In this document: positions 1-64,000 of the stretch, one piece after another
Position numbering within the stretch: the first letter of the stretch is position 1
Layout: the number at the start of each line of letters is the position of its first letter
UHGV virus genome: UHGV-0248979
Strand: one strand, 5' to 3'
DNA length: 64,000 nt
Source: a virus
The notes under the pieces: generated by a model
The model's database searches: none
Told to the model about the DNA's origin: nothing
The model's input: only the letters and a program-made list of their open reading frames with translations
Made by a program: the position numbers and the translations under genes

Positions 1-165
1 ATAGACGCGGACGGGGAAGAAAACCAACTTAAAAATGTACCAATAACTACAAAAGCAGGGTGTAACCAACTAGCCTCCTCAATAGGTGTAGAAGCTTACG
101 AGTACATTCGTCGTGTAGTGATGGCAGAGCGTAATAGAGGGGCGGAAAATGAGTCAAGAAAATAG
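1..165 (+). CDS. 3' end of an upstream ORF truncated by the window edge
   Basis: Frame 1 is open from position 1 to a TAG stop at 163-165, ending 17 nt into the next gene; no start within the window. Confidence 0.3.
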   Translation: MDADGEENQLKNVPITTKAGCNQLASSIGVEAYEYIRRVVMAERNRGAENESRK

Positions 166-1471
166 TTATCCTAAACAACTGACTTATCAAATTGTTACAA
201 ATTTATCGTGTAACTTGGACTGTGAGTATTGTTACGAACGTAAGTATCCCCGTAATAACAAAGCGGCGGATATTGTTGATTTTCTACACGCTTGTTTTGA
301 ACGAGATAAAGATCTGACAAACATCGAGGTCGTTATCGATATCATCGGTGGTGAGCCGTTTATTCAGCCTAAACTATTAAAGGCGGCATTTGAAACCGCA
401 GAAGAGTTATGCGAAAAACATAATCGGCCGTTTATGTTTAGCATCTCTACTAACGGAACGTTGTTAGATAGACCTTTGAATAGAGAAATTATTGAACGTT
501 GGAAAGACAGGCTGTCTATCGGCGTGTCTATTGATGGATTGCCCGAATCGCACGATAAGTACCGGATTTTTACAACAACTCGTGAAGGATCTTACGAGGC
601 CGCTGTGCGGGGCTATAACTACTTAAAAGAAGTCGGTATTGCAGAACTTGGTGTAAAAGCGACCTTTACGTTGGAAACGTTACCGTTCTATGCTGCTGGA
701 ATGAAATCATTAATTGATATTACTGGCGGCGGAACTATTTCTGGCAACGTAACCTTCGAAGACATTATGCCACGGAGCATGGCTACTTCAATCGCATTGC
801 AGATGATGGACGTGGTAGATTATTGGGTTGAGAAGGGCTTACACACCAACCCACGTAACACTTTGTCGCACATCATTCCAGACGGGTTAGATTTTGATAC
901 TATCTGGGAACCAAACTGGCGTGATCAGTTATTGTATAACGATACTGTACGTTTGAATCCAGAACGTTTACGCCCGTTCTGCGGTACGTTAACACACATG
1001 ACCTGCTTAGGATTTGATCGTAAGATCTTCGGTTGTAACCGTTTCATGTCAACCGTAACATCACGTTCTGCCGTATTTGAATTAGTTGGGCGGGAATTCG
1101 TTAGCTTAGATGACGGGAAATTGCTGGAAGAGATTCAGACGCAATACACCAACTATCCTGAAACCTGTTTAGGTTGTCCAATGAAGCACGCTTGTGGTAG
1201 TTGTGCGGCTGCATCTTACGAGAATGGAGAAGGGACGCTAGAAGATCGCAAAGCTTATCACGCTGAACGCCGTCAATGCGGCTGGACAACTGCAAAGTTG
1301 ATGGTTGCGGAATATTGGAAACAGAAAATGGGCACGACGTCAGTGAAAGATTTTCATGACAATAGCATGTGTTATTGCCCTCGTTGCGTACGTGAACGTA
1401 CCCAGAAAGAAAAACAATTGAGAGAAACCAAAGATGAAGCCAATTCTGATCCACAATATTACGAAGCGTAA
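149..1471 (+). CDS. radical SAM enzyme with C-terminal SPASM/twitch-like cysteine cluster
   Basis: CxxxCxxC motif (CNLDCEYC) near the N-terminus; Cys-rich C-terminal segment (CLGCPMKHACGSCAA...CGW...CYCPRC); 440 aa. Confidence 0.8.
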   Translation: MSQENSYPKQLTYQIVTNLSCNLDCEYCYERKYPRNNKAADIVDFLHACFERDKDLTNIEVVIDIIGGEPFIQPKLLKAAFETAEELCEKHNRPFMFSISTNGTLLDRPLNREIIERWKDRLSIGVSIDGLPESHDKYRIFTTTREGSYEAAVRGYNYLKEVGIAELGVKATFTLETLPFYAAGMKSLIDITGGGTISGNVTFEDIMPRSMATSIALQMMDVVDYWVEKGLHTNPRNTLSHIIPDGLDFDTIWEPNWRDQLLYNDTVRLNPERLRPFCGTLTHMTCLGFDRKIFGCNRFMSTVTSRSAVFELVGREFVSLDDGKLLEEIQTQYTNYPETCLGCPMKHACGSCAAASYENGEGTLEDRKAYHAERRQCGWTTAKLMVAEYWKQKMGTTSVKDFHDNSMCYCPRCVRERTQKEKQLRETKDEANSDPQYYEA

Positions 1472-2006
1472 ATTCCGTTTTCTGGAAAAATTTTTAGAAA
1501 CTACAAAATTGTTTGGTTGTTATGTGCAAATTAATGGTGAAGACTTCACTGACGATGTTAAACGATTATTAATTCGCCACGGAGTAACTGTAGTTATCCC
1601 AATGTATTGCACAGAACTCACCGATCTTTCAGTTACAGAAATTGAGAAACGGAATCCTGGGTTTGAACAACGTGTACTAGATTTTCCACGACATAAAATC
1701 GTGCTATTACGCAGGGCCTTGCAAGAACCAAGCGTCGAATCTATAACAGCATTAGGATTATCCTTTCCGGGCATCACGATTTACGCAATGCGGAATCCAG
1801 ATTCTACTATCGATGGATTTTACGAGGAACGTGAAGCGTTCCATGATTTAATTTATCCTGAACTTACCGATGAAGAACGACAAGGATTACACATCGATTG
1901 GGATTCTGGTTTTGATAACAAATTTCGCCAAATCGATTTTGAATTGTTAATTGAGCTAGGTTTAGTTAAAGGAGAAGATGAATGTCTGTTATTGACGAAG
2001 GCTTAA
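1434..2006 (+). CDS. hypothetical protein, co-oriented with the radical SAM gene
   Basis: 190-aa ORF overlapping the upstream gene end by about 38 nt; no recognisable motif. Confidence 0.5.
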   Translation: MKPILIHNITKRKFRFLEKFLETTKLFGCYVQINGEDFTDDVKRLLIRHGVTVVIPMYCTELTDLSVTEIEKRNPGFEQRVLDFPRHKIVLLRRALQEPSVESITALGLSFPGITIYAMRNPDSTIDGFYEEREAFHDLIYPELTDEERQGLHIDWDSGFDNKFRQIDFELLIELGLVKGEDECLLLTKA

Positions 2007-2656
2007 CGAAAGAGGAAATACGTCAACGTTATTTCTCACGAGGGCTTCCAATCGATCGCCACGGTAATTACATGGAACGAATTGGCAACGAGGATCGTGG
2101 TCGTGCGGGTTTTTGTGCGCTTCTACACTACAAATTAATCGATGGGTTGGAAGATAAGGCCGCAATCGAACAGATGCGTAGTTACGATATGTCGGAGATT
2201 GAGGCTAATTTCACTCTACAGAAAGCGAAAGAATTTATCGCTGATGTTCTTGAGATTGATTTAGAAGAAATACGAAACAACGTTCGATCAACTGCACGTT
2301 ATATCTATCAAGATGTTCAGAAAATCATGATAGAGATGGAACGTCTTTATGAGGAACAGCGTTATGCGCCCATTAAGTTAAATGGGTGTTATTTCCAAGC
2401 AGACGACGCATCGCGACAGATGTTAAGTCAGTATATTCAGTCTGAAACCGCCCCGGAATATTGGTTGGATACGTCGAATGCACGAATAGAACCGTTCACG
2501 TTGGAACAATGCAAAGAACTGATGGCAGCGATTGTGAAACGTGATCAGAAATTGCATGGGCAGAAAACCGAGCAGAAAAAAGAGCTTCGGCTTTTAGCCG
2601 AGCGGCGTGATTATGATACCATCCGAGCGTACGCTTTGGAAATGGGGATAAAATAA
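1982..2656 (+). CDS. hypothetical protein, last gene of the plus-strand module
   Basis: 224-aa ORF overlapping the previous gene; followed directly by a hairpin terminator. Confidence 0.55.
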   Translation: MSVIDEGLTKEEIRQRYFSRGLPIDRHGNYMERIGNEDRGRAGFCALLHYKLIDGLEDKAAIEQMRSYDMSEIEANFTLQKAKEFIADVLEIDLEEIRNNVRSTARYIYQDVQKIMIEMERLYEEQRYAPIKLNGCYFQADDASRQMLSQYIQSETAPEYWLDTSNARIEPFTLEQCKELMAAIVKRDQKLHGQKTEQKKELRLLAERRDYDTIRAYALEMGIK

Positions 2657-2658
2657 AA

Positions 2659-2706
2659 AAGTACCTACCTCCGTAAAGGAGGTAGGTAAACTTATTATTT
2701 TTTGTT
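2659..2706 (+). terminator. rho-independent terminator
   Basis: Perfect hairpin tacctacctcc-gtaaa-ggaggtaggta followed by a T-run, preceded by an A-run (could act in both directions). Confidence 0.7.
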
Positions 2707-2725
2707 GTAGTAGTTGACTTAGCGA

Positions 2726-3256
2726 TTAAGCAGTAAAGCCGTCAAGTTCACCGTCGGTGGTGGCCAGGTCAATACGATTATCAACAACTTTCGGCGTAAT
2801 TACGAAAGTTGCCATTACACCCGGTTTATAACGGAGGTTCTTTTCAGTAACGGTACAAGTTACCGTACGCAGAGTGACGCTATCGTGTTCGTCTTTCTGG
2901 TCTTCGGTGGTGTACTCAACGTCACCAGGTGCGATAGAGTCGTCAGGTTTTACTTTATTGATGTAAAACTGTAATCGGTCGCGTAGTTCGTTTTCTCCAG
3001 TCCAGAGAGCCAAATCGTCCGTTACCTCAATGCGTCCGACAACGCCAGGTTCCAGACGATCGTAATGCAGTTCGATTGCGCCTTTAAAATTTTCAGACTC
3101 TGTACGTGCGGTCATGGTAACTTTGGTATTTTTATCGCCCTTTTCAAGAGCGACAGGTTGACCAAAAGTTACCTCTTTATCAGTGACCTGATGCGGTAGC
3201 TCTGTGTTAGCAGCATTATAAAGCGCAACTAACATCATCTGGTTAGTAGCTGCCAT
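2726..3256 (-). CDS. paralog family member P1 (putative tail-associated protein); C-terminus ELDGFTA
   Basis: 176 aa; N-terminal pattern shared with five other ORFs in the window; C-terminus shared with 3324..3890. Confidence 0.6.
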   Translation of the reverse strand: MAATNQMMLVALYNAANTELPHQVTDKEVTFGQPVALEKGDKNTKVTMTARTESENFKGAIELHYDRLEPGVVGRIEVTDDLALWTGENELRDRLQFYINKVKPDDSIAPGDVEYTTEDQKDEHDSVTLRTVTCTVTEKNLRYKPGVMATFVITPKVVDNRIDLATTDGELDGFTA

Positions 3257-3307
3257 TATCTTAAATCCTTAAAATGAAAGTTAAAGAAATATCGGGGGAG
3301 GTTACCA

Positions 3308-3316
3308 CCCCCCCCC
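3308..3316 (-). repeat. homopolymeric G9 tract (C9 on the plus strand), intergenic between P2 and P1
   Basis: Nine consecutive C read directly at 3308-3316. Confidence 0.9.
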
Positions 3317-3323
3317 GAATCAA

Positions 3324-3890
3324 TTACTCTTTAGGCGCTGGTGCGGTGAAGCCATCCAGTTCACCTTCCAAACCGCTCAGTGCTACTTTCTCAATAGCCG
3401 GAGGAGTAACTTTATACGTTGCAACAGTACCTGGCAGGAACTTCAGGTGTCCAGTCACAACAGTTACTACGTAAATGGTTTTGCCTTCTTCTTCACGGGA
3501 AATAGTTTGCAGGTCGTTTTCACCGAACTCGTCATCGGTGTACCCCTTCTCAACCATGGCTGCGTTAACTTTTGCCAGGATTTTCGTTGGTGAATCGAAA
3601 TCGGTAGTAGGTGCAGTTACTTCAACTTCACCAACGATGTCGCAGGAAAGACGAGTATAGTGGAATTCTTTCTCGCCTTTGAAGTTCTGGCTTTCTGCCT
3701 TGGCGGTCAGAGTAATTTTAGTGTTGCGGCCAGCTTCTCCGGTGAAGTCAGCGACAGCACTAAAGTCAACATCAGCTACGGTGAGAGCGGAGCTCAGAGA
3801 GCTGTTTTTAGTGTTAATAAGTTCGATAAGCTGCTGTTGAAAAGTTTTAGCCATTGTTTTTACCTCGTAAGTAGTATGGGTGGTTTGCAT
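3324..3890 (-). CDS. paralog family member P2 (putative tail-associated protein)
   Basis: 188 aa; tandem paralog of P1, same ELDGFTA C-terminal motif plus a PAPKE extension. Confidence 0.6.
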   Translation of the reverse strand: MQTTHTTYEVKTMAKTFQQQLIELINTKNSSLSSALTVADVDFSAVADFTGEAGRNTKITLTAKAESQNFKGEKEFHYTRLSCDIVGEVEVTAPTTDFDSPTKILAKVNAAMVEKGYTDDEFGENDLQTISREEEGKTIYVVTVVTGHLKFLPGTVATYKVTPPAIEKVALSGLEGELDGFTAPAPKE

Positions 3891-3985
3891 AGTATTGTTC
3901 GGATTATAGAAGTGGTGTTAATAGTTATGACAGGCGGCAGAAGGGTTGCTTGTAAAATTAATTAACTTTAACTTTTTTATAAAAG

Positions 3986-4477
3986 GTGAAAAGTATGATA
4001 AAACGTTTTCTTATTGTTATGGTTGGTGTTTTTTCATTGGCAGGATGTGCCTTACAACCGAATGGTGACGGCCAATTCTCGACTGTGCCGGTGGAGCCAC
4101 ATGATATGGTTATTTACACCTGTATGGGTGCAGAGCAAGATTTTGCAAATTACAAACCTGTCGTCAGCTCGACTAATATAATGTTAGGGTCAGTAACTGT
4201 ACTCGATACTGGTGCTAACTGGGTAGCCACTTGGCCAAACGGCAAGATTGAGTCGCCGCAACTTTATAAAGATTTATTAGGTAAAGTTAATGGGAATATT
4301 GATCCTATCACAGGACAACGTTACTATCGTGTAAATGGCTTACTTTCAAAAACGCCAACGTTTGCGTATTCTACTTTAGAATATAAAACGGGTGATGGTA
4401 AAGGCATTACTTTCTTCCACTGTAAAGAAGGTGTAGCGTCTGACACTGGAACAATGCTCCATCCTGCGGAACAATAA
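3986..4477 (+). CDS. putative lipoprotein (candidate superinfection-exclusion or moron gene)
   Basis: Signal peptide with lipobox (FSLAG-C); likely true start is the ATG near 3995 with an AAAGGTG RBS; isolated plus-strand gene with its own terminator. Confidence 0.6.
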   Translation: MKSMIKRFLIVMVGVFSLAGCALQPNGDGQFSTVPVEPHDMVIYTCMGAEQDFANYKPVVSSTNIMLGSVTVLDTGANWVATWPNGKIESPQLYKDLLGKVNGNIDPITGQRYYRVNGLLSKTPTFAYSTLEYKTGDGKGITFFHCKEGVASDTGTMLHPAEQ

Positions 4478-4520
4478 AAACTACCCTACTCCTTATCGGG
4501 AGTAGGGTATATTCATTTTA
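4478..4520 (+). terminator. rho-independent terminator between convergent genes
   Basis: Hairpin ctaccctactcc-ttatcg-ggagtagggta followed by a T-rich stretch. Confidence 0.6.
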
Positions 4521-4592
4521 ACCGCCAAATCGTGCGTAAAACGCATTCTGAGCGTCTTTATACAAAATAAGGTATAAACACCTTAGAAATAG

Positions 4593-5108
4593 TTAAATCT
4601 CGACTAAGGCGCTCCAATCGATTGGTTTTTGCTTAACAACTTTCACAGTACCACGATTTGGTGACCAGAAAGTAATGTTAGGCTGGTTACGAACGTCAAT
4701 GTGCAACCAACTGATGTCACATTCAATAAAGTGAATGAACGGAAACTCGTCAGGGTTAGCAGCGATATAGTCGTGAACCTGTTTTACGGTGCTATCCAAC
4801 AACGTTGCATCAATGGCGTTACCGAATTTGTGTTGACTTCCTGAATCGGCGTAAAGCTGCAACGCACGTTGTTTATAACTACCACCCTTAGGCTTTTCTT
4901 GATTAATAAAGAAATCTAAGGTTCTTAGTCCGCGCTGTTGTGCGGCAGTTGAGTTAATCACCATTCTGCCGAAACGATTACGAATCTGTTGTAGGGAGAT
5001 CATTAACAACGGATTCATAAACCGAATTGCGGAATCGCCGTATTTGGCAATATAGGACTGTGGTACTAACTCTCTGAGTTTAAAGTTACTCGGATTTGGA
5101 TGAAACAT
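4593..5108 (-). CDS. peptidase M15-like cell-wall hydrolase (DUF882/Peptidase_M15_3-like)
   Basis: Motif SQHKFGNAIDA (SxHxxGxAxD) and a later His, typical of zinc D,D-carboxypeptidase-like M15 domains. Confidence 0.6.
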   Translation of the reverse strand: MFHPNPSNFKLRELVPQSYIAKYGDSAIRFMNPLLMISLQQIRNRFGRMVINSTAAQQRGLRTLDFFINQEKPKGGSYKQRALQLYADSGSQHKFGNAIDATLLDSTVKQVHDYIAANPDEFPFIHFIECDISWLHIDVRNQPNITFWSPNRGTVKVVKQKPIDWSALVEI

Positions 5109-5760
5109 CTTCCCTCCCAGACAGAAAAGCCCGTTTGATGTTCAGGTATTTGACATTAACGGGACAATCTGTGGTGATATCAATACGTTCGTGGTCAGGG
5201 ATTGCAGGTTCCTTAAACTCGCGAACGAATAAATAGTTTCGATTGTAATCTAACGTACGAAACGCGTTAGTGCTGTAGGATGGCTTTGCATTAGGATCTA
5301 CGTAGGCATCCCAGCCGAATTCAACAACGGCCTTATAAAATGTTTGGCAGATATAAGGCGAGATTTCCAACGACTGCATAATACGCAGGAAAGTTAAGTC
5401 AGAGAACTCTTTATCGATGAAACGCGAAACGTTACCACCCGGTGTCATGGGATAGCTACGCTCCGTGTTGCATTTTTGATAGAGTAAGTCGTGAATACAG
5501 GCCGCAGGTGCCCACGGTCCGTCAGGATGGAAAATTCCCTGGAGGTGATCAGGAATTGACGCTAAATCGGTAACGAACCCTTTCGGTGCTGTTAACCACA
5601 GTTGCGTGTCAGGCAATACACCCGTTAAATAAACCGCACGGTCTAAGTGTACGTGGTCGTGATAAATCTCGCGTAACGTAAACGGATAATGGTAATCCTC
5701 CGTTAATACAAACCACTTATTGTCTAAACGTTTATATTGAAGCTTCTCCATTACCCACAC
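5086..5760 (-). CDS. DUF1353-like phage protein
   Basis: Motif TDLASIP...HD..Y resembling the DUF1353 signature; 224 aa. Confidence 0.5.
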   Translation of the reverse strand: MWVMEKLQYKRLDNKWFVLTEDYHYPFTLREIYHDHVHLDRAVYLTGVLPDTQLWLTAPKGFVTDLASIPDHLQGIFHPDGPWAPAACIHDLLYQKCNTERSYPMTPGGNVSRFIDKEFSDLTFLRIMQSLEISPYICQTFYKAVVEFGWDAYVDPNAKPSYSTNAFRTLDYNRNYLFVREFKEPAIPDHERIDITTDCPVNVKYLNIKRAFLSGREDVSSKSE

Positions 5761-5867
5761 CTTCCCTTATAGAAACCAGAAAAATTCGTACCCACGCTTT
5801 TCGTCTTTACGTTTCCGTCCAGACGTTAACGCTTTCCACAATAGTGCTAAGAGTTTAGCAAACCAAT

Positions 5868-6458
5868 TCATTTTACTAACCCCGCCTTCACTACATAATC
5901 CGGCATTTCCCTGTACACGCGTCCGTACCAGCCGTAAGCGAATTTTTCATTCTTCTTACGCTTTTCGGAGATTTCCGTGTAGTAGGTTACCTGATGTGAG
6001 ATTAACGCAAAGATTAAGATGCCTAATCCCTCGCCTTTACGGTAATTCAGATAAGCATTCAGAGCACCTAGTGTTTTAGGTCCCATACCACCATCGGTGT
6101 CAATATCTGCGTAAAGTTTCCCTTCGTTATTTAAAACGTTGAGAATACGTTGTAACGATTTCACACAGTTAACACGGCCAGAGTTAATACCAAAATCAAA
6201 CATCCTGTCGGCGAGTATCGGCGAGATAGCGAAAATCTCATCGAGTTTAAGTTTCTTCCACCAACCACGATCGTAAATATCAAACGCTTGCGCACGGGTC
6301 AGATCTTTCATTCTTCCTTTGTACCCGTATTCGCGTGCAGTTGTCAGTGTTACCCCGTGACAGGTTTCCCCACCTTTATCGTCAGGGTCATTGACGTACC
6401 CACCCTCTAAATCTGTTTTTGATTCAATAATACCTTCTTTAGTCCAACGTTCGGCCAT
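5868..6458 (-). CDS. endolysin, glycoside hydrolase family 108-like with peptidoglycan-binding domain
   Basis: N-terminal EGGYVNDPDDKGGETCHGVT signature typical of GH108 lysozymes; C-terminal region consistent with a PG-binding module. Confidence 0.75.
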   Translation of the reverse strand: MAERWTKEGIIESKTDLEGGYVNDPDDKGGETCHGVTLTTAREYGYKGRMKDLTRAQAFDIYDRGWWKKLKLDEIFAISPILADRMFDFGINSGRVNCVKSLQRILNVLNNEGKLYADIDTDGGMGPKTLGALNAYLNYRKGEGLGILIFALISHQVTYYTEISEKRKKNEKFAYGWYGRVYREMPDYVVKAGLVK

Positions 6459-6491
6459 TTTCTTTAACTCCTCTTTTTACACAAAAAAAGA

Positions 6492-6520
6492 AAAGAGGGT
6501 GGGATTACCCCACCCTGTAG
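6492..6520 (-). terminator. rho-independent terminator
   Basis: Hairpin agggtggg-attacc-ccaccct with a T-run on the minus strand. Confidence 0.6.
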
Positions 6521-6997
6521 TTATTTCTTCTTAGCGCGCGATGGCTTAGCTGGCGGTGTCTCGACAGACGGTTTACGCGCAACACGCACTGTAAAACCAC
6601 CGACCCAGGTTAGACACTCGGGGCGGAAGAAAATACCGTGCTCGATTGCACTGCCGTCTAGCGGCAACGCACCAACCTGCTCTACCCACACATCGTCTTC
6701 GGTAAGGGTTAAGCCATACTGCTCGTTAATTACAGGCAGCAAGTCCGCAGTCGTGGTTGCTGTCTCAACTAACAGTTTCGGCAATACGTTGTGGAAATAC
6801 AAACCTGCATCAATGCGGTTATACTGGAACGTTTGCTTATTAACATAACCGAGATTTTTAACCGGCACAACCGTAATTTCGGTGTTGTACGTACCGGTAC
6901 TTACGACGGGCTCACCCAATGTGACTTTGGCGGTGTCGAGCTCGGCGTCTGGGTTAGCCTTTTTAATAAGGTCGAAGATAGTTTCTTGACTGGTCAT
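6521..6997 (-). CDS. paralog family member P3 (putative tail-associated protein)
   Basis: 158 aa; shares the N-terminal pattern of the family. Confidence 0.55.
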   Translation of the reverse strand: MTSQETIFDLIKKANPDAELDTAKVTLGEPVVSTGTYNTEITVVPVKNLGYVNKQTFQYNRIDAGLYFHNVLPKLLVETATTTADLLPVINEQYGLTLTEDDVWVEQVGALPLDGSAIEHGIFFRPECLTWVGGFTVRVARKPSVETPPAKPSRAKKK

Positions 6998-7010
6998 TAC
7001 TGTAATCCTC

Positions 7011-7859
7011 TTAATCTAAGAATCCCGGTAAGACCGAATTAGTCTTGGCTAATTCAATCTTCGACTTCGGACGATCGGTTCCGTTAAAGTGAATTAACAG
7101 TTTACCGGTCAGGTTAGAACACATACCGCTTAGGGCGAGTACCAGCACACGCGTGTACTTCGCATTTGCGCCTTCGAAACCTGCGGTAGGGCCATCGTAG
7201 ATAACCTTAGCACCGAACAAGTTATTAGCAGCGTTCTTAGGTACGCTTACCCATTTCTCATCAACAACGTTAGTCAGTTTAGTAGCTAACTCTACTAAGT
7301 CTACGGTGCCGTTGATGGTAATTGGATCAAGGTAATCTTTTTCTGCGGTGAAGTCAATTGGGTAAGAATAAACCGCAGCGTTACCTTTCTTAGTGGACGG
7401 ATACTCTACCAGGTTTTCTAATTGAGTAACAGGTAGCAATTTAGCCAGATCAATAGGATCGCGTAGCGTAAGCGTCACTTCGCCACACCACTCGTAAGAT
7501 TTCTCGTTAGCGGTAAGTTGGTGGGTTTTACCTTCAACTTTCGCATCAACGATATCCGATGGCAGAATATTTAAATCGTATTTTGCGTTGATTGCGTTAA
7601 GCAAATCTGAGGCGGTTACAACACCGTCGTTACCGAATACCAACTCACCTGTTAGGTATTCGGGCAAATTACGACGATGGTAAGTCACCGTTAAAGTAGT
7701 AGACTCATCGCCTTTGAGTTTAGAAGTCAGAACCACCTGGGTATCAACCCCAGTACCAGTAGGTTCGCCGATATCAACATCACTGAAGGTCAATGGCGGA
7801 ACAATATTGTTTTCAGTGTTGATGAGTTTTAGCAGTTTCTGTTTTGACGTAAGAGACAT
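7011..7859 (-). CDS. paralog family member P4 (putative tail-associated protein)
   Basis: 282 aa; N-terminus LLKLINTENN...FSDVDIGEP matches the family pattern. Confidence 0.6.
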   Translation of the reverse strand: MSLTSKQKLLKLINTENNIVPPLTFSDVDIGEPTGTGVDTQVVLTSKLKGDESTTLTVTYHRRNLPEYLTGELVFGNDGVVTASDLLNAINAKYDLNILPSDIVDAKVEGKTHQLTANEKSYEWCGEVTLTLRDPIDLAKLLPVTQLENLVEYPSTKKGNAAVYSYPIDFTAEKDYLDPITINGTVDLVELATKLTNVVDEKWVSVPKNAANNLFGAKVIYDGPTAGFEGANAKYTRVLVLALSGMCSNLTGKLLIHFNGTDRPKSKIELAKTNSVLPGFLD

Positions 7860-7989
7860 CGCGTTAACTCACAATAAGTAAAAAAGGTTTAAGAGGTCGT
7901 TTTACATCCCTCAGCCAGCATAGGAATAGTCGAGTAGAAGGTAAGTAAAGCAGCGTCAAAATAACAAAAAAAGAAAAGGGAAAGAAAAT

Positions 7990-8022
7990 TAATTCCGCTA
8001 TAGACCGAAGCCTATAGCGGAG
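7990..8022 (-). terminator. rho-independent terminator
   Basis: Hairpin ccgctatag-accgaagc-ctatagcgg flanked by an A/T run. Confidence 0.55.
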
Positions 8023-8027
8023 TAAGG

Positions 8028-8459
8028 TTAGCGAACGTTGTGTGCTAAGTACATCAGCGTACGAGTGTCGATGTCACGAGAAGTTTGTGACATCTGACTC
8101 AGTAACTTGTTGGCAGTAGGGTCATTGTAAACACGACTTAACCATTCGTCAACCATTTCTGGTACAGTGTCGACAAGAAGCGGATAGTTAAGATTTTCCA
8201 GTGTGTATTCAACGAATTCGTGCATCAGATTCTGGTCACGATGCATAGTGTCACCTAACTCACCTACAGGGTACTCTTCGCGAGGACGTTTACCCCAGCT
8301 ACAGATGTGCATGTAGTTAGTATTCACAATTTCCTGATATTCTTCTAACTTAACTAAATCGAAGTCAGTATTTGGACGACAGAAACCTGCTAGAACGCCC
8401 AAAGCAATCGGATTGTTACGAATGTAGTTACGGATTTCATCATTTAATACGAAAAACAT
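8028..8459 (-). CDS. hypothetical protein, paralog of 9320..9748
   Basis: 143 aa; shared N-terminal pattern LN-E-R-YIR--P----VLA; RBS CCTAAAGGAG. Confidence 0.6.
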   Translation of the reverse strand: MFFVLNDEIRNYIRNNPIALGVLAGFCRPNTDFDLVKLEEYQEIVNTNYMHICSWGKRPREEYPVGELGDTMHRDQNLMHEFVEYTLENLNYPLLVDTVPEMVDEWLSRVYNDPTANKLLSQMSQTSRDIDTRTLMYLAHNVR

Positions 8460-8535
8460 TTTAATACTCCTTTAGGTAAATACAATAATAGAGGGGTGGT
8501 AATCCACCCCTTGGTTGAATTTAGAATGTCGTTAA

Positions 8536-9297
8536 TTAACGACGTTTTTGACAATTAGGACAATCGCAATCTTTGTTGTAAATATTAAAAAGCTTTTCGA
8601 GAACCAAGGCACGTGCTTTTTCGATATAAGAATCCGTTGAAACAATTCGCAAAAAGTTCGTTAATGATTTGAAAACCTCAACATCGTTGTCGATCAAAAC
8701 GGTGAGTGTTTCACCTTTGTAAACGGATTGACGAATTTTCTCCTTGTGTTCGTGCACAGCCACACGCATGAGTTCATCAGCGGTATCTTTTCCGATACCG
8801 TGAATCGAAATAAGTCGAACGGCATCGTTATCGATCAGCTCAGCGATAGAACTAATTTCTTCCATGAGATTACGATCGTCTTTCTTCAATCGAACGACGA
8901 TCTTATCGTTATCCGAATAAATGCCTAAATCGTCGGGATAGAGGGTCTCTAACGCTTCTTTAATTTCCTTAATCTTCTTACCTTCGTACCAGAGGACGTG
9001 TGGTTCGTCTTTCTGCTGTTCTTCTACTTTCGGTTGTTCAGTCTCGGTCGTTTCCACCCGAGTGTTCGTGGTACCTTCTGCTGAGTTGAGTAACTCACCG
9101 ATTTCTTTCGCAATAGTGTCGCAAAGATAATCGTTGCAGTGAGTCCAGTAGAATACGATGCTTTCATCGTTGACCTGCTCTACACGGAAATGTACACCTT
9201 TATCCAGGAATATGCGATAAAGTTGATCGAGTAACTGTGCTTCAGGAACCGGACGGATTTCAGTTTTAACGAGCGGGGTAATTTCGATATTAAACAT
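8536..9297 (-). CDS. hypothetical protein with helix-hairpin-helix-like motif
   Basis: 253 aa; segment RLISIHGIGKDTADELM resembles an HhH DNA-binding motif; C-terminal CDCPNC. Confidence 0.5.
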   Translation of the reverse strand: MFNIEITPLVKTEIRPVPEAQLLDQLYRIFLDKGVHFRVEQVNDESIVFYWTHCNDYLCDTIAKEIGELLNSAEGTTNTRVETTETEQPKVEEQQKDEPHVLWYEGKKIKEIKEALETLYPDDLGIYSDNDKIVVRLKKDDRNLMEEISSIAELIDNDAVRLISIHGIGKDTADELMRVAVHEHKEKIRQSVYKGETLTVLIDNDVEVFKSLTNFLRIVSTDSYIEKARALVLEKLFNIYNKDCDCPNCQKRR

Positions 9298-9319
9298 GTC
9301 ATTTTTTCCTTTTGGTAAA

Positions 9320-9748
9320 TTAGCTGTAATTGTGCTTAAAGAACTCTAAAGCACGCTGGTCGTTTGTAATCGCCGTTGTGGACATTCGTTTTAACGCCTG
9401 TCGGCAGTAAGCGTCGCTCAGAATACGTTGCTGCCAAGCGTTGACTATTTCCGTCACTGTTTCCCCTTCTACAGCAGTGTTAAGTTTATCGAGGCAGTGT
9501 CGCCCTAACAGAAACGCAACCGCATAATCTGTAAACATCTCGGTGCCGAAATCCCCGTCGGGATAATCGCAACGTTTACGTACTGACGTTGCGGTAATGG
9601 AGTTATAAGCGGTTTTTATTATCTCGTGGAACTGTTCCACCGTTAAGATGTTAACGTCAGTACCTGAAAGCGTAAGCGACGCCAGTACAGGAATACTGGC
9701 TGGGTACTGACGGATGTAATCACGCAAATCTGAATTGAGCGTTTTCAT
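9320..9748 (-). CDS. hypothetical protein, paralog of 8028..8459
   Basis: 142 aa; shared N-terminal pattern. Confidence 0.6.
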   Translation of the reverse strand: MKTLNSDLRDYIRQYPASIPVLASLTLSGTDVNILTVEQFHEIIKTAYNSITATSVRKRCDYPDGDFGTEMFTDYAVAFLLGRHCLDKLNTAVEGETVTEIVNAWQQRILSDAYCRQALKRMSTTAITNDQRALEFFKHNYS

Positions 9749-10496
9749 TCATGAACCCTTTTGTTTTTATCCAATATAAGCAATTTGCACCAACCTGAAC
9801 TGGCTCGATCCTATCAAGTTCTTCCATCAGAGCCAGATAAGTATGCCAAACAGTTTGACGTTCGAAGAAAAATGATGTTGTGCCATTAGACCTAAGACAT
9901 GCACGTACTAAGTGCTCGGTTTGTGAAAACTGAATATTAACGTTGTTCAGGACACGTTGAATAGTATCAGAATCGTAATGCGCGAATCGATCTTTGTGTA
10001 CCAGAACCATCTCTATAGGCGAGGAATCGTCATTGACTGAAAAAGGTTCGTCAATGCGAATAAGGTTATTCCGGTGAGGTACCCCATCGTAACCGAGCGT
10101 ATAGACATCCATACCTTCCCCCGGGTTACAGTCGAAATACTCCAGAATTTTATCAGCGTTTTTCTCCGCCGAACGTTTAAAGTAAACAATATAAACGGTA
10201 TGACTAATCTTCTCAACTTCGTATACTTTTTCGGAGAACGATCTGAAAATTGCCATGACGTTTAATCTTCCTTTGTCTTTAGCAACGTAACATGCAACTA
10301 AACACGTTGCTTCACCACGAAGAACATCGTCAATGAACTCTTTTGCTCGTTTTAATTCATCCTCGTTAAAACCACCGATAGTGAGCTCATTCCCATAAAT
10401 CTGATAAGCAAGATGTGGAGTAACGTTTTTCAGGAAACTCGTAATGATGTGCGTGTATGCCCAAAGACTACTATTCTTAAACTCGATAGTTTTCAT
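9720..10496 (-). CDS. hypothetical protein
   Basis: 258-aa ORF. Confidence 0.55.
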   Translation of the reverse strand: MKTIEFKNSSLWAYTHIITSFLKNVTPHLAYQIYGNELTIGGFNEDELKRAKEFIDDVLRGEATCLVACYVAKDKGRLNVMAIFRSFSEKVYEVEKISHTVYIVYFKRSAEKNADKILEYFDCNPGEGMDVYTLGYDGVPHRNNLIRIDEPFSVNDDSSPIEMVLVHKDRFAHYDSDTIQRVLNNVNIQFSQTEHLVRACLRSNGTTSFFFERQTVWHTYLALMEELDRIEPVQVGANCLYWIKTKGFMNENAQFRFA

Positions 10497-10540
10497 TTTA
10501 TTTTCCTTTTGGTTTTACAAGCTGAAGCGTTAATTTACGC

Positions 10541-11086
10541 TTAGAGGTGTTTTCCGATAACTTCCGAAACTAATTCGTAAAGGTCATCGTCACTGCACAC
10601 GTCTACGCTAATTCCGATATCGATACTACGACTGCGGAACCCTACTTTGAGCGTTTTACCGAATTCGGTTTGTAGGGCTTTATAGAGTCTATTCTTATCT
10701 TCTTTAAAGAGAGGAACAGGTAGTCTAACAGTGAACTTGTAATGTTCTTTCGAAACAAGTTCGTTAGAATAATTAAAACGTTTAGCCACACGAGTTCCGA
10801 TAATCTGTGTTATCAGCTTAAACATTTCTTCGTCGCTATACGGTGTTGCACCATAACCGATATCAATAGAATTTCTACGGAATCCTGCGCAGAATAATGC
10901 ACCGAATTGCTCACGGAATTCTTTGTGTAGAATATCTTTTTCTACGTCCCACAGCCCGTAACCCAAGTCAATCGTGAATTTGTATTTTTCTTTGTCGACT
11001 AATTCGTTAGTGTAATCAAGTCTAGTGAAGTTCATGGTATATTCTCCTAAAATGGTTTCGTTAAGTGAGAGTAACTGAACTCTCAC
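10541..11086 (-). CDS. hypothetical protein built from two tandem ~85-aa repeats
   Basis: Internal duplication (NELVDKEKYKFT...SIDIGYG vs NELVSKEHYKFT...SIDIGIS); likely true start is the ATG near 11035 (MNFTRLDY) with an AGGAG RBS. Confidence 0.6.
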   Translation of the reverse strand: MRVQLLSLNETILGEYTMNFTRLDYTNELVDKEKYKFTIDLGYGLWDVEKDILHKEFREQFGALFCAGFRRNSIDIGYGATPYSDEEMFKLITQIIGTRVAKRFNYSNELVSKEHYKFTVRLPVPLFKEDKNRLYKALQTEFGKTLKVGFRSRSIDIGISVDVCSDDDLYELVSEVIGKHL

Positions 11087-11106
11087 CTAGGTAATATATA
11101 TCTGAA
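11080..11106 (-). promoter_or_regulatory. conserved phage promoter element, copy 1
   Basis: Minus-strand TTCAGATATATATTACCTAGGTGAGAG followed by an 8-bp-stem hairpin, about 45-70 nt upstream of a start codon. Confidence 0.55.
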
Positions 11107-11116
11107 AATATTTTTA

Positions 11117-11419
11117 TTAAAAACCCGCAATAAAACTGCCTAGCGAGACACGCTGTAGGTATTTGGGCTTACGGGCCAGGTAACAGTTCTTAGGATTACC
11201 TATTGCCATCTGCGCAACTGCACGTTCTAAACGCGGTGCTTCTAAGATGGCGCGATAGTTCCCTTCGTAATGCATTAACCACGCACACTCTTCAACGAAA
11301 CGTTTTGCTTCTCGGTATTCTAACGTACGAATACGTTTCTTACCACGATACAAAACCACATCACCATTACTACGAAATACAACCGTTTCACGCTTCATTA
11401 ATGATCTCCCACATTTCAC
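11117..11419 (-). CDS. hypothetical protein
   Basis: 100-aa ORF in a co-oriented array. Confidence 0.45.
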   Translation of the reverse strand: MKCGRSLMKRETVVFRSNGDVVLYRGKKRIRTLEYREAKRFVEECAWLMHYEGNYRAILEAPRLERAVAQMAIGNPKNCYLARKPKYLQRVSLGSFIAGF

Positions 11420-11600
11420 GTTTCACTTCAAGTTTATATTTTTCTACTTCAGGGCGACAGTGAATCGTTGCCTTCTTGACCAACTCTAACCCACCGTCTT
11501 TCGTTAACACACCTTCACTAATCAGTTCGGTAATAGCACAAAGTTTAAAAACCATTATCGCCACCGTTTGCAATCCAGGTTGCAACACGAACGTGTGCAC
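11388..11600 (-). CDS. hypothetical small protein
   Basis: 70-aa ORF; overlaps neighbours, start uncertain. Confidence 0.4.
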   Translation of the reverse strand: MHTFVLQPGLQTVAIMVFKLCAITELISEGVLTKDGGLELVKKATIHCRPEVEKYKLEVKREMWEIINEA

Positions 11601-11856
11601 TGTGGAAGTTAGAGACTAAAAGTATTACGCCGCCTAACGTACGTGGAACGCGTAAAGCTTCGAAACGTCGGCAGTAAGAGCGTACACAATACTCGGAACC
11701 TAAGATAACGATTTCGCAGTATTCTGAACGAATAGGCAGTAGTTGAGAAACGAGTTTATCGCACGTTTCTTTGTTGTCTTCTAATAACCCGCCACTGAGA
11801 ATATAATTGACAATGTTCTCAGGTGCCGATGTGTTCGCGATTTTATTTTCCATCAT
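11545..11856 (-). CDS. hypothetical protein
   Basis: 103-aa ORF. Confidence 0.45.
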   Translation of the reverse strand: MMENKIANTSAPENIVNYILSGGLLEDNKETCDKLVSQLLPIRSEYCEIVILGSEYCVRSYCRRFEALRVPRTLGGVILLVSNFHSAHVRVATWIANGGDNGF

Positions 11857-12254
11857 TAAACTCCTATTGTGATCTCCGTAATGTGCATTCTTCGCATCTC
11901 ACGGGTCATTCTGTCCATTGCTCGTTGACACTCGAATAAATTGTCGTAGTATTTCTGGGCGGTAACATTGAATAAAACTCGACCATCTTTCAATTGTTTA
12001 GCAGCGACTCTTATAGTTTCCGATTCAAACAACCGACCGCCACCCCTACCAACCTTAACCATAACGTCACGAATAGTAACGTTTATAAGTTCACCGTTAG
12101 GGGAAGTCACAACCTCCGTATACCAGTCGCCTTCTTTAACGACATATTGTACCCTTTTACCGCACAGCCAGTTTTTAACTTTCTCGTTAACAAACAGTTG
12201 GGCTTTTAATGACAAACGCCTTTTTAAGTAAAATAAACGTATCATGTAAATCAC
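11856..12254 (-). CDS. hypothetical protein
   Basis: 132-aa ORF. Confidence 0.5.
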   Translation of the reverse strand: MIYMIRLFYLKRRLSLKAQLFVNEKVKNWLCGKRVQYVVKEGDWYTEVVTSPNGELINVTIRDVMVKVGRGGGRLFESETIRVAAKQLKDGRVLFNVTAQKYYDNLFECQRAMDRMTREMRRMHITEITIGV

Positions 12255-12288
12255 CTTATCTCCCTCGGTGTTCCCGAGGGAGAGCTAA

Positions 12289-12570
12289 TCACAGTTTCTC
12301 TTCTATTGTATCTAATCGAACTAACGCATCGTGACTGACTTTCCGTGCGTGTCCGATTGTTCCACCGAGGGCTTTTGTTGTTGGGTCTAAGGTATTCAGA
12401 CGGTGATACTGATAATCGATATCACGTATACAACGCGCCTGTTGTTTTACCACCCGAATTAATTGTCGTTTGGTTTGACGATTGTTACTAAGCTCCTGCC
12501 GTAATCGCGTGTTTTCTTTATAAAGCTCCTGTTGACGTGAGTTAATTAAACCCAACAACCAATCTAACAT
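12289..12570 (-). CDS. hypothetical protein
   Basis: 93-aa ORF. Confidence 0.5.
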   Translation of the reverse strand: MLDWLLGLINSRQQELYKENTRLRQELSNNRQTKRQLIRVVKQQARCIRDIDYQYHRLNTLDPTTKALGGTIGHARKVSHDALVRLDTIEEKL

Positions 12571-12572
12571 TT

Positions 12573-13088
12573 TTACCCCCGGTGCAAGAAAATACGGTTA
12601 GTGTTTTCGAATTTCGGTTCTGTCCACTCCAGTTCCCAGTAAGCCTGGTTAATATCGCGAGACGTGAGTTTCAAATTCGAAACGCCAGGGATTTCGATCT
12701 GCTGCAGTAAATTAATAATCGTCACCAGCTCTTTACGAGGACGGTTCCAGATAACTTCAAGATATTCTTTCAGACGCTCTGGATAAGCGACAGGTCGAAT
12801 ATAAACTAGTCCAGCGGGATACTCAATTGCTGAGGGTGTTCTAGGCACTAACCAAACCCAGTCTTTTAATAGCGGTCCTGAGTGGTAGTTAGAGAGTTGA
12901 GTAAGCGCGTTTGCGACCGAACAACAACGGAAGTAAGTGATGTCCCAATCGTGTTCATGACAATTTCGCGCAACGATAACTTTTAAACGGTCAATAGGTT
13001 TACCGTCGATAGTCGTAACACCAGGTTGATTCGCCAGAATCTGACGTTCACGTTTAGTATAAAGATTCATGTTAATATTTACTGACAT
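12573..13088 (-). CDS. hypothetical protein
   Basis: 171-aa ORF; RBS CCTAAAGGAG. Confidence 0.55.
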   Translation of the reverse strand: MSVNINMNLYTKRERQILANQPGVTTIDGKPIDRLKVIVARNCHEHDWDITYFRCCSVANALTQLSNYHSGPLLKDWVWLVPRTPSAIEYPAGLVYIRPVAYPERLKEYLEVIWNRPRKELVTIINLLQQIEIPGVSNLKLTSRDINQAYWELEWTEPKFENTNRIFLHRG

Positions 13089-13130
13089 TTAATGCTCCTT
13101 TAGGTAAATGGTGGTGTGATTAAGCCTTCG

Positions 13131-13973
13131 TTATTTGAGATTTCGAATTTCTCTCATCTCGTTACAAAACTTATCAAACAACTGGGCGTATTTGTCAATG
13201 TGATTTTCGAACTCCCCAAAAAGGTGGCGTGAAAGGCGTTCGCTGACTTCTTTCTCGTATTTCTCGAGAACGTGTTTAAAAGATTCACTGTCTCTCTTAA
13301 TTTTCTTCGCATGGGTTTCCAAAGTTTTAAGAAGTCGTGGTTCGTTTTTGATCAGGAGATGCAAGTCACCTTTAAGATATCTGCTTTGATAAATCATTAT
13401 TTCGGCGAGCTTGTATTCACCTTTCACAACACTGATAAGCTCATCAGCACCGGCTTCTGTAATGTTTTCAACGGTAAATAGCAGAATATTTTCGCCCTCT
13501 ATATCTTTCAATAGTTGATTTATAGGAGATCGATAAGCAGTATATTCATAGCTCACTTTAAGCATGTTGTCTTCAATCACATACGTGAATTTATCGCTGA
13601 AAAAATGGTATAGTATTGGTCCAATTTTATCTGCTTGTTTGGGGGTAAGTGGGAACTCCTTTGTGTAGTAAGCGTTGCCTTTCGTAGTTGGCTTGTCCTT
13701 TAGCCCACAAGTCATTTGATCGTGTAATTCTGGATCTTTAGACACCTCAACAGATCGTACTAAAATATCCGTAATCGCACTAATGAGTTTGTTAGGAAAA
13801 TCGACATCACCTTCTACCCAGAAAATGTTAAACGATTCCGATTTAACTTTATAGTAAAAGGTGTACGTTTTTTGTAACTCAGCGATTTCCTTAATTTGTT
13901 CTTCAGTGGGGATAGGGGAGATCTTAAACCTGCTGATGACTTTTTCTTCTTCGGTGAGTTCGAACCGTAACAT
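13131..13973 (-). CDS. hypothetical protein
   Basis: 280-aa ORF. Confidence 0.55.
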   Translation of the reverse strand: MLRFELTEEEKVISRFKISPIPTEEQIKEIAELQKTYTFYYKVKSESFNIFWVEGDVDFPNKLISAITDILVRSVEVSKDPELHDQMTCGLKDKPTTKGNAYYTKEFPLTPKQADKIGPILYHFFSDKFTYVIEDNMLKVSYEYTAYRSPINQLLKDIEGENILLFTVENITEAGADELISVVKGEYKLAEIMIYQSRYLKGDLHLLIKNEPRLLKTLETHAKKIKRDSESFKHVLEKYEKEVSERLSRHLFGEFENHIDKYAQLFDKFCNEMREIRNLK

Positions 13974-13984
13974 GTTATAGTTCC

Positions 13985-14428
13985 TTAAATCATGCCTGGG
14001 AATTCGAAATCGATTTTATCTAAAAGTTTGTAGTCGTCTTTTAGTTGAAGCATTAGTGTATTCTTAAACAGTTCAAGTGAACCGATAAAGTAAGCCGTAT
14101 AGCAGCTACCACGAACAGAAGAGGAAAGACCCAAGTCTCTTAAACACTGTTTCAAGATTTCATGTTCTTCAGCGGTACCGAAAAGTTGGAAATTGATAAC
14201 GGTAATCTGTTTATTAATGATTGCCGATAACCATTCTTTAATTCTTCTCGTGGTTATACGTTCTTTGAAATCACTAGCTTCTGGCAACCAGGTAATGTGA
14301 ACAAACGGTGCATCGTAATCCACGAGAACTTTCTGCTGCCAACGTACTTGCATCAAACCACGAATACGGTTTGCTAACGTTTCAGAATCACAAAGCAACA
14401 TAATGCCATTAGTAGTATTTGGTTTCAT
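13985..14428 (-). CDS. hypothetical protein
   Basis: 147-aa ORF. Confidence 0.55.
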   Translation of the reverse strand: MKPNTTNGIMLLCDSETLANRIRGLMQVRWQQKVLVDYDAPFVHITWLPEASDFKERITTRRIKEWLSAIINKQITVINFQLFGTAEEHEILKQCLRDLGLSSSVRGSCYTAYFIGSLELFKNTLMLQLKDDYKLLDKIDFEFPGMI

Positions 14429-15276
14429 AATTGCCCTTCCTTCTTAATGTAATCTTCAACCAACTTATCAAACACGATTTTTATCTTCTCGCGTTCTTCT
14501 TCACCCAATTCACCAGAACAGGTCAGCCCATTTATCTTCCCGTACCGTAATTCCAACACATATTTCAACCGATGACGTAAGGCTTGATCAAAATGCGTTG
14601 GAATATAAATTGGTTCGAAGTTGTGCAATAAAATAAAATCGTCTTCGGTGTGTTTAGGGGGTTCGAATTTTACTCTATCTAAGATAGTAAGCCAGCGTTG
14701 TCTGTCGACTAGCCGATCGTCCCAATAAACAGGTTTTGTTTTAGAGGGGGTAAGTGTATTGTAGTTACTGGAATCGGAGATACGGAAATTTGCTGTGACG
14801 TAAGTCTTCGTGAGTAACGAGAGAAGACAGATCGTTCCTTCTTCAGAGTAGCTTAAACCCTCCTCGAGTACGTCTTTAGCTTTCTTGAAGTAGTCTTCAA
14901 TATAGTCTTCAGCAATTGGTTGAATCTCTACTTCTATAGCGCTAATTTGGGGCCCGTCTATCCGCAATGGAAATTTTAGCTCAGCGATATATTGCCTATC
15001 CGATGTATAGGCGCGTGTAACAATAGGGTAAGTAACAGGCTTAGCCAAATGACGATATTCATCATCTCTAATGACTGAGTAACGTCCAAACCTACCTTTA
15101 TTCGATTTTGAAAAAGCGTAAAGGTCTTTTAGATACTCTAGATACTGGCCATCTGTCATTTCATCGGTATTAAATTCACGAATATAAAGTCGTTCAACAA
15201 ATCCCTTTGTTTGTTCGTAGTAATAACTGGGGTCCCTATTTGCTAGAATGCGCGGGAGATAATACGGGTGTGACAT
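14425..15276 (-). CDS. hypothetical protein, first gene downstream of promoter copy 2
   Basis: 283-aa ORF; RBS AAGGAGG upstream of the ATG. Confidence 0.6.
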   Translation of the reverse strand: MSHPYYLPRILANRDPSYYYEQTKGFVERLYIREFNTDEMTDGQYLEYLKDLYAFSKSNKGRFGRYSVIRDDEYRHLAKPVTYPIVTRAYTSDRQYIAELKFPLRIDGPQISAIEVEIQPIAEDYIEDYFKKAKDVLEEGLSYSEEGTICLLSLLTKTYVTANFRISDSSNYNTLTPSKTKPVYWDDRLVDRQRWLTILDRVKFEPPKHTEDDFILLHNFEPIYIPTHFDQALRHRLKYVLELRYGKINGLTCSGELGEEEREKIKIVFDKLVEDYIKKEGQL

Positions 15277-15323
15277 CTAATCCTCCTTTTCGGCTATAAC
15301 TAATGGAGTGAACGTAAATTTCA

Positions 15324-15350
15324 CTCTCTCCTAGGTAATATATATCTGAG
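15324..15350 (-). promoter_or_regulatory. conserved phage promoter element, copy 2
   Basis: Minus-strand CTCAGATATATATTACCTAGGAGAGAG plus a downstream hairpin. Confidence 0.55.
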
Positions 15351-15356
15351 AAAAAA

Positions 15357-15392
15357 TATAAAAACCGTAGGATGGACTTAGTCCATCCTACG
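15357..15392 (-). terminator. rho-independent terminator after the tailspike gene
   Basis: Hairpin ccgtaggatggac-ta-gtccatcctacgg followed by a T-run. Confidence 0.7.
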
Positions 15393-15399
15393 GTTTAAA

Positions 15400-17520
15400 T
15401 TAAATAACTACCCAGCTTTTACCATCGGAACCAATCTGCATTAGCGTAATACTTTCACTGGTATCAATGGGTTTGGCAAGACCTTCTGTCCCACTCTTTG
15501 GAGTGATGAGAACGTTTGAATTTTCCGGTTTAACGGTGATCTTACCAGCCTTATTTGCCACGATCTGAATATTTCTGCCCACGCTATATTCTAGATCAGG
15601 AATAGTAAGTTGGCCGCCACGGTTGGTGGGTGGGAAATACACATAAGACGACACATCTTCCTCAGATAACACTATGCTACCAGAATCACGATTGACCGAG
15701 ATCTCAAACTTAGAAATATCGATATCATAGGCAGTAACTTTCGTAATATCCGTCAGAACCAATTCGTTCAAATCGGTCTTAGCTGGACTGTTCGCCAGAT
15801 CAAATGGAGTACCATTCGTACCGTCCAGCACAGGTGTGACTGTGGTTTTATTGGCACCAGGATAAATGATTTCAAGCGTATGCCAGTTATTATCGTACGC
15901 ACCAAAAGTTCCTAATTTCGCATTTTGCTTTTTATGATGCATCAGATTAAGATTCGTAGCGTCGGTCTGTAAGAAAAAAGACATTAGGTACGGGTTCGTC
16001 TCAGCCACACCAGCGTCAGCAAATGTAGTACCAGAAGGTAGGTCGGACGCGGAAATACGCCAATAAAGTCCTAATCCGAAACGATCTGCTGCTAAATCAC
16101 CTTTTAGTCTAAAAGTAACGGTCAGACGTCCACCGTAACGTATCATGTCCGCAGCAGATGTCATTGACTTAGTTACATTCCAAGGTTTCATCTTTACAGC
16201 CTTTCTTAATTCGACGAAATGCCCGTTTCCATCCTCAGAATCTTGCACGGTTACGTTACAATCAACGATATTGTTCCAACCTTGCCCTTTCAGGGAACCA
16301 TCCCCACGACGTCCGTTATAACCCACAGACTCTACTAATGGGGTATAGCTTCTTACCACATTCTTATTGTCTTTGGAGCTCTTAGTGTCGTTCTTCGTCA
16401 GGAACATTGCACCAATCGCTGTTCTTGATAATATCTCGGCAGCTATTCTCTCTGAGATAATACCGCGTCGTGCCCAAGAACTGAAATGGCTATTCCTTGT
16501 TTCAGACGTCCAGTTTTTAACAGTACGGGAGGCAGCACCGTAATAGGCCGCACCAGTGATATCAGGATCGTCAGTGGGATCATTAGTCGGTACACGTTGG
16601 CCATTATCGTCGTACATGAATGGAACAAAAAAGATATTTTTTTGTTCATTGTTACGATAATTACCGTATACGGTTTCATATTGGGCAGGATATTTTTCCT
16701 TCCAATAATAGGTAGTGTCCCCGCAGATCCATGGTACTTCGGCGGTGTCGTACTCGGGCATCTGAGAGAGATGGTCAGAGAGATCAGTTCGGAAACGCTC
16801 TACCATTGCGTTAAATAACGCTGGTTGTTGTGCGTATTGTACTTTAGTCAGATCATACTCTCCCTGCATCCACACTACAGCCAAGAGTTTATTTTTAGGA
16901 TTAACTTCTAGAGCTTTTTTGGTCCGGCTAACTAAATCTTTATAAAGCGGTTTCTCCACCCCCCATAGCATTGACGACTCAGTGGCTCCTGTGGCTTCAT
17001 CGAAGGTACCTTCTGCACCACCCGTGAAAGCAGAACCGCCGCGTGCGCAGGGTACTAGTAAGATACCGGCGTTCTTAGGAATATACGGGAGAAGACGCTT
17101 CGCGATATGTAGACCTTGACCCACACATCCGTATTCACCTTTGCTCAAATTGGCATTGGGATGCGAGTATTTGGACATATCTTGCACGTCGTGCAGACAG
17201 TGATCCGCTGGAATGACGTCGTTATATTTACAATCAGCCCCATTAGGCGTTACCTTCGCACGGCGCGCCATCTGTTTAATTCGCGGATCGGGAGCGTCCA
17301 ACGTCGCCGGTAGAGGCAACCCTTCACCATAACTCATCGCATTAGATTGCCCGGCTATAGGAATCACGAAGTAATACTCCGGCTCCGTCGTGCCCTGAAG
17401 TTTTGCAATATCAATTTTATATTCTTTTTCTTCCTTAGAAAGAAGAACTAACGCACCTTTGAGATCGCCAGAGAAATTGTCGAGTTCATGGATACGTTTC
17501 TTTCCAATTGGCTGACTCAT
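15400..17520 (-). CDS. tailspike/tail fibre protein with SASA/SGNH-type carbohydrate esterase domain
   Basis: 706 aa; N-terminal segment homologous to the 1479-aa fibre N-terminus; GQSNAMSY motif typical of sialate O-acetylesterase-like SGNH hydrolases. Confidence 0.65.
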   Translation of the reverse strand: MSQPIGKKRIHELDNFSGDLKGALVLLSKEEKEYKIDIAKLQGTTEPEYYFVIPIAGQSNAMSYGEGLPLPATLDAPDPRIKQMARRAKVTPNGADCKYNDVIPADHCLHDVQDMSKYSHPNANLSKGEYGCVGQGLHIAKRLLPYIPKNAGILLVPCARGGSAFTGGAEGTFDEATGATESSMLWGVEKPLYKDLVSRTKKALEVNPKNKLLAVVWMQGEYDLTKVQYAQQPALFNAMVERFRTDLSDHLSQMPEYDTAEVPWICGDTTYYWKEKYPAQYETVYGNYRNNEQKNIFFVPFMYDDNGQRVPTNDPTDDPDITGAAYYGAASRTVKNWTSETRNSHFSSWARRGIISERIAAEILSRTAIGAMFLTKNDTKSSKDNKNVVRSYTPLVESVGYNGRRGDGSLKGQGWNNIVDCNVTVQDSEDGNGHFVELRKAVKMKPWNVTKSMTSAADMIRYGGRLTVTFRLKGDLAADRFGLGLYWRISASDLPSGTTFADAGVAETNPYLMSFFLQTDATNLNLMHHKKQNAKLGTFGAYDNNWHTLEIIYPGANKTTVTPVLDGTNGTPFDLANSPAKTDLNELVLTDITKVTAYDIDISKFEISVNRDSGSIVLSEEDVSSYVYFPPTNRGGQLTIPDLEYSVGRNIQIVANKAGKITVKPENSNVLITPKSGTEGLAKPIDTSESITLMQIGSDGKSWVVI

Positions 17521-17523
17521 CTA

Positions 17524-18036
17524 CTACTCTCCAAAAGTTAAGATTTTATTGTCAAACGTCAACACGACAGAATCATCACCGATGCCACACGGTGTTTCAT
17601 CTGGGCCGAAAACCACCACGGAGAACTGTCCTTTATAAGCGATGGAATTCGGAGCGATGCTAAGCGTTACCGCGTCTTTACCTACCGTGAACGACTGGTC
17701 GGTTAAATCGTCGGTTTGTAAGTTAGCACCACAAACGGCATTGACGGATTCGATAAGATCGTGTGCATTAAACCCTTCACCTCTTACTTTTACCAGAATA
17801 GGTTGTTGGTTTAACCACCGCTCTGCGGTTAAACGGTTGTAGTAGATTTGCAACGTTCTGTTTCCAGGACGTTTAATCTTTACAATGGCAGTGGAGTCAC
17901 GATCCATTTCATCACTGGTTTTTACGTCACTGACTTCAACCTCGTTCTCTTGCAAGTCAAGTTGGAGGTCATGGTTAACCAGTGAAATAACCATGTTAAG
18001 TGAAGTTAGTGATAAATCTGGTGTGAATTTTTCCAC
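17524..18036 (-). CDS. paralog family member P5, translationally coupled to the tailspike gene
   Basis: 170 aa; GTG start preceded by an AGGAGG RBS; stop 3 nt before the tailspike ATG. Confidence 0.6.
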   Translation of the reverse strand: MEKFTPDLSLTSLNMVISLVNHDLQLDLQENEVEVSDVKTSDEMDRDSTAIVKIKRPGNRTLQIYYNRLTAERWLNQQPILVKVRGEGFNAHDLIESVNAVCGANLQTDDLTDQSFTVGKDAVTLSIAPNSIAYKGQFSVVVFGPDETPCGIGDDSVVLTFDNKILTFGE

Positions 18037-18090
18037 GTATGTTTACCTCCTACGGTTGGGGGTCATAAAATATTGACTAAAAAACATTCA

Positions 18091-18100
18091 CCCCCCCCCC
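18091..18100 (-). repeat. homopolymeric G10 tract (C10 on the plus strand), 5' of P5
   Basis: Ten consecutive C read directly at 18091-18100. Confidence 0.9.
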
Positions 18101-18103
18101 ACG

Positions 18104-18131
18104 ATTATTTTCAACCGCTTTCAGTTGAAAA
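18104..18131 (-). terminator. hairpin at the 3' end of the adhesin-like gene
   Basis: 12-bp perfect stem attattttcaac/gttgaaaataat with loop cgctttca. Confidence 0.5.
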
Positions 18132-18134
18132 TAA

Positions 18135-18642
18135 TTAGCTAATTCTCAAATCACGCAGTGCGCCTGTCGATTTCATCACGTTTTGGAACGCAGCGCTGAT
18201 GTTATTAGTCCAGTAATAATGCTGTCCGTTAATAACCTGCTGATAGGCCAGCGCGCAGGTGTTACCACCTAAATTTACGGTAATGTTAGAGGCTCTGCCT
18301 CCTTGTAAGTAAACCGCTAAAGTAGGCTTTGCGTTGGCAACTATCGTCGTTAACTGTAACTCAATACCTACTAAAGTTCCCACCCCGCAGTTACCCGCGT
18401 TTTGAATGGTTCCCTGATTTTTCTGGTTTAACGGCCAGCTTGGTCCTACTGCGCCCCATTTCTTACCTAAAGAATCGCTATATGCAGCGGTTGCAATTTT
18501 ACAGCCCATAGATCGTCCCACCATTTGACTCATCATAAAAGGTCTACCCAATCCTAATTTACTACCAGCAGCGCTCATCCATTGTTCGCCCGTTTCGTTC
18601 TTGGCCGAAGAACCGACCCACGAACCGGTTACCCCCCCCCAT
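18135..18642 (-). CDS. adhesin-like tail fibre-associated protein, paralog B; 5' end put out of frame by a G9 tract
   Basis: ORF track gives 18135..18578. The same frame is open upstream (…GSWVGSSAKNETGEQW) and matches paralog A's N-terminus; an ATG with AGGAG RBS at 18642-18640 is +1 out of frame across the G9 run. Confidence 0.6.
18632..18640 (-). repeat. homopolymeric G9 tract overlapping the start codon of adhesin-like paralog B
   Basis: Nine consecutive C at 18632-18640; the minus strand reads AT-GGGGGGGGG-TAACC. Confidence 0.9.
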
Positions 18643-18654
18643 CGCGATCTCCTG

Positions 18655-18885
18655 TTAAGATTTTCTACATGTTATTGAATCGAAAGCACCACGCCCAACC
18701 CAACGCCAATTATAATGATGATCAGCTTTATAAAGTGTGTATCTGCCCTGCTTTTTTACGTCGAAAATATTGATCGTAGTCTCTTCATTACCCAGCTTAG
18801 CTGTGCCGTAACATACAGGTTCGGGTAGTTGTTGACATCCACTTACTGTAAGCAATGCGAAACCCAGTAAAACTTTTCTTAACAT
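18655..18885 (-). CDS. small lipoprotein between the two adhesin-like genes (candidate receptor-masking protein)
   Basis: 76 aa; signal peptide with lipobox (LLTVSG-C); mature part about 59 aa with further Cys. Confidence 0.6.
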   Translation of the reverse strand: MLRKVLLGFALLTVSGCQQLPEPVCYGTAKLGNEETTINIFDVKKQGRYTLYKADHHYNWRWVGRGAFDSITCRKS

Positions 18886-18895
18886 CTTTCTGTCC

Positions 18896-19441
18896 TTAGA
18901 CTACACTTATTGAAATTGTTGCACCGTTCTGATTAAATAACCAGTTGGTTGCCGTCTTAGCCTCATAGCGCCGGACGCCGTTACTGTAGGAGTACGGTAG
19001 AAAAGTAATCTTCGTTCCGTTAAACGAAAGCGTAATATTCTGATTTGGTCCATTGGTTAGGGCCATGTAGATAATACCAGTATTTTGTACTTGGCTAAGA
19101 TGTGTGACGCTACAACCCAAGATCGAACCTGACACCGAACCGGCCGCATTTTGTGTTTGCACACGATTCGATACTGTAGAACCAGCACCCGTTGTTGTAG
19201 AGTTGTTCGAATACCCCCCATACGTATTTGTAATAGGAACCCACTGCGTGTTCGTAGCCTGCACCAAAACAACATAGGTTGATCGGCCTACAACGAGTTT
19301 AAGATCCTCTACGCTACGCCCGACCATCTGCGACATGTTAAATGGCGTGCTCAGTTTAAGCTTATTACCTGCCACACTCATCCACTCCTGACCGGTTACT
19401 GCCTTTGCTGAGCTTCCAACCCAGCCGGATGCTACCCCCAT
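18896..19441 (-). CDS. adhesin-like tail fibre-associated protein, paralog A
   Basis: 181 aa, Gly/Ser/Thr/Asn-rich; ATG with GGAGGA RBS just downstream of the fibre gene terminator. Confidence 0.65.
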   Translation of the reverse strand: MGVASGWVGSSAKAVTGQEWMSVAGNKLKLSTPFNMSQMVGRSVEDLKLVVGRSTYVVLVQATNTQWVPITNTYGGYSNNSTTTGAGSTVSNRVQTQNAAGSVSGSILGCSVTHLSQVQNTGIIYMALTNGPNQNITLSFNGTKITFLPYSYSNGVRRYEAKTATNWLFNQNGATISISVV

Positions 19442-19451
19442 AAATCCTCCA

Positions 19452-19481
19452 AACTAAAATAGGGGGATTACTCCCCCTATC
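19452..19481 (-). terminator. hairpin terminator after the tail fibre gene
   Basis: Hairpin tagggggagtaatccccctat followed by a T-rich run on the minus strand. Confidence 0.6.
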
Positions 19482-19482
19482 T

Positions 19483-22400
19483 TTAATTCCCCTTGAGTTC
19501 TTTAAGCTCTTGGCGAAGAGTTTTCATGCCTTCTACTAACAACGCAATAACACCATTGTAATTTAGACGTAAACGTTTTTCGCCTGAAATGGCATCGTCG
19601 TCCTCGGACACAAGTTCAGGTAACGCTTCTAATGCGTCCTGAGCAATTAGACCTACAGAAGTCTGCCAACCGTCATCAGGATGCTGAATTTCGTACAAAT
19701 AACCGGTTAGTAACTCTAACCGATCCAAAGCTTTATCCAGCTTCACCAGATTACGTTTGTTACGACGGTCAGAACGAATCTGTACGTCGTTAAACGAACC
19801 GTTACCGTTGCCAGTAACGTTATGTCCAAAGTTTACTTGGCCGTTAGAATTATTAAAAGACAACGGGCGTAATCCGTTCCAGGAACCCGCTGCGGCTTGT
19901 CCGGCGTCGGTTACTAAGAAATAGGTATTGGCACCGTCGTTACGTAAAATAAAACCGTAGGTACCGTAAGCGATTCGAAAATCAGGGTATTTAGTGGCCA
20001 ATTTACCATTAACGGTTAAATCACCGCCTACAGTACCGCCCCCTGACGGTAACGCGCCCACTTCCGCAGCAGTTGGCTTGTTTCTCGTATTGTAAGCACG
20101 ACGCCAGCCTGGTGAGTATCCATCGCCGTTAAATACGTAGATAAACTCCGCATTAGTGAGTGCTCCGCCGACGCTCGTCGTTGTGGCGGTCGTTATACGG
20201 ATCGTGTAGTTGTTTGTGCTGTTGCCGTTACTAATGACTTCTATAACGGCCCCAGCTAACGGAATGACACCACAACCCGTCTCGCTGTGAGGTATGGACG
20301 CACTGGCGGCATAAGCCCACGCACAGCGAGCAACCCACGATCTTGTGGTAAATGCGCCGTTATTTTTCAATAACGTCACTAGCTGTGCTGTAGTTATTGC
20401 ACCGCCATTAGCGCCAGTTTCTAACCAACCACTAGGTGATGCCGGACAACCTATTTCGGCTGGCCCTAACGCTATATTTCTAGTGCCATCAAACGCAATA
20501 CCATTGATGGTTCTTGCGGTTTGCAACTTTGTTGCCGTGGCTGCGTTTCCGGTGGTCGACTGATTCCCTGTTTGGTTTACTCCAGGTAAACTGATGTCTT
20601 TAGTACCATCAAAAGCTACGCCACCTATATTTCGAGCAGTCTGTAGCTTAGTCGCTGTCGCCGCATTCCCCGTAGTCGATTGGTTACCGGTTTGGTTTAC
20701 ACCAGGAAGATTAACGTCTTTTGTCCCATCGAACACCACACCGCCGATCTTACGTGCGGTTTGTAACTTAGTAGCGGTCGCTGCATTACCTGTCGTATTC
20801 TGGTTGCCTTGCTGGTTAACGCCCGGTAAATTGATATCACCTGTACCGTCAAAGCTAACGCCTCCGATCCTGCGAGCGGTTTTCAGTTTCGTCGCGGTAG
20901 CGGCGTTGCCGGTAGTATCCTGATTACCTGTGGCATTTACACCAGGAATGCTATCACGGGCAGTATAAACTTGTGCCCAATCTGACCACGGCGCATCAGC
21001 AGTATCACGTCGACTACGAATATAAACGGGTGCGTGCGCACCGCTCGTCCCCGACCATCCGATTAACAGTTCCCCTTCGCCTAGCGCAGCAGAACCGCCC
21101 AAATGCAGTAAGTTACCATAAGCGGTTGGATAACCGTTATTGTAAACTTCGTACATCTGAATACCGGGTGTACCTTTGTTTGATCCAGTCAGTGCAGTAA
21201 CACGTCCACGTCCTACCAACGTGTTGATATTGATGTCTCTAGACCCATCAAATTTCACACCGTTGATGTTTCGAGCCGTTTGTAATTTGGTTGCGGTTCC
21301 CGCGTTCCCAGAGGTGTTTTGATTACCCTGTTGGTTTACACCAGGGAGGCTAATGTCTCCGCTACCGTCGAAACTTACACCGCCGATTAAACGGGCTGTT
21401 TTCAGTTTCGTTGCCGTAGCAGCATTGCCTGTTAACTCACCTGATAACCCTTTTGCAAAGGTCTGTTTTTCTGCCCACGTATGCGCTGCATTCAATACGG
21501 GCATCTGGCGGCTAGTAATAGTACGTTTACCCTTTTCACCAGCGACGCGAACAGCAAAGAAGCGATAGTTAGCAGTAGACACTGTACCACGCCAGACCAA
21601 CATACTCCGGCCAGTACCGGTGTCCTCCGACGCCCCTACAAGAATAGTAACCAAGTTACCGTCGATAACACCCCAATCCATTCCCGCAGGAATGTTTTTC
21701 ATGGTATTCAATGGTGTACTTATCATCTGGCCAGGAACGAAGTCGAAGGTTTGCCAGTCTAACGGATCTACCTTAGCAGCAACCCCACCGATCCCTAAAG
21801 CCAACGGGAGTGAATAGGATGTGAAAATCTCTCGCCATTCGCTCCAGGCATTTCCTGTACGAATTCGTTGGAACTTGCGACCTTTCGAAGTTGCGCCTGT
21901 ACCGTATGTGGTATAATTTTGTTCAACACCTGAACCGTCTAAGCGTAAGGTAACTTCGCAAACGCCTAGCAAGGTTGCGCCAGCAGAGTCTGTTAACGGA
22001 CCGTCTGTAGCCTCGCCGGTAACACTAAAGCGACCCGGTTTAGTTAAGTCGTTAAAGCTACCCTTATAGTAGGCACCGTCTACCTGATACCCAACCTGAA
22101 TCCAATCTTCCCACTGCGGATTAGACGAATCCCAAGTCGCAGTCAAACCACGGACATACATCGTACCACGACGAGTGGTGTAACGTTGTAAACGTCCATA
22201 AAGACCGCCTTCCATGACTTCTAATACGCCTTGCGCATTACCGCCCTCTTCAGGATAATGTCTGTCGAACACCGCTAACGAACTGGACGAGTTACGCCAG
22301 TTACCCATGTGCTCAGCGCCGCCTAAGGAGTTCAGATCGATCGATGTAGATAACGGGCGTACACCTGTAGTTACCATTCTCCACGGTGACCACGGGCCAT

Positions 22401-23922
22401 TAGTTCCGTTCCACGCGGCTGACAACATGCGGTTGTACACGTTACCATTACGGCAGGTAAAACGTTGCGCTCCACTGTAGTTGCCCGCTTTATACACTTC
22501 TAGATAACCTACCGCACCGTCTTCCGGGAAGTGTTTTGCTATTGATGCGTTTGTTGATGTCGACTTGGACCATGTTCCTGTGTAATTGGCATCTGGAGCA
22601 AATGTGTTAATATCAGCATCTGCGGGCATTTCACCACGGAAACGCAGATAGGTATCAGGAGATAGACCAATATTGCGAGCAAAGGTTTCTTTATTGGGGA
22701 TATCAGCACCGTTAGAGTTTTTCTGTAACGCAGAGTTCGCTTTATCTACAGTGGCTTTTAATCCCAAGAAATTGATGATATCCGCAGTTGTCCCTTTTGC
22801 TAACAAGGTTCTGGCGGTTTCTGTAAAGTCAGTTAACCCGACTTTATTAGTGCCAGTGAAATAAGGGAGCTTGTTTGCTGCGGTTGTGACTGCGGCAATA
22901 GCAGTAAGTAGTGGACTGATAGGTTGCTTCTGTGCAAGTTTCTCAGTAATCGTTGTTGCGAAGTTAGGGTCATTACCTAACGCCGTAGCTAATTCCGCTA
23001 AGGTATCTAACGTCTCAGGTGAAGAACCAACCAATTCCGCGATAGCAGCACGCACCCAGGCCGTTGTGGAGATGCTCGTGTCGTTCGAGTCCTTTGGGGG
23101 CGTTGGTGATGTCGGGTTACCCGTAAAATTCGGCGAATGTTTATCGGCTTTTAACTGTAATTCGTCGTTCAGCTGTTTAACCGTGGACGGTGTGGCAGCC
23201 TCCGTCACGGATTCGCTAGTCAGGGTATTGTTAAGTTTAACGATACCTTTACCGGTCGTACTAGCGTCAACTAAACCCTGTGCAGCGATTTTCTCCGCAC
23301 GCAGAGCGGCTGACTCCGAGCGTGTAGCTGCGCCTTCTGAGCTTTCTTTATCTTTCGTAACCTGCGCAGCAACCTTCTCCACCGCGCCCTTACTGGCCTC
23401 AATTGAAGCCGCAGTATTTGCGATACTGGTAGCGGTCTGTTGAACCTGTCCGGCCCGTTGCGTAACCGTTTCTGCTTTCTTAGTTACATCAGCCGCTACA
23501 GCTGTCACAGATTGTTCGCTTGCGGCGACAGCTTGAGCCTTCTCATTTACTGATTGTGAAACAGTATCTACGGCAGTTTTTGCTGCTAAAACTTCAGCGT
23601 GTTTTTTGTTAACCTCCGCAGTTTTAGTGGCGACGGTTCCCGCTTGCTCATTAACTGTGGAAGCTAAAGTGGTGGTCTGTTGCTTCGCTGTTTCTGCTAA
23701 ATCTTTAGCTTTCGTAGCTTCTGTTGCGGACTGTTGTGATTTGGCCGCAGCCGTTTGTGCATCAGCAACCGCACTTCTGACGGTGTCAATGTCCGCAACG
23801 ATCTCGCGGACTGGTAACTTATAATCTTTTTCGTCTTTCGAAAAAAGTAAAACGCCTTCACCGATATCCCCGGTGTACGGATGTAAGTCGTGTAAACGTA
23901 TTTTCTTTACCGCTTTAGCCAT
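19483..23922 (-). CDS. long tail fibre protein with C-terminal intramolecular chaperone (peptidase S74-like) domain
   Basis: 1479 aa; Ala/Thr/Gln-rich N-terminal region; six ~40-aa repeats (GNQxTTGNAATATKLQTAR.IGGV.FDG); C-terminal SDRRNKRNL...LVEGMKTL motif typical of self-cleaving chaperone domains. Confidence 0.85.
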   Translation of the reverse strand: MAKAVKKIRLHDLHPYTGDIGEGVLLFSKDEKDYKLPVREIVADIDTVRSAVADAQTAAAKSQQSATEATKAKDLAETAKQQTTTLASTVNEQAGTVATKTAEVNKKHAEVLAAKTAVDTVSQSVNEKAQAVAASEQSVTAVAADVTKKAETVTQRAGQVQQTATSIANTAASIEASKGAVEKVAAQVTKDKESSEGAATRSESAALRAEKIAAQGLVDASTTGKGIVKLNNTLTSESVTEAATPSTVKQLNDELQLKADKHSPNFTGNPTSPTPPKDSNDTSISTTAWVRAAIAELVGSSPETLDTLAELATALGNDPNFATTITEKLAQKQPISPLLTAIAAVTTAANKLPYFTGTNKVGLTDFTETARTLLAKGTTADIINFLGLKATVDKANSALQKNSNGADIPNKETFARNIGLSPDTYLRFRGEMPADADINTFAPDANYTGTWSKSTSTNASIAKHFPEDGAVGYLEVYKAGNYSGAQRFTCRNGNVYNRMLSAAWNGTNGPWSPWRMVTTGVRPLSTSIDLNSLGGAEHMGNWRNSSSSLAVFDRHYPEEGGNAQGVLEVMEGGLYGRLQRYTTRRGTMYVRGLTATWDSSNPQWEDWIQVGYQVDGAYYKGSFNDLTKPGRFSVTGEATDGPLTDSAGATLLGVCEVTLRLDGSGVEQNYTTYGTGATSKGRKFQRIRTGNAWSEWREIFTSYSLPLALGIGGVAAKVDPLDWQTFDFVPGQMISTPLNTMKNIPAGMDWGVIDGNLVTILVGASEDTGTGRSMLVWRGTVSTANYRFFAVRVAGEKGKRTITSRQMPVLNAAHTWAEKQTFAKGLSGELTGNAATATKLKTARLIGGVSFDGSGDISLPGVNQQGNQNTSGNAGTATKLQTARNINGVKFDGSRDININTLVGRGRVTALTGSNKGTPGIQMYEVYNNGYPTAYGNLLHLGGSAALGEGELLIGWSGTSGAHAPVYIRSRRDTADAPWSDWAQVYTARDSIPGVNATGNQDTTGNAATATKLKTARRIGGVSFDGTGDINLPGVNQQGNQNTTGNAATATKLQTARKIGGVVFDGTKDVNLPGVNQTGNQSTTGNAATATKLQTARNIGGVAFDGTKDISLPGVNQTGNQSTTGNAATATKLQTARTINGIAFDGTRNIALGPAEIGCPASPSGWLETGANGGAITTAQLVTLLKNNGAFTTRSWVARCAWAYAASASIPHSETGCGVIPLAGAVIEVISNGNSTNNYTIRITTATTTSVGGALTNAEFIYVFNGDGYSPGWRRAYNTRNKPTAAEVGALPSGGGTVGGDLTVNGKLATKYPDFRIAYGTYGFILRNDGANTYFLVTDAGQAAAGSWNGLRPLSFNNSNGQVNFGHNVTGNGNGSFNDVQIRSDRRNKRNLVKLDKALDRLELLTGYLYEIQHPDDGWQTSVGLIAQDALEALPELVSEDDDAISGEKRLRLNYNGVIALLVEGMKTLRQELKELKGN
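20470..21450 (-). repeat. tandem ~117-nt coding repeats (phage tail fibre repeat units) inside the fibre gene
   Basis: Near-identical nucleotide units in two blocks (4 + 2 copies) separated by an insert; boundaries approximate. Confidence 0.7.
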
Positions 23923-24127
23923 GATATTTAATTCTCTATCTGGAGCTAAAAGATCTGGGAAGGTAAAACACCTCCCCCAACATTTTTATAAGCGGATTAT
24001 TATACTGGTTTTAATCCATCATCTTCTAACGTGAAAGTGATGCCCAACTCCGCGTTCTCATGATCTGGGTTTACTAAGTCTTGATAAACGTTTGCTTTGG
24101 CCTCCATTACCAGAAAAACCGTCAAGT

Positions 24128-24724
24128 TCATGTAGCCGGGTTTTCTTCAGCGGAGTCTCCATCTGGAACCTCAAATGTAAGAACAGCATCGTCACCAATA
24201 CAGAAGATTGCATCTTCTTCGTTTGCTAATGCCCGTTCAGTTTTATCAAATAACGTCACCATAAACGCATTCACCCACGCTGGAGAATCGTCAGCAACGT
24301 TGACAGCAATAGGATCGTTACCTAAAGTGATATCTGAAGCATGTAAATCCTCGGGTTGTAAGTTCGTTCCGCAGAATTCATTTACAACACCTAAAATGTC
24401 ACGAAGGTTGTCTTCGGTACCATCTAACGAAATCAAAATAGGTTCGGACGCTAACACTTTGTCCGCATCCAAGCGGTCGTAATAAACAACTACAGAAGCA
24501 CCATCAGGTTTCCTGATTTTTGTAATCTCTGTCAGTGTGTTACGACGCGACGTAGTCGGGGACAGGTTTGCCATAGTGTTGCTAATACGAATTTCGCTTA
24601 GAGACAACCGTGAACCGTTATCGTGGTTGATTAAAGCGACCACCAATTCGGCTGAGGACAGACTTAAATCAGGTACGTATGTGGCCACTATAGCCTCCCA
24701 GATCAAAAAAAAAATAAAAAACAT
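24128..24724 (-). CDS. paralog family member P6, upstream of the tail fibre gene
   Basis: N-terminal region (VPDLSLSSAELVVALINHDNG) homologous to P5; true start probably a GTG near 24681 with GGGAGG RBS (the ORF-track N-terminus translates a poly-T run). Confidence 0.55.
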   Translation of the reverse strand: MFFIFFLIWEAIVATYVPDLSLSSAELVVALINHDNGSRLSLSEIRISNTMANLSPTTSRRNTLTEITKIRKPDGASVVVYYDRLDADKVLASEPILISLDGTEDNLRDILGVVNEFCGTNLQPEDLHASDITLGNDPIAVNVADDSPAWVNAFMVTLFDKTERALANEEDAIFCIGDDAVLTFEVPDGDSAEENPAT

Positions 24725-24751
24725 CTACCGCCCATAGAATCGGGCGGTAGA
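24703..24751 (-). terminator. rho-independent terminator
   Basis: Hairpin ctaccgcccgattctatgggcggtag followed by a long T-run on the minus strand. Confidence 0.7.
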
Positions 24752-24777
24752 CAGTCATTTTACAGCTAAATATCAAA

Positions 24778-25152
24778 TCAGACCGTTAGTTCTCCACATA
24801 ACTCAACATCGATACCGAACGTCATTCCCACTTCTTGAAGTTTGTTCGCCAGTAGGTGACGATGACAAAACTTACCTGCAGGACAATAACACATCAAAAC
24901 CAGGTCTTCGTGTCTGAGTAACGACACTAAAACTTCGGCATCGGCATCTAACAGTCGTTCGAGTTTGTACAAATACTTTATCGTGTATTCACGCTCAGCG
25001 GCAGCGTCTTGGGCAGAATTTTTATACGCCATTAGGAAATCCCAGTCGGGGGCGAGTTCCTTTCGCCCTGACTTCACGGTGATATCCACCGCGTGAAATC
25101 CTTTCTGCTTAGCTAACCGCCACTTAGCGAGTTGTAGCGTCCAGATACGCAT
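24778..25152 (-). CDS. hypothetical protein with conserved Cys/His motif
   Basis: 124 aa; motif MCYCPAGKFCHRH. Confidence 0.55.
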   Translation of the reverse strand: MRIWTLQLAKWRLAKQKGFHAVDITVKSGRKELAPDWDFLMAYKNSAQDAAAEREYTIKYLYKLERLLDADAEVLVSLLRHEDLVLMCYCPAGKFCHRHLLANKLQEVGMTFGIDVELCGELTV

Positions 25153-25349
25153 TAGGAACGAGTCTGCGTTTCAGCCATCAACGCACAGCTTCTTACAGCC
25201 TGTGCATGAAGCTCTGTACCTGGAGTATAATCCTTTATACAGTCCTGATACAACTCACGTTTCGTTTCTAAAGTACGGTTGTCTAACTCAGCACTTGCGA
25301 GTGCCCCTGCGATAAGGATAAATACTAGAATCGGTAACCAAATTTTCAT
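25152..25349 (-). CDS. small membrane-anchored protein, tandem paralog of 25346..25558
   Basis: 65 aa; N-terminal hydrophobic helix; conserved Cys pair. Confidence 0.5.
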   Translation of the reverse strand: MKIWLPILVFILIAGALASAELDNRTLETKRELYQDCIKDYTPGTELHAQAVRSCALMAETQTRS

Positions 25350-25558
25350 TTCCCTCCTCCCATTCGATTAGCGTATTCCGTACACGCCATTACTAATTCA
25401 GCGTAACGTGGATTATCTACAGTAGTGCCTGACATACATTCACGATAAAGGGAGTCTCTACGTGATTCGTCAGACGTCTTAACGTAGAACATCAACATCG
25501 CTACAATCAGTGTAGTCGAAACAATTGCTGATATGATATATCCGTCATTTATTTTCAT
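25346..25558 (-). CDS. small membrane-anchored protein, tandem paralog
   Basis: 70 aa; N-terminal hydrophobic helix; pattern LY-EC...C shared with the neighbour. Confidence 0.5.
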   Translation of the reverse strand: MKINDGYIISAIVSTTLIVAMLMFYVKTSDESRRDSLYRECMSGTTVDNPRYAELVMACTEYANRMGGGK

Positions 25559-26075
25559 CTATAAAACACCAAGGTTCTGGATAAAACTCTGTAAGTAAGT
25601 CAACGTAAAAACTATGTAAATTTGTTAGCCTTATAACACACCCTAACAAATCCTGATCAGCGCGATGATAAATCACCACAGAAGTTTTTGATAATCGTTT
25701 AACATGTATAAACCCATCATCTTTTATTCTGCGATACAGCATCTTAAAATCGATTTCACCTACCGTATCAGGTTCACCTACGACGGAAAACCGAATATGT
25801 GGCCGTTCGCTACCTTGGGTTGATAAAAATTCCTCTGTCGTCTTTGCATAAACCTGCCCTAAAAAGGATAGGTGGGGAATTACTTCTTTACGCAACTCGG
25901 TGCTCGAAATCTTAGCAAAAACCTGGCGTTCCGTTAAGTGCATTAACTCGCCTAATCTCCCCAAGTCTTTGTTATATCCCAAAAAAAGAGCCACTTTCTC
26001 GTCATGCGTAATAGGCGGCCATTCGACCGCCTTTGCACGACGTTGCTTAAACCAACTCACAAGTCGCGCTATCAC
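25545..26075 (-). CDS. hypothetical protein
   Basis: 176-aa ORF. Confidence 0.55.
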   Translation of the reverse strand: MIARLVSWFKQRRAKAVEWPPITHDEKVALFLGYNKDLGRLGELMHLTERQVFAKISSTELRKEVIPHLSFLGQVYAKTTEEFLSTQGSERPHIRFSVVGEPDTVGEIDFKMLYRRIKDDGFIHVKRLSKTSVVIYHRADQDLLGCVIRLTNLHSFYVDLLTEFYPEPWCFIDENK

Positions 26076-26077
26076 GT

Positions 26078-26770
26078 TTAGTAATCCTCTTCCTGATTGA
26101 CCACCGATTGAATACGGGTTGCGACTTCGTTAGTGTCCAGATCAGTTTCGTCTACCTTATCCACAAGTTTCTGCACTTTACGTACATGGGATTCGGTAAC
26201 ATCAAAACGACCACGATCGGCTAACAGCAACGTTACCATATCCTTACGCGTAACCATCAGTTCTTCTTCAGGTAGGTGTAGGGATTTGTCTAACAGCCCA
26301 GAATGCATGAAGTTTTCCAGTAAGCGTTCTTCTCCCTGGTCGAAATCATAACGTTCGTTAGGTGCAGCAACAAAAGCATAACCGAAGTAGTTTTCTTCTG
26401 TCTCACGTAGCGATTTAATGATTTTGTCACCATGTTGGCAGAAATCACTTAACGTGTAGTCGTCAAGCGTTGCAACGATGGTTTCTGCTTGTACACCGTT
26501 ATCTGTTTCGTACAGATGCGCAACCCAAAGTTTCCAGTTACGCGGTTCGTCAAACAAACCACCGATTAACATATCAGTCGCTGCCATGCGCATACGCGGT
26601 GACGTTGTAAACTGGAAACCACGGCCCGCGTACGGGCCGATAGGACGAATAGAGCTACCGACGAAAGTAATGCGGTTTAACGCATTTTCAGCAATGGTGT
26701 GCGCGGTACGGTTAGCAGCCGCTTTCGGGTTATACTTTTTGTTACGAGGTTTCTTTTGTTTGGTAGCCAT
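26078..26770 (-). CDS. hypothetical protein with basic N-terminus
   Basis: 230 aa; N-terminal KQKKPRNKK. Confidence 0.55.
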   Translation of the reverse strand: MATKQKKPRNKKYNPKAAANRTAHTIAENALNRITFVGSSIRPIGPYAGRGFQFTTSPRMRMAATDMLIGGLFDEPRNWKLWVAHLYETDNGVQAETIVATLDDYTLSDFCQHGDKIIKSLRETEENYFGYAFVAAPNERYDFDQGEERLLENFMHSGLLDKSLHLPEEELMVTRKDMVTLLLADRGRFDVTESHVRKVQKLVDKVDETDLDTNEVATRIQSVVNQEEDY

Positions 26771-27252
26771 TATTTATTCTCAACTAATACTGTGTGAAAT
26801 GCTTTATAAAGAGCCTGTCGTGCCTCAATTAATACTGGACGATTAATCAAGCACATGTATCCGATTTTCCAAGACCAGTAAGACGTGTCGTCGGTGTTTA
26901 GCCCGTAATCAGGTTCAAGATATACCAAATCCGTGTATGCGTCCGGTATATAAAGACGACACAAACTAAGATTCCAAAAATTAGGTAAATCCGACTTTGC
27001 AAGTTCGGACATAACCTGCATTGGAAGCTGGCTTCCGATACCATCTGTTGCAAAAACAATATGCAAGTTTCCTGGCGATTTAGAATACATACCGTGGCCT
27101 TCACAGCTCCACATTGTCGCCAGATGCGGATGGTCGTTGATTAGTTTACAGGTATCACGAACACCTTTTTCAATATAGCCGTTTTTAACTGCAAACTGAG
27201 CACGGTCTTTAAATGACGCCAATCTTTCTGCGTCAACAGAAAATTGAATCAT
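26770..27252 (-). CDS. hypothetical protein
   Basis: 160-aa ORF. Confidence 0.55.
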   Translation of the reverse strand: MIQFSVDAERLASFKDRAQFAVKNGYIEKGVRDTCKLINDHPHLATMWSCEGHGMYSKSPGNLHIVFATDGIGSQLPMQVMSELAKSDLPNFWNLSLCRLYIPDAYTDLVYLEPDYGLNTDDTSYWSWKIGYMCLINRPVLIEARQALYKAFHTVLVENK

Positions 27253-27713
27253 ATCGGATTCTTCCCTAAAATTATCTCACGCATCTCCAGGTAGGTGTCA
27301 AACGGCACCACGGTGTCTTTGTAACGCAACGTTACATAGGTTACGAAGTGTTGCGGTGCCAGGAAAGCACGTTTCGGCGACCCGTCGTGGTTGTAATACT
27401 GTTTCGGACGATATTTGTTGAAAATGTCTTCCCGTGGGAATAATGATTTCTGAATAACCACTTCCCAACGGTGTGGCGTTTCCAAGAGCCCAATACGGAT
27501 CAGCATAGCATCTACCCACCGGCTCATGTTTTCGGTTAATACGAAACTGACGTGGTGGTGTTGGACTTCTGCTAACGCGACTTCGGGTTCTTTATCCAGT
27601 CGCATTAATACCGCAAACAGAGGACGATAGTCAGAATCGTACAGGTCACGGAAAGCGGTTTTCTCACGCTGCTTAAACAACTCAACAATTTCTTTAGATT
27701 CAAAACATTTCAT
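27249..27713 (-). CDS. hypothetical protein
   Basis: 154-aa ORF. Confidence 0.55.
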   Translation of the reverse strand: MKCFESKEIVELFKQREKTAFRDLYDSDYRPLFAVLMRLDKEPEVALAEVQHHHVSFVLTENMSRWVDAMLIRIGLLETPHRWEVVIQKSLFPREDIFNKYRPKQYYNHDGSPKRAFLAPQHFVTYVTLRYKDTVVPFDTYLEMREIILGKNPI

Positions 27714-27758
27714 TTTCTTTTCTCCTAATCATTAAAATAGCCACAGTTGTAAAAAAGA

Positions 27759-28280
27759 CTACGGGTTAAAAGGTAACGGCTTGCAGTCCCGCTTTTTCAA
27801 CTCCTCTACTAGCTCAGGTAATGTACACCAACGTTTAAATTTGTTGTTGGCTTTAAAGTGACTAAGAATTTCCTCTACACGTTCAATCGACCACTTCCCT
27901 TTACCCACGTTATCTAAATCTTTACGTAGCGAGAGCGTCTCAATGGTAAACGCTAATTCAGAACTGTCCGAGTGGTCGTACAGCAGTCTTACCGGTGCGG
28001 GATGATGTAGCGTAACGCGCCAACCTGACTCCTTAGTCCAGTAGACATCTTTAATTCGGCCACTGGCGTCAATTACGGAACTGATATAAGTCCAATCGGT
28101 ATCCAATTTGTTCTTTTCGGCGGTTAATGCATCTTCTAATCGTAAAGAGTTAGGGGACGGAATCCACCAACCGTACTTACCGTAATAATCGTCTATTACG
28201 GTAATACCTTCGTAATACAAATATTGTGTTTTTGTATTAACAAATAATTCATCGCCGATTAAAACCGCATTTATCTTCAT
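27759..28280 (-). CDS. hypothetical protein
   Basis: 173-aa ORF. Confidence 0.55.
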   Translation of the reverse strand: MKINAVLIGDELFVNTKTQYLYYEGITVIDDYYGKYGWWIPSPNSLRLEDALTAEKNKLDTDWTYISSVIDASGRIKDVYWTKESGWRVTLHHPAPVRLLYDHSDSSELAFTIETLSLRKDLDNVGKGKWSIERVEEILSHFKANNKFKRWCTLPELVEELKKRDCKPLPFNP

Positions 28281-28879
28281 CGTAAACCCTTCCTGTAAAA
28301 CAAGTCGTAAGTGGTCGAGCTAAACGGATCAATAGAACCTACCAATGGCATAATTTTCTTTTCTGATATTCCAGTTGCCCAAGCAGCCCGCGCAAATCCT
28401 CCACCAGAACCCGTTGCCCAAACCGCATTTTTATTTATTACAAACGTTTTAAACTTATCTGCCACTAATGTCAGCCAATGTGTTTCTCTAACCGTAAAAA
28501 TGACTATTTGATCGAATATTCGCTCTTTTTCGAAAAGATCTGCAAGCAAGGGCTCAACTTTCTGACGTTTATCCTCGTCTAAATATTCTTCTATAGCAGC
28601 GGTAATCGATATTTTCCAAAATTCGGTGTCCAGTACAAGTTCTCCCGTGTAGAAAACAAACTTGTTTTTGTGTTTGTGCAGTTTGGGCAATTCTTTAACC
28701 GTGCCACCATAATCCACAAGTCGGTCAGCTAAAATGTAATCGTTTGTTACTAAAACTGTTGTCATCATACACCTCGAAGAAAAATAAAAGTACCCTCTCT
28801 CCGTTAGGAGAGAGGGGCACTGCTTAAATCTTACGACTGCTACCGTAGCAGCCACGACCTGCTGTCGTTTTCGCAGCAC
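28277..28879 (-). CDS. hypothetical protein (true start probably the internal ATG near 28766)
   Basis: An internal MMTTVLVT start with GAGGTG RBS sits just downstream of a terminator hairpin; the annotated 5' extension overlaps the upstream gene. Confidence 0.5.
   Translation of the reverse strand: MLRKRQQVVAATVAVVRFKQCPSLLTERGYFYFSSRCMMTTVLVTNDYILADRLVDYGGTVKELPKLHKHKNKFVFYTGELVLDTEFWKISITAAIEEYLDEDKRQKVEPLLADLFEKERIFDQIVIFTVRETHWLTLVADKFKTFVINKNAVWATGSGGGFARAAWATGISEKKIMPLVGSIDPFSSTTYDLFYRKGLR
28784..28818 (-). terminator. rho-independent terminator
   Basis: Hairpin gcccctctctcc-taac-ggagagagggt followed by a T-run on the minus strand. Confidence 0.65.
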
Positions 28880-29093
28880 TGACAGGTGCTAATGCAACCA
28901 TCGTACCATCGTCCTTAACAATCTGTAAGTTACCTGCGCGAACCAGACCTTTAAAGGTAATCTTCACGCCCTTACGTAAACTCTTCACATTGAAACCGTC
29001 GAGTTTGAGTGTTTTGATTTTCTCAGGTTTACCTTCTTCGTAATAAGAAAGTACATTACCTGCACGTTTTTCAACAATATAGATCTTAGCCAT
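28824..29093 (-). CDS. small basic protein
   Basis: 89 aa, Lys-rich; GGAG RBS; preceded by a degenerate promoter-like element. Confidence 0.5.
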   Translation of the reverse strand: MAKIYIVEKRAGNVLSYYEEGKPEKIKTLKLDGFNVKSLRKGVKITFKGLVRAGNLQIVKDDGTMVALAPVSAAKTTAGRGCYGSSRKI

Positions 29094-29111
29094 TTTAGAT
29101 TACTCCATTTA

Positions 29112-29148
29112 GTTAAGTGAGAATTCTCACATAGATGAAATATATCTT
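29112..29148 (-). promoter_or_regulatory. degenerate copy of the conserved promoter element
   Basis: Minus-strand AAGATATATTTCATCTATGTGAGAATTCTCACTTAAC (GATATAT ... GTGAGA hairpin ... CACTTAAC). Confidence 0.3.
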
Positions 29149-29166
29149 AAATTTTTTAGACAGCCA

Positions 29167-29586
29167 TTAACATAGCGCAATATTAACCGACTTACCAGGC
29201 AGCGGGAAATGCTGAAGTTCTATCGATAGAAGTTTCCTGTCAATAGTCAGTATTTCATCAACGTTGGGTGTAAGGCGGAACACAGTGCGCGGTAACGTGA
29301 AAGGCACGTTCGTTGAGCAGTTTTTTAACAGTAACTGATCCTGAGGATAGTCAATTTCTACCACCCTCCCAATTACCCAACGTTCGTGAACCTCACCACC
29401 TAGCGGTGCAGTTAGTGTCCGTTGCAAGCGCTGTAAATTCGTTTCGTCGGTATTAGTGTGGTTTTGGTTCGACATAGATTTCCCCAAACACGTATGCGGT
29501 TCCGGCTTCATTTGTCGGTTTAGCAACACACCATTTCCATTCTTTAGTTTCAGGGATTTGCCAGGATAACAAAAGAGAACCCTCAC
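29167..29586 (-). CDS. hypothetical protein (likely start at the internal ATG near 29475)
   Basis: ORF overlaps the upstream gene; an internal MSNQNHT start avoids most of the overlap. Confidence 0.45.
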   Translation of the reverse strand: MRVLFCYPGKSLKLKNGNGVLLNRQMKPEPHTCLGKSMSNQNHTNTDETNLQRLQRTLTAPLGGEVHERWVIGRVVEIDYPQDQLLLKNCSTNVPFTLPRTVFRLTPNVDEILTIDRKLLSIELQHFPLPGKSVNIALC

Positions 29587-29770
29587 AGATTTCAGAGGTA
29601 TCGACCTCAGGGTGGAACAACATGAATTCGTTTTCGTTGTCGTCTACTACGACGAATTGACCTTCTTCTACCCTTTCGAACTTAGCAACACCTACTACAG
29701 TTGCTGGTTCCCCAACGGTAAATACCATTTCTTGTTTTGGTAAATCACGGTGAATCGCACTTAACCACAT
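29453..29770 (-). CDS. hypothetical protein
   Basis: 105-aa ORF. Confidence 0.5.
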   Translation of the reverse strand: MWLSAIHRDLPKQEMVFTVGEPATVVGVAKFERVEEGQFVVVDDNENEFMLFHPEVDTSEICEGSLLLSWQIPETKEWKWCVAKPTNEAGTAYVFGEIYVEPKPH

Positions 29771-29825
29771 TTAAGCTGTTCCTCAATTAATTTGTTTACG
29801 TGTGCATAATTAGACGCGGAAGCGT

Positions 29826-29866
29826 AAAAATAAATTCTCCCTCTCTCCAAACGGAGAGAGGGGAAG
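29826..29866 (-). terminator. rho-independent terminator
   Basis: Hairpin ctccctctctcc-aaac-ggagagagggga with an adjacent A/T run. Confidence 0.65.
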
Positions 29867-29867
29867 T

Positions 29868-30374
29868 TTACAGTACGTTTTCTTCGCGATCGTCTACTAA
29901 CACAGAAGTAATCACATAACGCGCTAAGCGATTACGTGCTTCTTCCGTTTCTTCTTCAGAAGGTAACTGTTCGCCCGCAGGCGCACACAACGTTAGCCCA
30001 GACTCACGAAGCTGTTCGGCATAGTCTTCCACGGCTGCGTCGAACGTACCACGAATACCTGCTACCGCATCCATAATTTCGTCGTTCGGAATAATGGATT
30101 CTTTTAGCACAGCGTGAGCATCTGTAGGCTCCACCATTTGCAGGTTCTGTTCTACCAGCAATGCCTGTTTCGCTAAGCTGTCTGTGATAAAGCAAGACAG
30201 AATCTTTTCGAAATCGTCTAACGAGAATTCTGTGTCTTCAGATGCCCCGGTAATCAATTGCCCGTAGCGATTAAAGAATTCTTTACAACGTGTTTCGTAG
30301 TCAGCTTCTAAGTCGCGAACACCGAGATCAAAATCGTGCTGCTCCAGCTGATTAAAATCCAGAGTCTCTTTCAT
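29868..30374 (-). CDS. strongly acidic protein (candidate DNA mimic / anti-restriction)
   Basis: 168 aa with about 39 Asp/Glu against about 14 Lys/Arg, counted by eye. Confidence 0.5.
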   Translation of the reverse strand: MKETLDFNQLEQHDFDLGVRDLEADYETRCKEFFNRYGQLITGASEDTEFSLDDFEKILSCFITDSLAKQALLVEQNLQMVEPTDAHAVLKESIIPNDEIMDAVAGIRGTFDAAVEDYAEQLRESGLTLCAPAGEQLPSEEETEEARNRLARYVITSVLVDDREENVL

Positions 30375-30412
30375 CTCTAAGTCTCCAGTTAAGAGGTCAT
30401 ATTACCTGCTGG

Positions 30413-30640
30413 CTAGAGTACCAACGTTAACCCGGTATGGGTTTGTGCTGAACCAACACCATCACGCGCTTTTGCTTTGGCGATAAGTTTGTCAATCACA
30501 CGTTGATGACTGCGAGTAATATCTTTACCTGGATAACCGATAATCAGCACGTTCTCAGCATTAATAACCGCCGAGAACTCGTTATCACCTGCAACATAAG
30601 CAATCTTTTTGTCTTTGGTTACAATACGTTTGATTTCCAT
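30413..30640 (-). CDS. hypothetical small protein
   Basis: 75-aa ORF. Confidence 0.45.
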   Translation of the reverse strand: MEIKRIVTKDKKIAYVAGDNEFSAVINAENVLIIGYPGKDITRSHQRVIDKLIAKAKARDGVGSAQTHTGLTLVL

Positions 30641-30649
30641 TCAATGTCC

Positions 30650-31423
30650 TTAAAAGATAAAATGACCAGTTAATGCTTCTGCCTCAACACCAGGCATCGA
30701 TGGAGGTGCTGAATATGGAAAAGTAAGACGCACGGTTGCGCCCTTTAAATACGCAATACGGTAGTACGTGGTCAAGAGCGCATTCCCGTAAGTACAATCG
30801 TTATAGAAGAAACCTTCGGTGGCAAACGTCTTTTCGTTGATTTTCGAATAGACTAAGATACCTTCAACTTTACCATCTTTACGGCAGCACAAACCTTCTG
30901 CTGCACCAATCGCTAACAATTCCAGGCAGCGCGTATCCAAGCTGACATTAACCACCTTAGTGATCGTAAACGTTTCTTCTAACGTTAGAGATTCAATATC
31001 ATCTACATCAGGCAAATCGGTGCGAACTTCAGGTTTTTCAGTAAACGTCAGCTCATAATCGATGAACGACGGCTGCATACGCAAGAACGCCATTAACTGA
31101 TCGCGACGTTTTAGGTCATTGGCAGGGTATGTGACATCAAACACCTCCACATCTAACAAACGTTTGAGTTGTGCGAAATTAATTTTCTTCTTCGCAAACA
31201 CAACGATTGCCGACATGTAGAAAATCTTACCATCGGCGCGACCGGAGAAGACACATTGCAGCTGATTCGTGTTCGAAAGAATGATAAAGGTCGGATCTTC
31301 AGATTCGCGAATGATGTCTTTTTCCATCAACCCTTTTCGTAGACGGGTTAGCGAAACTATTCTACCACCCACACCAATTGCTAAATGGTCATTACGATAA
31401 TCGTCAATATCCACTATACGCAT
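30650..31423 (-). CDS. hypothetical protein
   Basis: 257-aa ORF. Confidence 0.55.
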   Translation of the reverse strand: MRIVDIDDYRNDHLAIGVGGRIVSLTRLRKGLMEKDIIRESEDPTFIILSNTNQLQCVFSGRADGKIFYMSAIVVFAKKKINFAQLKRLLDVEVFDVTYPANDLKRRDQLMAFLRMQPSFIDYELTFTEKPEVRTDLPDVDDIESLTLEETFTITKVVNVSLDTRCLELLAIGAAEGLCCRKDGKVEGILVYSKINEKTFATEGFFYNDCTYGNALLTTYYRIAYLKGATVRLTFPYSAPPSMPGVEAEALTGHFIF

Positions 31424-32238
31424 TAGAGCACTCCCAGTAATTCAGTCACCGTTTTCCGAGTAGCGCCAGACGCACCCATATAGCGACCGACCTCAATACT
31501 ACGCCACTTAAAACCGTAATAAATTTCTCGGGTGAGCAGGGTGTCTGCATTTGACAACACGACACTGTTGCCACGTTCCACCTGCTGCTGTAGTAACTTG
31601 GCCAATTCACGATGATCCGTTTGTGAGAATTCTTTACGGTGGTATTGCGCATGTTTCGCAGTATCCGATAACGGAATATACGGAGGATCAGCATAAATCA
31701 CAGCATCCTCAGGTGTCCGTGCTAATACAGAACGAAAGTCCTCACAAACAATTTCCAGATAATCAACTTCCGCACAACGTTTAGCCCAATCCCGAATTTC
31801 TTCTAATGGATAATAAACCCCATTCGGGTAACGTCCAAACGGAACATTGAACCCACCGCTACTGTTATAGCGACACATACCGTTATAACCGTGACGCATT
31901 AAGTATAAAAACATCGCAGCACGCTCAACTTCTGACATCGATTTACCGCTATTAAACAGCTCACGACGCTCCATATACTTTACAGTGGCATTACCGTCTA
32001 AGAACAACGGTTGCGACGCAGCGATCAGTTCTTCAGGCTGTTCACGCGCAACACAAAGTAAGCGTATCAAATCAGGGTTAGAATCCGATAAAATATACCG
32101 GCTGTAATTCGTATTTAGGAAAACAGACCCTGCACCCACAAACGGTTCTACAAAGGTTGTACGTTTAGGCAAGACCTTTTGTAATTCCCCTAAAACACGT
32201 GTTTTCCCACCCATCCACTTAATAATTGGTTTCCGCAT
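31423..32238 (-). CDS. dam: DNA adenine methyltransferase (Dam-like, GATC-type N6-adenine MTase)
   Basis: Near-identical blocks to enterobacterial Dam as recalled (VEPFVGAGSVFLNT, YGYNGMCRYN, catalytic DPPY in IYADPPYIP). Confidence 0.9.
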   Translation of the reverse strand: MRKPIIKWMGGKTRVLGELQKVLPKRTTFVEPFVGAGSVFLNTNYSRYILSDSNPDLIRLLCVAREQPEELIAASQPLFLDGNATVKYMERRELFNSGKSMSEVERAAMFLYLMRHGYNGMCRYNSSGGFNVPFGRYPNGVYYPLEEIRDWAKRCAEVDYLEIVCEDFRSVLARTPEDAVIYADPPYIPLSDTAKHAQYHRKEFSQTDHRELAKLLQQQVERGNSVVLSNADTLLTREIYYGFKWRSIEVGRYMGASGATRKTVTELLGVL

Positions 32239-33217
32239 TATATCCGCCTTGTAACGATGATACTTCGTCGCCTAACACCAGCTCGACACGATTTTTCCGA
32301 CGCTCCCAACTGACGACGTCATCGTCGCGCACTAAAACAAATTCGTACTCGTAGGACCGAAATTTAAATAATTCGACGACCAGGTGTCTAAATGCAGGGT
32401 TGTTATTGAAACACCCTATCTCCAATGGTGCCGCTGTTGTCGATGCAATCTGCAGAGCACGGTATAACAAAGTCCGTCCGATACCACGCCCCCGATGTGT
32501 TTCACTTACCGCAATGGCTTTTAATTCACACTCGTTAAGATTACGCAATTTAACTTGCACCACGCCCACAACATCGTTGCCGTCCATCCAAACGTAGGTG
32601 TGGTGGTTGACGTGACGTACTAACTCCACCAACGTTTCGACTTGTGGCATGATTTGTCGTGAGCGGCCCACAGGGTCAGCGTTGATGTTTTCAACTACGC
32701 TCGCGCCTAAAAGCAACATAAGCTGTTCTCGTTGTGCAGCGGTTAACTCTTTATAAAAATCACCAGAGATGTTCTTCACGTTCGTTGGTAGAGCGATATC
32801 CAATAACGAGCGTGTACCTAAACGGTATGTGGTGTGGGTGTGTCTAAATCCTAAGTCATTAAGCTCAGAGATTTCTTCTACACCACTGGCGATTCGATTA
32901 AGATACGTAAAACCGGTGTAGTCGAGTACCAGTAGTAGGTTCAGTTTGTTCAAACAACCTGGTACAATTTCATGCATATACAAGCAGTGTAACGTTGGAT
33001 CGCCGTAAATGTGTTTTGTGATGATAAACCCTTGAATTGTTTTTCCTTTTTGTAAAGAGAACGTATTCAGTTCACTATTGCACAACGCCTCACGAATCAC
33101 CGCACCGTTAGGGCCAGATAAACAAGCCTGAAGTTGAGGGTTGCGAATATCTCTACGTGCTAACCGACCTACTGTTAAATCCGTGGCGGTACGTTCTATA
33201 GTCTTCCTAAAAGCCAT
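32219..33217 (-). CDS. two-domain protein with C-terminal GNAT acetyltransferase domain
   Basis: 332 aa; C-terminal HRGRGIGRTLL acetyl-CoA-binding motif; N-terminal ~200 aa unrecognised. Confidence 0.65.
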   Translation of the reverse strand: MAFRKTIERTATDLTVGRLARRDIRNPQLQACLSGPNGAVIREALCNSELNTFSLQKGKTIQGFIITKHIYGDPTLHCLYMHEIVPGCLNKLNLLLVLDYTGFTYLNRIASGVEEISELNDLGFRHTHTTYRLGTRSLLDIALPTNVKNISGDFYKELTAAQREQLMLLLGASVVENINADPVGRSRQIMPQVETLVELVRHVNHHTYVWMDGNDVVGVVQVKLRNLNECELKAIAVSETHRGRGIGRTLLYRALQIASTTAAPLEIGCFNNNPAFRHLVVELFKFRSYEYEFVLVRDDDVVSWERRKNRVELVLGDEVSSLQGGYNAETNY

Positions 33218-33267
33218 GTTAATTACTCCTTAAAAGGTCGTCTCAAAACAATACGCTAAAGCTGTAA

Positions 33268-33300
33268 AAACAAAAAAGAAAGGGGAACCGAAGTTCCCCA
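33268..33300 (-). terminator. rho-independent terminator
   Basis: Hairpin ggggaac-cgaa-gttcccc with a T-run on the minus strand. Confidence 0.6.
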
Positions 33301-33311
33301 ATTATTAAACA

Positions 33312-33968
33312 TCACGCAAAAGGGGCAGAGCTTGTGAAAGCAAGATTGGGTGTCATGCCAGCTTTCCCTAATTTTTCATACAGGTAATTGAAAAATCTGA
33401 GATGGACCTCGTAGTGGCCAGTCGCTACTCGCTGGCCGTAAACTTCTACCAAGTCAGGCGAAAACTTAATATGGCAGTTTTGTCTAGAGAACAAAGGTTG
33501 TTGCACCCCACCCTTAATTAAGATGCGATACTTTTTACCATCGTCTGTTACGGCGTGAAGAATATTTGTATTGAAATGGAAATAGATAGAAGGGTTAAAA
33601 CTCAACCAGTCGGCAGCATTGACTAGTAGGTCAGCTAACTTAACACCGATTTTGTCAAGTTCAGGCCCTTCAAACTTATGCATTAACCGCAGGAGAATTT
33701 CAGTAATAACCGTACCTGTAAGTAACTTGTCTCTATTAAGGCCAGGCGCAACCGCCAAAATGTCGCCATTATAAGTGCAGACAAGTGTGAATAAGTTGAA
33801 AGGCTGGTCTTGATAAAAATCGAAAACCAGGTCAGTATACGGATTAAAAGTTAAGAATTTCACCCCAATTATTTCATTAACGCAGGGTAAAAGTTCAACC
33901 TTCGCAGCCGGTTGAACTTCGTTGGCTTTAGTCTCGTTCTTTACAGTTTCTTTAGTTTTCGGTGCCAT
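33312..33968 (-). CDS. hypothetical protein
   Basis: 218-aa ORF. Confidence 0.55.
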   Translation of the reverse strand: MAPKTKETVKNETKANEVQPAAKVELLPCVNEIIGVKFLTFNPYTDLVFDFYQDQPFNLFTLVCTYNGDILAVAPGLNRDKLLTGTVITEILLRLMHKFEGPELDKIGVKLADLLVNAADWLSFNPSIYFHFNTNILHAVTDDGKKYRILIKGGVQQPLFSRQNCHIKFSPDLVEVYGQRVATGHYEVHLRFFNYLYEKLGKAGMTPNLAFTSSAPFA

Positions 33969-33989
33969 GATATTACTCCTTCAGGTTGA

Positions 33990-34349
33990 TTAGTGTGTTA
34001 CAGTGTTAGTGATAAAACGCACATTCTTCTTGGTACGTTTAATGGACGTGTTTGCAACGTAGTCCAATGCGGACTCTACGTGAACGGTTACTGAGCAACG
34101 ACCCTTAACGGAATTAAAACTAATCTGATATTTCAGACGAATCGCATCAGCAACTTTCATCATAATCGGCAAGCTTAAACGTTCTACGCGTTCGTTCTTA
34201 ATAGATGAGATAACGGGTTGTGAAACTTTCGCAAGCTGGGCAAGCTCACGCTGGGTAATGTCTTTCGTGGTCAAATGACAAACTACGTAAGACAAATGAA
34301 GGCCAAATTTACGTTTTGCCAGAACGATGGAATTGTGATTGTAAGCCAC
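33990..34349 (-). CDS. helix-turn-helix (XRE-like) transcriptional regulator
   Basis: 119 aa; HTH segment ITQRELAQLAKVSQPVISSIKN; GTG start with AAAGGAG RBS; first gene after promoter copy 3. Confidence 0.65.
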   Translation of the reverse strand: MAYNHNSIVLAKRKFGLHLSYVVCHLTTKDITQRELAQLAKVSQPVISSIKNERVERLSLPIMMKVADAIRLKYQISFNSVKGRCSVTVHVESALDYVANTSIKRTKKNVRFITNTVTH

Positions 34350-34397
34350 GGTAATACTCCTTTAGGTTAACAAGTCGGTGTAAAGAGTTAATTGTAA

Positions 34398-34424
34398 CTC
34401 TCACCTAAGTAATATATATCTGAG
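34398..34424 (-). promoter_or_regulatory. conserved phage promoter element, copy 3
   Basis: Minus-strand CTCAGATATATATTACTTAGGTGAGAG plus a downstream hairpin. Confidence 0.55.
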
Positions 34425-34468
34425 AAAAAATAAAATATAGGTACCACCGTTGGGTGGTACCTAAGCGG

Positions 34469-35092
34469 TTAGTTTGCTAAAATGTACGTAACAATCTCTG
34501 CGGCTTTCAAACGGTAATCGTCATTCTGCGTTACCGGTAATAACGCGTGAAGACAACCGCCTTCTGTTAAGATGTGGTGCGCGAATCGATAACGGTCACG
34601 TAAACCATCCCAACATTGGTTGTCCTTTAGATACTTAACTGTAAGTACCTCATCATCCCAATTCTTACCTTGTTCTTCTACACGTTTCTTAAATCGTGTT
34701 AACGCTGTTGGGTAATCAACATCTGTCCAAACATAAAGGTCAGGAGTGTGGAAATGACGAGTTAGCTTACGTTGGAAAACCACATCCTTACCATCTGTCC
34801 CCTGATAAACGATCGTTGAAGGACAGAAGCGATCGAAAATAACGACATCGTACTCGTCAACAACATGGTCCAACGTGTGAAGGAAATCATCACACATCGC
34901 TTCAGCAATTTTTGTATTCGAAGCAGACTGTACAACCAAACTGCGTGCACGAATGCCCGCCTCGGTTTCAGATGTCGGATGGTTCCGAACGCAAACTTTT
35001 AATCCGGCGGATTCCAACATCGCTTTTACCATTTTACACAACGTTGATTTCCCAGAAAAGTCAGGACCATCAATAGACACTGTCTTAAGCAT
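34469..35092 (-). CDS. tmk: thymidylate (dTMP) kinase-like nucleoside monophosphate kinase
   Basis: P-loop DGPDFSGKST near the N-terminus; DRF...YQG motif at the expected spacing; 207 aa. Confidence 0.75.
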   Translation of the reverse strand: MLKTVSIDGPDFSGKSTLCKMVKAMLESAGLKVCVRNHPTSETEAGIRARSLVVQSASNTKIAEAMCDDFLHTLDHVVDEYDVVIFDRFCPSTIVYQGTDGKDVVFQRKLTRHFHTPDLYVWTDVDYPTALTRFKKRVEEQGKNWDDEVLTVKYLKDNQCWDGLRDRYRFAHHILTEGGCLHALLPVTQNDDYRLKAAEIVTYILAN

Positions 35093-35115
35093 TATAGTTT
35101 TACCTTTTTACGCAC

Positions 35116-35158
35116 GTTAAGTGAAACTTCTCACAATGAGGGTAACAGTTGTAATAAT
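35116..35158 (-). promoter_or_regulatory. degenerate promoter-like element upstream of the kinase gene
   Basis: Minus-strand TTATTAC...GTGAGAAGTTTCACTTAAC shares TATTAC, the GTGAGA hairpin and CACTTAAC with the conserved element. Confidence 0.3.
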
Positions 35159-35206
35159 TTACAATAAAAAAGAAACCCGCCCCTACCGTTAAGTAGGGGT
35201 AAGGTT

Positions 35207-35812
35207 TTATTGGTGGTCAACAATCGGACCACTCCACACTTCTGACGTTTCCGGTGAGGTGAGGTTAGCAGCCTGTGCAGAAGTTACGCACAGCAAGACT
35301 AACCCTTGTTTAGCAAGATAATGTTGCATTCTTGCTGCCTGCACGGCGGTGTCCACAATAACGAGCTCAGCGTCACGTAGAAGCGTTAGAGCTGCTTGCC
35401 CCTCTTGCGGTGTGGTTAAAGCATCACTGTCGTCCAGAATGCGTTTAAGGCGGTTATACGCCAACCCAGTTACATTACTCCGACCTGCACGAAGATCAAC
35501 GACCATATTGCTGTATTCCCCCACCACTTGTTGCGTCGAGTTTGGATAAAATCGAAACGCAGCACGGCGACGTTTACGTCGCACCTCAGAAATCGCGCGT
35601 TGTAAAACCAGCAATACGTATTTCGGAGCCGCTTCGCTATTCGGTCGACGCATCTTGGCTAAACGTGCAGCTAAATCCAAAATTTTCGTTAAGGGATAGC
35701 GGTGTTTAAACCCGTCACGTTCGATAGTAACGCCACGTTTAGGCAACTTGCCTGTTTTGTTGATATACGATACTGTAATCAATAGTAATGAATCGAGAAT
35801 CATCTCTGACAT
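35207..35812 (-). CDS. hypothetical protein
   Basis: 201-aa ORF. Confidence 0.55.
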   Translation of the reverse strand: MSEMILDSLLLITVSYINKTGKLPKRGVTIERDGFKHRYPLTKILDLAARLAKMRRPNSEAAPKYVLLVLQRAISEVRRKRRRAAFRFYPNSTQQVVGEYSNMVVDLRAGRSNVTGLAYNRLKRILDDSDALTTPQEGQAALTLLRDAELVIVDTAVQAARMQHYLAKQGLVLLCVTSAQAANLTSPETSEVWSGPIVDHQ

Positions 35813-35826
35813 TACAAGGCCCTCTC

Positions 35827-36198
35827 TTAGAACCCCTCAAGAACAGCTTTCACAAATTCGTAAACCGTGCGTCGGTGTTCTTCAAGCGGATAAACAAACT
35901 TAGAATAATCGTTGTTCCAGACAACCGGATAGAGGTCGCCATCACAACTTAAATAGCTCTTACGAACCATGTAATAATCTAAACCTACACGGAAGTTTAA
36001 CGACAGACTACCGTGTTTACTACAAACGTGTAGCTGGAGCGATTTCACACCGTCGTGAGTTGGCGATTCAATCGTTTCCGCATACAATACATCCGAACAC
36101 TGTTCTATAGCGCTAACGACATCTCTGAGGTTGTTGTCTGCATCGATGGTCGCTTTTCGGAGAGCGTCGGTGTATTGCTGAAGTTCTCGATAGAACAT
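35827..36198 (-). CDS. hypothetical protein
   Basis: 123-aa ORF with AGGAG RBS. Confidence 0.55.
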   Translation of the reverse strand: MFYRELQQYTDALRKATIDADNNLRDVVSAIEQCSDVLYAETIESPTHDGVKSLQLHVCSKHGSLSLNFRVGLDYYMVRKSYLSCDGDLYPVVWNNDYSKFVYPLEEHRRTVYEFVKAVLEGF

Positions 36199-36737
36199 CC
36201 TGCTAATCTCCTGTCTCTACCGTAAGGTAGGGGAAATGCTTTGTGTTCATATTCTGCAACGACATACGCAGGATAGAACAAAAGGTATTTATAGAACGTA
36301 GACAACGTAACGTTTTTCTGGGTGGCTAAAAAGTAATTAAGATCGGGGTTGTCTGGAAAAGCAAAATGCAATCCTGTGTATACCTGACCTTTATACTCCC
36401 CATTAAAGGGTGTGACTGCACATCGTGGGTGTGTCGGCTCGACGTGTAACCAACGACTTCTTACGTGATAAACGCCACGGACTGTCGCGTTTCGTGTTTT
36501 ACCCAAATAACGACAACGAATATTCTTTTCCCACGCCGCACGTTGAGTGGGTGAACCCAGAGAAACAAACCGCGTTAAAGCTTCAGGTGTAAAGTAATCA
36601 AAAATGCCGGTCGGTAAACACCAACACGCTTTATCGATTCGTACCACTCTCCAACCAGGACGAAAACCCACAGCGTAACGCTCTACACCAAAAGTATATC
36701 TAGACCCGTCATGAAACGGTACTAATCTTGCAGCCAT
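36105..36737 (-). CDS. hypothetical protein (3' end overlaps the next gene)
   Basis: 210-aa ORF; 94-nt overlap with 35827..36198. Confidence 0.5.
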   Translation of the reverse strand: MAARLVPFHDGSRYTFGVERYAVGFRPGWRVVRIDKACWCLPTGIFDYFTPEALTRFVSLGSPTQRAAWEKNIRCRYLGKTRNATVRGVYHVRSRWLHVEPTHPRCAVTPFNGEYKGQVYTGLHFAFPDNPDLNYFLATQKNVTLSTFYKYLLFYPAYVVAEYEHKAFPLPYGRDRRLAGCSIENFSNTPTLSEKRPSMQTTTSEMSLAL

Positions 36738-36738
36738 T

Positions 36739-37206
36739 TTAGATTTCCTTTATCATTTCCCTGCATTCGGTACGGAATCCCATCTTCTCATACAAGGAGA
36801 TAGCTTTAACGTTGTTGTCTAACACATCCAGACTCATCCAACCACAGCCTTTGGACTTTCCGTATTCACGGACTTTGTCCATAAGCGCACGGCCTACCCC
36901 TTGAGAGCGTGCTTCAGGAACCACATAGTAATTCCCGATGTAAACAAACGTGTCCTTTGAGCAAGAACCCATTGAGAACGTCATAAATCCCAGAAGCTGT
37001 TCGTTGTCGTCCACCGCACACGCACAGAGATAATCTTGAGGCCAAATCTCTTCTAAACGTTCGATGGGGTTGAACGTGTCACGTCCGGTTAACTGACTAA
37101 TACGCACTTTCTCTTCTGCGAACAGCATGTTGTGCAGTTTGAGTACCTGGTCGCCGTATAACTTTCCGTATTTACTGTCGGGTTTGAGAATAATAGTAAT
37201 ACGCAT
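36739..37206 (-). CDS. GNAT family N-acetyltransferase
   Basis: 155 aa; motif VVPEARSQGVGRALM. Confidence 0.75.
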   Translation of the reverse strand: MRITIILKPDSKYGKLYGDQVLKLHNMLFAEEKVRISQLTGRDTFNPIERLEEIWPQDYLCACAVDDNEQLLGFMTFSMGSCSKDTFVYIGNYYVVPEARSQGVGRALMDKVREYGKSKGCGWMSLDVLDNNVKAISLYEKMGFRTECREMIKEI

Positions 37207-38339
37207 TATTTAACCTCAATCAGCGACAACCTGCACCATTCCAGTAAGCCCTCCGCAACACGCACCAACGAAGTAGTAAAGGCATCTTCTAAACGCAGCG
37301 CGTTTTTATACCGGACAGTAGCATCGCGTAACTCACGGCCATCTAACGATTTCAGCTCTTTTTTCATTCGCTGAACTTCATCGTAAATACCGGTATAACC
37401 AACACTACGTCGTTTCGTACCACGCTGACGTAACGCTCGGATAATGTTTCTAACAGCGTCTAGAGCTGAACCGATTTCGTGCAAGTTCAGAGATTTGATT
37501 GTGTGGCCAAAATCACCATCGCGGGCAATCGCCCACTCAATCTTACCGTTGTCGTGTTCAACGACCACCACGTTACCAGGCCACGGATACGCTTTCACCG
37601 TTTTAAACGGATCAATAATACCGAACAGTCCTGCGCTTCGTTTAATCGCCCAGTTCGTCGACCGACCCACTTTCTCCAAACCGCTCTCGGTAACTTTCTT
37701 GCTCTTACCGATAATAGTGCGTGTTTTAACGGTATACTCGTTGACCATCGCATCCATTGCGCTCAGGTTCTTACTGAATTCAATACATGCTTTTACGTTA
37801 GGCTTGTCTTCTAAACAAACTTTGGTTGTCCAACTTCCCGTGTCGCAGTCGACAGGCTTTAACGTGTCCTTGATGCCGAGTAAACTTAGCTTTGCGGTTA
37901 ACTTTTGCAGTTTGCGTTCTAAAGTCGTCGCTTTAGACGTCGCTTCTTTTAATTCCTTTATGACTTCTTTACCGGCGGCTTCCGCGAAGTCGACAAAACG
38001 TAACGCAAGTTGCTTAGAATGCTTACCTGCGAAGTTTCCAGTTGCCTTAGCCCCCGCTACCGCTGCCTTTCCAGCAACACGACTAGCCCCTTTAACCGCT
38101 CTGCCGGTCGCGCGTGCGACCGCTTTACCTACTCCTGCGTAAGGCTCAGTGTCCGCAACAAATTGCGCGCGTTCCATCATCGCTGCAGACTCTAGCGCAA
38201 CCTGCACATCGTCTAAAACCCACCGTTTTCGGATAGCGACAATCGCCGGATAATTGTCTTTAACATTAAGCGACTCTAACGCGACCAATCGATCGTAGTC
38301 ATCGCAAAGGACTTCTAAATCGGAATCTAATGTTGACAT
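37206..38339 (-). CDS. hypothetical protein
   Basis: 377 aa with an Ala/Lys/Gly-rich segment. Confidence 0.55.
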   Translation of the reverse strand: MSTLDSDLEVLCDDYDRLVALESLNVKDNYPAIVAIRKRWVLDDVQVALESAAMMERAQFVADTEPYAGVGKAVARATGRAVKGASRVAGKAAVAGAKATGNFAGKHSKQLALRFVDFAEAAGKEVIKELKEATSKATTLERKLQKLTAKLSLLGIKDTLKPVDCDTGSWTTKVCLEDKPNVKACIEFSKNLSAMDAMVNEYTVKTRTIIGKSKKVTESGLEKVGRSTNWAIKRSAGLFGIIDPFKTVKAYPWPGNVVVVEHDNGKIEWAIARDGDFGHTIKSLNLHEIGSALDAVRNIIRALRQRGTKRRSVGYTGIYDEVQRMKKELKSLDGRELRDATVRYKNALRLEDAFTTSLVRVAEGLLEWCRLSLIEVK

Positions 38340-38389
38340 CCTTTACCCCATTTTAAGCTAAAGCGGGGAGAAGCCCGCCCTGACTAACT

Positions 38390-38938
38390 TCATAATAAGC
38401 GTAGGTCTTCTAACCACTTAGATGCATCCGTAACATGATAATAGCAAGGGATGTTCAGTGACTGCGCATAGCGGACACCCATTGCTGTACCACCTTTTGG
38501 ATTTCCCTTTTTATCGTGTTCAGCGTAATAATAGACCGCATCTACGGGGTTGTCTAAAGCGTCACCGGATACAATATTTAAGTTTCGTCCATGCAAAGCC
38601 CAAGCTATATCCGATAGCTTATCGGGATTAGGGTGAAGCGATGCCACAATCCCACGATAACGAATGTCTTGAGGGATAACGAGAAAGTCAACATTCGGAT
38701 GTAACTTACGTAACCACAACTTACGATCGTCGGGCAAATAGCAAATATGTGGACCTGGTTCAGTACGCGCTAACATAAACTGTAATTGGTCTGGCCCTTT
38801 ATAACAACCACCCGAACGGGTTTCGATTTTGTGCTGTTTATTACGAAGAATTTTGAACCCGCGTTGCAACACGTCCAACATTTCTTGCATCGTGTCTTCG
38901 GGAGTTTCTCGAGAACCAATAATAGCGATTTTATACAT
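38390..38938 (-). CDS. SLOG/DprA/LOG-like Rossmann-fold protein (putative nucleotide-processing enzyme)
   Basis: N-terminal KIAIIGSRETP followed by SGGCYKGPD, resembling the GSR + glycine-loop motifs of DprA/LOG-type domains; weak by-eye call. Confidence 0.4.
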   Translation of the reverse strand: MYKIAIIGSRETPEDTMQEMLDVLQRGFKILRNKQHKIETRSGGCYKGPDQLQFMLARTEPGPHICYLPDDRKLWLRKLHPNVDFLVIPQDIRYRGIVASLHPNPDKLSDIAWALHGRNLNIVSGDALDNPVDAVYYYAEHDKKGNPKGGTAMGVRYAQSLNIPCYYHVTDASKWLEDLRLL

Positions 38939-38967
38939 TTGTCACCTCCATACTGAAGTTGTGAAGT

Positions 38968-39003
38968 GAAAAAAAGAAAGCAGGAGAGAACCCCGAAAAG
39001 GTT
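38968..39003 (-). terminator. rho-independent terminator
   Basis: Hairpin ggagagaacc-ccgaaaa-ggttctctcc with an adjacent T-run. Confidence 0.65.
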
Positions 39004-39023
39004 CTCTCCTATCGTTGACGATA

Positions 39024-39686
39024 TCACTCTTCTAAACTACTTAAAACGGCAGTTTCGAGTAACGCTTTACCCATCCAGACATCCAACTCACCATCTAAGT
39101 CAGCTAAAGGGCGCTTATCCAGTTCGTTGTTGTAGTTAAGTCCGTCAAGGGTTTTATTCGTAATAATTTGCCCAATATGAAGCGGTAGAATAAAACGATT
39201 TCGTGCGCTATAAATAAACGAATCACATTCGTAAACTACCGCATAGCGCTCAAGATCGTCATCATACTCAACATGGCACTGCGAGCCAGTGTCCCATGCA
39301 CGTGACAAAACCATACCACGATCTTGACACATCTTCTCTACTGACGCTTTCGCGGACTTTGCCCATTTATCGTAATTTTTCGGTTGGCCGTTTTCGAAAT
39401 CGAACCAATCCAGATACTTACCGGGAATCTCAAGAAAGTCGTTTAGTTGAAGTTTTGTGTAAGATACCATCACCGCGTCATTAATATCGTTGCGGTTAGT
39501 TAACTTTACCCGATACCGACCTTCCGGTGTGGGTGCACCCATTAAAGAAACATCCACTTTCTCAGCCGAAAGCTTTTTACGTACACTGCCGTTATTACAG
39601 TAGCTGACGAGGTTGAGTAAGTTCTGTCTATGACCAACTTCAAAATCAATTACAAAAGACATACAAACTCCGCGGGGGTTAATCAC
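39024..39686 (-). CDS. hypothetical protein
   Basis: 220-aa ORF. Confidence 0.55.
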   Translation of the reverse strand: MINPRGVCMSFVIDFEVGHRQNLLNLVSYCNNGSVRKKLSAEKVDVSLMGAPTPEGRYRVKLTNRNDINDAVMVSYTKLQLNDFLEIPGKYLDWFDFENGQPKNYDKWAKSAKASVEKMCQDRGMVLSRAWDTGSQCHVEYDDDLERYAVVYECDSFIYSARNRFILPLHIGQIITNKTLDGLNYNNELDKRPLADLDGELDVWMGKALLETAVLSSLEE

Positions 39687-40078
39687 TAATACCCGTATAA
39701 CGGGTAGCGTGCGGTGATCTCATCACCGACATAAAAAGTTAAACGTTGGATTTTAATACTTTTATTTACATAGGGTACAGTTTCTAACGTTACCTTTACA
39801 CCGGCAGAACAGCTTCCAGGATCAACAAACTGATATGTACGTCGTTTGATATTTACCAAATAGTAGCCACCCGCTGGGCACAGTTCGGTTTTGCCATAAT
39901 TTACCGTGGCAAACTCATCGTTTTGAACCGCAACGACTGGTTGGTCGGTAGATTTAAATACGACAGGTTTATCCCCTGGCACCGTAGGTTCAAAACGACT
40001 AATATCGTGCGGTTTAAATTCCGCTATCGCGGAAAATGAAAGTAACGTTAGAAAAAGGGTAATAACAGATCTTTTCAT
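39686..40078 (-). CDS. secreted (periplasmic) protein with signal peptide
   Basis: 130 aa; N-terminal signal sequence MKRSVITLFLTLLSFSAIA; four Cys in the mature part. Confidence 0.6.
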   Translation of the reverse strand: MKRSVITLFLTLLSFSAIAEFKPHDISRFEPTVPGDKPVVFKSTDQPVVAVQNDEFATVNYGKTELCPAGGYYLVNIKRRTYQFVDPGSCSAGVKVTLETVPYVNKSIKIQRLTFYVGDEITARYPLYGY

Positions 40079-40554
40079 CAGTATACCTCATCAAGATGTT
40101 CGCGTAGCCATGGTTTCGACTCTAAGCGCGGAATCATGTTCCGCGTGTTCGGCGAAAACCATAACGCTTCGCGATATTTCTTTTTGAAACGTTCCCAGTG
40201 ATACGAGAATGGCTTGGGTGTAAAACCGCGCTCTTTTAGCACCTCCTCCCAAACCAAGTCTTTAATAAAATCATCCACTAAAATTAATACCAGCGCTTTC
40301 CATTTACTACGTCGGTAGTGCCGTGTAAAAGATTTGCGGAGATCAGAAAAGTCCTCTCGTCGCCGAGAACGTACTACTGGAGTTGCCTTCTCTTTAAATT
40401 GCGAACAAGGATTATGTTCTATTATCGTTACAGGAACACCCCGAACACGACCTGTACGCAAGTCAATCTCGTGAGCGGGGATAACTTCAACGCAACGTAA
40501 CACTTTTGCTTTATTGCCTTCCAAGCACCGCGTCTCATATTCGACACGAATCAT
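40078..40554 (-). CDS. hypothetical basic protein
   Basis: 158 aa, Arg/Lys-rich. Confidence 0.55.
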   Translation of the reverse strand: MIRVEYETRCLEGNKAKVLRCVEVIPAHEIDLRTGRVRGVPVTIIEHNPCSQFKEKATPVVRSRRREDFSDLRKSFTRHYRRSKWKALVLILVDDFIKDLVWEEVLKERGFTPKPFSYHWERFKKKYREALWFSPNTRNMIPRLESKPWLREHLDEVY

Positions 40555-40573
40555 TTTGGGCTCTCAACCATTT

Positions 40574-41050
40574 CTAATAAATCTTATCCGCAACAGAGAG
40601 AAAGATGGGGGTGTTTTCAATAAAATCCACCAAATATCCTTCTTCTGGCGGGGTGTATGACGAATCAATGTTACTGTTCGTCATACGAAAATACCGACGG
40701 GAGTCACTGGCAATAAACCATCGGTCTATTTGGAAGCCTTTTTTGGAAAAGAAACACAGCCCGTCGATGTTTGAGGGATGAACACGACACATCACCATTT
40801 GACGATCTGAATTGAGTTGAACGTATTTCAGTAAAAAGGAACCTACACCACTGCGACGAGAACCCTCGGCCACCACCAGATAAATAAGATTCCCCGGTTC
40901 CCAGATTGCAACCCCATGTGTAATATCGTCTTCAACGGCCAAAGTGATTCTAACCGGCGTTTCACGAATCGAATTTAAGTCTTTCACATATTCGCACAAT
41001 TCAGGAAATTTAGCAGAGATTTTGTCTTCGGTAATATTTAACGGTTGCAT
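40574..41050 (-). CDS. GNAT family N-acetyltransferase
   Basis: 158 aa; motif VVAEGSRRSGVGSFLL. Confidence 0.7.
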   Translation of the reverse strand: MQPLNITEDKISAKFPELCEYVKDLNSIRETPVRITLAVEDDITHGVAIWEPGNLIYLVVAEGSRRSGVGSFLLKYVQLNSDRQMVMCRVHPSNIDGLCFFSKKGFQIDRWFIASDSRRYFRMTNSNIDSSYTPPEEGYLVDFIENTPIFLSVADKIY

Positions 41051-41712
41051 TATTGTTCCCCTATCGATAAAACATTTTTAACAAATTCATCCCACGTGGT
41101 GTTCCCACCAGAAGTAAATAAACTGCTAAGTGGGACGTTTCGATGTTGTGGAATAATTGCATCGAGTTTCGTTACTGGAACTTCGCTCCATAAAGCCCAA
41201 CCGTACAACCCTTCCACCGTTTTTCTCTCACCACGTAGGGTCGGCACCCACCAAGCAAACTGAATGAATCTTTTACCGCGACAGATTTTAAGGGCGGTAG
41301 TAAAACCGTGGTCTAACATCCGAACGTCGTCAAACTTACAATTAATCGAGAAAATACCATAGCGGGTGAGTAATCTCCTTATCTGAAGTCTTAGGTCATT
41401 CTGATACTCGTTCAATTCGACAGCGTCTACAAAAACCTGTCCCTTCCCAACCCCAAACCCTTTCTTTTCTAAGTGCTCCGCTATTAACGCAGACGTACTC
41501 CCCTCCACACCCGGACAATCTAAACTGCCGGATAAAGGCACTGCACGATAATAGCGATGGACCGTCTCTTGAAAAGCGGTCGTAACAATTTTTTCGTCTT
41601 TAACGAAATCAACAATTTCCCCATTAGAGGCGACCAACGGTCCAACCTTCAGCTCCTGAATAGGTATCAGCAACGTTCTGGTCATTAAGCGTAACGGTTC
41701 CACAATTAACAC
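41050..41712 (-). CDS. hypothetical protein
   Basis: 220-aa ORF. Confidence 0.55.
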   Translation of the reverse strand: MLIVEPLRLMTRTLLIPIQELKVGPLVASNGEIVDFVKDEKIVTTAFQETVHRYYRAVPLSGSLDCPGVEGSTSALIAEHLEKKGFGVGKGQVFVDAVELNEYQNDLRLQIRRLLTRYGIFSINCKFDDVRMLDHGFTTALKICRGKRFIQFAWWVPTLRGERKTVEGLYGWALWSEVPVTKLDAIIPQHRNVPLSSLFTSGGNTTWDEFVKNVLSIGEQ

Positions 41713-41754
41713 TCCTTCTTTTAAGTCTCACACTATGTTTAAAAATTGTAAAAA

Positions 41755-41792
41755 TAAAAAGAAGTAACCTCTACCCGAAGGTAGAGGTTAAT
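41755..41792 (-). terminator. rho-independent terminator
   Basis: Hairpin aacctctacc-cgaa-ggtagaggtt with a T-run on the minus strand. Confidence 0.65.
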
Positions 41793-41793
41793 A

Positions 41794-42372
41794 TTATTTC
41801 GTTGTTGGGCTTTCTGTCTTCGACTTAAGCTGGCCTGATTTCTCAAGCTTCTTCTCAACAACTTTTGTGGCTATCTCAAGAGACTTATAAGCCAACGTTT
41901 TAATCGGCCAAGTCGCAAAAACAACCAATGCAAAGAACGGTACCAACGTCACAATCAGAACATCTAGACTGTCTTCTGGAAAATGTTGATGTGTGTCGTA
42001 ACCCAGGAACCCCGTTACAATAACCGTCGCCAACGTCAGAATGGCAATAATGAACTTCTGGGAAGCGGCTAATTTCGGCCATAAGGTTAGCATGGTTTCT
42101 TTACTAACCTCATCCCCGAGAGATTCCACAGCATCAGTTGCCTGCTGATGGAATTGTTCTGATAGTTTGCCTAAATTATCAATTAACGTCGGTCGTAAGT
42201 CGGAAAGAATCTTTGTTCCCGAACGGGTAACGTCAACATCGACTTCATCCCCATACGCCGCTTTCAAGAGTTTCGTTAACTGTTCAGATTGTTCTTTACT
42301 TAACTTTTTGTTTCCAGCTTGAATCAGCAAGTCAAGTATTTCAGTGGGTAGTGCTTGTGTGCTTGGTTCCAT
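41794..42372 (-). CDS. membrane protein (two predicted transmembrane helices)
   Basis: 192 aa; hydrophobic segments FIIAILTLATVIVTGFLGY and LIVTLVPFFALVVFATWPI. Confidence 0.6.
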   Translation of the reverse strand: MEPSTQALPTEILDLLIQAGNKKLSKEQSEQLTKLLKAAYGDEVDVDVTRSGTKILSDLRPTLIDNLGKLSEQFHQQATDAVESLGDEVSKETMLTLWPKLAASQKFIIAILTLATVIVTGFLGYDTHQHFPEDSLDVLIVTLVPFFALVVFATWPIKTLAYKSLEIATKVVEKKLEKSGQLKSKTESPTTK

Positions 42373-43016
42373 TAACGTTTTCTCCGACGCCTTCTCCGCC
42401 TGGAGGTCTTAGTCGACTTTTGTTTAGGCGGTAGCAAGCTATTTAAGTTTAACAGATTTACCCTGACGAAAATATTTCCCACCGCCACAGCATCAATGCT
42501 GTGCTCATCTAACGTTGTAATATCAAACAAAGCATGTTCACGGTAGAGCTTGGTCACGGCCCGAAACATATCGGTTTTATCCGTCCCCTTCGCTTCCACC
42601 CCAACGAATGATTTTACAATGATAGGATTGAAGCCGTGTAAAATTTTCTCCGGGTAAATATCCCACAAAGTACGTCGCAACATTAATTGTAGTTCGACGC
42701 CAGATTCATAAGCGGAGAGTTTTGCTCTCCGCATGAACGGTGTCTCAGTTGCAACGAAAGTTGGGCAGGCAATCCGAAGAAATTCACGGTAACAAGCTTC
42801 GAGCTTAACTAAACGATCGTCACGTTTACCGACACACTCTGCGAACGCATTTGGATGCGTTGGGTCTAATACATGCATGGTATCAGCCCAAACCACTTCG
42901 GCTTGATCGCTGCCGTATTCCCAATCCAATACTGCCATACCAAGATGGCTCGTACCGGGGTCTATTGCCGCGATTCTTACCATCTTATCTGGAAGTCTCG
43001 GCTCGGGTATCAACAT
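42372..43016 (-). CDS. RuvC-like Holliday junction resolvase with poly-Arg C-terminal tail
   Basis: N-terminal RIAAIDPGTSHLGMAVL resembling the RuvC/YqgF catalytic motif; C-terminal SRRRRRRRKR. Confidence 0.6.
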   Translation of the reverse strand: MLIPEPRLPDKMVRIAAIDPGTSHLGMAVLDWEYGSDQAEVVWADTMHVLDPTHPNAFAECVGKRDDRLVKLEACYREFLRIACPTFVATETPFMRRAKLSAYESGVELQLMLRRTLWDIYPEKILHGFNPIIVKSFVGVEAKGTDKTDMFRAVTKLYREHALFDITTLDEHSIDAVAVGNIFVRVNLLNLNSLLPPKQKSTKTSRRRRRRRKR

Positions 43017-43903
43017 CAGTTAGCTGTCCCCAGGAAGAACGGCGCAGGTTGTCCGATGCGAATGGTCAAAGACAGTTTGTCATTCGTCTGTGCCAGGTTG
43101 GTAAACATCGAAATATAGTACAGCGCCTGGACCCCAATCGCCTCGTTATAGCTGAATTTAGACCCAGCTGCAGAATCCCCGGACGCTACCTGGTCTAACC
43201 CAGAACAGAGTGCCAGTTCAGAGATAATTGAACTACGCGGACTACCACGCATAATGCTCGTTACGTTCATGTATTCCTGAACATCAAAGTCTGTCCACGG
43301 AATAACCAGGTCAGCACCAGATTCGACATAACGTCCGTCTGGAATTGCGACAGTACCATCGTCATCGTAATCGTAATCCGGCAATACTTTCGGCACGGGG
43401 TTTAATTCCGTGTCTGTGTACACAAAGTCTTCGACCGTCTCAACGCCGTTCTCACGCTTGATATCGTAGTCTGACGTTTTTACAGCACGCATGTCGATAC
43501 GTTTTAAGTAATACGCCCAATACTGACGTTTATTGATGGTTTCCAGAGTACGGAAGGCGTATTTCTTACGCTGTTCGTCAGACAGATCATTGTCTTTTGT
43601 ACGCAGGACAAACGGAACGCGGGAAAACATCCCGGAAGCAATAGGTTCTTTACCTACAGGTACAACGTCAGCCACCACATCAGAGGTGTCGACCATATGA
43701 CCACGGTTGCCAATTGCCATGTACTGCAAATGAGGACGCGCTTTACCATCCGGCACTGGCGTTTGCATGAGTTTATAGAACTCATTCAGTGTGGATTTTT
43801 GTGGGTATTGCACGTCAGCACCGGTAATTAATGCGGTAGCTAAACGCATCGCATTAAGCGTTACCGTCGAGAGTTTACCGTCGTAAACTTTGACATTAGA
43901 CAT
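43016..43903 (-). CDS. hypothetical protein
   Basis: 295-aa ORF. Confidence 0.6.
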   Translation of the reverse strand: MSNVKVYDGKLSTVTLNAMRLATALITGADVQYPQKSTLNEFYKLMQTPVPDGKARPHLQYMAIGNRGHMVDTSDVVADVVPVGKEPIASGMFSRVPFVLRTKDNDLSDEQRKKYAFRTLETINKRQYWAYYLKRIDMRAVKTSDYDIKRENGVETVEDFVYTDTELNPVPKVLPDYDYDDDGTVAIPDGRYVESGADLVIPWTDFDVQEYMNVTSIMRGSPRSSIISELALCSGLDQVASGDSAAGSKFSYNEAIGVQALYYISMFTNLAQTNDKLSLTIRIGQPAPFFLGTAN

Positions 43904-44423
43904 TGATTAATTCTCCTGGGCGGAACCCATCCAACGCCAATTTCGTCACAAGAGACGCCAATTTGCGTGGAGTGGAATCAGTAAATACGACCGGAATCGT
44001 TCCTTTAAAAGACAAATGATTCGGGACGAGACGAACATCATAAGAATCCAGTTCCTCTGAAATCGGCTCAATCATAATGTCGTCGGCACGCAGGTCGAGC
44101 CCTGTTTGTGCGACGATATAATCAGCCAACTCTTCGCTGGACGTTACTGCGCCTTTCGGTACACTCACCGGTTCATCGGCCAAGAACGTTGCCAAATCAA
44201 CGCGAGTTAAAATGAATTCCTGGTTACCGACAACGCCGTTACGGAAGACGGCAGCAACCTTTGATTCTAGTCCGTAACGTTGACGTTCTGCTAAGGTTAG
44301 CGGTTGAACGCCGTTTGCGTTAAACTCGATGTTATCAGCAGTATAGGATAGACTAAATACGTAGTTAATCCGGTCTACTAAAATTTGTTTAGGTGCTTTC
44401 GTTAAATCGACACGATATGCCAT
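43896..44423 (-). CDS. hypothetical protein
   Basis: 175-aa ORF. Confidence 0.6.
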   Translation of the reverse strand: MAYRVDLTKAPKQILVDRINYVFSLSYTADNIEFNANGVQPLTLAERQRYGLESKVAAVFRNGVVGNQEFILTRVDLATFLADEPVSVPKGAVTSSEELADYIVAQTGLDLRADDIMIEPISEELDSYDVRLVPNHLSFKGTIPVVFTDSTPRKLASLVTKLALDGFRPGELINV

Positions 44424-44430
44424 GGTTTTC

Positions 44431-46626
44431 TCACTTAGGTAGCTGGTCTAACGTAAACCCTTCGAGATCGTTAATTTTCACCTGTTCGCTTAACGACCAG
44501 TCGTCAAGTGAAGACTTGACCTTAACAACCCCGGTGGTCGGTTCATTAATATTCACCACGACTTGCTGATTCACTCTCACACGGATACCCATGTAAATGT
44601 TCATCCGTAGTTTGATGTGTTGCGGCATGGACAGCTCTTTAATCACCGGCGCTGCGGGAAGCACTTTGTCCGTCGTCATGTGTTGATGTCGCGTAACTGA
44701 CTGTACGCCTAAGAGAGGTTCAATGATGGTAACTGTACCCTCCCCACTCATAGGGATATCCCCTAAGATTGGACAAAGCGGGTCCATAACGTCGTAAGAA
44801 TCTGACCCCATCCGCGCAGCAAAATGTACGGTATACGACGAAAGCTTGGTCATCAATCGAACCATCGCACGTTGTATTTCAGATTGCGAAATAGTTGCAC
44901 GCGTTTCGAGGTTTGTTGCGGTGTTCAATGCATCAGTTGCGATATCTTGCCACGTCTCTGCGGAGACCAGTGTGTAGTCTAAACCGAAGGTCTTAAAGAA
45001 CTCATCGTAGTTACGATACTTTAACTTTAAATCACATCGGTAATCGCGATAATGGTAATCGAACAACATTAGGCCCGCTGCACGGTCGGGAATTTTACGG
45101 CGGTTTTGGCTGTAACGCCAACGGCGTCGCTTCTGCAAAATAATTTCATTAACAGTGTCGTAAAGTTCATCGGCACTGAGAATGGTTCCGACTACCTCGG
45201 TGTGGGTGTCGGTGTAGTAGTTAATCAGTGCGTCGAAACGGTGTTCCCAACTCGGGATAAGATGTTGTTCCATTTCATCGAACGAAACCCATCGTTTAAT
45301 CAAAACATCAAAAACGTTAAATACCGGGATTTCTTCAAGAGCGACATCGGAGTAACCTTTGTACGCGGCGTACAAAAACAACGCCAACAGCTCTTTCGAA
45401 CTCATTTTTAACGTGTCGCCGTTGGTCGGGTTAAGAATCTCGTGGTAGATGCTGTATTTTCCCTTCGCGACCAAATGCACCCATTCATTAAAGAGGTTAT
45501 GTGTGTATTCAAAACGCTCAATAGCTTCTGGGTCAACAGCGGTGACTTCTACGAGTTTCGTCGTTAAGTTGGGGTATTGTGTCAGACTCAGTCGGGTGTC
45601 TAAGTCTTCTTGATACTCCGGTTCGTACGCCGGGTTATTATACGCTAACCCCACCTCTTTTTGGATTATGTCCGTAGTGGCAACAATATCCAAATCGCGT
45701 CCAGAGTCTTTCTCTGTGTAGTTTAAAGATTGCTGATAGCCGATAGGTAACGGTGTTAAGGAATTATCATCGTTATCTTTCGGTTCGTGAATCTGCTGTG
45801 CAACATTATACCCAACCGCAGGCATTCCCCAACCTGTCAATAGCGCATCGATTTGCCAATCGAAGATCTCCTCTTTCCCTGAATTGCGTTCCCAGTATCG
45901 GATATTCCGATAAAGAATGAATTTTTGTTTCTGAGTCAGATACGGCATAAACTCATGCAGTTCCTGATGCGAAGCTAAAAATTCGGTAACGAAGAAAGAG
46001 TGCGTTTCTGTCGTATGCTGTAAAGAAGAACGTATATAACCAATTATGCCTGGTAACTGAGGAAACAACATGCAATAGAAAGCTAACACAAACGCATCGT
46101 TGTGGACCTTCCAACCCTCAGCCATGTAACGGACATGTGCCGCACGAATTCTCGCTTCCAGTCGGCTAATCAATGACGTCTCTTGCGATTCTACTAACGA
46201 GCTGTCGTAATACAAAATAGAACAATCGTCTACACGTAAAGCGTATTTTAAATCGATTGGCGTAAAGACGCCGCGAATATAAATCGCGTATTCGGGATAA
46301 CTTGCGATCAACGCCTCGATGTACTCAGCATTCGAACGAAAAACGTTAGAGGTCTTTTTATGACGGGACAGGTTGGCTGTCGTTAATTCTATCTGCTCTT
46401 GCGTGTCGAGCGACGTTATGTAAATGGGTTTATCCATTTCGTGACGTTGTCCTGCTAAATGCAGGTAGTATCGCCACGTACTACGGTTATCGGAAACGAA
46501 ACCGCCGTTCTCGGTTATTGCCAGATTCATCTGTTGTGCGATTGATTCTGATTTAATAATCAGCGATTTCGCCAACGTGATGTTCTGATCACGAAATATG
46601 TTAAATCTCTGCATCGGAGACCCCAA
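44431..46626 (-). CDS. large hypothetical protein (ATG start likely at 46614)
   Basis: 731 aa; no Walker motif or other recognisable signature. Confidence 0.65.
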   Translation of the reverse strand: MGSPMQRFNIFRDQNITLAKSLIIKSESIAQQMNLAITENGGFVSDNRSTWRYYLHLAGQRHEMDKPIYITSLDTQEQIELTTANLSRHKKTSNVFRSNAEYIEALIASYPEYAIYIRGVFTPIDLKYALRVDDCSILYYDSSLVESQETSLISRLEARIRAAHVRYMAEGWKVHNDAFVLAFYCMLFPQLPGIIGYIRSSLQHTTETHSFFVTEFLASHQELHEFMPYLTQKQKFILYRNIRYWERNSGKEEIFDWQIDALLTGWGMPAVGYNVAQQIHEPKDNDDNSLTPLPIGYQQSLNYTEKDSGRDLDIVATTDIIQKEVGLAYNNPAYEPEYQEDLDTRLSLTQYPNLTTKLVEVTAVDPEAIERFEYTHNLFNEWVHLVAKGKYSIYHEILNPTNGDTLKMSSKELLALFLYAAYKGYSDVALEEIPVFNVFDVLIKRWVSFDEMEQHLIPSWEHRFDALINYYTDTHTEVVGTILSADELYDTVNEIILQKRRRWRYSQNRRKIPDRAAGLMLFDYHYRDYRCDLKLKYRNYDEFFKTFGLDYTLVSAETWQDIATDALNTATNLETRATISQSEIQRAMVRLMTKLSSYTVHFAARMGSDSYDVMDPLCPILGDIPMSGEGTVTIIEPLLGVQSVTRHQHMTTDKVLPAAPVIKELSMPQHIKLRMNIYMGIRVRVNQQVVVNINEPTTGVVKVKSSLDDWSLSEQVKINDLEGFTLDQLPK

Positions 46627-49343
46627 TGGACGATATTAGTAAATTAACGGGCGACCCCGCCGTAGCTGCAATTCTTCGTAAAACTACGGGCCCAGCACCC
46701 CAGCAACAACGCGGTACGCGTAGCGAGGGTGGTTCTACGCCAACACGTCAGGAACTTGCAGGAATTGTAAGTTCGCGTATTCGTACTATCAAAAATGCGG
46801 AACGTATCTTTGATGCGTTACCTGAACTCGAAACGATTGTTACCATTGCAACTTCGAGCTTGCTGTCGACAAAAGACTTAATCAACACCACGTTGATTTA
46901 CGACAACATCGCAGACATTCCAATTGACTTACGTAATGACTTACTGACACCAACGCGTGATTATCATGATAACGTACGTCAATTACCTAAGAAATTATAT
47001 CAGTGGATTTACGACGCGTTAAAAACAAAAGGCGCAAGTCCAGTGATGATAATCTCGGACAATGGATTTGACCAGCTGTTCGGTTTAGACACCAAAATCG
47101 CTACCGAATCCATGCGTCGTTCTCAAGCCGCGTATTTCGAAGAACAACTCGGTATTCTCGGCCCAATCAACTCGCAAGATGACGGGCAACGCGTGGGTGT
47201 GGAATCTATTCTGAGTCGTGTCCGTGGACCTGTTAAAGGACCACAATCACTGAAAATCAATTTCAGTAACCATGATAAGATGTTCTCAGATAAGTTCGAA
47301 ATGGACATCTCGATTACCGACAACCCACGTATCACGTTACTGCCCCATGCTTATCGTCGAATCGCGCATGAGAACGCTCGTACTGGTCTCTACGGCCAAT
47401 TAGAGCAAGCCGCATATGAAAAGCCTGCCACACCGACAGGTGCTGCGCCGTATGAAGTTAATCAACAGTTTAACGATCGTCAGCGCGATGCGGCTGAAAA
47501 AGGTTTCATTAACTTAGGTGATCTGAACGAAGCGTACAAAAGTACACCAAAAACTCAGCTTTATGGTAACATCCCGATTATTTCGATGGATGAAAACAAC
47601 CAGATCGACTATTTCGAATGTTTACTCCCTGCTGAGTCTACCGCCCCGTTGGTTATTGGTGACGACGTTCGTAACCCTATTGGGTTTCTGACCATTATTG
47701 ACGATATGGGTAACTTCATCAACTCACGTTCCTCACTTTACGGGGACGCGAACTTTATGAACTACCTTAATAACGACGGCATGACAGACAGTATTATCAA
47801 CCGCTCTAATTTAGGCTTGGGTAATACCTCTCGTATAACGCCTGAAATCGCCAACCGTTTAAGTGCACGTTGCAGCGAGATTGCTGAGAACGAATTTACC
47901 CGCGCTTTAAGCCAGGCGTTGGGTGGTGCCGAAATCAGCATGAAAATTACCGAAACCTTCGGTCGTATTCTACTGGCACGTCACCTCGCAAAACGTCACA
48001 CACAGGTTGTCTATATCCCGGTTAATAACTTATGCTACTTTGCAACCGACTTTAACGAAGATGGTATCGGGGTGTCTATTACCGAACGTTCCTTTATCAT
48101 CTCCACGGTCAGGATGGCGCTGTTGTTCGCAACAATGAACTCTTCAGTGTTGAACTCAGCGCGTCACATGCAATATGACATTGAGCTATCGCCGGACGAT
48201 ATGAACGGTCAGAAAACAGTTGACCAAGTTAAATCGGATATCCTCAACTCCTATAATCGTCGTTTACCGATGTGGGGCGATATCAACGATGCCTGGTCAA
48301 TGGGGGCTAATGCCGGGATTGCATTTAACGTGACGGGTAACGAATACTACGCCAGTCATAAAGTGTCAGTTTCGGACACAACGCCTGAGTATAAAGTGCC
48401 CGATCAGCAAATCGATGAAAACTTACTCCGCCGTACTTGCCACATCGCGTGTGTAGACCCGGATCTTGTTTTGACACCAGAAAACCTGGAATTTGCTTCG
48501 CAGATTTATTCCAAGTCACTGCTGGTGACTCAACAAATCGTGAAGAAACAAGAAATCCTGTCTACGCCGTTAACACGCTACGTGACAAACAGTTTGCAAG
48601 CCTCTCCTAAGTTACAAGCAGAATTGATTCGTATTATCGTTGAGTATATTCGCAATCAAAATCCTAACGTAACAGGTGAAGACTTGACCAAGCAAACGTC
48701 AGAGTATCTGGCGAAGTTCATCAATGGCATGAAAGTCACCTTACCACCACCAGACACATCAGCTTCTTCTTCACAAGCGGATCTGTTCGATAAACGCTAT
48801 GAGTTCATTGAGAAACTGGCGGATCTGGTTGTTACCGACGACATTTCAAATATGCTTCAGAATGAAGGTATCGAAATGCAACCTGATGATCTCAAGACGA
48901 TGATTAAATCGTTCTATACGCGTAACTGGCTACGCAATCAGGGCATCGAAACCGATCTGTTTGATTTGATCTACGACGAAGATAAACGTGGCGAAAACGT
49001 CAAGATGATTTCTGATGAAATTGCATCGGCATCTAAAACGTTGATTCAGTTAGCAAAGCGTGCAACAGGTAAAGTTGAAACCTTAGCAAAAGCGGCTGAT
49101 TTGAATCCTGAGTACGCCAATAACTTCGGCGGGGGTAGCGACTTTGGTGGCGGGTCTGAAGACGACGGCGGCTTAGGTGGCGATGAGGACTTAGGTGGTG
49201 ACGATCTGGGTGGTGATGAAGACATGGACATGTCTGATGAAGAAACGACGGAAACCGATACGACAACGGAAGAAGACGTTTCTGCTGAAGACACGGACGA
49301 GACGGATACCGGTACAGACGACAACACCGACGAAACTCTCTAA
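46626..49343 (+). CDS. large protein with acidic Gly/Asp/Glu/Thr-rich C-terminal tail (possible virion protein)
   Basis: 905 aa; C-terminal ~70 aa low-complexity acidic (GGGSDFGGGSEDDGG...TDETDTGTDDNTDETL). Confidence 0.7.
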   Translation: MDDISKLTGDPAVAAILRKTTGPAPQQQRGTRSEGGSTPTRQELAGIVSSRIRTIKNAERIFDALPELETIVTIATSSLLSTKDLINTTLIYDNIADIPIDLRNDLLTPTRDYHDNVRQLPKKLYQWIYDALKTKGASPVMIISDNGFDQLFGLDTKIATESMRRSQAAYFEEQLGILGPINSQDDGQRVGVESILSRVRGPVKGPQSLKINFSNHDKMFSDKFEMDISITDNPRITLLPHAYRRIAHENARTGLYGQLEQAAYEKPATPTGAAPYEVNQQFNDRQRDAAEKGFINLGDLNEAYKSTPKTQLYGNIPIISMDENNQIDYFECLLPAESTAPLVIGDDVRNPIGFLTIIDDMGNFINSRSSLYGDANFMNYLNNDGMTDSIINRSNLGLGNTSRITPEIANRLSARCSEIAENEFTRALSQALGGAEISMKITETFGRILLARHLAKRHTQVVYIPVNNLCYFATDFNEDGIGVSITERSFIISTVRMALLFATMNSSVLNSARHMQYDIELSPDDMNGQKTVDQVKSDILNSYNRRLPMWGDINDAWSMGANAGIAFNVTGNEYYASHKVSVSDTTPEYKVPDQQIDENLLRRTCHIACVDPDLVLTPENLEFASQIYSKSLLVTQQIVKKQEILSTPLTRYVTNSLQASPKLQAELIRIIVEYIRNQNPNVTGEDLTKQTSEYLAKFINGMKVTLPPPDTSASSSQADLFDKRYEFIEKLADLVVTDDISNMLQNEGIEMQPDDLKTMIKSFYTRNWLRNQGIETDLFDLIYDEDKRGENVKMISDEIASASKTLIQLAKRATGKVETLAKAADLNPEYANNFGGGSDFGGGSEDDGGLGGDEDLGGDDLGGDEDMDMSDEETTETDTTTEEDVSAEDTDETDTGTDDNTDETL

Positions 49344-49354
49344 ATAGCAAAAAA

Positions 49355-49400
49355 AAAATAATTCGAGCTTACTCCGACCCTTCTGGGGTCGGAGTAGCTT
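49355..49400. terminator. bidirectional rho-independent terminator between convergent genes
   Basis: Hairpin gcttactccgaccc-ttct-ggggtcggagtagc flanked by an A-run upstream and a T-run downstream. Confidence 0.75.
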
Positions 49401-49404
49401 TTCT

Positions 49405-49710
49405 TTATTCGGACCATGCTATTTCGTCTTTATTAATAACATGGTCTAACATAATTCCTATCGCTAAAGGATCGTTATCAAACGCCATCAGTTTCGCTAA
49501 CAATTCTTGCTGACCTGATTTCTTGACGGCTTTCAGTAACTCATTACGTGCATTATAGTAGATAAGCCAGTATCTACCGCGATTGACTTTGGTGTTTGAA
49601 TGCTCTAAAAAGTAACGATTAAACTCCATGGTTGCATTGGTTTCAGGTAATTCGAAGCGAAAACGTGGACTACGTTCGTAGTTTACATTAATAACAACAT
49701 ATTTAATCAT
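49405..49710 (-). CDS. hypothetical protein
   Basis: 101-aa ORF. Confidence 0.5.
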   Translation of the reverse strand: MIKYVVINVNYERSPRFRFELPETNATMEFNRYFLEHSNTKVNRGRYWLIYYNARNELLKAVKKSGQQELLAKLMAFDNDPLAIGIMLDHVINKDEIAWSE

Positions 49711-49798
49711 TTCCTCATTCCCTCACTATAGTGGGCGGCTATAATAAATTGGGGAATAAAAATAAAGGAGGAGAGCCGAAGCTCTCCTGTGGGGGCGA

Positions 49799-50047
49799 TT
49801 AAACAATAGCGGCAATGCGTTCTTCTAACAACAATTTCTCTGCGGCCATTACCTCCAGTTCCGCAGTGATCAGTTTCACTTGGCGTTCGTCAATGAAAAT
49901 TGGGCGTTTTTCAATGAGCTGTTCGCGTTCATGTATCCGAACTTGGAGTTGGTATAACTCCAGATTAAGTTGTTGTTTTAAACGTGCGGCGGTATCAATC
50001 TCCTTTAACTCAATTTTTGTTTTACTATAATCAACATAGGCTGCCAT
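49799..50047 (-). CDS. hypothetical coiled-coil protein
   Basis: 82 aa with heptad-like Leu/Glu/Gln-rich sequence. Confidence 0.5.
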   Translation of the reverse strand: MAAYVDYSKTKIELKEIDTAARLKQQLNLELYQLQVRIHEREQLIEKRPIFIDERQVKLITAELEVMAAEKLLLEERIAAIV

Positions 50048-50091
50048 GATACTGTCCTGTGGTGTCTATAGATTAGGGGGCACGAAGCCCC

Positions 50092-51732
50092 TTAGTAACG
50101 CACCGGCGCGGTAATTTCACCATTGCTAAGCAGCGTGTACGATGCCGACGGCGTAGCCAGCTTCACAATAGCTTCAGGTGCGCGTTGGTTAATTGCTTCA
50201 TAGATACCGACGATAGGTTCAAACGCATTACCGAATGAGGAAATCTCTACGATATTGCGTCCTTTCGCAGACGGATAATCCGCAGGCAGCTGAATGGTGT
50301 ACGTTACGCGGCAAATTTCAATAGCATGATCGTTAGATTTCAGACGGAAATGTAGCTTACGAACAGAACGTGCGACCAGCAAGCACAGTTCGCGGAAGAA
50401 ATCCGCAGCCGTGGTTACGCCATTTTCACCGATGGTGCGCGGGAACAGAGTGTCACGGAAATATTCGAGATCGCTTAAGTTGCAATCGAATTGCACAAAT
50501 TTCGTACCTGGGATACCTTTACCGTAGTTTGTCGCAACAGAAATAGCGTTGTGAACCAAAACAGTGAGTGTTGCGTTAAACTGCTGACAGAACTCCACAC
50601 AGCTTTGTTTCAACGTTTCTGGCTCCTCAGCCTGGCTATTGAAATATTGCAGTAGGCATTCAGACATTTTACGGATGTGGAACACCATTTCGATAGTATT
50701 CTTCAGCATCTCTTCCGGATCGTCAATATCGCGAATGTCTTCAATACCATCAATTGCCTGACGGGTGGCGGTATAAAATTCTTGAAGGTAAGTTTTGCTC
50801 GAGTCCGTACTTACCATCGGGAACAATTTATACTCGCTTTCGGTTTTCACCATCACGTCCGCTTCATCATAGACGCAATAATCGATGTCTTTATTATCGA
50901 TGATTTCGTCAACCTTTTCAGACCAATTGCGGTGGCTTGAATACGGTGAATTTTTGATGCGTTCGTTGAGTTCTTTTGGCGTAAGAATGTTTTTCTTAAT
51001 CTGTTCTCTAAGTTCGTGATCTAAATAGTCTTCCACAATTTCTACCCGGAAATGATCGATGATAGGTTTATTGTAACGTTCGACAAGTTCTTCGATGGTT
51101 TTCTCGTCGAGCTCACGCGGCTTGTTAGCTTCCACCATAGAGTGCGAAACAGTCGGTTGTGGCTGTGCCTGTTGCACTGGTTGTTGTGCAGGCTGACCGA
51201 AGTTACCTTGCGGTTGCGCTGTTTGCTTCTGTTCCGCTGTGCGCGGATCGTAAGTTGACATTGGGATAGAACCCCCTTCTACCGCTGTTGCTGGTCGTGG
51301 GCTACCGTGGCCACTGCCTGTAAAGCTAGACGCGGGCATCGCTAAGCTCGGCGAAGCGGGCATTGTTGGGCCAGCGAAAGAGCTCGAATGTCCCATAAGC
51401 TGTTTAGCTTGTACCGCATACTGATTCGCCGTACGGAATTCCTGTTCCAGCTGGCTGTGAATACGCGGGTCCAATGGCTGCATACCACGCCCCAGTAAGT
51501 CACTATACAGCGTCGATTTAAATGTTGCCAGAATCGCCGATGCAGTTTCGTTATCTGGACGACGGTTGTATACAAACCACGTGGCGACGGTAACAGCATT
51601 ATCCATGTATTTGTCGTCATTCATTCCGGCAGCACGTGCTTGATTACAAAGGTATGATAAAAGTTCGTCGCGGCCACTAGAGATTGTGCTATAGATGTGG
51701 TTACGAATTGCGTCTTTATTGACAGTTGCCAT
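50092..51732 (-). CDS. hypothetical protein with Gln/Pro/Ala-rich linker (possible structural or assembly protein)
   Basis: 546 aa; low-complexity segment in the middle. Confidence 0.65.
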   Translation of the reverse strand: MATVNKDAIRNHIYSTISSGRDELLSYLCNQARAAGMNDDKYMDNAVTVATWFVYNRRPDNETASAILATFKSTLYSDLLGRGMQPLDPRIHSQLEQEFRTANQYAVQAKQLMGHSSSFAGPTMPASPSLAMPASSFTGSGHGSPRPATAVEGGSIPMSTYDPRTAEQKQTAQPQGNFGQPAQQPVQQAQPQPTVSHSMVEANKPRELDEKTIEELVERYNKPIIDHFRVEIVEDYLDHELREQIKKNILTPKELNERIKNSPYSSHRNWSEKVDEIIDNKDIDYCVYDEADVMVKTESEYKLFPMVSTDSSKTYLQEFYTATRQAIDGIEDIRDIDDPEEMLKNTIEMVFHIRKMSECLLQYFNSQAEEPETLKQSCVEFCQQFNATLTVLVHNAISVATNYGKGIPGTKFVQFDCNLSDLEYFRDTLFPRTIGENGVTTAADFFRELCLLVARSVRKLHFRLKSNDHAIEICRVTYTIQLPADYPSAKGRNIVEISSFGNAFEPIVGIYEAINQRAPEAIVKLATPSASYTLLSNGEITAPVRY

Positions 51733-51771
51733 TATTATACTCCTGTTACGTCTTTTCTATAATTTAATTCG

Positions 51772-53547
51772 TTAACGGCCAATCTTCGCAATGTCTTCTT
51801 CGGTTGCTTGGATCAAGTCGTTGAGTTTTGGATTACGTACCATCACCAGTTGGGTATTCGTCTTCATATACGGATTGAGAATGCCCGATTTGAACGGTGA
51901 TGATTTCGGAATGTAATACACGTTACCACATTCCAGATGAGATGCAGAGGCATGTTTTGTCCGGTCGTTAAGGTTAACCGTCTTACCGCCCTTGCTGCTA
52001 CGTTTTGATTCTGTTTCTGTCTGGCTGATAGCATGGGTTGAAACCCCCAGCACCATAGACTCTGTAGAAGCGTTGAAATAACTTACACCGCCGTTACCGG
52101 TAATGTTCCGCAATACCAGGCTGGTTACAATGTCTTTATTCAACGCACTGCGTATCATGTTCGCACAAGACTCCGGTGTTCTATTCTCCGTTTGTCCCAA
52201 GTGAAAACGAATCGCAGCAATGGTAGGTGTAAAACCACGCTCACCTAATAACAGGTAATCTGTTACGGTCAGACGTTTTCCATACATTGACGGAATATCG
52301 CCTTGTTTCGTGAGACGCGTTCTCACCATCAACTTCGTCGCGTACCAGAAGAAATCAAACATATCCATATCGTCCGGGATATCGGGATCTGACATCATTA
52401 ACTCGCCACGGAATGTTGAGTTAACGTAGCGTTCACACTCCGTATAGTGTTTCGTCATGCTGTGTGCCAGTTCAATATCAGACGGTTTAAGTCCAACAAT
52501 ACTTCTCCCCAAAATCTCCCGCCAAATTGCGGAGGAATTCAGGTTTACAACATCGTCCTCCATTGCAAGTTCATTAATAGCGGTAAACAACGGCGGTAAA
52601 GGAACAACGTTGCCGTTTTTAATCGCTTGTTTTCCGCAATAATAGTGCGCTGCTTTAAAGAATGCAGAAATCGCTACGAGTAATAAGTGTTCGTTTTGAT
52701 CCCATCCCGCTTTATCGAGATTCGGTAAAGCCTCTGCAGGAACCGTCACTACGTACATAATCGCCCGATTATGCTTAGGTTCACCTGAACCGATTACTAC
52801 TTTTTTATCGAGATCGATTTCAGGTACTTTGAATGCAGGATATATCTCTACATCCACACCAGTATAACGTTTGATGGCTTCCTTAAATCCATAACGTCCG
52901 AATAACCAGTACATTAACGGTTTCTCGTCCGTATCAGGATGTGTGGCGTTTTTGGCTTTAAACAAATTGTTTGTTCCGGGCAAGAACAACTCTTCTTTCT
53001 TCCCATTCACTAAAATACGTACCGGGTGCTTACAGAATTTTAGTGACGCTTTACGTTTAAAGTCAAAATTAACAAACACCCCGCCATGCTCACGACAGAT
53101 ACCCGGCTGATGAATAACAGGCGCAACGTGGTACGTTGTCCCGTAATAGTTCATCAACCCACCACGACGAATGAATGGCAAGTTAATCGGTCTTGAGATC
53201 GGCCTTGAGTCGCCAGGAATACGGAACGACGACATGACCATATACGCATCGGTATTCGCTATAGACATCACCCCACGACGTTTATCCATTCTGCTGCTCT
53301 CTGAGCGAGACAACTTGTAGATAAAAGTTTCGAACGGCGACATTAAACGAACACCCAATACAGCCAAGCCTTCAGGAACACGCGGATTCTCTACAGGATG
53401 GTAATCTAGCTCACGTTTCAAGATACGATGCACACGATCGTGAATACCATCTTTGGCTTGTGTATATCCGACTCCTTCCGCAATCGCGCGGTTAAAGGGT
53501 ACTATTTTACCACTCTCTTTAAGCTTTTTGATTGCATCTTTAAACAC
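51772..53547 (-). CDS. hypothetical large protein (possible structural or assembly protein)
   Basis: 591-aa ORF co-oriented with the putative capsid gene. Confidence 0.65.
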   Translation of the reverse strand: MFKDAIKKLKESGKIVPFNRAIAEGVGYTQAKDGIHDRVHRILKRELDYHPVENPRVPEGLAVLGVRLMSPFETFIYKLSRSESSRMDKRRGVMSIANTDAYMVMSSFRIPGDSRPISRPINLPFIRRGGLMNYYGTTYHVAPVIHQPGICREHGGVFVNFDFKRKASLKFCKHPVRILVNGKKEELFLPGTNNLFKAKNATHPDTDEKPLMYWLFGRYGFKEAIKRYTGVDVEIYPAFKVPEIDLDKKVVIGSGEPKHNRAIMYVVTVPAEALPNLDKAGWDQNEHLLLVAISAFFKAAHYYCGKQAIKNGNVVPLPPLFTAINELAMEDDVVNLNSSAIWREILGRSIVGLKPSDIELAHSMTKHYTECERYVNSTFRGELMMSDPDIPDDMDMFDFFWYATKLMVRTRLTKQGDIPSMYGKRLTVTDYLLLGERGFTPTIAAIRFHLGQTENRTPESCANMIRSALNKDIVTSLVLRNITGNGGVSYFNASTESMVLGVSTHAISQTETESKRSSKGGKTVNLNDRTKHASASHLECGNVYYIPKSSPFKSGILNPYMKTNTQLVMVRNPKLNDLIQATEEDIAKIGR

Positions 53548-53557
53548 GCCATGCTCC

Positions 53558-54568
53558 TTACGTTAGCATCCCTATAAATGCGACACCCGCCGCCAAATAC
53601 GCAGGGACAGATTTAAATAGGTCTGAGCCGTCCTTACGAATGTAAGAACGCGTCTCGTAGAATTCTTTACGCGCCTCAGCCCGTGACTTCGCTTCCAATT
53701 CCTGTTGTTTGAATGCTAAAGTCAATCGCTCCTTTTCTAAAGCCATGCTCTGTAGTTGTTTCTTGTGTTCCAATTCTAGCTTGTCTTTTGCCGAATCCAA
53801 GCTTTCTAATTTTTCTTTGTACTGCTCCTCTAAACGTTGCTTAATCTCAAAGAGACCGGGAACTGCTTCTTGCCATCGAAACGCGTCCGCCGCTGCCTCA
53901 TCCTTAAATAATCTAAATGGTGAAGTAATGTCGTCAAATTCAAAATGAATCATACGACTCCCTTCCACCCTCGTACCACCTCCTATTATCATGTAAACGC
54001 CTGGTTCATAATAGCGAGACGTTATTGGCTCGATTTTCATTTTCGTGCCGTAGAAACGTAGCCACCGATAGTTGTCAGGCTCATCGTAGCGCTGCACAAC
54101 AACAACACCCAATGTAAATTCAGTGCGCTCACCTCCAGGGCGCGTGGTCGGGGGTTTACTATCTAAGCGTATTGGTGTTGTTGAGAAAGCAAAGCCTAAC
54201 TGCTTTAGTACAACCAAATCTCCTCGCAGCAACGCACCAACATCGTTTACTGCATACTCTAACGTCACCTCCCCTTTTTCTTTCAATTGGTCGCAAAAGC
54301 GAGAAAATTGTTTTCCCGGCAACAGTTCAGCAAACCCATTGAGATTCGCACATCTTCCGTACGATTGATACGTCACGTAAACGATAACCCCATGCTCATC
54401 AGCGGGGTTTTTCGAAGCATTTAAAATAAAGCTACCGCCACTGGTTTCAGTGACGTGAATAGGTACGCCAGTGTTATTTTCAAACGTAACGAGTTTCCTC
54501 AATCCAGACGTTTGATACAACGAGCGTTCAGAGATACTGGGCACCACATCGATATCAAGACGTTTCAT
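53558..54568 (-). CDS. hypothetical protein with C-terminal coiled coil and terminal hydrophobic segment
   Basis: 336 aa; C-terminal Lys/Glu/Leu-rich region then AYLAAGVAFIGMLT. Confidence 0.6.
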   Translation of the reverse strand: MKRLDIDVVPSISERSLYQTSGLRKLVTFENNTGVPIHVTETSGGSFILNASKNPADEHGVIVYVTYQSYGRCANLNGFAELLPGKQFSRFCDQLKEKGEVTLEYAVNDVGALLRGDLVVLKQLGFAFSTTPIRLDSKPPTTRPGGERTEFTLGVVVVQRYDEPDNYRWLRFYGTKMKIEPITSRYYEPGVYMIIGGGTRVEGSRMIHFEFDDITSPFRLFKDEAAADAFRWQEAVPGLFEIKQRLEEQYKEKLESLDSAKDKLELEHKKQLQSMALEKERLTLAFKQQELEAKSRAEARKEFYETRSYIRKDGSDLFKSVPAYLAAGVAFIGMLT

Positions 54569-54694
54569 GGGTGACCCAAGCTAAATTTTAATGATGTTAC
54601 ATATCTTTAGTTTAAACTGTATTTTTTCCATACATACTCCTTTAAAGCCAACTGACTGTCTCCCTTTAATAATATCTATCCAAAAAATAATAGA

Positions 54695-54745
54695 AAGAAA
54701 AAAATAAAAGGTCTAAGCCCCGAAGGGCTTAGACTCTTTTTAAGC
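54695..54745. terminator. strong bidirectional rho-independent terminator after the codon-optimised structural gene
   Basis: Hairpin gtctaagccc-cgaa-gggcttagac flanked by an A-run and a T-run. Confidence 0.75.
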
Positions 54746-54749
54746 AAGA

Positions 54750-57044
54750 TTACTTACCGGCAGCAGCTTTGCCTTCGCCAGCAACGTTACCTGCTACACC
54801 ACCTTCGGTTTGTTTCTGACCGTTCTGTTCAACAGAAACATTGTAAGCCAGTTTTTCTTCAACCAGTTTGGTGATGCCTTTAACCCAGATCAGACCAGTG
54901 ATCGGGCAGTGGCAGATGTGCGCGTTACGCGGCTGTACGGCCAGCTCTTTAGAGGTAGAGCCGTTACGCTGAATGTTGATGTTAGTAACCATGATCGGAG
55001 ACCAGAAGTGGTTACCCCAGTTCAGCACGTTGTAGGAACCATCGTCCGCAGTCGGAACTTTCAGGAACCATTGCAGACGACGAGTCCAGGAACCGTCAGC
55101 TGCGTTGTAGATACGCCAGCGGTCATCGTTGGTGGTGATCACTTCGTATTCGTAGCGATCGCCCAGCAGACGTTGGTCGCCCTGTACCAGCAGCAGCATG
55201 GATGCAGTCGGTTCGTCGGTTGCAATAACAACCTTCGGCAGAATGTCCGGATCAGCAGTGTACAGACGCAGCGCAGGAATGAAGCGAGATTCCTGGATAG
55301 CCTGAGTTACCTGATTACCGATACGCTGTACCAGACCCTGACGAGCGTTGATCAGTGCTTCTTTGGTATCCAGGGACTGTACAACTTTATCAACGTTGTA
55401 GTCAGACTCTTTGAACCACGGAGCAACCCAGTGACGGCCCAGACCACGAATGGCCGGTTTGTCCCACGGAGTGATCATGCTTGCAGCAGCGTTACGTACC
55501 GCTTCGGTGTAAGACAGTGTCTGAGTGATAGCCAACTGTTCGTTACGGATGTTAACTGCGGAAATCAGGTCGTCCAGACGCTCGGTATCGTCGTATTCAA
55601 CGCCAACCGGAGACTTGGTCAGAATCGGAGAACCGTATTGCAGCTTGTAGTTTTCTTGTTCCCAGATTGGGTCGAGCAGCAGACCCTGGGTACGACGGTT
55701 TTCGTTGGTACGAGTACCATCGAAACGCCAGCCGATCAGTTCAAGTTTCAGATTTTCCAGGACAGCTTTGCCGGTACCAGTCTTAATATCAACTTTGTTA
55801 CCGGTAGCGTCGTACAGACCTTCGATTTCCAGTTTGTGACCAGCGATGTCAACTTTACCACCGAACTGACCGGTAGTGAACAGAGACATGTTGATGGTGA
55901 TCACATAACGCAGGGTGTAGGAGTTCTGTTCCAGTGTTTTCAGAGCCGGAATAGCTTCGCCTTTCCAGTCGGTAGTTTTCGCGTTCAGAGAGAACGCAGT
56001 ACGACGGAATTGCAGTACCAGCTCACGGCCATCACCTTCAGCAGGGCGCTGGAAGGTTGCGAACTGCATGTCGCGAACGTGCAGTTTAATGAATTTACCT
56101 GCTTTTGCATCTTCAGCCGCTTTACGTACGGAAATCAGCAGGCTGCCCAGAGCACAGCCCGGCGCGATTTCATCAGTTTCGTCGTAACCTTCGATTACGA
56201 TACCCGGATGCGCGGACAGCTGGAACAGGTTCAGAGTGTCTTTAGCAAAGCTCAGGTAGTTAGTCGGGTACGGAGGTACACGACCCAGACGAACAGATTC
56301 GTTCGGTACCAGATCTTCGCTTACGAAGTATTCAGCGTTTTCACCGGTTTCCATTACGTAAGGAACGATGTTGATCGCTTCGTCCTGGAGAACAGTGTGG
56401 TCAGTCAGCGCTTCATGTAAGTTACGACGATGATCTTCAACAACGTCTTTGCTCAGCAGTGCGTTCATTACACCGCGAGAAACGGTGGTCACTTTGGTAC
56501 GTACGGTAATACCAACATCGTTAGTGTCAACAGTGATGGTCGGGAACAGAGTCTCAGCAAAACGAGACTGGGTTTCCAGAGCACGTACGTTCAGCGTCCA
56601 GGTCAGACCCAGGTTTTTGTCGTAGTCTTTGTTGGTGTAGTATTCCTGAGCGACAACCATACGCTCTTTGCCCCAGTCGCCGTTACCAGCTTGGGAGCCA
56701 GGAATCGCAACGTCCAGGTTAAAACGGCTATGGAATTCCGGTTTAGCGTATTCTTGAGCTACTTTTTCTTGCAGGTCCATACCGTGACCAGCAGCACCCA
56801 GAATCATTGCAGAAGCAACTTCCGCAGCGTGGGACATTTTCTTACCGCCAGCAAACGCGTTTGCGTAGTGCTGTGCAGCGTCGTCACGCAGGGTACCAAA
56901 AACTTTAGTGTTGCTACGTACAGATTCACCAGCAACGATGGTGTTCCACATTTCGCCAGCAGTGTTGTTACTAATGACGCTTTGTACCAGCGAGTTACCA
57001 GCTTGTACGAGTTTCTCCAGATTAGAGATTCGGGTATCTTTCAT
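54750..57044 (-). CDS. major virion structural protein, probable major capsid protein
   Basis: 764 aa; codon usage visibly distinct (GC-rich third positions, CTG/CGT/GGT/CAG) as in very highly expressed genes; flanked by strong terminators. Capsid versus sheath not resolved. Confidence 0.45.
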   Translation of the reverse strand: MKDTRISNLEKLVQAGNSLVQSVISNNTAGEMWNTIVAGESVRSNTKVFGTLRDDAAQHYANAFAGGKKMSHAAEVASAMILGAAGHGMDLQEKVAQEYAKPEFHSRFNLDVAIPGSQAGNGDWGKERMVVAQEYYTNKDYDKNLGLTWTLNVRALETQSRFAETLFPTITVDTNDVGITVRTKVTTVSRGVMNALLSKDVVEDHRRNLHEALTDHTVLQDEAINIVPYVMETGENAEYFVSEDLVPNESVRLGRVPPYPTNYLSFAKDTLNLFQLSAHPGIVIEGYDETDEIAPGCALGSLLISVRKAAEDAKAGKFIKLHVRDMQFATFQRPAEGDGRELVLQFRRTAFSLNAKTTDWKGEAIPALKTLEQNSYTLRYVITINMSLFTTGQFGGKVDIAGHKLEIEGLYDATGNKVDIKTGTGKAVLENLKLELIGWRFDGTRTNENRRTQGLLLDPIWEQENYKLQYGSPILTKSPVGVEYDDTERLDDLISAVNIRNEQLAITQTLSYTEAVRNAAASMITPWDKPAIRGLGRHWVAPWFKESDYNVDKVVQSLDTKEALINARQGLVQRIGNQVTQAIQESRFIPALRLYTADPDILPKVVIATDEPTASMLLLVQGDQRLLGDRYEYEVITTNDDRWRIYNAADGSWTRRLQWFLKVPTADDGSYNVLNWGNHFWSPIMVTNINIQRNGSTSKELAVQPRNAHICHCPITGLIWVKGITKLVEEKLAYNVSVEQNGQKQTEGGVAGNVAGEGKAAAGK

Positions 57045-57056
57045 TTGTTTAATACC

Positions 57057-57581
57057 TTAATGAGATAAATGACATGCGTATAATTGCGTCAGCACTTCGT
57101 TAGCGGCAAACTGCGTTGAGGTACTGAAGCAGTCATCCACGACGCGAGTCTTGGTACGCATATATTTAAAAAGTTCTGCGCAGAACATCTTTTTCGCAGC
57201 GTGGTCTTCACCCGAAGAAAAACCCGAACCGGACTTTGCTTCTGCAAATGACGCCACAATCGTATCACCACGTTGAGTAAACACCCAACGTACGCGACAA
57301 GGAATTGTTTCCCCATATAAATCGTCAAGGGAAACCTTTTCGCCTGATTCGACCAGACGTAACACCTGATCATAATATTTACCTGGAAGCACAGGCGGAG
57401 CCATCAGTGCTTTATAAATAGCAGAACGACTTACTTCAGGTAAGATGATAGAACTGAAACCATTCGGACAGTCATATAACCAGTTAAAGAACCCTGCCTG
57501 GAGCAATTCTATACTTTTAACGGCAGCGCCTTTATCTATGTTAGGTTGAACTTCCCACGGTGGACTAAAACGAATTTGCAT
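57057..57581 (-). CDS. hypothetical protein upstream of the putative capsid gene
   Basis: 174-aa ORF, 13 nt from the next gene. Confidence 0.6.
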   Translation of the reverse strand: MQIRFSPPWEVQPNIDKGAAVKSIELLQAGFFNWLYDCPNGFSSIILPEVSRSAIYKALMAPPVLPGKYYDQVLRLVESGEKVSLDDLYGETIPCRVRWVFTQRGDTIVASFAEAKSGSGFSSGEDHAAKKMFCAELFKYMRTKTRVVDDCFSTSTQFAANEVLTQLYACHLSH

Positions 57582-57594
57582 TTAAGGATGCTCC

Positions 57595-59157
57595 ATGAAT
57601 AACAAAATGATGTTGATAACCGCCTTAGCCACATTATACGCTGAAAGTCTTCTGACCGATCCTGAAAAGGACCACGACATCATAAGAAAAGTGCTGTTAG
57701 AGGCTAAGCTTCCTGATTACGCAGAGGAAGGTGACGAACGTGCCGCCCTCGTCGAAATCAAGGATATCATCACATCCATCATAGACGGCGGTATGCCTTA
57801 CGACCACACAAACGTCATGAAACGTTTGAAACTGGCCACTACGCAAATACGTCCTCTATACGATACGATTACCAAATTCCTGGAAGATGATATTCCAGAA
57901 GAACCAGAAGCACGCATCGAGCATCTTAATCGCCAAGTAGCACAATACTACTTTCAGTTACGTCAAGCTATTCAAGGCGTACAACTGAAACAAAAATTGG
58001 GTCGTACGTTAGGCGCACTGAACGGTACCGAAACGCGCGTTGATTTACAAACGGCGCTCAACGACCTTAAGGATACCTTATCCACGTTCAGTGAACGCTC
58101 TCATAATAAGATTCCTTCTCTGGTAGGGGAATTGATTACTGATAATAAAGCACCTTTCGTGCACGTTTTCGACTCTATCAGTAAGAAAGCGGCAGGGAAC
58201 GGGTTGCGTACAGGCTGGAAAGCAATTAACCAGATGCTCGGTTGTAACAAAGGGATCACCGAAGAACTCTGGCTGATGCCTGCTCTCCCCTTTAACTGTA
58301 AGTCATTATTCAGTTTATTGCTCTCTATTAGCATTCCTGTTTTCAACACCCCAGAAAAAGTGATGGCGAATGTTAAAGGTGATCTACAACCGGTTATTCT
58401 AGATTTAAGTTTAGAAAACGAATTGGATGTTAACTTGGCTTACGCGTATCAGGCACTTTACGGACACTTTGAAGGTACAGCCCCGGTGATGGTTGCGCCA
58501 GAAACCGCAACTGACGAAGAAAAAGCGTCACATAATGCACAAATGTCAGACTACCTCTGTAGTAAGATGCGGGCGAACGGTTGGGAGTATATTTTCCAAA
58601 AACACACAAACTCCGATTTTAAAATTCACTATTTGAACGATTTGATTTTAGATTTAAAACGTCGAGGTTATCATGTAGCTGGAATACGCGGAGACTATTT
58701 CGGTACTATCAGCAAAGCAGGGCACGGTAACGGCATTGCGGGTAGCGACATTAAAGAAATTTATCGTATCGCACGAAACATCCAAGTGGTACGTAATCGT
58801 GGTTTCCTGTTAGCACCACACCAAATCTCACCAGAAGGCAAAAAATTAAAAGCACTCGACCCAGCAAGTTTCTGTAAGAACTTACCTGGTCGTGGTCTTT
58901 ACGACAACTGCTCTAGCTTAGACAACGAAGCTGACGGTGAGATGTATTTTAACAAACGTGTCGTCAACGGTCACAGCTATTTAGAAGTACAACGCGGTAA
59001 ACACCGTACCATTATCGATACCAAAGAAGCTTATCATTATACTGTAATACCTTTCCGTGATGTTGGCATTTTGCCATGGGATTGTGATAAAGAAGAAACT
59101 GTAACAGCCTCGTCGATTAACGTATTTACCGGCGGCATGGGTGACGAACTCTTTTGA
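57595..59157 (+). CDS. hypothetical large protein (possible virion or assembly protein)
   Basis: 520-aa ORF diverging from the minus-strand block. Confidence 0.65.
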   Translation: MNNKMMLITALATLYAESLLTDPEKDHDIIRKVLLEAKLPDYAEEGDERAALVEIKDIITSIIDGGMPYDHTNVMKRLKLATTQIRPLYDTITKFLEDDIPEEPEARIEHLNRQVAQYYFQLRQAIQGVQLKQKLGRTLGALNGTETRVDLQTALNDLKDTLSTFSERSHNKIPSLVGELITDNKAPFVHVFDSISKKAAGNGLRTGWKAINQMLGCNKGITEELWLMPALPFNCKSLFSLLLSISIPVFNTPEKVMANVKGDLQPVILDLSLENELDVNLAYAYQALYGHFEGTAPVMVAPETATDEEKASHNAQMSDYLCSKMRANGWEYIFQKHTNSDFKIHYLNDLILDLKRRGYHVAGIRGDYFGTISKAGHGNGIAGSDIKEIYRIARNIQVVRNRGFLLAPHQISPEGKKLKALDPASFCKNLPGRGLYDNCSSLDNEADGEMYFNKRVVNGHSYLEVQRGKHRTIIDTKEAYHYTVIPFRDVGILPWDCDKEETVTASSINVFTGGMGDELF

Positions 59158-59299
59158 GTCTGGGGAGCTTCGGCTCCCCCTATAACCCCTTATGCGTCTC
59201 GAAAAGCAAAAAAAAACAGAAGGCTATTAATTATGAACGGAAAACAACTACCGAACTAAGTAGGGGGTGTTGCTACCACCCCCTTTATTAGTTAGTAAC

Positions 59300-59461
59300 T
59301 TATCTCCTTAGAGGTGGTTGCTGAACATTGTGGTTGTTAACCGTTTTCGGTGCCGCAACGAGGCCGAGACGAACATATTCGTCCATGCGTTGGTTAAACT
59401 GAATTTGTTTTTCACGATTTCGCATCGCGGTATTGAACATCTGTATTTGATATTCGTTCAT
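59300..59461 (-). CDS. small protein sORF-A (53 aa), member of a three-gene tandem family
   Basis: Not in the ORF track (below cutoff); ATG with upstream purine-rich RBS; shares QR..EY..LG...KP pattern with sORF-B and sORF-C. Confidence 0.55.
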   Translation of the reverse strand: MNEYQIQMFNTAMRNREKQIQFNQRMDEYVRLGLVAAPKTVNNHNVQQPPLRR

Positions 59462-59550
59462 TTTTCATTACCTTTCGTAATGTTGTAAAAACGTCAACAA
59501 CTTTATGTGTTGACACCGTACAGCAGAGACTGGCGGAACAGCCTCTGCTG

Positions 59551-59578
59551 CTTTAACTTCTCTTTCGAAAAGTTAAAG
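59551..59578. promoter_or_regulatory. conserved hairpin element, copy 1 (ctttaacttctctttcgaaaagttaaag)
   Basis: 9-bp stem / 10-nt loop, flanked by GC-rich hairpins at 59521-59550 and 59584-59609. Confidence 0.5.
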
Positions 59579-59685
59579 CTATGAAAAGGGGTGGTGGTGC
59601 ACCCCTTTTTATTATACCTACGACCACCATCTCGGCAGGTTACTGTACGAGGAGGAGAGGCGTGTCAGCGCCTCTCCTTTATTTG

Positions 59686-59859
59686 TTAGTAGTGTTCACT
59701 CCTCTTTTCGGTGAATATCTGCGTGAAACGGTTGGTAGACGGTTTTAACCGTTTATCCATGCCGAGCTGACTATACTTGTAGATACGTTGCTGTAAATTG
59801 GTCTTTGCTGCACTCTGTTCTGCAAGCATTTTGTCAGTAAAGTAGTAACCATTGTTCAT
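59686..59859 (-). CDS. small protein sORF-B (57 aa), tandem family member
   Basis: ATG with AGAGGG RBS; C-terminus QIFTEKRSEHY matches sORF-C QIFTERRSNY through synonymous codon changes. Confidence 0.6.
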   Translation of the reverse strand: MNNGYYFTDKMLAEQSAAKTNLQQRIYKYSQLGMDKRLKPSTNRFTQIFTEKRSEHY

Positions 59860-59949
59860 GGTAGGCCCTCTTTGTAGGGTGATTAAAGAAATCCACTACG
59901 GAAACGTAATGGTGTTGTAAAGGGGTGTGACAGCACCCCTTTATTTTAT

Positions 59950-60120
59950 TTAGTAGTTACTTCTCCTTTCGGTGAAGATTTGTACTCGAGGATTATTAGA
60001 AGGTTTAAGCCTTTTATTTAATCCTAGCTGTTGAACTTCTCTTAATCGTTCATTAAACCTCGCTTGTTCTGCATAGCTGTTTGAAATAGAAGTAAAGATA
60101 CGTGAATTGTTGTTAGTCAT
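59950..60120 (-). CDS. small protein sORF-C (56 aa), tandem family member
   Basis: ATG with GAGG RBS; conserved LG(M/L)(D/N)KRLKPS...QIFTE core. Confidence 0.6.
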   Translation of the reverse strand: MTNNNSRIFTSISNSYAEQARFNERLREVQQLGLNKRLKPSNNPRVQIFTERRSNY

Positions 60121-60205
60121 GTTAAAACCTCACACGAGTTGGGGATTAAGCTATTACGTGACTGTAATAGCGACAAGTAGGGACTGCTGGTACAGCCCCT
60201 ACTGC

Positions 60206-60233
60206 TTTATCTTCTCTTTCGAAAAGATAAAGC
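60206..60233. promoter_or_regulatory. conserved hairpin element, copy 2 (ctttatcttctctttcgaaaagataaag)
   Basis: Same loop as copy 1 with a compensatory A/T to T/A change in the stem; flanked by GC-rich hairpins at 60177-60205 and 60235-60267. Confidence 0.5.
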
Positions 60234-60454
60234 GCCTAAGGGGAGTGCGCCAACACACCCCTTTAGGTTGTTACCTTCTTTCAACTATCAACTGGATGTT
60301 TCTTGGGTATGCAACCTTGGGCTACGTTAACGTTGGTCGCGGTATTGCACTAACCCTTCGCTGAAACTCAAGTTGTTTTGTTGACAACTCGTTTAACCGT
60401 CGAAACAGCAGTTCATGTTTCGTGAACTCATCTCCTATGTCGAATTTGCGAAAA

Positions 60455-60502
60455 TAAATAAAGTGTACCCCTAATCCCGAAAAGGATTAGGGGTTGCTTT
60501 TA
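60455..60502. terminator. hairpin terminator
   Basis: Hairpin cccctaatcc-cgaaa-aggattagggg followed by TTGCTTTTATTT. Confidence 0.6.
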
Positions 60503-61315
60503 TTTAGTCGCTACGTATTGAACATGGCCACATTCCTTACATTCCACGTTGGCTTTCGGGATTGTCAGGCCGGTTAAAGGAACACGTATTTGATACTGTG
60601 CTCCACATTCTTCACAAACAAAATCGTATTCTGGATAAACACGACCTTCTAATTTCTCTTCTTTCCTTAGTGTGCCTGCTAAGAACAGCATTGCGCCTAA
60701 CGCTTCATTAATCTGCTGTTCCCATTCTCCGTCTAACGGGTAAGCGAACGCGCGAGTCAACGTTTCCACCATCTCTGGAGTATTACTTACATAAACGTGT
60801 TTCAGTTCAAACTCAACACGTTCTAAACCAAACAATACGCGCGCCGTCACCGTAACATTATCCAACGTTTGTGCAAACACAACGGGATTATCGTCACCGT
60901 GCATTGCGAATAACGCAGCACGTTCGTATTCGATATCACTCCACTCGATTAGTTCTACAGATTTAATCGCTTCCGCAATCTCAGCATTACCGAACGTTTC
61001 GTGTTCCAATAATCCGACGATAACTTCATTCAACGATTTCAATTGCTGTAATCGAATCGTAGGATCGGTATTCACGATAAGTAAACGATGCATTCTGGAT
61101 TTCAACCAGTTAATCGTTCCTTCTACACCGCCCCTAAACGAGCAGATGCTTATCACTTCAGGTTCACGAAGGATAAGAGTAGATTTTCCTGCTGCCGTAC
61201 TCAAGTAGAGTTTAAAAGACTTATCGTTAGACTCTGCAACGATGGCAATGTCTTCAGTTGGAACGAAGTTTTCATTGCTCAGCCCACGCGGAAAATAATC
61301 TTTAATAGTAATCAT
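60500..61315 (-). CDS. hypothetical protein with C-terminal CxxC...CxxC pair
   Basis: 271 aa; C-terminal CEECGAQ...CKECGH zinc-ribbon-like motif. Confidence 0.6.
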   Translation of the reverse strand: MITIKDYFPRGLSNENFVPTEDIAIVAESNDKSFKLYLSTAAGKSTLILREPEVISICSFRGGVEGTINWLKSRMHRLLIVNTDPTIRLQQLKSLNEVIVGLLEHETFGNAEIAEAIKSVELIEWSDIEYERAALFAMHGDDNPVVFAQTLDNVTVTARVLFGLERVEFELKHVYVSNTPEMVETLTRAFAYPLDGEWEQQINEALGAMLFLAGTLRKEEKLEGRVYPEYDFVCEECGAQYQIRVPLTGLTIPKANVECKECGHVQYVATK

Positions 61316-61370
61316 CTTTTATGCTCCAATTAATAAAAAAATTAAGGGCACCCGAAGGTGCCTTATACAT

Positions 61371-61514
61371 TAACCACGACCAGTGCACTGTGCAACGGAA
61401 TTACCGTTGTCGATGCAAGTGTCGTAGCCTTTGTCGATATCCAGGTACAGGCAACCCAGAACAACAGCGATAACAACAGCGAAGATAGCTTTTTTGTGTT
61501 TTACAGAAATCATG
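61371..61514 (-). CDS. small signal-peptide/lipoprotein-like peptide (47 aa), unannotated
   Basis: ATG with AGGAG RBS directly downstream of promoter copy 4; MISVKHKKAIFAVVIAVVLG-C then a Cys-containing ~27-aa mature part; optimal-looking codons. Confidence 0.5.
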
Positions 61515-61559
61515 ATATAACTCCTAATTAGGTATTCGATAAATGAGTATTACGTAAAC

Positions 61560-61587
61560 TCTCACCTAGGTAATATATATCTGAAAT
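61560..61587 (-). promoter_or_regulatory. conserved phage promoter element, copy 4
   Basis: Minus-strand TTCAGATATATATTACCTAGGTGAGAG, about 50 nt upstream of the 47-aa sORF. Confidence 0.55.
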
Positions 61588-61714
61588 CTTTTTGAATCCA
61601 TATACCCTCTAGAACGCTCTAAAACGCATTCTAACGCAATTTTCTTTTTAAAGGGTAATTAGTCGTCTTAATGGAGAAATGACTTCTGTGTGGCGTTTAG
61701 GGATAAATAAAAGG

Positions 61715-61750
61715 TATTCCCGTTACCCACAGAGGTAACGGGAAGTTTTT
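61715..61750 (-). terminator. rho-independent terminator
   Basis: Hairpin ttcccgttaccc-acagag-ggtaacgggaa followed by a T-run on the minus strand. Confidence 0.65.
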
Positions 61751-62555
61751 ACAGACCTTGCATCTTATCCATTACAGCGATTTCAGGATCGCTAATGCCC
61801 GTCTTCGAAGAAATCATAAAGCGCTTATCGCTAATAGCTTCTACGGATTCGCGAATAAACAATGACTTTTCTTCCGCAACAGGAAGAATAGAATCGTTAT
61901 CCTGCGGACCCACAAGCTGGCAACTGAAAGGTACATAGCTGTTGAAGGTCACATAAGGACCTAACTGCAAGACCGGATACACTTCATTGAAGTTATTTGA
62001 TGTGCCACTGTCTGTAGAAATAACAGAATAGCGCACCACCGCACGCACAGCCGTGGTATATTCAGGGTCGCGGGCTTCACCCACTACGGTAAAACGAAAC
62101 GCATTGAAGTCATAGTCTTCCGACTCACTAAAGTGTGAAGGGAGAATACGTTCAATATACTGAGGATAGGTTTCCTGTTGCCCTGGGGTAACCGCTGCAG
62201 CCAATTTCTGAGCATAGAAGTAACAATAAGCAAAGCCGTATTGCGCTTCTAAAGCACCAGACACCACAGCAGTTGTGATCGCGTGCAGGAACAACAAATG
62301 ACCTAACGTCCCTTTTTCTTCGATTGATAATAAGCGACAATTCTGTACACCGTCTACGGTATAGATAACAGAAATCGTTTTGTCAGCACTGGACGCCATG
62401 ATGTAATCCAACTGGCGTTGTTCGCCACCAGGAATAACATTAAGGCAACGTTCTAACAACTTCGACGGTTTCGAAAAATTCTCTTCTTCGAATTTGTCGA
62501 TTTGAATTAACGTTTGACCAGACATTCTGAAAGTAAGTAGATTACTCATTAACAA
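61749..62555 (-). CDS. hypothetical protein
   Basis: 268-aa ORF; RBS CCTAAAGGA. Confidence 0.6.
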   Translation of the reverse strand: MLMSNLLTFRMSGQTLIQIDKFEEENFSKPSKLLERCLNVIPGGEQRQLDYIMASSADKTISVIYTVDGVQNCRLLSIEEKGTLGHLLFLHAITTAVVSGALEAQYGFAYCYFYAQKLAAAVTPGQQETYPQYIERILPSHFSESEDYDFNAFRFTVVGEARDPEYTTAVRAVVRYSVISTDSGTSNNFNEVYPVLQLGPYVTFNSYVPFSCQLVGPQDNDSILPVAEEKSLFIRESVEAISDKRFMISSKTGISDPEIAVMDKMQGL

Positions 62556-62581
62556 ATCCTTTAGGTTACGGACAACATAAT

Positions 62582-63901
62582 TTACGTAGCGGTTGTAAAT
62601 TTTTCATTAGTCAACCACAACGTCAATTGACTAATGGTATTAAATTGTGGGGACGCCATCGAACCGCCATCAACGGCAGCTTGGAAAACTTCACCAACCA
62701 ACGTCCCATAACGAGTGTATACACCGTAATTATTCGCATACAGATATTTTACTGCCATACCCGGCTGTAATAAACCGTACGCCGAACGGTTCCAGGTCGT
62801 TGCGGTAAGTGTCCCTCTAGCGGCAGCCAACTTAGAACGACGGGGTTTATCTGTGTCGCTGAAGTGTTCGTTTGGATCAATAGGCGCATTAACAACACCA
62901 CCAGGGTACTGTGTAGGGTCTGCCGCTGAAACAAACGAATCTGACGTCGTTGCCGAAACATCGCCTGGAGAGAAAGAACTTGCACGTCCATCTAAGGCAC
63001 GGATTGAACCCACACGGTAACCCGTTCCCTGATTTAGCGCAAGGGCGTCTTTGTCTTCGAAGGTGTGAACATCGCCACCACAAATCAGATAAATGACGTC
63101 ACCTGCAATGTGACACGTTTTATCTAAATAGGCAACCTTCTCTCTTGGAAGGTTAATTACCACCAGTTTCTTTTTCGCCGTAGAGAATTTCTTAGAGTCC
63201 CACGGCTGAAAGATATGCCAACGGTGTTTATACAAGAAGACACCTAATCCTTGGCTATACACACCGTAACGGTTCTGAATGAAATCGAAAACCGAAAGAA
63301 AACTTTGCGAATCGGGAATCAAAATGTCACGATAAGGCTGTTGTTCTTCTTCCTCGTATTCCACACCAACCAACTGACCTTCTGGTGCATCCCCAGTAGG
63401 TAACGTATCAGCAAGTAATGCACGAACGACACTTAATCCATCCGTCTCGTGGTAAATCCCTCCTACCTGCCGACAGCGAAGGAACCACATCGATTCGTCC
63501 ATCAGTTCCAGCGTCACCACGCCCAACCCTTTTTGATCAGACTCACCCAAGAACATCGTGGGCGATTCCATATCAGGATCGTGATTGTTAACCACGATTC
63601 CTCGGTAGTTCAGCTGAGCAATGGTTTTCTTGTTCATTGTCCGCATCAGGATTTTAACTGATAAATCCCCTTCTGCCGACGACGTAAGAATACGTTGCTG
63701 GCTCAGTGGAATTACCACACTGAGATGTGTGATAGTCGTTAAATCCTGAGCGAAATTACTGGCATGGATTATCGACATGGTTTTGTAAACGTCGATCGTC
63801 ACCCCACGAACTGTAATAAGGGGTACGTAGTCGATGGCCGGTAATCCCGCCGCTTGTGCAATGTGCACGTTTGCTATGTTCTGTAACCGACCAAACGACA
63901 T
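62582..63901 (-). CDS. hypothetical protein (possible structural component)
   Basis: 439-aa ORF; start codon overlaps the stop of the upstream gene (TAATG). Confidence 0.6.
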   Translation of the reverse strand: MSFGRLQNIANVHIAQAAGLPAIDYVPLITVRGVTIDVYKTMSIIHASNFAQDLTTITHLSVVIPLSQQRILTSSAEGDLSVKILMRTMNKKTIAQLNYRGIVVNNHDPDMESPTMFLGESDQKGLGVVTLELMDESMWFLRCRQVGGIYHETDGLSVVRALLADTLPTGDAPEGQLVGVEYEEEEQQPYRDILIPDSQSFLSVFDFIQNRYGVYSQGLGVFLYKHRWHIFQPWDSKKFSTAKKKLVVINLPREKVAYLDKTCHIAGDVIYLICGGDVHTFEDKDALALNQGTGYRVGSIRALDGRASSFSPGDVSATTSDSFVSAADPTQYPGGVVNAPIDPNEHFSDTDKPRRSKLAAARGTLTATTWNRSAYGLLQPGMAVKYLYANNYGVYTRYGTLVGEVFQAAVDGGSMASPQFNTISQLTLWLTNEKFTTAT

Positions 63902-64000
63902 TACAGAATTCCTCCACGTCTACGGTATATCTGTTCAATACGGTGCATAATCGTATCGTTGAACTGATGCCGTTCTGTTTCCAATCGGACTTCGCCAAAT
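63901..64000 (-). CDS. 3' end of a minus-strand ORF truncated by the window edge
   Basis: Frame open from the window end to a TAA at 63903-63901 (…EQIYRRRGGIL*), overlapping the downstream start. Confidence 0.35.
   Translation of the reverse strand, partial: FGEVRLETERHQFNDTIMHRIEQIYRRRGGIL

What the first reader, a model, noticed from the sequence alone, without database searches (positions are those of the whole stretch)
31423..41050. Cluster of an orphan Dam methylase and three GNAT acetyltransferases
The Dam-like methylase has no adjacent restriction enzyme and is overlapped by a GNAT fusion protein whose N-terminal ~200 aa are unrecognised. Two more stand-alone GNATs lie within 9 kb. 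Multiple GNATs in a phage early region could modify host proteins, aminoacyl-tRNAs or antibiotics; the orphan methylase could protect against GATC-targeting restriction.
Basis: partly seen in the sequence, partly recalled or inferred. Interest (0 to 1): 0.4.

Follow-up and report, generated by a model that had tools for sequence, protein, structure and literature searches.

The report
Jumbo-phage Dam methylase and three acetyltransferases
The methylase and the three acetyltransferase genes are real, but they are unrelated genes in a gene block shared with Salmonella phage SPN3US and its relatives, already annotated there and not a joint functional module.

Summary
There is a 271-aa Dam-family methylase, a 332-aa GNAT protein whose stop overlaps the Dam start by 20 nt, and two stand-alone GNATs of 155 and 158 aa.

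The whole 28.8-44 kb stretch is collinear, gene for gene, with SPN3US gp84-gp112 and with Erwinia jumbo phages. These are nucleus-forming Chimalliviridae.

- **Dam:** it keeps the catalytic DPPY motif and 7 of 8 E. coli Dam GATC-contact residues. Neither neighbour shows any restriction-enzyme signal.
- **"Unrecognised" N-terminus:** it is a second, degenerate GNAT fold, so the protein is a tandem GNAT of the kind seen in VipF and MshD.
- **GNAT2:** it is the positional orthologue of Erwinia-phage enzymes shown to acetylate spermidine. The SPN3US orthologue was inactive in the same assay.
- **GNAT3:** it is 61% identical to SPN3US gp88, crystal structure 7DQG, substrate unknown.

The three GNATs share no detectable sequence similarity. 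They lie in separate terminator-bounded units. Erskinevirus phages keep the Dam but lack the tandem GNAT.

Only the HTH gene carries an early-type promoter motif.

One point of real interest remains. GATC is depleted 1.6- to 6-fold across this lineage even though every member keeps a conserved Dam.

The parts
31423..32238 (-). Solitary Dam-family (D12 class) N6-adenine DNA methyltransferase, 271 aa, predicted GATC-specific. Orthologue of SPN3US gp105.
   Evidence: PF02086, E 3e-57. TIGR00571, 254.6 bits against a cut-off of 114.85. E. coli Dam 2G1P, E 2e-66, full length, 45% identity. K9, Y119, N120, R124, P134, R137, Y138 and DPPY are conserved, with L122 changed to M (residue roles from PMC4417163). 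67% identical to SPN3US gp105. The best PADLOC model is 'orphan methyltransferase'.
32219..33217 (-). Tandem-GNAT protein, 332 aa. Orthologue of SPN3US gp104.
   Evidence: AlphaFold2 model with pLDDT 79.8 and pTM 0.72 shows two consecutive GNAT topologies. The best Foldseek PDB matches over about 300 columns are all tandem GNATs: VipF, clavulanate ORF14, MAB_4324 and MshD, E 1e-12 to 1e-9. 31% identical to SPN3US gp104. The family has only 7 clusters at E<1e-30 among 1.84 billion representatives.
32819..33178 (-). N-terminal degenerate GNAT fold (aa 14-133). It has no R/Q-x-x-G-x-G/A loop. It carries the family's most conserved motifs, GDPTLxC.Y and LDYTGF.
   Evidence: Secondary-structure order b1-a1-a2-b2-b3-b4-a3-b5-a4-b6. 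Invariant columns G72, L76, C78, L98, D99, T101, G102 and F124. A motif search finds only one P-loop in the protein, in the C-terminal domain.
32330..32779 (-). C-terminal catalytic GNAT domain (aa 147-296) with the acetyl-CoA P-loop RGRGIG at aa 242-247 (nt 32477-32494).
   Evidence: PF00583, E 2.5e-12, over aa 198-278. Model and motif. A profile search aligns this domain to the C-terminal GNAT of VipF 6WQB.
32219..32238 (-). 20-nt overlap between the tandem-GNAT stop and the Dam start, suggesting translational coupling.
   Evidence: Read from the sequence. An 8-nt overlap occurs in the 43%-identical relative L008/L009. SPN3US has a 30-nt gap and Caitlin an 8-nt gap, so the overlap is specific to this clade.
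30650..31423 (-). 257-aa protein of unknown function whose start shares a base with the Dam stop (TAATG). Orthologue of SPN3US gp106. Possibly a P-loop-less paralogue of the tandem GNAT.
   Evidence: phrog_9941. 26% identical to gp106. hhalign against the tandem-GNAT family gives probability 64%, E 6.5e-5, over 174 collinear columns. BFVD lists uncharacterised 256-278-aa proteins of Kwan and phiEaH2 among matches to the tandem-GNAT model. AlphaFold2 failed with pLDDT 27. No Pfam, PADLOC or PDB match.
36739..37206 (-). GNAT2, 155 aa. Positional orthologue of the Erwinia-phage spermidine N-acetyltransferases and of SPN3US gp95.
   Evidence: PF00583, E 2.6e-19. phrog_3810, E 1.6e-44. 45% identical to Caitlin YP_009292176, 49.7% to phiEaH2 YP_007237670 and 48% to SPN3US YP_009153389. 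Activity data come from PMC9992855. The best PDB matches are diamine acetyltransferase 2 and polyamine acetyltransferases.
37206..38339 (-). phiKZ-type internal head protein, 377 aa. Orthologue of SPN3US gp94. Its stop shares a base with the GNAT2 start.
   Evidence: PF12699, E 7e-7. phrog_2497, E 1.9e-73. 59% identical to gp94. gp94 was detected by mass spectrometry in SPN3US heads (PMC10052503).
40574..41050 (-). GNAT3, 158 aa. Orthologue of SPN3US gp88, whose crystal structure is PDB 7DQG. Substrate unknown.
   Evidence: 7DQG, E 1e-62. 61% identical to gp88. phrog_7861, E 1.3e-69. Present in 62 phage records, including Cronobacter CR5 and Erwinia Phobos. P-loop RRSGVG.
34397..34423 (-). Early-type promoter-like element, one of four invariant 27-nt copies in the window, 48 nt upstream of the HTH gene 33990-34349.
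   Evidence: TCAGATATATATTACYTAGGWGAGAGT occurs 4 times against 0 expected, always on the minus strand and always in intergenic DNA. It is the only stretch of the region with DNA-level similarity to SPN3US-like phages. It fits the AT-rich virion-RNA-polymerase early-promoter description in PMC7598289.
33282..33299 (-). Terminator-like hairpin plus T-run between the HTH/218-aa unit and the tandem-GNAT/Dam unit. Similar sites lie at 41765-41790, 38981-39011, 35180-35199, 34438-34463 and 29839-29862.
   Evidence: sequences. These sites place the three GNATs in three different units.

Best explanation
The region is an ordinary, vertically inherited segment of a roughly 225-kb relative of Salmonella phage SPN3US (Seoulvirus, family Chimalliviridae, nucleus-forming jumbo phages). 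It holds four independent enzymes rather than one system.

1. **Solitary Dam orthologue.** It uses AdoMet to methylate N6 of adenine in GATC. The fold, motifs and DNA-contact residues are shown here. Activity and target are inferred. Its most likely substrate is the phage's own replicating DNA. The host Dam would presumably not reach that DNA inside the phage nucleus, so the few remaining GATC sites are kept methylated against GATC-directed nucleases (inferred).

2. **Tandem-GNAT acetyltransferase**, translationally coupled to the Dam. The C-terminal GNAT binds acetyl-CoA and would carry out catalysis. The N-terminal GNAT-fold domain has lost the cofactor loop and most likely forms the acceptor-binding half, as in MshD (inferred). 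The protein evolves fast, at 31% identity to SPN3US against 67% for the Dam. It is missing from Erskinevirus. This suits an accessory factor facing the host.

3. **GNAT2**, co-transcribed with an internal head protein gene. It belongs to the phage spermidine N-acetyltransferase group and most likely acetylates a polyamine. This rests on orthology to tested enzymes. One tested orthologue was inactive.

4. **GNAT3**, a conserved core GNAT of the wider SPN3US, CR5 and Phobos group. An orthologue's structure is solved, but the substrate is unknown.
For: - **Synteny and identity of every gene with SPN3US gp84-gp112:**. The same order is seen in Machinavirus, Wellingtonvirus and metagenomic contigs.
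- **Dam:**
- **Tandem GNAT:**. Narrow distribution.
- **GNAT2:**
- **GNAT3:**
- **Independence of the genes:** no pairwise similarity between the GNATs, terminators between them, and phiEaH2 with a Dam but no tandem GNAT at the syntenic position or elsewhere.
- **Nucleus-forming relatives:** SPN3US chimallin gp244 (PMC9365700), and Seoulvirus placed in Chimalliviridae.
- **Existing annotation:** exact copies of all four proteins are on 220-227-kb contigs; for the Dam and GNAT2, exact or near-identical copies (same 90%-identity cluster) carry the names 'DNA adenine methylase' and 'GNAT family N-acetyltransferase'.
Against: - No biochemical or methylome data exist for this phage or, in the papers I could read, for SPN3US.
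- GATC is depleted, at 0.63 in the window and 0.17-0.44 in relatives. That is unexpected if self-methylation alone solved the problem.
- The SPN3US orthologue of GNAT2, which is as close to the window protein as the active ones, produced no N-acetylspermidine.
- The P-loop of the tandem GNAT is partly degenerate (Q-x-x-R-x-G) in the Machinavirus and Wellingtonvirus orthologues.
- The tandem-GNAT to Dam to gp106-like order is kept in every genome that has the tandem GNAT. A functional link is therefore not excluded.
- The window covers only 64 kb of about 225 kb, so a restriction enzyme elsewhere in the genome cannot be ruled out.
Confidence: 0.7

Rival explanations
1. First reader's reading. 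The Dam and the three GNATs form an early host-takeover and anti-defence cluster. The Dam would protect against GATC-cutting restriction enzymes. The GNATs would modify host proteins, aminoacyl-tRNAs or antibiotics.
For: - An early-type promoter lies inside the region.
- The jumbo-phage literature predicts Rac-like protein-acetylating roles for GNATs (PMC7824862).
- The Dam of SPN3US-like phages has been proposed as anti-restriction (PMC6614189).
- The tandem GNAT evolves fast and its closest solved fold is the Legionella acetyltransferase effector VipF.
Against: - The early motif precedes only the HTH gene, and a terminator-like hairpin follows that unit.
- GNAT2 is coupled to a head protein gene.
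- The GNATs are unrelated to each other and lie in different units.
- GNAT2 orthologues acetylate spermidine.
- No PADLOC match for any GNAT.
- The tandem GNAT is dispensable in Erskinevirus.
Confidence: 0.12
2. The Dam is kept for something other than evading classical restriction. One option is protection of phage DNA, replicated in a compartment that would exclude the host Dam, from MutH-type cleavage at unmethylated GATC. Other options are control of packaging or transcription, or methylation of host DNA. GATC depletion and the methylase would then be two answers to the same pressure.
For: - The Dam is among the most conserved proteins of the block, at 67% against a typical 40-60%.
- GATC is the second most depleted 4-bp palindrome here and is depleted 2- to 6-fold in every relative sampled.
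- The relatives form a nucleus.
- From memory, not from papers I read here: GATC counter-selection in enterobacterial phages has been attributed to the methyl-directed mismatch repair system (McClelland 1985; Deschavanne and Radman 1991).
Against: - The remaining GATC sites are not clustered, so there is no sign of a regulatory GATC array in these 64 kb.
- There are no localisation or methylome data.
- Depletion is also what restriction pressure alone would produce.
Confidence: 0.3
3. The tandem GNAT, the Dam and the gp106-like paralogue(s) act together on DNA. An example would be a Mom-like acyl modification of adenine at or near GATC.
For: - The order tandem GNAT, Dam, gp106-like is kept in all genomes that have the tandem GNAT.
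- Start and stop codons overlap on both sides of the Dam.
- There is possible paralogy between the two flanking genes.
- GNAT-superfamily DNA modifiers (Mom) exist in jumbo phages (PMC7824862).
Against: - The whole 15-kb block is collinear, so adjacency carries little extra weight.
- phiEaH2 has the Dam and the gp106/107-like genes without the tandem GNAT.
- No Mom family hit in Pfam. No Mom structure among the top 50 Foldseek matches, which are small-molecule or protein tandem GNATs.
Confidence: 0.05
4. GNAT2 is not a spermidine acetyltransferase in this phage. Like SPN3US gp95 it would be inactive on spermidine and act on another amine or on a protein. Given its coupling to an internal head protein gene, that protein could be a head or ejected protein.
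For: - SPN3US YP_009153389 gave no N-acetylspermidine, and it is as close to the window protein (48%) as the active enzymes (45-50%).
- The SSAT-type catalytic Glu92 aligns with Gly91 here (alignment).
- The gene shares a start/stop base with the internal head protein gene in every relative.
- No NCBIfam polyamine-acetyltransferase equivalog reaches its cut-off.
Against: - Two of the three tested orthologues were active.
- The Glu is also absent from the active Caitlin enzyme, so its absence is not diagnostic.
- A negative result from heterologous expression may reflect poor expression.
- gp95 is not mentioned among virion proteins in the SPN3US head proteome papers I could search.
Confidence: 0.4

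Closest known systems
Salmonella phage SPN3US gp88, gp94-gp95 and gp104-gp105 (Seoulvirus), and the same block in Erwinia Machinavirus and Wellingtonvirus phages
   Same: Gene-for-gene collinearity over gp84-gp112. The same three GNAT families, the same Dam, the same pairing of internal head protein with GNAT, and the same early-promoter element upstream of the HTH gene.
   Different: Protein identities are only 22-80%. There is no DNA-level similarity outside the promoter. SPN3US gp93, gp99, gp102 and gp107 have no counterpart here. The tandem GNAT and the Dam overlap here but are separated by 30 nt in SPN3US.
E. coli Dam (PDB 2G1P) and other solitary GATC methyltransferases
   Same: Full-length alignment at 45% identity. 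DPPY and FxGxG motifs. K9, Y119, N120, R124, P134, R137 and Y138 are conserved. No cognate endonuclease is adjacent.
   Different: L122 is Met. The score is below the NCBIfam equivalog cut-off for the enterobacterial Dam (259 against 441 bits). It is encoded by a virulent jumbo phage whose genome is depleted in GATC.
Tandem-GNAT proteins: Legionella VipF (6WQB, 7WX5), mycothiol synthase MshD (1OZP, 2C27), clavulanate ORF14 (2WPX), MAB_4324 (7Q3A)
   Same: Two GNAT folds in one chain of about 300 aa. The cofactor P-loop and the best sequence match are in the C-terminal fold.
   Different: 9-15% identity and TM-score only 0.4-0.57, so the domain packing differs. No equivalog match (MshD 19.6 against 163 bits). 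The N-domain carries its own conserved motifs, GDPTLxC.Y and LDYTGF. The family is confined to SPN3US-like phages.
Phage spermidine N-acetyltransferases of Erwinia phages Caitlin (YP_009292176) and phiEaH2 (YP_007237670), Li et al. 2023, PMC9992855
   Same: GNAT2 is their full-length positional orthologue at 45-50% identity and lies directly after the internal head protein gene.
   Different: Activity is untested here. The equally close SPN3US orthologue was inactive. The genomic context lacks the early promoter and is coupled to a head gene. It therefore gives no support to the early expression that the authors proposed as a condition for their anti-defence idea.
phiKMV/LUZ19 Rac (GNAT acetylating the RNA polymerase alpha subunit) and phage Mu Mom (GNAT-superfamily DNA acyltransferase)
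   Same: They are phage-encoded GNAT-superfamily enzymes used against the host or for DNA modification. They are the models usually invoked for jumbo-phage GNATs.
   Different: No sequence or fold match to either was seen in Pfam or in the top Foldseek lists. These are functional analogies only and were not tested directly.

Membership tests
Dam family (D12 class) N6-adenine DNA methyltransferase | Profile match above the curated thresholds (Pfam PF02086, NCBIfam TIGR00571) | tested here: met
   194.7 bits against 22. 254.6 bits against 114.85.
Dam family (D12 class) N6-adenine DNA methyltransferase | Catalytic motif IV (DPPY) and AdoMet motif I (FxGxG) | tested here: met
   D184-P-P-Y187 and F33-V-G-A-G align to E. 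coli D181-Y184 and F35-G37.
Dam family (D12 class) N6-adenine DNA methyltransferase | GATC-recognition residues of E. coli Dam (K9, Y119, N120, L122, R124, P134, Y138) | tested here: met
   All are conserved except L122, which is Met. Residue roles are from PMC4417163.
Dam family (D12 class) N6-adenine DNA methyltransferase | 6mA at GATC in DNA | not testable with these tools
   Needs DpnI/MboI digestion or SMRT/Nanopore methylation calls.
Enterobacterial Dam equivalog (NCBIfam NF008152) | Score above the equivalog cut-off | tested here: not met
   259.1 bits against 441. It is a family member, not the host-type orthologue.
Solitary ('orphan') methyltransferase | No cognate restriction endonuclease adjacent | tested here: inconclusive
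   The upstream neighbour is a GNAT. The downstream 257-aa protein has no Pfam, PADLOC or PDB hit, and its structure prediction failed. The best PADLOC model for the methylase is 'oMTase'. Only 64 kb of about 225 kb was seen.
GNAT superfamily (three proteins) | Pfam GNAT profile above the gathering score | tested here: met
   Tandem GNAT 47.5 against 20.7, and GNAT2 70.1 against 20.7. GNAT3 fails Pfam (22.9 against 27) but matches PDB 7DQG at E 1e-62 and phrog_7861 at E 1e-69.
GNAT superfamily (three proteins) | Acetyl-CoA pyrophosphate loop Q/R-x-x-G-x-G/A | tested here: met
   RGRGIG, RSQGVG and RRSGVG, one per protein.
Tandem-GNAT architecture (MshD/VipF type) | Two GNAT folds in one polypeptide | tested here: met
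   AlphaFold2 topology. The top Foldseek matches are all tandem GNATs over about 300 columns.
Tandem-GNAT architecture (MshD/VipF type) | Orthology to a characterised member (for example the MshD equivalog TIGR03448) | tested here: not met
   19.6 bits against 163.1. Identity to the PDB matches is 9-15%.
Phage spermidine N-acetyltransferase (Li et al. 2023) | Orthology to the tested Erwinia-phage enzymes | tested here: met
   45% identity to Caitlin and 49.7% to phiEaH2, full length, same genomic position.
Phage spermidine N-acetyltransferase (Li et al. 2023) | N-acetylspermidine formation | not testable with these tools
   Two orthologues were active and the SPN3US orthologue inactive. The NCBIfam PaiA-type equivalog is not reached (26 against 250 bits).
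Mom-type DNA acyltransferase | Sequence or fold match to Mom | tested here: not met
   No such Pfam hit. None in the top 50 Foldseek PDB matches.
Early (virion RNA polymerase-transcribed) operon of a chimallivirus | Conserved AT-rich early promoter motif directly upstream | tested here: not met
   The motif is present only upstream of the HTH gene (34397-34423). None lies upstream of the tandem-GNAT/Dam, GNAT2 or GNAT3 units. Read-through past the 33282-33299 hairpin is not excluded.

The most novel reading that the evidence does not exclude
In this lineage of nucleus-forming jumbo phages the strongly conserved Dam coexists with 2- to 6-fold GATC depletion. It is also flanked by proteins of tandem-GNAT fold. 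The least ordinary reading that my evidence does not exclude is this: the Dam works inside the phage nucleus as a self-marking or regulatory methylase, for example for mismatch-repair evasion or for control of packaging or transcription, rather than as a classical anti-restriction enzyme. The flanking tandem-GNAT-fold proteins would then be functional partners.
Probability: 0.12. Interest if true: 0.55.

Novelty: new member of a known kind. Interest (0 to 1): 0.25.

Why it matters
The practical value is modest.

- It tidies annotation for a widespread but uncurated roughly 225-kb enterobacterial jumbo phage.
- It shows that the 'GNAT with an unknown N-terminus' (SPN3US gp104 family) is a tandem GNAT restricted to this phage lineage.
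- It links GNAT2 to an experimentally tested polyamine-acetylating group. The genomic context does not support the early expression that was proposed for those enzymes.

The only open biological question worth an experiment is why nucleus-forming phages keep a highly conserved Dam while purging GATC from their genomes.

Tried and rejected
- **AlphaFold2 of the 257-aa protein downstream of the Dam** (16-sequence alignment) failed with pLDDT 27. Profile searches of that family against Pfam and the PDB found nothing. Its possible tandem-GNAT relationship rests only on hhalign at 64% probability and on BFVD matches that I mapped to genes by organism and length alone.
- **The 218-aa family upstream of the tandem GNAT** shows no profile similarity to the tandem GNAT or to the 257-aa family.
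- **A candidate shared promoter, TTTTTACA-N17-19-TGAGAC,** upstream of the GNAT3 unit and the tandem-GNAT unit recurs too rarely to count.
- **The bare 8-mer TATATTAC** is not enriched on its own, at 4 against 2.4 expected. Only the 27-nt form is significant.
- **A sigma-70 promoter scan** is at chance level.
- **No tRNA or Rfam family** in the window.
- **GATC sites** are not clustered.
- **PADLOC** has no model for any GNAT or other neighbour.
- **Literature:** no paper found for PDB 7DQG. The SPN3US infection proteome paper (PMC6384053) is not held, so gene timing could not be checked. Searching for TATATTAC in papers was uninformative. Nothing was found on Dam in nucleus-forming phages.
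- **Ideas rejected:** a recent GNAT duplication, a DpnII-type restriction partner (no PF04556 hit), and Mom-like chemistry.

Full report
**1. Observation**

All genes between 28.8 and 44 kb are on the minus strand.

| ORF | Coordinates | Size | Main evidence |
|---|---|---|---|
| Dam | 31423-32238 | 271 aa | PF02086, E 3e-57; TIGR00571, 254.6 bits against a 114.85 cut-off |
| GNAT 'fusion' | 32219-33217 | 332 aa | PF00583 over aa 198-278 only |
| GNAT2 | 36739-37206 | 155 aa | PF00583, E 2.6e-19 |
| GNAT3 | 40574-41050 | 158 aa | Below the Pfam cut-off; phrog_7861, E 1e-69; PDB 7DQG, E 1e-62 |

The 332-aa ORF ends 20 nt inside the Dam ORF. Each GNAT has one R-x-x-G-x-G acetyl-CoA loop.

**2. 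What genome this is**

Megablast of 10.5 kb against 50,697 phage records finds no relative except a 70-90-nt intergenic stretch.

At protein level the picture is clear. The block is collinear, gene for gene, with Salmonella phage SPN3US gp84-gp112 at 22-80% identity. It is also collinear with Erwinia phages of Machinavirus and Wellingtonvirus and with metagenomic contigs.

Seoulvirus belongs to Chimalliviridae. SPN3US encodes a chimallin and forms the nuclear-shell lattice (PMC9365700).

Exact copies of all four proteins occur on 220-227-kb contigs. Many come from isolate assemblies labelled Salmonella, E. coli or Shigella. For the Dam and GNAT2, exact or near-identical copies in the same 90%-identity cluster already carry the names 'DNA adenine methylase' and 'GNAT family N-acetyltransferase'.

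**3. The methylase**

It aligns end to end with E. coli Dam (2G1P, E 2e-66, 45% identity). It keeps DPPY, the AdoMet motif and the residues that read GATC in E. coli Dam: K9, Y119, N120, R124, P134, R137 and Y138. Only L122 is changed, to Met. The residue roles are from PMC4417163.

It is 67% identical to SPN3US gp105, which makes it one of the best-conserved proteins of the block.

The upstream neighbour is a GNAT. The downstream neighbour is a 257-aa protein with no Pfam, PADLOC or PDB match. The best PADLOC model for the methylase is 'orphan methyltransferase'. 'Orphan' is therefore supported as far as these tools reach. Two caveats apply: the downstream protein is unknown, and only 64 kb of the genome is in view.

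**4. The 'fusion'**

An AlphaFold2 model built from eight family members has pLDDT 79.8 and pTM 0.72. It shows two complete GNAT topologies, at aa 14-133 and aa 147-296.

Foldseek against the PDB returns tandem GNATs as the best matches over about 300 columns. These are Legionella VipF, clavulanate ORF14, MAB_4324 and MshD, at E 1e-12 to 1e-9. A sequence profile independently puts VipF first, aligning C-terminal GNAT to C-terminal GNAT.

The N-terminal fold has no P-loop. It does hold the family's most invariant residues, in the motifs GDPTLxC.Y and LDYTGF.

From established knowledge of MshD, one GNAT fold supplies catalysis and the other builds the acceptor site. That is the mechanism I infer here.

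The family is tiny, with seven 50%-identity clusters at E<1e-30 among 1.84 billion representatives. It is also fast-evolving, at 31% identity to SPN3US.

**5. GNAT2**

It follows the internal head protein gene with a shared start/stop base, here and in every relative.

Li et al. (PMC9992855) expressed its orthologues in E. coli lacking speG:
- Caitlin YP_009292176 and phiEaH2 YP_007237670 produced N-acetylspermidine.
- SPN3US YP_009153389 did not.

The window protein is 45%, 49.7% and 48% identical to these three respectively. Its best PDB matches are diamine and polyamine acetyltransferases.

A polyamine substrate is therefore the best-supported guess, at roughly even odds.

The authors' idea that such enzymes blunt CRISPR and restriction was conditional on early expression. 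The context here offers no support for early expression. There is no early motif, and the gene is coupled to a head gene in a unit that starts after a terminator.

**6. GNAT3**

It is 61% identical to SPN3US gp88, whose sequence matches the PDB entry 7DQG 'putative acetyltransferase'. It is the most widely conserved of the three, found in 62 phage records that include CR5 and Phobos. I found no paper describing its substrate.

**7. Module or not**

- The three GNATs share no detectable similarity with one another.
- Hairpin-plus-T-run sites at 41765-41790, 38981-39011, 35180-35199, 34438-34463, 33282-33299 and 29839-29862 split the region into at least five units. The GNATs fall in three of them.
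- A 27-nt invariant element, TCAGATATATATTACYTAGGWGAGAGT, occurs four times in the window against none expected. Every copy lies just after a terminator. It fits the published description of virion-RNA-polymerase early promoters (PMC7598289).
- Within the finding, that element precedes only the HTH gene.
- Erskinevirus phiEaH2 retains the Dam, the gp106/107-like genes, GNAT2 and GNAT3, but has no tandem GNAT at the syntenic site or elsewhere.

The cluster is therefore inherited synteny, not a functional unit.

**8. GATC depletion, the one unexpected result**

GATC is the second most depleted 4-bp palindrome in the window, with 169 observed against 270 expected (ratio 0.63). The ratio is 0.49 in the syntenic block. 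It is 0.17-0.44 in every relative sampled, all of which carry the Dam. The remaining sites are not clustered.

GATC counter-selection in enterobacterial phages is an old observation that has been attributed to mismatch repair. I state this from memory, not from a paper read here.

In a phage that replicates in a nucleus which would presumably exclude the host Dam, a phage Dam that keeps the residual sites methylated would make sense. This is inference only.

**9. Possible paralogy around the Dam**

The 257-aa family downstream of the Dam aligns collinearly with the tandem-GNAT family by hhalign, at 64% probability and E 6.5e-5.

BFVD lists uncharacterised 256-278-aa proteins of Kwan and phiEaH2 among matches to the tandem-GNAT model. 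One of them fits phiEaH2 gp030 by length.

The direct structure prediction failed, so this stays a lead.

**10. Verdict**

The genes are new members of known, already annotated families in a known phage group. I set interest at 0.25. The main residual question is the role of a conserved Dam in GATC-poor, nucleus-forming phages.

Noticed in passing
window 11079-11105, 15323-15349, 34397-34423, 61558-61584 (all minus strand): A 27-nt invariant element, TCAGATATATATTACYTAGGWGAGAGT, occurs four times against none expected. Each copy is intergenic and lies just 3' of a hairpin plus T-run. The copy at 34.4 kb is the only DNA in the 10.5-kb query conserved with SPN3US-like phages. It is probably the early promoter for the virion RNA polymerase in this lineage.
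   Followed up: partly
whole window; L001, L002, L004-L009: GATC is depleted. Observed/expected is 0.63 in the window, 0.49 at 28.8-44 kb and 0.17-0.44 in relatives, even though all of these genomes encode a conserved Dam. The remaining sites are not clustered.
   Followed up: partly
window 36105-36737 and 35827-36198 (minus strand): Two conserved ORFs (phrog_9255 and phrog_8535) overlap by 94 nt. Similar long overlaps of 40-94 nt exist between their orthologues in SPN3US (gp96/gp97), Caitlin (gp104/gp105) and contig L007.
   Followed up: no
window 30650-31423 (minus strand); L001 13828-15453; L010 7891-9524: The genes just downstream of the Dam (gp106/gp107-like, 1-3 copies per genome) may be P-loop-less paralogues of the tandem GNAT. 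Support is hhalign at 64% probability and BFVD fold matches. The structure prediction failed.
   Followed up: partly
L010 (Erwinia phage phiEaH2, 16000-29000): Erskinevirus keeps the Dam, the gp106/107-like genes, GNAT2 and GNAT3. It lacks both the tandem GNAT and the 218-aa gene that precede the Dam elsewhere.
   Followed up: yes
whole window (protein look-ups): Exact copies of the window's proteins occur on 25-124 contigs of up to 227 kb. Many come from isolate assemblies labelled Salmonella enterica, E. coli and Shigella. No phage record in the August 2025 collection shows DNA similarity beyond a 70-90-nt intergenic stretch. This suggests a widespread jumbo phage that is not yet curated, possibly in a carrier state or present as a culture contaminant.
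   Followed up: no
window 37206-38339 and 36739-37206 (minus strand): The internal head protein gene and GNAT2 share a start/stop base (TAATG), and the pairing is conserved in every relative examined. Whether GNAT2 is packaged into the head is unknown.
   Followed up: partly
window 33240-33270 and 41725-41754 (minus strand): The regions upstream of the tandem-GNAT unit and the GNAT3 unit share TTTTTACA-N17-19-TGAGAC just after their terminators. There are too few copies in the window to call this a promoter class.
   Followed up: partly

What the first reader, a model, noticed from the sequence alone, without database searches (positions are those of the whole stretch)
38390..38938. SLOG/DprA/LOG-like Rossmann-fold protein
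The N-terminal KIAIIGSRETP and following SGGCYKGPD resemble the motifs of DprA/LOG/SLOG domains, which bind nucleotides or single-stranded DNA and appear in nucleotide-signalling and defence or counter-defence contexts. The call is weak and by eye only.
Basis: inference. Interest (0 to 1): 0.4.

Follow-up and report, generated by a model that had tools for sequence, protein, structure and literature searches.

The report
Stand-alone DprA-like SLOG protein, jumbo phage
The flagged gene is real and encodes a small nucleotide- or DNA-binding protein of the DprA/LOG ("SLOG") fold that is already annotated as "DprA-like" in related giant phages, so it is an ordinary member of a known family whose function has never been tested.

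Summary
Window 38390..38938, on the minus strand, is a 182-aa gene with a GGAGGTGA ribosome-binding site, and the quoted motifs sit at residues 3-13 and 42-50.

The fold call is supported:
- The protein matches PHROG 768, "DprA-like DNA recombination-mediator protein", over its full length (E 9e-45).
- The AlphaFold2 model (pLDDT 93.9) is a Rossmann-like fold. Its best PDB matches are SLOG proteins (TM1055, Moco carrier protein, LOG, YpsA), all at TM 0.5 or below.
- A 47-sequence family profile finds only DprA structures in the PDB (E 1.5e-4).

It is not a canonical DprA. It has a single domain, lacks the SAM and winged-helix domains, and gets no Pfam hit on its own. It is not a LOG enzyme either, because the catalytic Glu is absent in all 47 aligned relatives.

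Two invariant arginines, R10 and R118, align with the DprA/ShosA arginines needed for ssDNA binding. I therefore favour ssDNA binding, acting as a recombination or replication accessory (about 0.45). The main rival is a counter-defence binder or processor of ADP-ribose-type nucleotides (about 0.35). That rival rests on fusions of this domain to NADAR, Macro and DUF4326 domains, and on a distant phage SLOG protein that blocks Avs type III.

No signalling partner lies nearby. Orthologues are present in 62 related jumbo phage records, and several RefSeq records already carry the name. This is a new member of a known kind, and interest is low to moderate.

The parts
38390..38938 (-). Coding sequence of the 182-aa stand-alone DprA-like SLOG-domain protein (stop codon included).
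   Evidence: ORF list. PHROG 768 at E 9e-45. AF2 model with pLDDT 93.9 and order b1-a1-b2-a2-b3-[a-b-a-a insert]-b4-a-b5-a. Orthologues found.
38909..38917 (-). Codons for G8-S9-R10, the loop after strand 1. R10 is the equivalent of H. pylori DprA R52.
   Evidence: G8 and R10 are invariant and S9 is present in 45 of 47 sequences. They align to the DprA GSR/GTR motif in PDB chains 4ljr, 3maj and 3uqz and in E. coli Smf. The role of R52 comes from PMC12961424.
38789..38815 (-). Codons for S42-G-G-C-Y-K-G-P-D50, the loop after strand 2. This is the SGxAxGxD motif shared with DprA.
   Evidence: G43, G48 and D50 are invariant. The motif aligns to DprA SGGALGVD / SGLARGID.
38582..38635 (-). Codons for H102-P103 through H116-G-R118-N119, covering the family 'HP' motif and the 'HxRN' helix start. 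R118 is the equivalent of H. pylori DprA R143.
   Evidence: H102 is present in 45/47 and H116 in 46/47 sequences; R118 and N119 are present in 47/47. The extended hhalign alignment places LHGRN on Smf FPRRN (low confidence on its own).
38471..38494 (-). Codons for G149-G150-T151 through R156, the loop and helix after strand 4. GGT corresponds to DprA SG(S/T). R156 corresponds to H. pylori DprA R170.
   Evidence: GGT is invariant. Position 156 is K or R in 19 of 47 sequences. Position 154 (T+3) is A or G only, so the LOG catalytic Glu is absent.
38942..38949 (-). Ribosome-binding site GGAGGTGA, 3 nt upstream of the ATG.
   Evidence: Read directly from the sequence.
38971..39011 (-). Intrinsic terminator (14-bp stem, 3-nt loop, T-run) ending the upstream gene 39024..39686. 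It lies only about 30 nt before the DprA-like start codon.
   Evidence: Terminator scan. RNA fold of -21 kcal/mol with z = -4.26 and 0 of 200 shuffles folding as well.

Best explanation
The gene encodes a single-domain SLOG (Smf/DprA-LOG) Rossmann-like protein of the DprA-like phage family PHROG 768. It is a conserved accessory gene of the SPN3US/Asesino/CR5-like jumbo phages. All of its conserved residues are the DprA hallmark motifs and lie in loops or helix starts that follow the strands: GSRxTP after strand 1, SGGxxGxD after strand 2, HP, HxRN at a helix start, and GGT after strand 4. From the SLOG topology I infer that they line one pocket at the C-terminal edge of the sheet; no model coordinates were available to check this. 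I infer that this pocket grips the phosphate and base of a nucleotide. Its two invariant arginines, R10 and R118, correspond to the arginines that DprA and ShosA need to bind single-stranded DNA, so the most likely ligand is ssDNA. On this reading the protein binds ssDNA made during phage replication or recombination. It would then either shield that ssDNA or pass it to a recombinase or helicase, acting as a minimal DprA-type mediator in phages that have a RecA homologue but no UvsY. What is shown: the gene, the fold, the family membership, the motif conservation, and the absence of the LOG catalytic residue. What is inferred: the pocket geometry, the ligand (ssDNA), any partner protein, and the biological role.
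For: - The protein matches PHROG 768 over its full length at E 9e-45.
- The AF2 model has pLDDT 93.9 and pTM 0.90 with SLOG-type topology. Its best PDB fold matches are SLOG proteins.
- Its best viral matches are phage 'DprA-like' proteins and Phi92_gp047 at TM 0.7-0.8.
- The only significant PDB hits of the 47-sequence profile are DprA from H. pylori, R. palustris and S. pneumoniae (E 1.5e-4 to 1.4e-3).
- hhalign against an enterobacterial Smf profile gives 83% probability over the first 52 columns.
- When that alignment is extended, GSR, SGxAxGxD, RN and S/GG(S/T) line up in the same order.
- In H. pylori DprA, R52, R143 and R170 are the key ssDNA-binding residues, and double mutants of the equivalent ShosA arginines (R139E/R261E, R139E/R234E) lose ssDNA binding (PMC12961424). 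These map to R10, R118 and R156. R10 and R118 are invariant in 47/47 sequences.
- In larger proteins the domain is fused to SF1 RecD/PIF1-type helicases (6 of 52) and to an AlkB-like oxygenase, both of which are DNA-handling enzymes.
- Iyer et al. 2021 (PMC7824862) note that jumbo phages of groups 1 and 2 conserve a DprA/Smf copy. They also note that UvsY is confined to group 2 while the RecA homologue is widespread.
- RuvC-like resolvase and thymidylate kinase genes lie in the same minus-strand block.
Against: - Similarity to DprA is statistically solid only for the N-terminal 50-75 residues. The extended alignment scores 57% probability in local mode and 11% in global mode.
- In fold space DprA is not the nearest neighbour. 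Small-ligand SLOG proteins come first, and the only DprA-type entry in the top 50 is ShosA 8zvb at rank 27 (E 0.025).
- The third ssDNA arginine is basic in only 19 of 47 sequences.
- Family pI ranges from 4.4 to 10.7, so there is no conserved basic surface.
- The SAM and winged-helix domains of true DprA are absent.
- T4-like phages that already have UvsY also carry this gene, so it cannot simply replace UvsY.
- Fusions to NADAR (5 of 52), Macro, DUF4326 and ART-PolyVal point towards ADP-ribose chemistry.
- No binding or genetic experiment on this family was found in the literature searches.
Confidence: 0.45

Rival explanations
1. The protein is a counter-defence SLOG protein. Its pocket binds, as a sponge or sensor, or cleaves a small ADP-ribose-derived or adenine-nucleotide immune signal or toxin, such as a cADPR isomer, ADPR or AMP. 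Alternatively it recognises ADP-ribosylated ssDNA. Either way it blunts a host defence system rather than serving recombination.
For: - Multi-domain relatives fuse this domain to NADAR (5 of 52), Macro, DUF4326 and ART-PolyVal, and it occurs inside giant polyvalent proteins of 1000-5200 aa.
- Iyer et al. 2022 (PMC9503650) predict that viral SLOG domains with exactly these fusions sense or process ADPr derivatives.
- The nearest solved folds are small-ligand SLOG proteins (TM1055, Moco carrier protein, LOG, YpsA) rather than DprA.
- Conservation is confined to the motif loops, with extra near-invariant polar residues (T12, H102, H116, T151), and pI varies widely.
- A distantly related phage SLOG protein, PhiDruSM1 ORF83, was found by knockout to inhibit AVAST type III and is predicted to bind AMP. 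I identified its CAjan counterpart, gp82, whose R89, N90, T112 and D114 match exactly.
Against: - ORF83/gp82 belongs to a different SLOG family, probably YAcAr. It relates only weakly to this family: hmmsearch E 0.003 in a 324-ORF database and hhalign 30%.
- No ThsA-type SLOG structure appears among the top 50 fold matches.
- The LOG catalytic Glu is missing.
- PADLOC gives no hit.
- No TIR, SIR2, cyclase, Macro, NADAR or Nudix gene lies next to the gene here or in the six other phage groups examined.
- NADAR and Macro fusions are equally compatible with an ssDNA-targeting module, because these enzymes can reverse DNA ADP-ribosylation (from my own knowledge of DarT/DarG/NADAR, not tested here).
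Confidence: 0.35
2. The protein is a LOG-type phosphoribohydrolase that cleaves the N-glycosidic bond of AMP or a modified nucleotide.
For: LOG-family structures (1ydh, 1rcu) are among the best fold matches. A GGT motif sits where LOG has GGxGT.
Against: The LOG signature is PGGxGTxxE with a catalytic Glu (from my own knowledge of the family). Position T151+3 is Ala or Gly in all 47 sequences. No Pfam Lysine_decarbox/LOG hit was obtained for the query or for any of the 47 members at E<0.1. TM-scores are only 0.44-0.50.
Confidence: 0.05
3. The protein mimics a host DprA-type protein. It could be a surrogate ShosA-like antitoxin or a RecA-binding decoy that neutralises the ShosTA system or hijacks host RecA.
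For: ShosA is a DprA-like antitoxin whose ssDNA binding and RecA binding are needed to neutralise ShosT (PMC12961424). ShosA 8zvb appears weakly among the fold matches (rank 27, E 0.025).
Against: The match to ShosA is weak (TM 0.23). ShosA needs its SAM domain for stability and acts as a dimer, and that domain is absent here. PADLOC models, which include the ShosTA components, gave no hit. There are no data on RecA contact.
Confidence: 0.05

Closest known systems
PHROG 768, 'DprA-like DNA recombination-mediator protein' (for example Erwinia phage Wellington gp112, Cronobacter phage CR5, Escherichia phage phi92 gp047)
   Same: The query matches the profile over its full length (E 9e-45). Identity to Asesino, Wellington and SPFM orthologues is 55-61%, and the position between unknown genes and the internal head protein gene is syntenic. 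Predicted folds agree at TM 0.7-0.8.
   Different: The window's protein lacks a 13-21-aa insertion after helix 2 that most jumbo-phage orthologues carry (182 aa against 188-203 aa). No member of the family has been characterised experimentally, as far as my searches show.
Bacterial DprA/Smf (Pfam PF02481; PDB 4LJK/4LJR, 3UQZ, 3MAJ)
   Same: It has the same SLOG Rossmann-like core, with the GSR, SGxAxGxD, RN and S/GG(S/T) motifs in the same order. The two arginines essential for ssDNA binding are conserved as R10 and R118.
   Different: The query gets no PF02481 hit itself. There is no SAM (PF25317) or winged-helix (PF17782) domain. The C-terminal half is too diverged for a significant alignment. 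The family has its own near-invariant HP and H116 residues. Dimerisation and RecA-binding determinants cannot be assessed.
ShosA, the DprA-like antitoxin of the ShosTA defence system (PDB 8ZVA/8ZVB)
   Same: It is a DprA-type fold working in a phage-host conflict, and its ssDNA-binding arginines are equivalent to R10 and R118.
   Different: ShosA is a larger host protein with a SAM domain, an extra C-terminal helix and a partner toxin. The fold match is weak, PADLOC gave no hit, and no PRTase toxin gene is nearby.
PhiDruSM1 ORF83 / CAjan gp82 (YAcAr/DUF2493-like SLOG; anti-AVAST type III)
   Same: It is a small stand-alone phage SLOG protein that also has an 'RN' motif and a GG(x)GT loop, and amoeba-virus homologues are fused to DUF4326. 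It is the only experimentally supported function I found for a small stand-alone phage SLOG protein.
   Different: It is a different family: 130 aa with a PGGAGTMD motif. hhalign to this family's profile gives only 30% and hmmsearch gives E 0.003. Only 5 of 47 family members touch Pfam YAcAr.
LOG / TM1055 / Moco carrier protein / YpsA (small-ligand SLOG proteins)
   Same: These are the best PDB fold matches: 1rcu at E 1e-3 and TM 0.50, then 2iz5-7, 1ydh and 2nx2.
   Different: TM-scores are 0.5 or below and identity is 10-17%. The LOG catalytic Glu is absent. There are no Pfam hits to these families apart from weak LDcluster4 hits in 7 of 47 members.

Membership tests
SLOG (Smf/DprA-LOG) superfamily | Rossmann-like three-layer a/b fold with a parallel sheet (b1-a-b2-a-b3...b4-a-b5), recognised by fold comparison with known members. 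| tested here: met
   The AF2 model has pLDDT 93.9 and that strand and helix order. The best-ranked PDB matches are mostly TM1055, Moco carrier protein, LOG, YpsA and the TRPM2 N-terminal region, with probability 0.9-1.0 but TM only 0.44-0.50.
SLOG (Smf/DprA-LOG) superfamily | Conserved Gly-rich or polar loop after strand 1 and a GxD/E-type motif after strand 2 that contact the nucleotide. | tested here: met
   G8-S9-R10 and S42-G43...G48-x-D50 are invariant or near-invariant in 47 sequences.
PHROG 768 (phage DprA-like proteins) | A significant, near full-length match to the family profile. | tested here: met
   E 9.1e-45, 153.6 bits, residues 1-172 against profile positions 3-170 of 191.
DprA/Smf (Pfam PF02481 DNA_processg_A) | Score at or above the Pfam gathering threshold (29.6 bits). 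| tested here: not met
   The query gets no PF02481 hit even at E<=10. Of the ten distant members scanned individually, only P0060 passes, with 33.4 bits. 22 of 47 members hit at E<0.1.
DprA/Smf | ssDNA-contacting arginines equivalent to H. pylori R52 (GSR), R143 (RN) and R170. | tested here: inconclusive
   R10 aligns confidently with R52. R118 and R156 align with R143 and R170 only in a low-confidence extension. R10 and R118 are invariant, while position 156 is basic in 19 of 47 sequences.
DprA/Smf | Three-domain architecture: N-terminal SAM, Rossmann-like core, C-terminal winged helix (PF25317 + PF02481 + PF17782, as in E. coli Smf). | tested here: not met
   The protein is 182 aa and the single fold domain fills it. 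The query gets no PF25317 or PF17782 hit, whereas E. coli DprA carries all three.
DprA/Smf | Binds ssDNA, dimerises, and binds and loads RecA. | not testable with these tools
   This needs EMSA, SEC and pull-down experiments, or multimer and ligand co-folding. None was available.
LOG (cytokinin riboside 5'-monophosphate phosphoribohydrolase, Pfam PF03641) | PGGxGTxxE motif with a catalytic Glu three residues after the Thr. | tested here: not met
   The query sequence is KGGTAMGV. Position T151+3 is Gly or Ala in 47 of 47 sequences. No PF03641 hit was obtained.
YAcAr/YspA (Pfam PF10686), the probable family of the anti-Avs3 protein ORF83 | A significant profile match to PF10686 or to ORF83/CAjan gp82. 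| tested here: not met
   The query gets no hit and 5 of 47 members hit weakly (best E 0.0021). hhalign of A2 against gp82 gives 30% over 33 columns. The assignment of gp82 itself to PF10686 is by eye and was not scanned.
ThsA-type SLOG (Thoeris cADPR sensor) | Fold or sequence match to the ThsA SLOG domain, and fusion to or neighbourhood with SIR2, TIR or Macro. | tested here: not met
   No ThsA entry is in the top 50 PDB fold matches. PADLOC gave no hit. No SIR2 or TIR gene lies within about 5 kb. Ligand binding itself was not testable.

The most novel reading that the evidence does not exclude
PHROG 768 may not be a recombination mediator at all. It could be a widespread, uncharacterised counter-defence module found both as a stand-alone protein in large virulent phages and as a domain inside injected polyvalent proteins. 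On this reading its DprA-derived pocket, together with the family-specific HP/HxRN histidines, recognises ADP-ribosylated ssDNA or an ADPr- or adenine-nucleotide immune signal. It would then sequester, sense or cleave that ligand, working with NADAR, Macro or DUF4326 partners in trans or in cis.
Probability: 0.3. Interest if true: 0.55.

Novelty: new member of a known kind. Interest (0 to 1): 0.25.

Why it matters
The call itself changes little. Orthologues in related jumbo phages already carry the name "DprA-like DNA recombination-mediator protein", and comparative genomics papers have noted DprA/Smf copies in jumbo phages.

The family as a whole is more interesting:
- It is large. A profile search found 1702 cluster representatives at E<=1e-3, and 425 phage records hold a homologue.
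- Almost none of it is covered by Pfam.
- I found no published experiment on it.
- It recurs inside polyvalent proteins next to helicase, NADAR and Macro domains.

Whether it handles ssDNA or ADP-ribose-type ligands would decide if the "recombination mediator" label copied across hundreds of phage genomes is right. It might also reveal a new anti-defence activity.

Tried and rejected
**Searches with the single sequence**
- Pfam, NCBIfam and PADLOC gave nothing relevant. The only Pfam line, FOG1-like_PR at E 0.014, is noise.
- phmmer against PDB sequences, and the profile of 20 close homologues against the PDB, returned only chance matches. The broader 47-sequence profile was needed.
- Megablast of 6 kb around the gene found no phage in the INPHARED copy, so the phage is not a deposited genome.

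**Leads that failed**
- An apparent adjacency to a nicotinamide-nucleotide adenylyltransferase and PnuC in Klebsiella phage K54lambda1.1.1 is an artefact. That record's feature table is offset from its sequence, and the real neighbour is PhoH-like, as in other Vequintavirinae.
- I guessed that tblastn hit H33 was the orthologue of the anti-Avs3 protein ORF83. It is a Vequintavirinae fragment. The true counterpart, found in Seuratvirus CAjan, is gp82, which belongs to a different SLOG family.
- A hairpin downstream of the gene (about 38363-38378) folds no better than shuffled sequence (z -0.08), so I do not call it a terminator.
- No conserved gene partner emerged across phage groups.

**Things that could not be obtained or found**
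- The supplement of the jumbo-phage paper and the original SLOG classification paper (Burroughs et al. 2015) were not available. I therefore could not check which SLOG clade its authors assign this family to.
- The window has no tRNA genes and no Rfam match.

Full report
**1. The observation**

The coordinates 38390..38938 are exactly one ATG-to-stop ORF on the minus strand, encoding 182 aa.
- The two quoted strings are present. KIAIIGSRETP is residues 3-13 and SGGCYKGPD is residues 42-50.
- A GGAGGTGA ribosome-binding site lies 3 nt upstream of the ATG, at 38942-38949.
- A strong intrinsic terminator for the preceding gene sits at 38981-39011(-), followed by a T-run. It folds at -21 kcal/mol with z = -4.26.
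- The gene is real. The identical protein is recorded in at least 42 blocks of public assemblies, on contigs of up to 0.2-1 Mb. Full-length homologues run from 95% down to 40% identity.
- Local GC content (0.446 for 38001-40000) is similar to neighbouring 2-kb bins of the window.

**2. The genome**

No deposited phage matches at the DNA level. At the protein level the nearest relatives are the jumbo phages Erwinia Asesino, Wellington and phiEaH2, the Salmonella SPFM/SPLA5c group (Seoulvirus), and Cronobacter CR5, at 47-61% identity.

Gene order is syntenic with Wellington and SPLA5c:
- RuvC-like resolvase
- unknown genes
- GNAT acetyltransferase (40574-41050)
- three unknown genes
- the DprA-like gene
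- internal head protein (37206-38339; PHROG 2497, with a weak phiKZ_IP hit)
- a second GNAT acetyltransferase (36739-37206)
- further unknown genes
- thymidylate kinase (34469-35092)

An orthologue is present in 62 SPN3US/Asesino/CR5-like records. Many RefSeq copies are already named "DprA-like DNA recombination-mediator protein". Nothing within about 5 kb resembles a nucleotide-signalling partner such as a TIR, SIR2, cyclase, Macro, NADAR or Nudix gene.

**3. What the protein is**

With the single sequence, Pfam, NCBIfam and PADLOC give nothing, and the PDB sequence search returns noise. PHROG 768, "DprA-like DNA recombination-mediator protein", matches over the full length at E 9e-45.

An alignment of 20 close homologues (A1) gave a confident AlphaFold2 model with pLDDT 93.9 and pTM 0.90. 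Its order is b1-a1-b2-a2-b3, then an inserted helix-strand-helix-helix segment, then b4-a-b5-a.

Foldseek against the PDB returns SLOG-superfamily proteins first: TM1055 (1rcu), Moco carrier protein (2iz5-7, 6y01), Arabidopsis LOG (1ydh), YpsA (2nx2) and the TRPM2 N-terminal region. TM-scores reach only 0.44-0.50. ShosA (8zvb) appears at rank 27, and no canonical DprA entry is in the top 50. Against viral models the best matches are phi92 gp047-like and "DprA-like" phage proteins at TM 0.7-0.8. YspA/DUF2493 proteins come further down.

An exhaustive profile search found 1702 cluster representatives at E<=1e-3. Most are stand-alone proteins of about 160-210 aa. In others the match is a single domain inside proteins of 1000-5200 aa.

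I built a 47-sequence alignment of diverse full-length members (A2), with these results:
- The only significant PDB hits are DprA from H. pylori, R. palustris and S. pneumoniae (E 1.5e-4 to 1.4e-3). They cover the first 50-75 residues.
- 22 of 47 members hit Pfam DNA_processg_A at E<0.1, 7 hit SLOG LDcluster4 and 5 hit YAcAr. In the ten distant members scanned individually, one (P0060) passed the DprA gathering threshold.
- hhalign against an enterobacterial Smf profile (A3) gives 83% probability over 52 columns.
- When the alignment is forced to extend, all the DprA hallmark motifs line up in order: GSR, SGxAxGxD, LHGRN on FPRRN, and GGT on SGS. The extension is not significant on its own, scoring 57% in local mode and 11% in global mode.

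**4. Residue-level reading**

Across the 47 sequences:
- G8, R10, G43, G48, D50, R118, N119, G149, G150, T151 and A158 are invariant.
- S9, T12, S42, H102, H116 and G125 are at least 90% conserved.

All lie in the loops or helix starts that follow the strands in the model. From the SLOG topology I infer that they line a single pocket at the C-terminal edge of the sheet.

The ShosTA paper (PMC12961424) states that H. pylori DprA R52, R143 and R170 are the key ssDNA-binding residues. It also shows that double mutants of the equivalent ShosA arginines (R139E/R261E and R139E/R234E) lose ssDNA binding. By the alignments these correspond to R10, R118 and R156. R10 and R118 are invariant. Position 156 is Lys or Arg in only 19 of 47 sequences.

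The LOG catalytic Glu, in the PGGxGTxxE motif as I recall the family, is absent. Position T151+3 is Ala or Gly in every sequence. The family has its own HP motif (H102-P103) and H116, which canonical DprA lacks. In the multi-domain members H116 is often Met, while the HP motif stays invariant. Family pI ranges from 4.4 to 10.7, so no basic surface is conserved.

**5. Context elsewhere**

The family shows no constant neighbour:
- In Vequintavirinae the gene directly follows a PhoH-like ATPase gene.
- In Karamvirus CC31 its start overlaps the stop of RNA ligase 2.
- In Phapecoctavirus and Acinetobacter Lazarusvirus it sits among small unknown genes.

Among 52 multi-domain relatives the fused domains are as follows:
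- SF1 RecD/PIF1-type helicase: 6
- NADAR: 5
- DUF7831: 2
- DUF4326, Macro, ART-PolyVal and an AlkB-like oxygenase: 1 each

One further Macro fusion appeared.

**6. Literature**

- Iyer et al. 2021 (PMC7824862) note that group 1 and 2 jumbo phages conserve a DprA/Smf copy that could serve as an additional ssDNA-binding protein. They also note that RecA homologues are widespread while UvsY is limited to group 2.
- Iyer et al. 2022 (PMC9503650) argue that viral SLOG domains, often fused to Macro, NADAR, DUF4326 or SF1 helicases, sense or process ADP-ribose derivatives in counter-defence.
- A knockout screen of phage PhiDruSM1 found that ORF83, annotated Smf/DprA, inhibits AVAST type III (10.1101/2024.04.14.589459). 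A follow-up predicts AMP binding through R89, N90, T112 and D114 (10.1101/2025.06.06.658234).
- I located the CAjan counterpart, gp82. It is 130 aa and those four residues match exactly. It carries a PGGAGTMD motif and relates only weakly to the present family: hmmsearch E 0.003 and hhalign 30%. It is therefore a sister SLOG family, probably YAcAr, and not the same family.
- I found no experiment on PHROG 768 itself.

**7. Explanation**

What is shown:
- It is a genuine, conserved, single-domain SLOG-fold protein.
- By sequence it is closest to DprA. In fold space it lies about equally far from all solved SLOG families.
- It has the DprA nucleotide-contact motifs.
- It lacks DprA's SAM and winged-helix domains and the LOG catalytic residue.

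What is inferred, and the weights I give:
- I commit, at about 0.45, to ssDNA binding through the GSR/RN residues. On this reading the protein acts as a minimal DprA-type ssDNA-handling accessory in replication or recombination. The support is the invariant R10 and R118, the helicase and AlkB-like fusions, and the RecA-positive, UvsY-negative gene content of these phages.
- The main rival, at about 0.35, is a counter-defence binder or processor of ADPr- or adenine-nucleotide ligands, or of ADP-ribosylated DNA. The support is the NADAR, Macro, DUF4326 and ART fusions, the nearest folds being small-ligand binders, conservation confined to the motif loops together with variable pI, and the ORF83 precedent.
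- A LOG-type hydrolase and a ShosA or RecA decoy are each unlikely, at about 0.05.

**8. Novelty and verdict**

The gene is an orthologue of proteins already named DprA-like in RefSeq jumbo-phage genomes, so it is a new member of a known kind. It fails the membership tests for canonical DprA (threshold and architecture), for LOG (catalytic motif) and for YAcAr.

The remaining interest is that the whole family is large, nearly invisible to Pfam and untested experimentally, so its routine "recombination mediator" label is an inference. I score interest at 0.25.

Noticed in passing
window 11086-11101, 15330-15345, 34404-34419, 61565-61580 (all minus strand): A 16-nt motif, ATATATATTACYTAGG, occurs four times, against 0.08 expected and 0 of 100 shuffles reaching four. 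At least three copies lie in intergenic DNA upstream of minus-strand genes. It looks like a phage-specific promoter element. None lies directly upstream of the DprA-like gene.
   Followed up: partly
window 38971-39011 (minus strand): A very stable intrinsic terminator (14-bp stem, z -4.26) sits only about 30 nt before the DprA-like start codon. This leaves almost no room for a sigma-70-type promoter, so the gene must be read through the terminator or be served by an unrecognised phage promoter. A TATG lies just before the RBS. As I recall, phiKZ late transcripts start at such a motif, but I did not test this.
   Followed up: partly
window 36739-37206 and 40574-41050 (minus strand): Two GNAT acetyltransferase genes of different PHROGs (3810 and 7861, with a weak cross-hit) bracket the block that contains the DprA-like gene. 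The same pair is conserved in Wellington and SPLA5c. Their substrates are unknown.
   Followed up: no
window about 3257-3290, 18037-18100 and 18579-18640 (minus-strand upstream regions): Runs of 8-10 consecutive G lie in intergenic regions upstream of three minus-strand genes. At least one is part of a G-run/C-run hairpin (cgggggggggtggtaacctcccccg). Their purpose is unknown.
   Followed up: no
window 35827-36198 and 36105-36737 (minus strand): Two ORFs with strong PHROG matches (8535 and 9255) overlap by 94 nt. The equivalent Wellington genes gp117 and gp118 overlap by 40 nt. The Logan gene calls omit the 210-aa ORF. The start of the downstream gene or the overlap may deserve a check.
   Followed up: no
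window 38340-38389, compared with L001 8575-8838 and L003 5622-5894: Relatives (Wellington gp113 and the SPLA5c equivalent) have an 87-90-aa ORF between the DprA-like gene and the internal head protein gene. The window has only a 50-nt spacer there. The window's DprA-like protein also lacks the 13-21-aa insertion after helix 2 seen in most orthologues.
   Followed up: partly
L005 (OY979426.1, Klebsiella phage vB_Kpl_K54lambda1.1.1): The deposited feature table is out of register with the sequence. The CDS labelled nicotinamide-nucleotide adenylyltransferase overlaps, in another frame, a clean 212-aa DprA-like ORF that follows a PhoH-like ORF. Annotation-based context from this record is unreliable.
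   Followed up: yes
L011 6867-7259 (Escherichia phage CAjan gp82, annotated 'GTP-binding domain'): This 130-aa protein has R89, N90, T112 and D114 exactly as described for the anti-AVAST-III protein ORF83 of PhiDruSM1. It is therefore that protein's counterpart in a deposited Seuratvirus, and its current annotation is probably wrong.
   Followed up: partly

What the first reader, a model, noticed from the sequence alone, without database searches (positions are those of the whole stretch)
39686..40078. Phage-encoded secreted periplasmic protein
A 130-aa protein carries a classical cleavable signal peptide and four Cys in the mature part. It is not in a structural gene block, so it is probably exported into the periplasm, where it could act in exclusion or envelope remodelling.
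Basis: inference. Interest (0 to 1): 0.35.

Follow-up and report, generated by a model that had tools for sequence, protein, structure and literature searches.

The report
Exported small protein of a jumbo phage
A giant phage related to Salmonella phage SPN3US encodes a small protein with an export signal that very probably ends up in the host periplasm; it is a real and conserved gene of unknown function, distantly related to the E. coli cryptic-prophage lipoproteins YfjS/YafY, and is otherwise fairly ordinary.

Summary
The ORF is real: 39686..40078 on the minus strand, 130 aa, with a GAGG ribosome-binding site and dN/dS of 0.05-0.19. It has a canonical Sec/signal-peptidase-I leader (MKRSVITLFLTLLSFSAIA|EF). 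The mature part has two cysteines (C67, C90), not four.

The window is a jumbo phage of the SPN3US/phiEaH2 group, and the gene is the orthologue of SPN3US gp90 (48% identity; PHROG 5248, function unknown).

All 25 relatives examined keep a leader and a Cys pair spaced exactly 23 residues apart. This points to a periplasmic, disulfide-bonded domain. AlphaFold gives a confident helix plus seven-strand beta fold (pLDDT 90.5) that has no neighbour in the PDB.

Profile-profile comparison links the family to the YfjS/YafY lipoprotein domain (92.7% probability, both Cys aligned). Serratia relatives sit in the yfjS slot of CP4-57-like islands. Pfam thresholds are not met, and there is no lipobox.

gp90 is absent from the 83-protein SPN3US virion proteome. 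However, the gene lies in a terminator-bracketed five-gene unit that ends with a gp91-like gene; gp91 is a virion protein in SPN3US, so "not in a structural block" is doubtful.

Export is well supported. A role in exclusion or envelope modification remains inference.

The parts
39686..40078 (-). Complete CDS (130 codons plus stop), orthologue of SPN3US gp90 and member of PHROG 5248
   Evidence: (phrog_5248, E 4.6e-37, full length)
40022..40078 (-). Predicted Sec/SPase I signal peptide, residues 1-19 (MKRSVITLFLTLLSFSAIA). Predicted cleavage is after A-I-A.
   Evidence: heuristic; SignalP was not available. pLDDT is low for residues 1-20 in the full-length model.
39689..40021 (-). Mature domain, residues 20-130 (111 aa, 12.5 kDa, pI 8.0): one short helix plus seven beta strands
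   Evidence: (pLDDT 90.5, pTM 0.82)
39878..39880 (-). Codon of Cys67, invariant and within the C-P-x-G motif
39809..39811 (-). Codon of Cys90, invariant. The spacing from Cys67 is 23 residues in every relative; presumed disulfide partner.
40086..40089 (-). GAGG Shine-Dalgarno sequence, 7 nt upstream of the ATG. The start overlaps the upstream gene's stop codon (TGATG), which suggests translational coupling.
40078..40554 (-). Upstream gene (gp89-like, phrog_9187, function unknown). Its stop overlaps the start of the finding's ORF.
39024..39662 (-). Downstream gene, gp91-like. SPN3US gp91 is a virion protein that is absent from tailless particles. The likely true start is the ATG at 39662, not the GTG at 39686.
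41765..41790 (-). Terminator-like hairpin (11-bp stem) upstream of the five-gene unit gp87-like to gp91-like
38981..39011 (-). Terminator-like hairpin (14-bp stem plus T-run) just after the gp91-like gene; likely end of the unit that contains the finding

Best explanation
The gene encodes a small accessory protein of an SPN3US/phiEaH2-type jumbo phage.

Proposed pathway:
- It is made in the infected cell's cytoplasm.
- It is exported through Sec.
- Signal peptidase I cleaves it after Ala19.
- DsbA oxidises it to a Cys67-Cys90 disulfide.
- The result is a soluble, 12.5-kDa, all-beta periplasmic domain.

It is not a virion component. It is a non-lipidated, divergent relative of the YfjS/YafY domain carried by CP4-type integrative islands. 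The same family also occurs as a moron in a temperate prophage.

No plausible catalytic residues are conserved; only Cys, Gly, Leu, Tyr, Asp, Phe and Pro are. The protein therefore most likely works by binding an envelope component. My preferred reading is that it conditions or protects the envelope of the infected cell, for example by excluding superinfecting phage or blocking an envelope-level attack.

Shown or strongly indicated by computation: the gene is real, the leader and Cys pair are conserved, the fold is predicted with confidence, the orthologue is absent from virions, and the family is spread across mobile elements.

Inferred: actual export and cleavage, the disulfide, the binding mode, and the exclusion or protection role.
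For: Gene and leader:
- ORF, ribosome-binding site and coupling to the upstream gene.
- Purifying selection, dN/dS 0.05-0.19.
- Leader features in all 25 family members, with no lipobox at the aligned site.
- C67 and C90 invariant, always 23 residues apart.
- The 11-residue h-region is too short for a membrane anchor.

Fold:
- Confident beta fold for the mature part, pLDDT 90.5.
- The leader is disordered in the full-length model.

Link to YfjS/YafY:
- hhalign of the family profile against E. coli YfjS gives 86% probability, and 92.7% (E 4e-7) against a YfjS alignment, with both Cys aligned.
- The negative control YfjT gives 0.6%.
- The Serratia oryzae relative sits after a YfjR homologue (39% identity) and before Antirestrict-RadC-CbtA/CbeA, which is the yfjS slot of CP4-57.

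Distribution:
- Another relative is an opposite-strand gene next to the terminase in a prophage.
- The gene's position varies among jumbo phages: the gp89/gp91 slot in most, but about 185 kb along the genome near tail-fibre genes in CR5 and the Derbicusvirus phages.

Virion status:
- SPN3US gp90 is absent from the 83 proteins detected in virions, while gp91, gp94, gp95 and gp97 are present (PMC5105663 Table S4).
Against: - No signal-peptide predictor could be run, and there is no experimental localisation.
- No functional homologue was found. Pfam, NCBIfam and PADLOC gave nothing for the window protein. PDB sequence and fold searches gave nothing.
- The YfjS/YafY link is below Pfam thresholds. 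YfjS/YafY themselves have no known function beyond Cpx activation on overproduction.
- A small, low-copy protein could be missed by gel-based virion mass spectrometry.
- Probable co-transcription with the gp91-like gene, whose SPN3US orthologue is a virion (tail-dependent) protein, could instead point to a role connected with virion or tail biology.
Confidence: 0.55

Rival explanations
1. Envelope-stress modulator. Like its distant relative YafY, whose overproduction switches on the Cpx response, the protein alters envelope stress signalling or periplasmic quality control during infection, rather than blocking other phages.
For: Remote homology to the YfjS/YafY domain. YafY is one of only two E. 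coli lipoproteins whose overproduction activates Cpx (PMC6538781).
Against: The YafY effect is an overproduction phenotype of an inner-membrane-anchored lipoprotein, and the phage protein has no lipid anchor. Homology is weak and covers only part of the domain. Deleting yafY gave no phenotype in the assays of that paper.
Confidence: 0.12
2. Lysis accessory factor. The protein is a periplasmic component or regulator of host lysis, such as a spanin-like or antiholin-like factor or a modulator of the endolysin.
For: It is exported, and lysis proteins of Gram-negative phages often act in the periplasm. The window does encode endolysin-like proteins and a lipoprotein.
Against: Those lysis-type genes lie about 35 kb away, at 4.0-6.5 kb. 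The protein has no lipobox, no membrane anchor and no coiled coil; it is a compact beta domain. Relatives occur in non-phage islands of Serratia that have no lysis genes.
Confidence: 0.08
3. Virion-associated or tail-assembly protein. The gene belongs functionally with its virion-gene neighbours, and the hydrophobic N-terminus is not an export signal.
For: The gene lies in a terminator-bracketed unit ending with the gp91-like gene; gp91 is a virion (tail-dependent) protein in SPN3US. It is close to genes for an internal head protein and a virion-associated acetyltransferase. In the Derbicusvirus phages the homologue lies next to tail-fibre genes.
Against: SPN3US gp90 was not among the 83 virion proteins detected in four preparations. 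The leader and Cys pair are conserved in bacterial relatives that have no virion context. A cytoplasmic virion protein would not be expected to keep a canonical cleavable leader.
Confidence: 0.06
4. Membrane-tethered protein. The N-terminal segment is an uncleaved signal anchor that holds the beta domain at the inner membrane, or at the membrane vesicle that surrounds the incoming genome of nucleus-forming jumbo phages.
For: Its distant relatives YfjS/YafY are tethered to the inner membrane. Cleavage was only predicted by rule of thumb.
Against: The hydrophobic stretch is only about 11-15 residues and is followed by a textbook A-x-A site and an acidic +1 residue. Small residues at -1 and -3 recur throughout the family.
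Confidence: 0.08

Closest known systems
SPN3US gp90 (SPN3US_0090, AEP83923) and PHROG 5248, hypothetical proteins of the Seoulvirus, Erskinevirus, Machinavirus, Derbicusvirus and Wellington/Kwan-type jumbo phages
   Same: Orthologue: 48% identity over the full length. It sits in the same gene order, acetyltransferase, gp89, gp90, gp91, DprA-like, internal head protein. It has the same leader and the same Cys pair.
   Different: There is no close DNA match to any deposited phage. The best protein identity to a named phage is 57-60%. None of these proteins has an assigned function.
YfjS/YafY lipoprotein domain (Pfam PF20494) of the E. coli cryptic prophages CP4-57 and CP4-6
   Same: Profile-profile match at 92.7% probability, covering the N-terminal helix region through both cysteines, which align. 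Both are envelope-targeted and carried on mobile elements. Serratia members of the phage protein's family occupy the yfjS position after a yfjR homologue.
   Different: The window protein gets no Pfam hit, and relatives only reach sub-threshold scores. It has a signal-peptidase-I leader instead of a lipobox, so it would be soluble rather than anchored to the inner membrane. The C-terminal halves do not align. It is in a lytic jumbo phage, not an integrative island.
T4 Spackle (Sp) and other phage-encoded envelope-level superinfection-exclusion proteins (T4 Imm, T5 Llp, Cor); comparison from general knowledge
   Same: A small protein of a lytic phage with an export signal that is not part of the virion and could act in the periplasm of the infected cell.
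   Different: No sequence or fold similarity to anything in the PDB, best Foldseek E 0.2. No exclusion phenotype has been tested. This is an analogy only.

Membership tests
PHROG 5248 (jumbo-phage hypothetical protein family) | Full-length match to the family profile | tested here: met
   E 4.6e-37, residues 1-128 against profile positions 1-128 of 129. There are 59 phage records with tblastn matches.
Sec/SPase I secretory proteins | Positively charged n-region, hydrophobic h-region of 7-15 residues, small residues at -3 and -1, no lipobox, no twin-arginine motif | tested here: met
   K2 and R3; V5-F15; A17-I-A19 followed by E20; no Cys before residue 67. The same pattern holds in 25 of 25 relatives.
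Sec/SPase I secretory proteins | Positive call and cleavage site from a trained predictor (SignalP/DeepSig), or experimental cleavage | not testable with these tools
   No such predictor is available here. Only rule-based features were computed.
YfjS/YafY lipoprotein domain (PF20494) | Pfam HMM score above the gathering threshold (27 bits) | tested here: not met
   The window protein has no hit at E <= 10. Four of 25 relatives have sub-threshold hits, best E 0.023.
YfjS/YafY lipoprotein domain (PF20494) | Lipoprotein signal peptide with a lipobox Cys | tested here: not met
   YfjS has LSAC. The window protein has SAIA followed by E and no Cys in the leader.
YfjS/YafY lipoprotein domain (PF20494) | Shared core: C-x-G-G-x-Y-Y-L-V...K-T-x-Q...C with both Cys conserved, detectable by profile-profile comparison | tested here: met
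   hhalign gives 85.9% (family against YfjS) and 92.7%, E 4.3e-7 (family against a YfjS alignment). The phage-only profile gives 58%. The control YfjT gives 0.6%.
YfjS/YafY lipoprotein domain (PF20494) | Position in CP4-type islands downstream of the yfjR regulator and upstream of the antirestriction/RadC/CbtA module | tested here: inconclusive
   This holds for the Serratia relatives compared with CP4-57. It does not apply to the phage gene itself.
Virion structural proteins of SPN3US-like phages | Detection in purified virions by mass spectrometry | tested here: not met
   gp90 is absent from Table S4 of PMC5105663 (83 proteins, four preparations), while gp91, gp94, gp95 and gp97 are present. 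This is published data for the orthologue, not for this phage.
Spanins (o-, i- or u-spanin) | Lipobox or N-terminal membrane anchor, a coiled-coil periplasmic domain, and adjacency to holin/endolysin genes | tested here: not met
   No lipobox or anchor. The domain is all-beta. The endolysin-like genes are about 35 kb away.
Periplasmic lysozyme inhibitors (MliC/PliC, Ivy, PliG) and known anti-phage defence proteins | Match to the family profile or fold | tested here: not met
   No Pfam, NCBIfam or PADLOC hit. No PDB fold neighbour, best E 0.2 and TM <= 0.41.

The most novel reading that the evidence does not exclude
The protein represents a soluble, phage-borne branch of the YfjS/YafY envelope-protein superfamily. 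The branch is shared by lytic nucleus-forming jumbo phages, temperate prophages and CP4-type islands. It has a beta fold with no solved representative. It acts in the periplasm as a superinfection-exclusion or envelope-protection factor. If so, this would give the first function to the YfjS/YafY family and the first periplasmic effector described for SPN3US-like phages.
Probability: 0.2. Interest if true: 0.55.

Novelty: new variant of a known kind. Interest (0 to 1): 0.3.

Why it matters
SPN3US-like jumbo phages are candidates for phage therapy and biocontrol, and they replicate inside a protein nucleus. Almost nothing is known about what they do to the host envelope.

A conserved exported protein that is not packaged is a simple handle on that question. 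It could affect superinfection, the compatibility of phages in cocktails, or envelope stress.

The remote link to YfjS/YafY also offers a route to a function for a widespread family of uncharacterised E. coli cryptic-prophage lipoproteins.

As it stands, though, this is one more hypothetical exported phage protein, and the finding is modest.

Tried and rejected
- Pfam, NCBIfam and PADLOC scans of the protein and its relatives gave nothing significant.
- PDB sequence searches with two profiles gave only chance hits: a chitin deacetylase at E 1.4 and LidA at E 0.5.
- Foldseek against the PDB was run with a medium-confidence full-length model and a high-confidence mature-domain model. The best E was 0.2, and the hits were only beta-propeller blades.
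- Foldseek against BFVD returned only uncharacterised proteins of about 130 aa from Erwinia jumbo phages, at 13-20% identity. It is unresolved whether these are orthologues with shifted alignments or paralogues.
- An HMM search of all window ORFs found no paralogue.
- Megablast of 4 kb around the gene against phage genomes found no match.
- The infected-cell proteome paper for SPN3US (Weintraub 2019, PMC6384053) is not held, so expression timing could not be checked.
- Supplements of two other SPN3US proteomics papers do not mention gp90.
- The small membrane protein upstream of the Serratia oryzae relative is not detectably similar to YpjK.
- Weak Lipocalin_4 hits (4 of 25 members, best E 0.005) were not pursued.
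- The sigma-70 promoter scan found no more sites than expected by chance, and these phages use their own RNA polymerases, so it says nothing about timing.

Full report
**The observation**

A GAGG sits 7 nt upstream of the ATG. The ATG overlaps the stop codon of the upstream gene (TGATG), so the two genes are probably translationally coupled.

The N-terminus, MKRSVITLFLTLLSFSAIA followed by EF, has the three classical parts of a Sec/signal-peptidase-I leader:
- two basic residues;
- an 11-residue hydrophobic core;
- A-x-A before an acidic residue.

There is no lipobox and no twin-arginine motif. A crude scan of about 75 ORFs of 80 aa or more in the window flags only this protein and one lipoprotein.

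The statement about four cysteines is wrong. There are two, C67 and C90.

The gene is under purifying selection. dN/dS is 0.05 and 0.19 against metagenomic relatives with 96% and 94% protein identity.

**What genome this is**

The neighbours include a phiKZ-type internal head protein, two GNAT acetyltransferases, a DprA-like protein and a RuvC-like resolvase. tblastn finds the protein in 59 phage records, all of them jumbo phages of Salmonella, Erwinia, Escherichia and Proteus from the SPN3US/phiEaH2 group. Identities to named phages are 33-60%. No phage record matches the DNA by megablast.

The SPN3US orthologue is gp90 (SPN3US_0090), with 48% identity over the full length. The gene order is conserved: acetyltransferase, gp89, gp90, gp91, DprA-like, internal head protein. 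The family is PHROG 5248, function unknown.

**Is it structural?**

The published SPN3US virion proteome lists 83 proteins (Table S4 of PMC5105663; four preparations). gp90 is not among them. The same table lists neighbours:
- gp91, which is lost from tailless particles;
- gp94;
- gp95;
- gp97;
- gp82-84.

The window's downstream gene is 44% identical to gp91. Two strong terminator-like hairpins on the coding strand, at 41790-41765 and 39011-38981, bracket a five-gene unit running from the gp87-like to the gp91-like gene, and this unit contains the finding.

So the gene sits among virion-gene homologues and is probably co-transcribed with one. The protein itself, judged by its orthologue, is not packaged.

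**Family-wide evidence for export**

An HMM search of 1.84 billion representative proteins found only 14 hits. A follow-up search found about 17 more distant members. These include chromosomal proteins of Serratia proteamaculans, S. oryzae and Serratia sp. DD3.

In an alignment of 25 members, down to 23% identity:
- every protein has a charged and hydrophobic N-terminal leader followed by small residues;
- the two cysteines are invariant;
- the two cysteines are always exactly 23 residues apart.

An invariant Cys pair behind a leader is what one expects of a DsbA-oxidised periplasmic domain (established knowledge; the disulfide itself is inferred).

The other conserved positions are G70, L74, Y82, D86, F115, A123, Y125 and P126. 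They do not look catalytic, which suggests a binding module (inference).

**Structure**

With 22 sequences, the mature domain (residues 20-130) is predicted with pLDDT 90.5 and pTM 0.82. It has a short helix followed by seven beta strands. In the earlier full-length model the leader had low confidence.

Foldseek against the PDB gave no meaningful neighbour for either model: best E 0.2, TM no higher than 0.41, and the hits were mostly propeller blades. PDB sequence searches were also empty. The fold therefore gives no functional lead.

**A remote relative with a name**

Four of the 25 members give sub-threshold Pfam hits to PF20494, the YfjS/YafY lipoprotein domain. I then ran profile-profile comparisons:

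| Query | Target | Probability |
|---|---|---|
| Family profile | E. coli K-12 YfjS | 85.9% |
| Family profile | Alignment of YfjS homologues | 92.7% (E 4.3e-7) |
| Phage-only profile | Alignment of YfjS homologues | 58% |
| Family profile | Neighbouring exported protein YfjT (control) | 0.6% |

The match runs from the N-terminal 'F-K-P/D-L' segment through C-x-G-G-x-Y-Y-L-V to the second cysteine, and both cysteines align.

Gene context agrees. In Serratia oryzae the family member follows a YfjR homologue (39% identity, E 4e-49) and a small membrane protein. It precedes Antirestrict, RadC and CbtA/CbeA, which is the layout of yfjR-ypjK-yfjS...yfjX-yfjY-yfjZ-ypjF in CP4-57. S. proteamaculans has a similar arrangement.

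I therefore regard the family as a divergent, non-lipidated branch related to YfjS/YafY. Formal Pfam membership is not met, and the defining lipobox is absent.

YafY is an inner-membrane lipoprotein of unknown function. Its overproduction activates the Cpx response (PMC6538781).

**Distribution**

- One bacterial member is an opposite-strand gene wedged next to the small terminase of a prophage, the classic position of a moron.
- Another lies in ordinary chromosomal context.
- Among jumbo phages the gene's position is not fixed. In CR5, Derbicus, EarlPhillipIV and Phobos the gp89/gp91 slot lacks it, and the family member lies about 100 kb away next to tail-fibre genes.

This is the behaviour of an accessory, exchangeable gene.

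**Mechanism**

The best-supported chain is: cytoplasmic translation, Sec export, cleavage after A19, disulfide formation, and a soluble periplasmic beta domain that binds some envelope component.

What it binds is unknown. By analogy with exported non-virion proteins of other lytic phages (T4 Spackle and Imm, T5 Llp; general knowledge), and with the moron-like distribution, protecting or conditioning the infected cell's envelope is the most likely role. That includes superinfection exclusion.

Rival explanations are:
- modulation of envelope stress signalling, by analogy with YafY;
- a lysis accessory role, which is disfavoured because the endolysin-like genes are about 35 kb away and there is no anchor or coiled coil;
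- a low-copy virion or assembly role, which is disfavoured by the proteome;
- a membrane-tethered form with an uncleaved leader.

No defence-system model matches.

**Verdict**

- Export is well supported by comparative evidence.
- The function remains open.
- The protein is a known hypothetical family in a known phage group.
- The modestly new elements are the remote YfjS/YafY connection, the fold with no match in the PDB, and the spread across jumbo phages, prophages and islands.
- Interest is low to moderate.

Noticed in passing
window 3995..4477 (+): A 160-aa ORF with a lipoprotein signal (MIKRFLIVMVGVFSLAGC, lipobox LAGC), phrog_9559, function unknown. It is on the opposite strand to its neighbours and lies next to two endolysin-like genes: 4593..5108 (phrog_894) and 5868..6458 (phrog_315, with a GGYVNDPDDKGG motif). 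This may be the lysis region of the phage, and the lipoprotein could be an o-spanin or another envelope factor.
   Followed up: partly
window 39024..39686 (-): The mechanical ORF for the gp91-like gene starts at a GTG at 39686. The PHROG match begins at residue 9, and SPN3US gp91 begins MSFVIDF. The real start is therefore probably the ATG at 39662, which leaves a 23-nt gap after the finding's stop codon.
   Followed up: yes
window 41765..41790 and 38981..39011: Two strong hairpins with T-runs. The first is a perfect palindrome scored on both strands. Together they bracket a five-gene unit (gp87-like to gp91-like) that mixes an acetyltransferase, two genes of unknown function, the exported protein and a homologue of a virion protein.
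   Followed up: partly
window 36739..37206 (-) and 40574..41050 (-): Two GNAT acetyltransferase genes lie within 4 kb. The SPN3US orthologue of the first (gp95) is itself found in virion heads by mass spectrometry, which is unusual for an acetyltransferase.
   Followed up: no
P0028-P0031 (metagenomic relatives, 195-224 aa): These are two-domain versions of the family. The extra N-terminal domain of the 195-aa forms has its own Cys pair with the same 23-residue spacing (C71/C94 and C143/C166), which hints at an internal duplication of the fold.
   Followed up: no
P0003 (Enterobacter quasiroggenkampii, 643-bp contig) and P0005 (91 aa): The closest named relative (85% identity, partial) is annotated in an Enterobacter assembly on a tiny contig. 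This is probably phage DNA and a hint to the host genus of the window's phage. P0005 is a metagenomic variant with a 39-residue internal deletion that removes both cysteines.
   Followed up: no
BFVD hits A0A1B2IE80 and A0A1B2IEB7 (Erwinia phage Kwan), A0A345BLK7 (Wellington), A0A1B2IDC2 (Huxley): Foldseek matches these uncharacterised proteins of about 130 aa at only 13-20% identity (E 2e-5 to 4e-4). Kwan has two different hits, so these phages may carry additional distant paralogues of the fold. No paralogue was found in this window.
   Followed up: partly
window 41794..42372 (-): A gp86-like protein (phrog_8722, function unknown) with a strongly hydrophobic segment near residues 136-155. It is a likely membrane protein encoded just upstream of the unit that contains the finding, next to a RuvC-like resolvase gene (42372..43016).
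   Followed up: no
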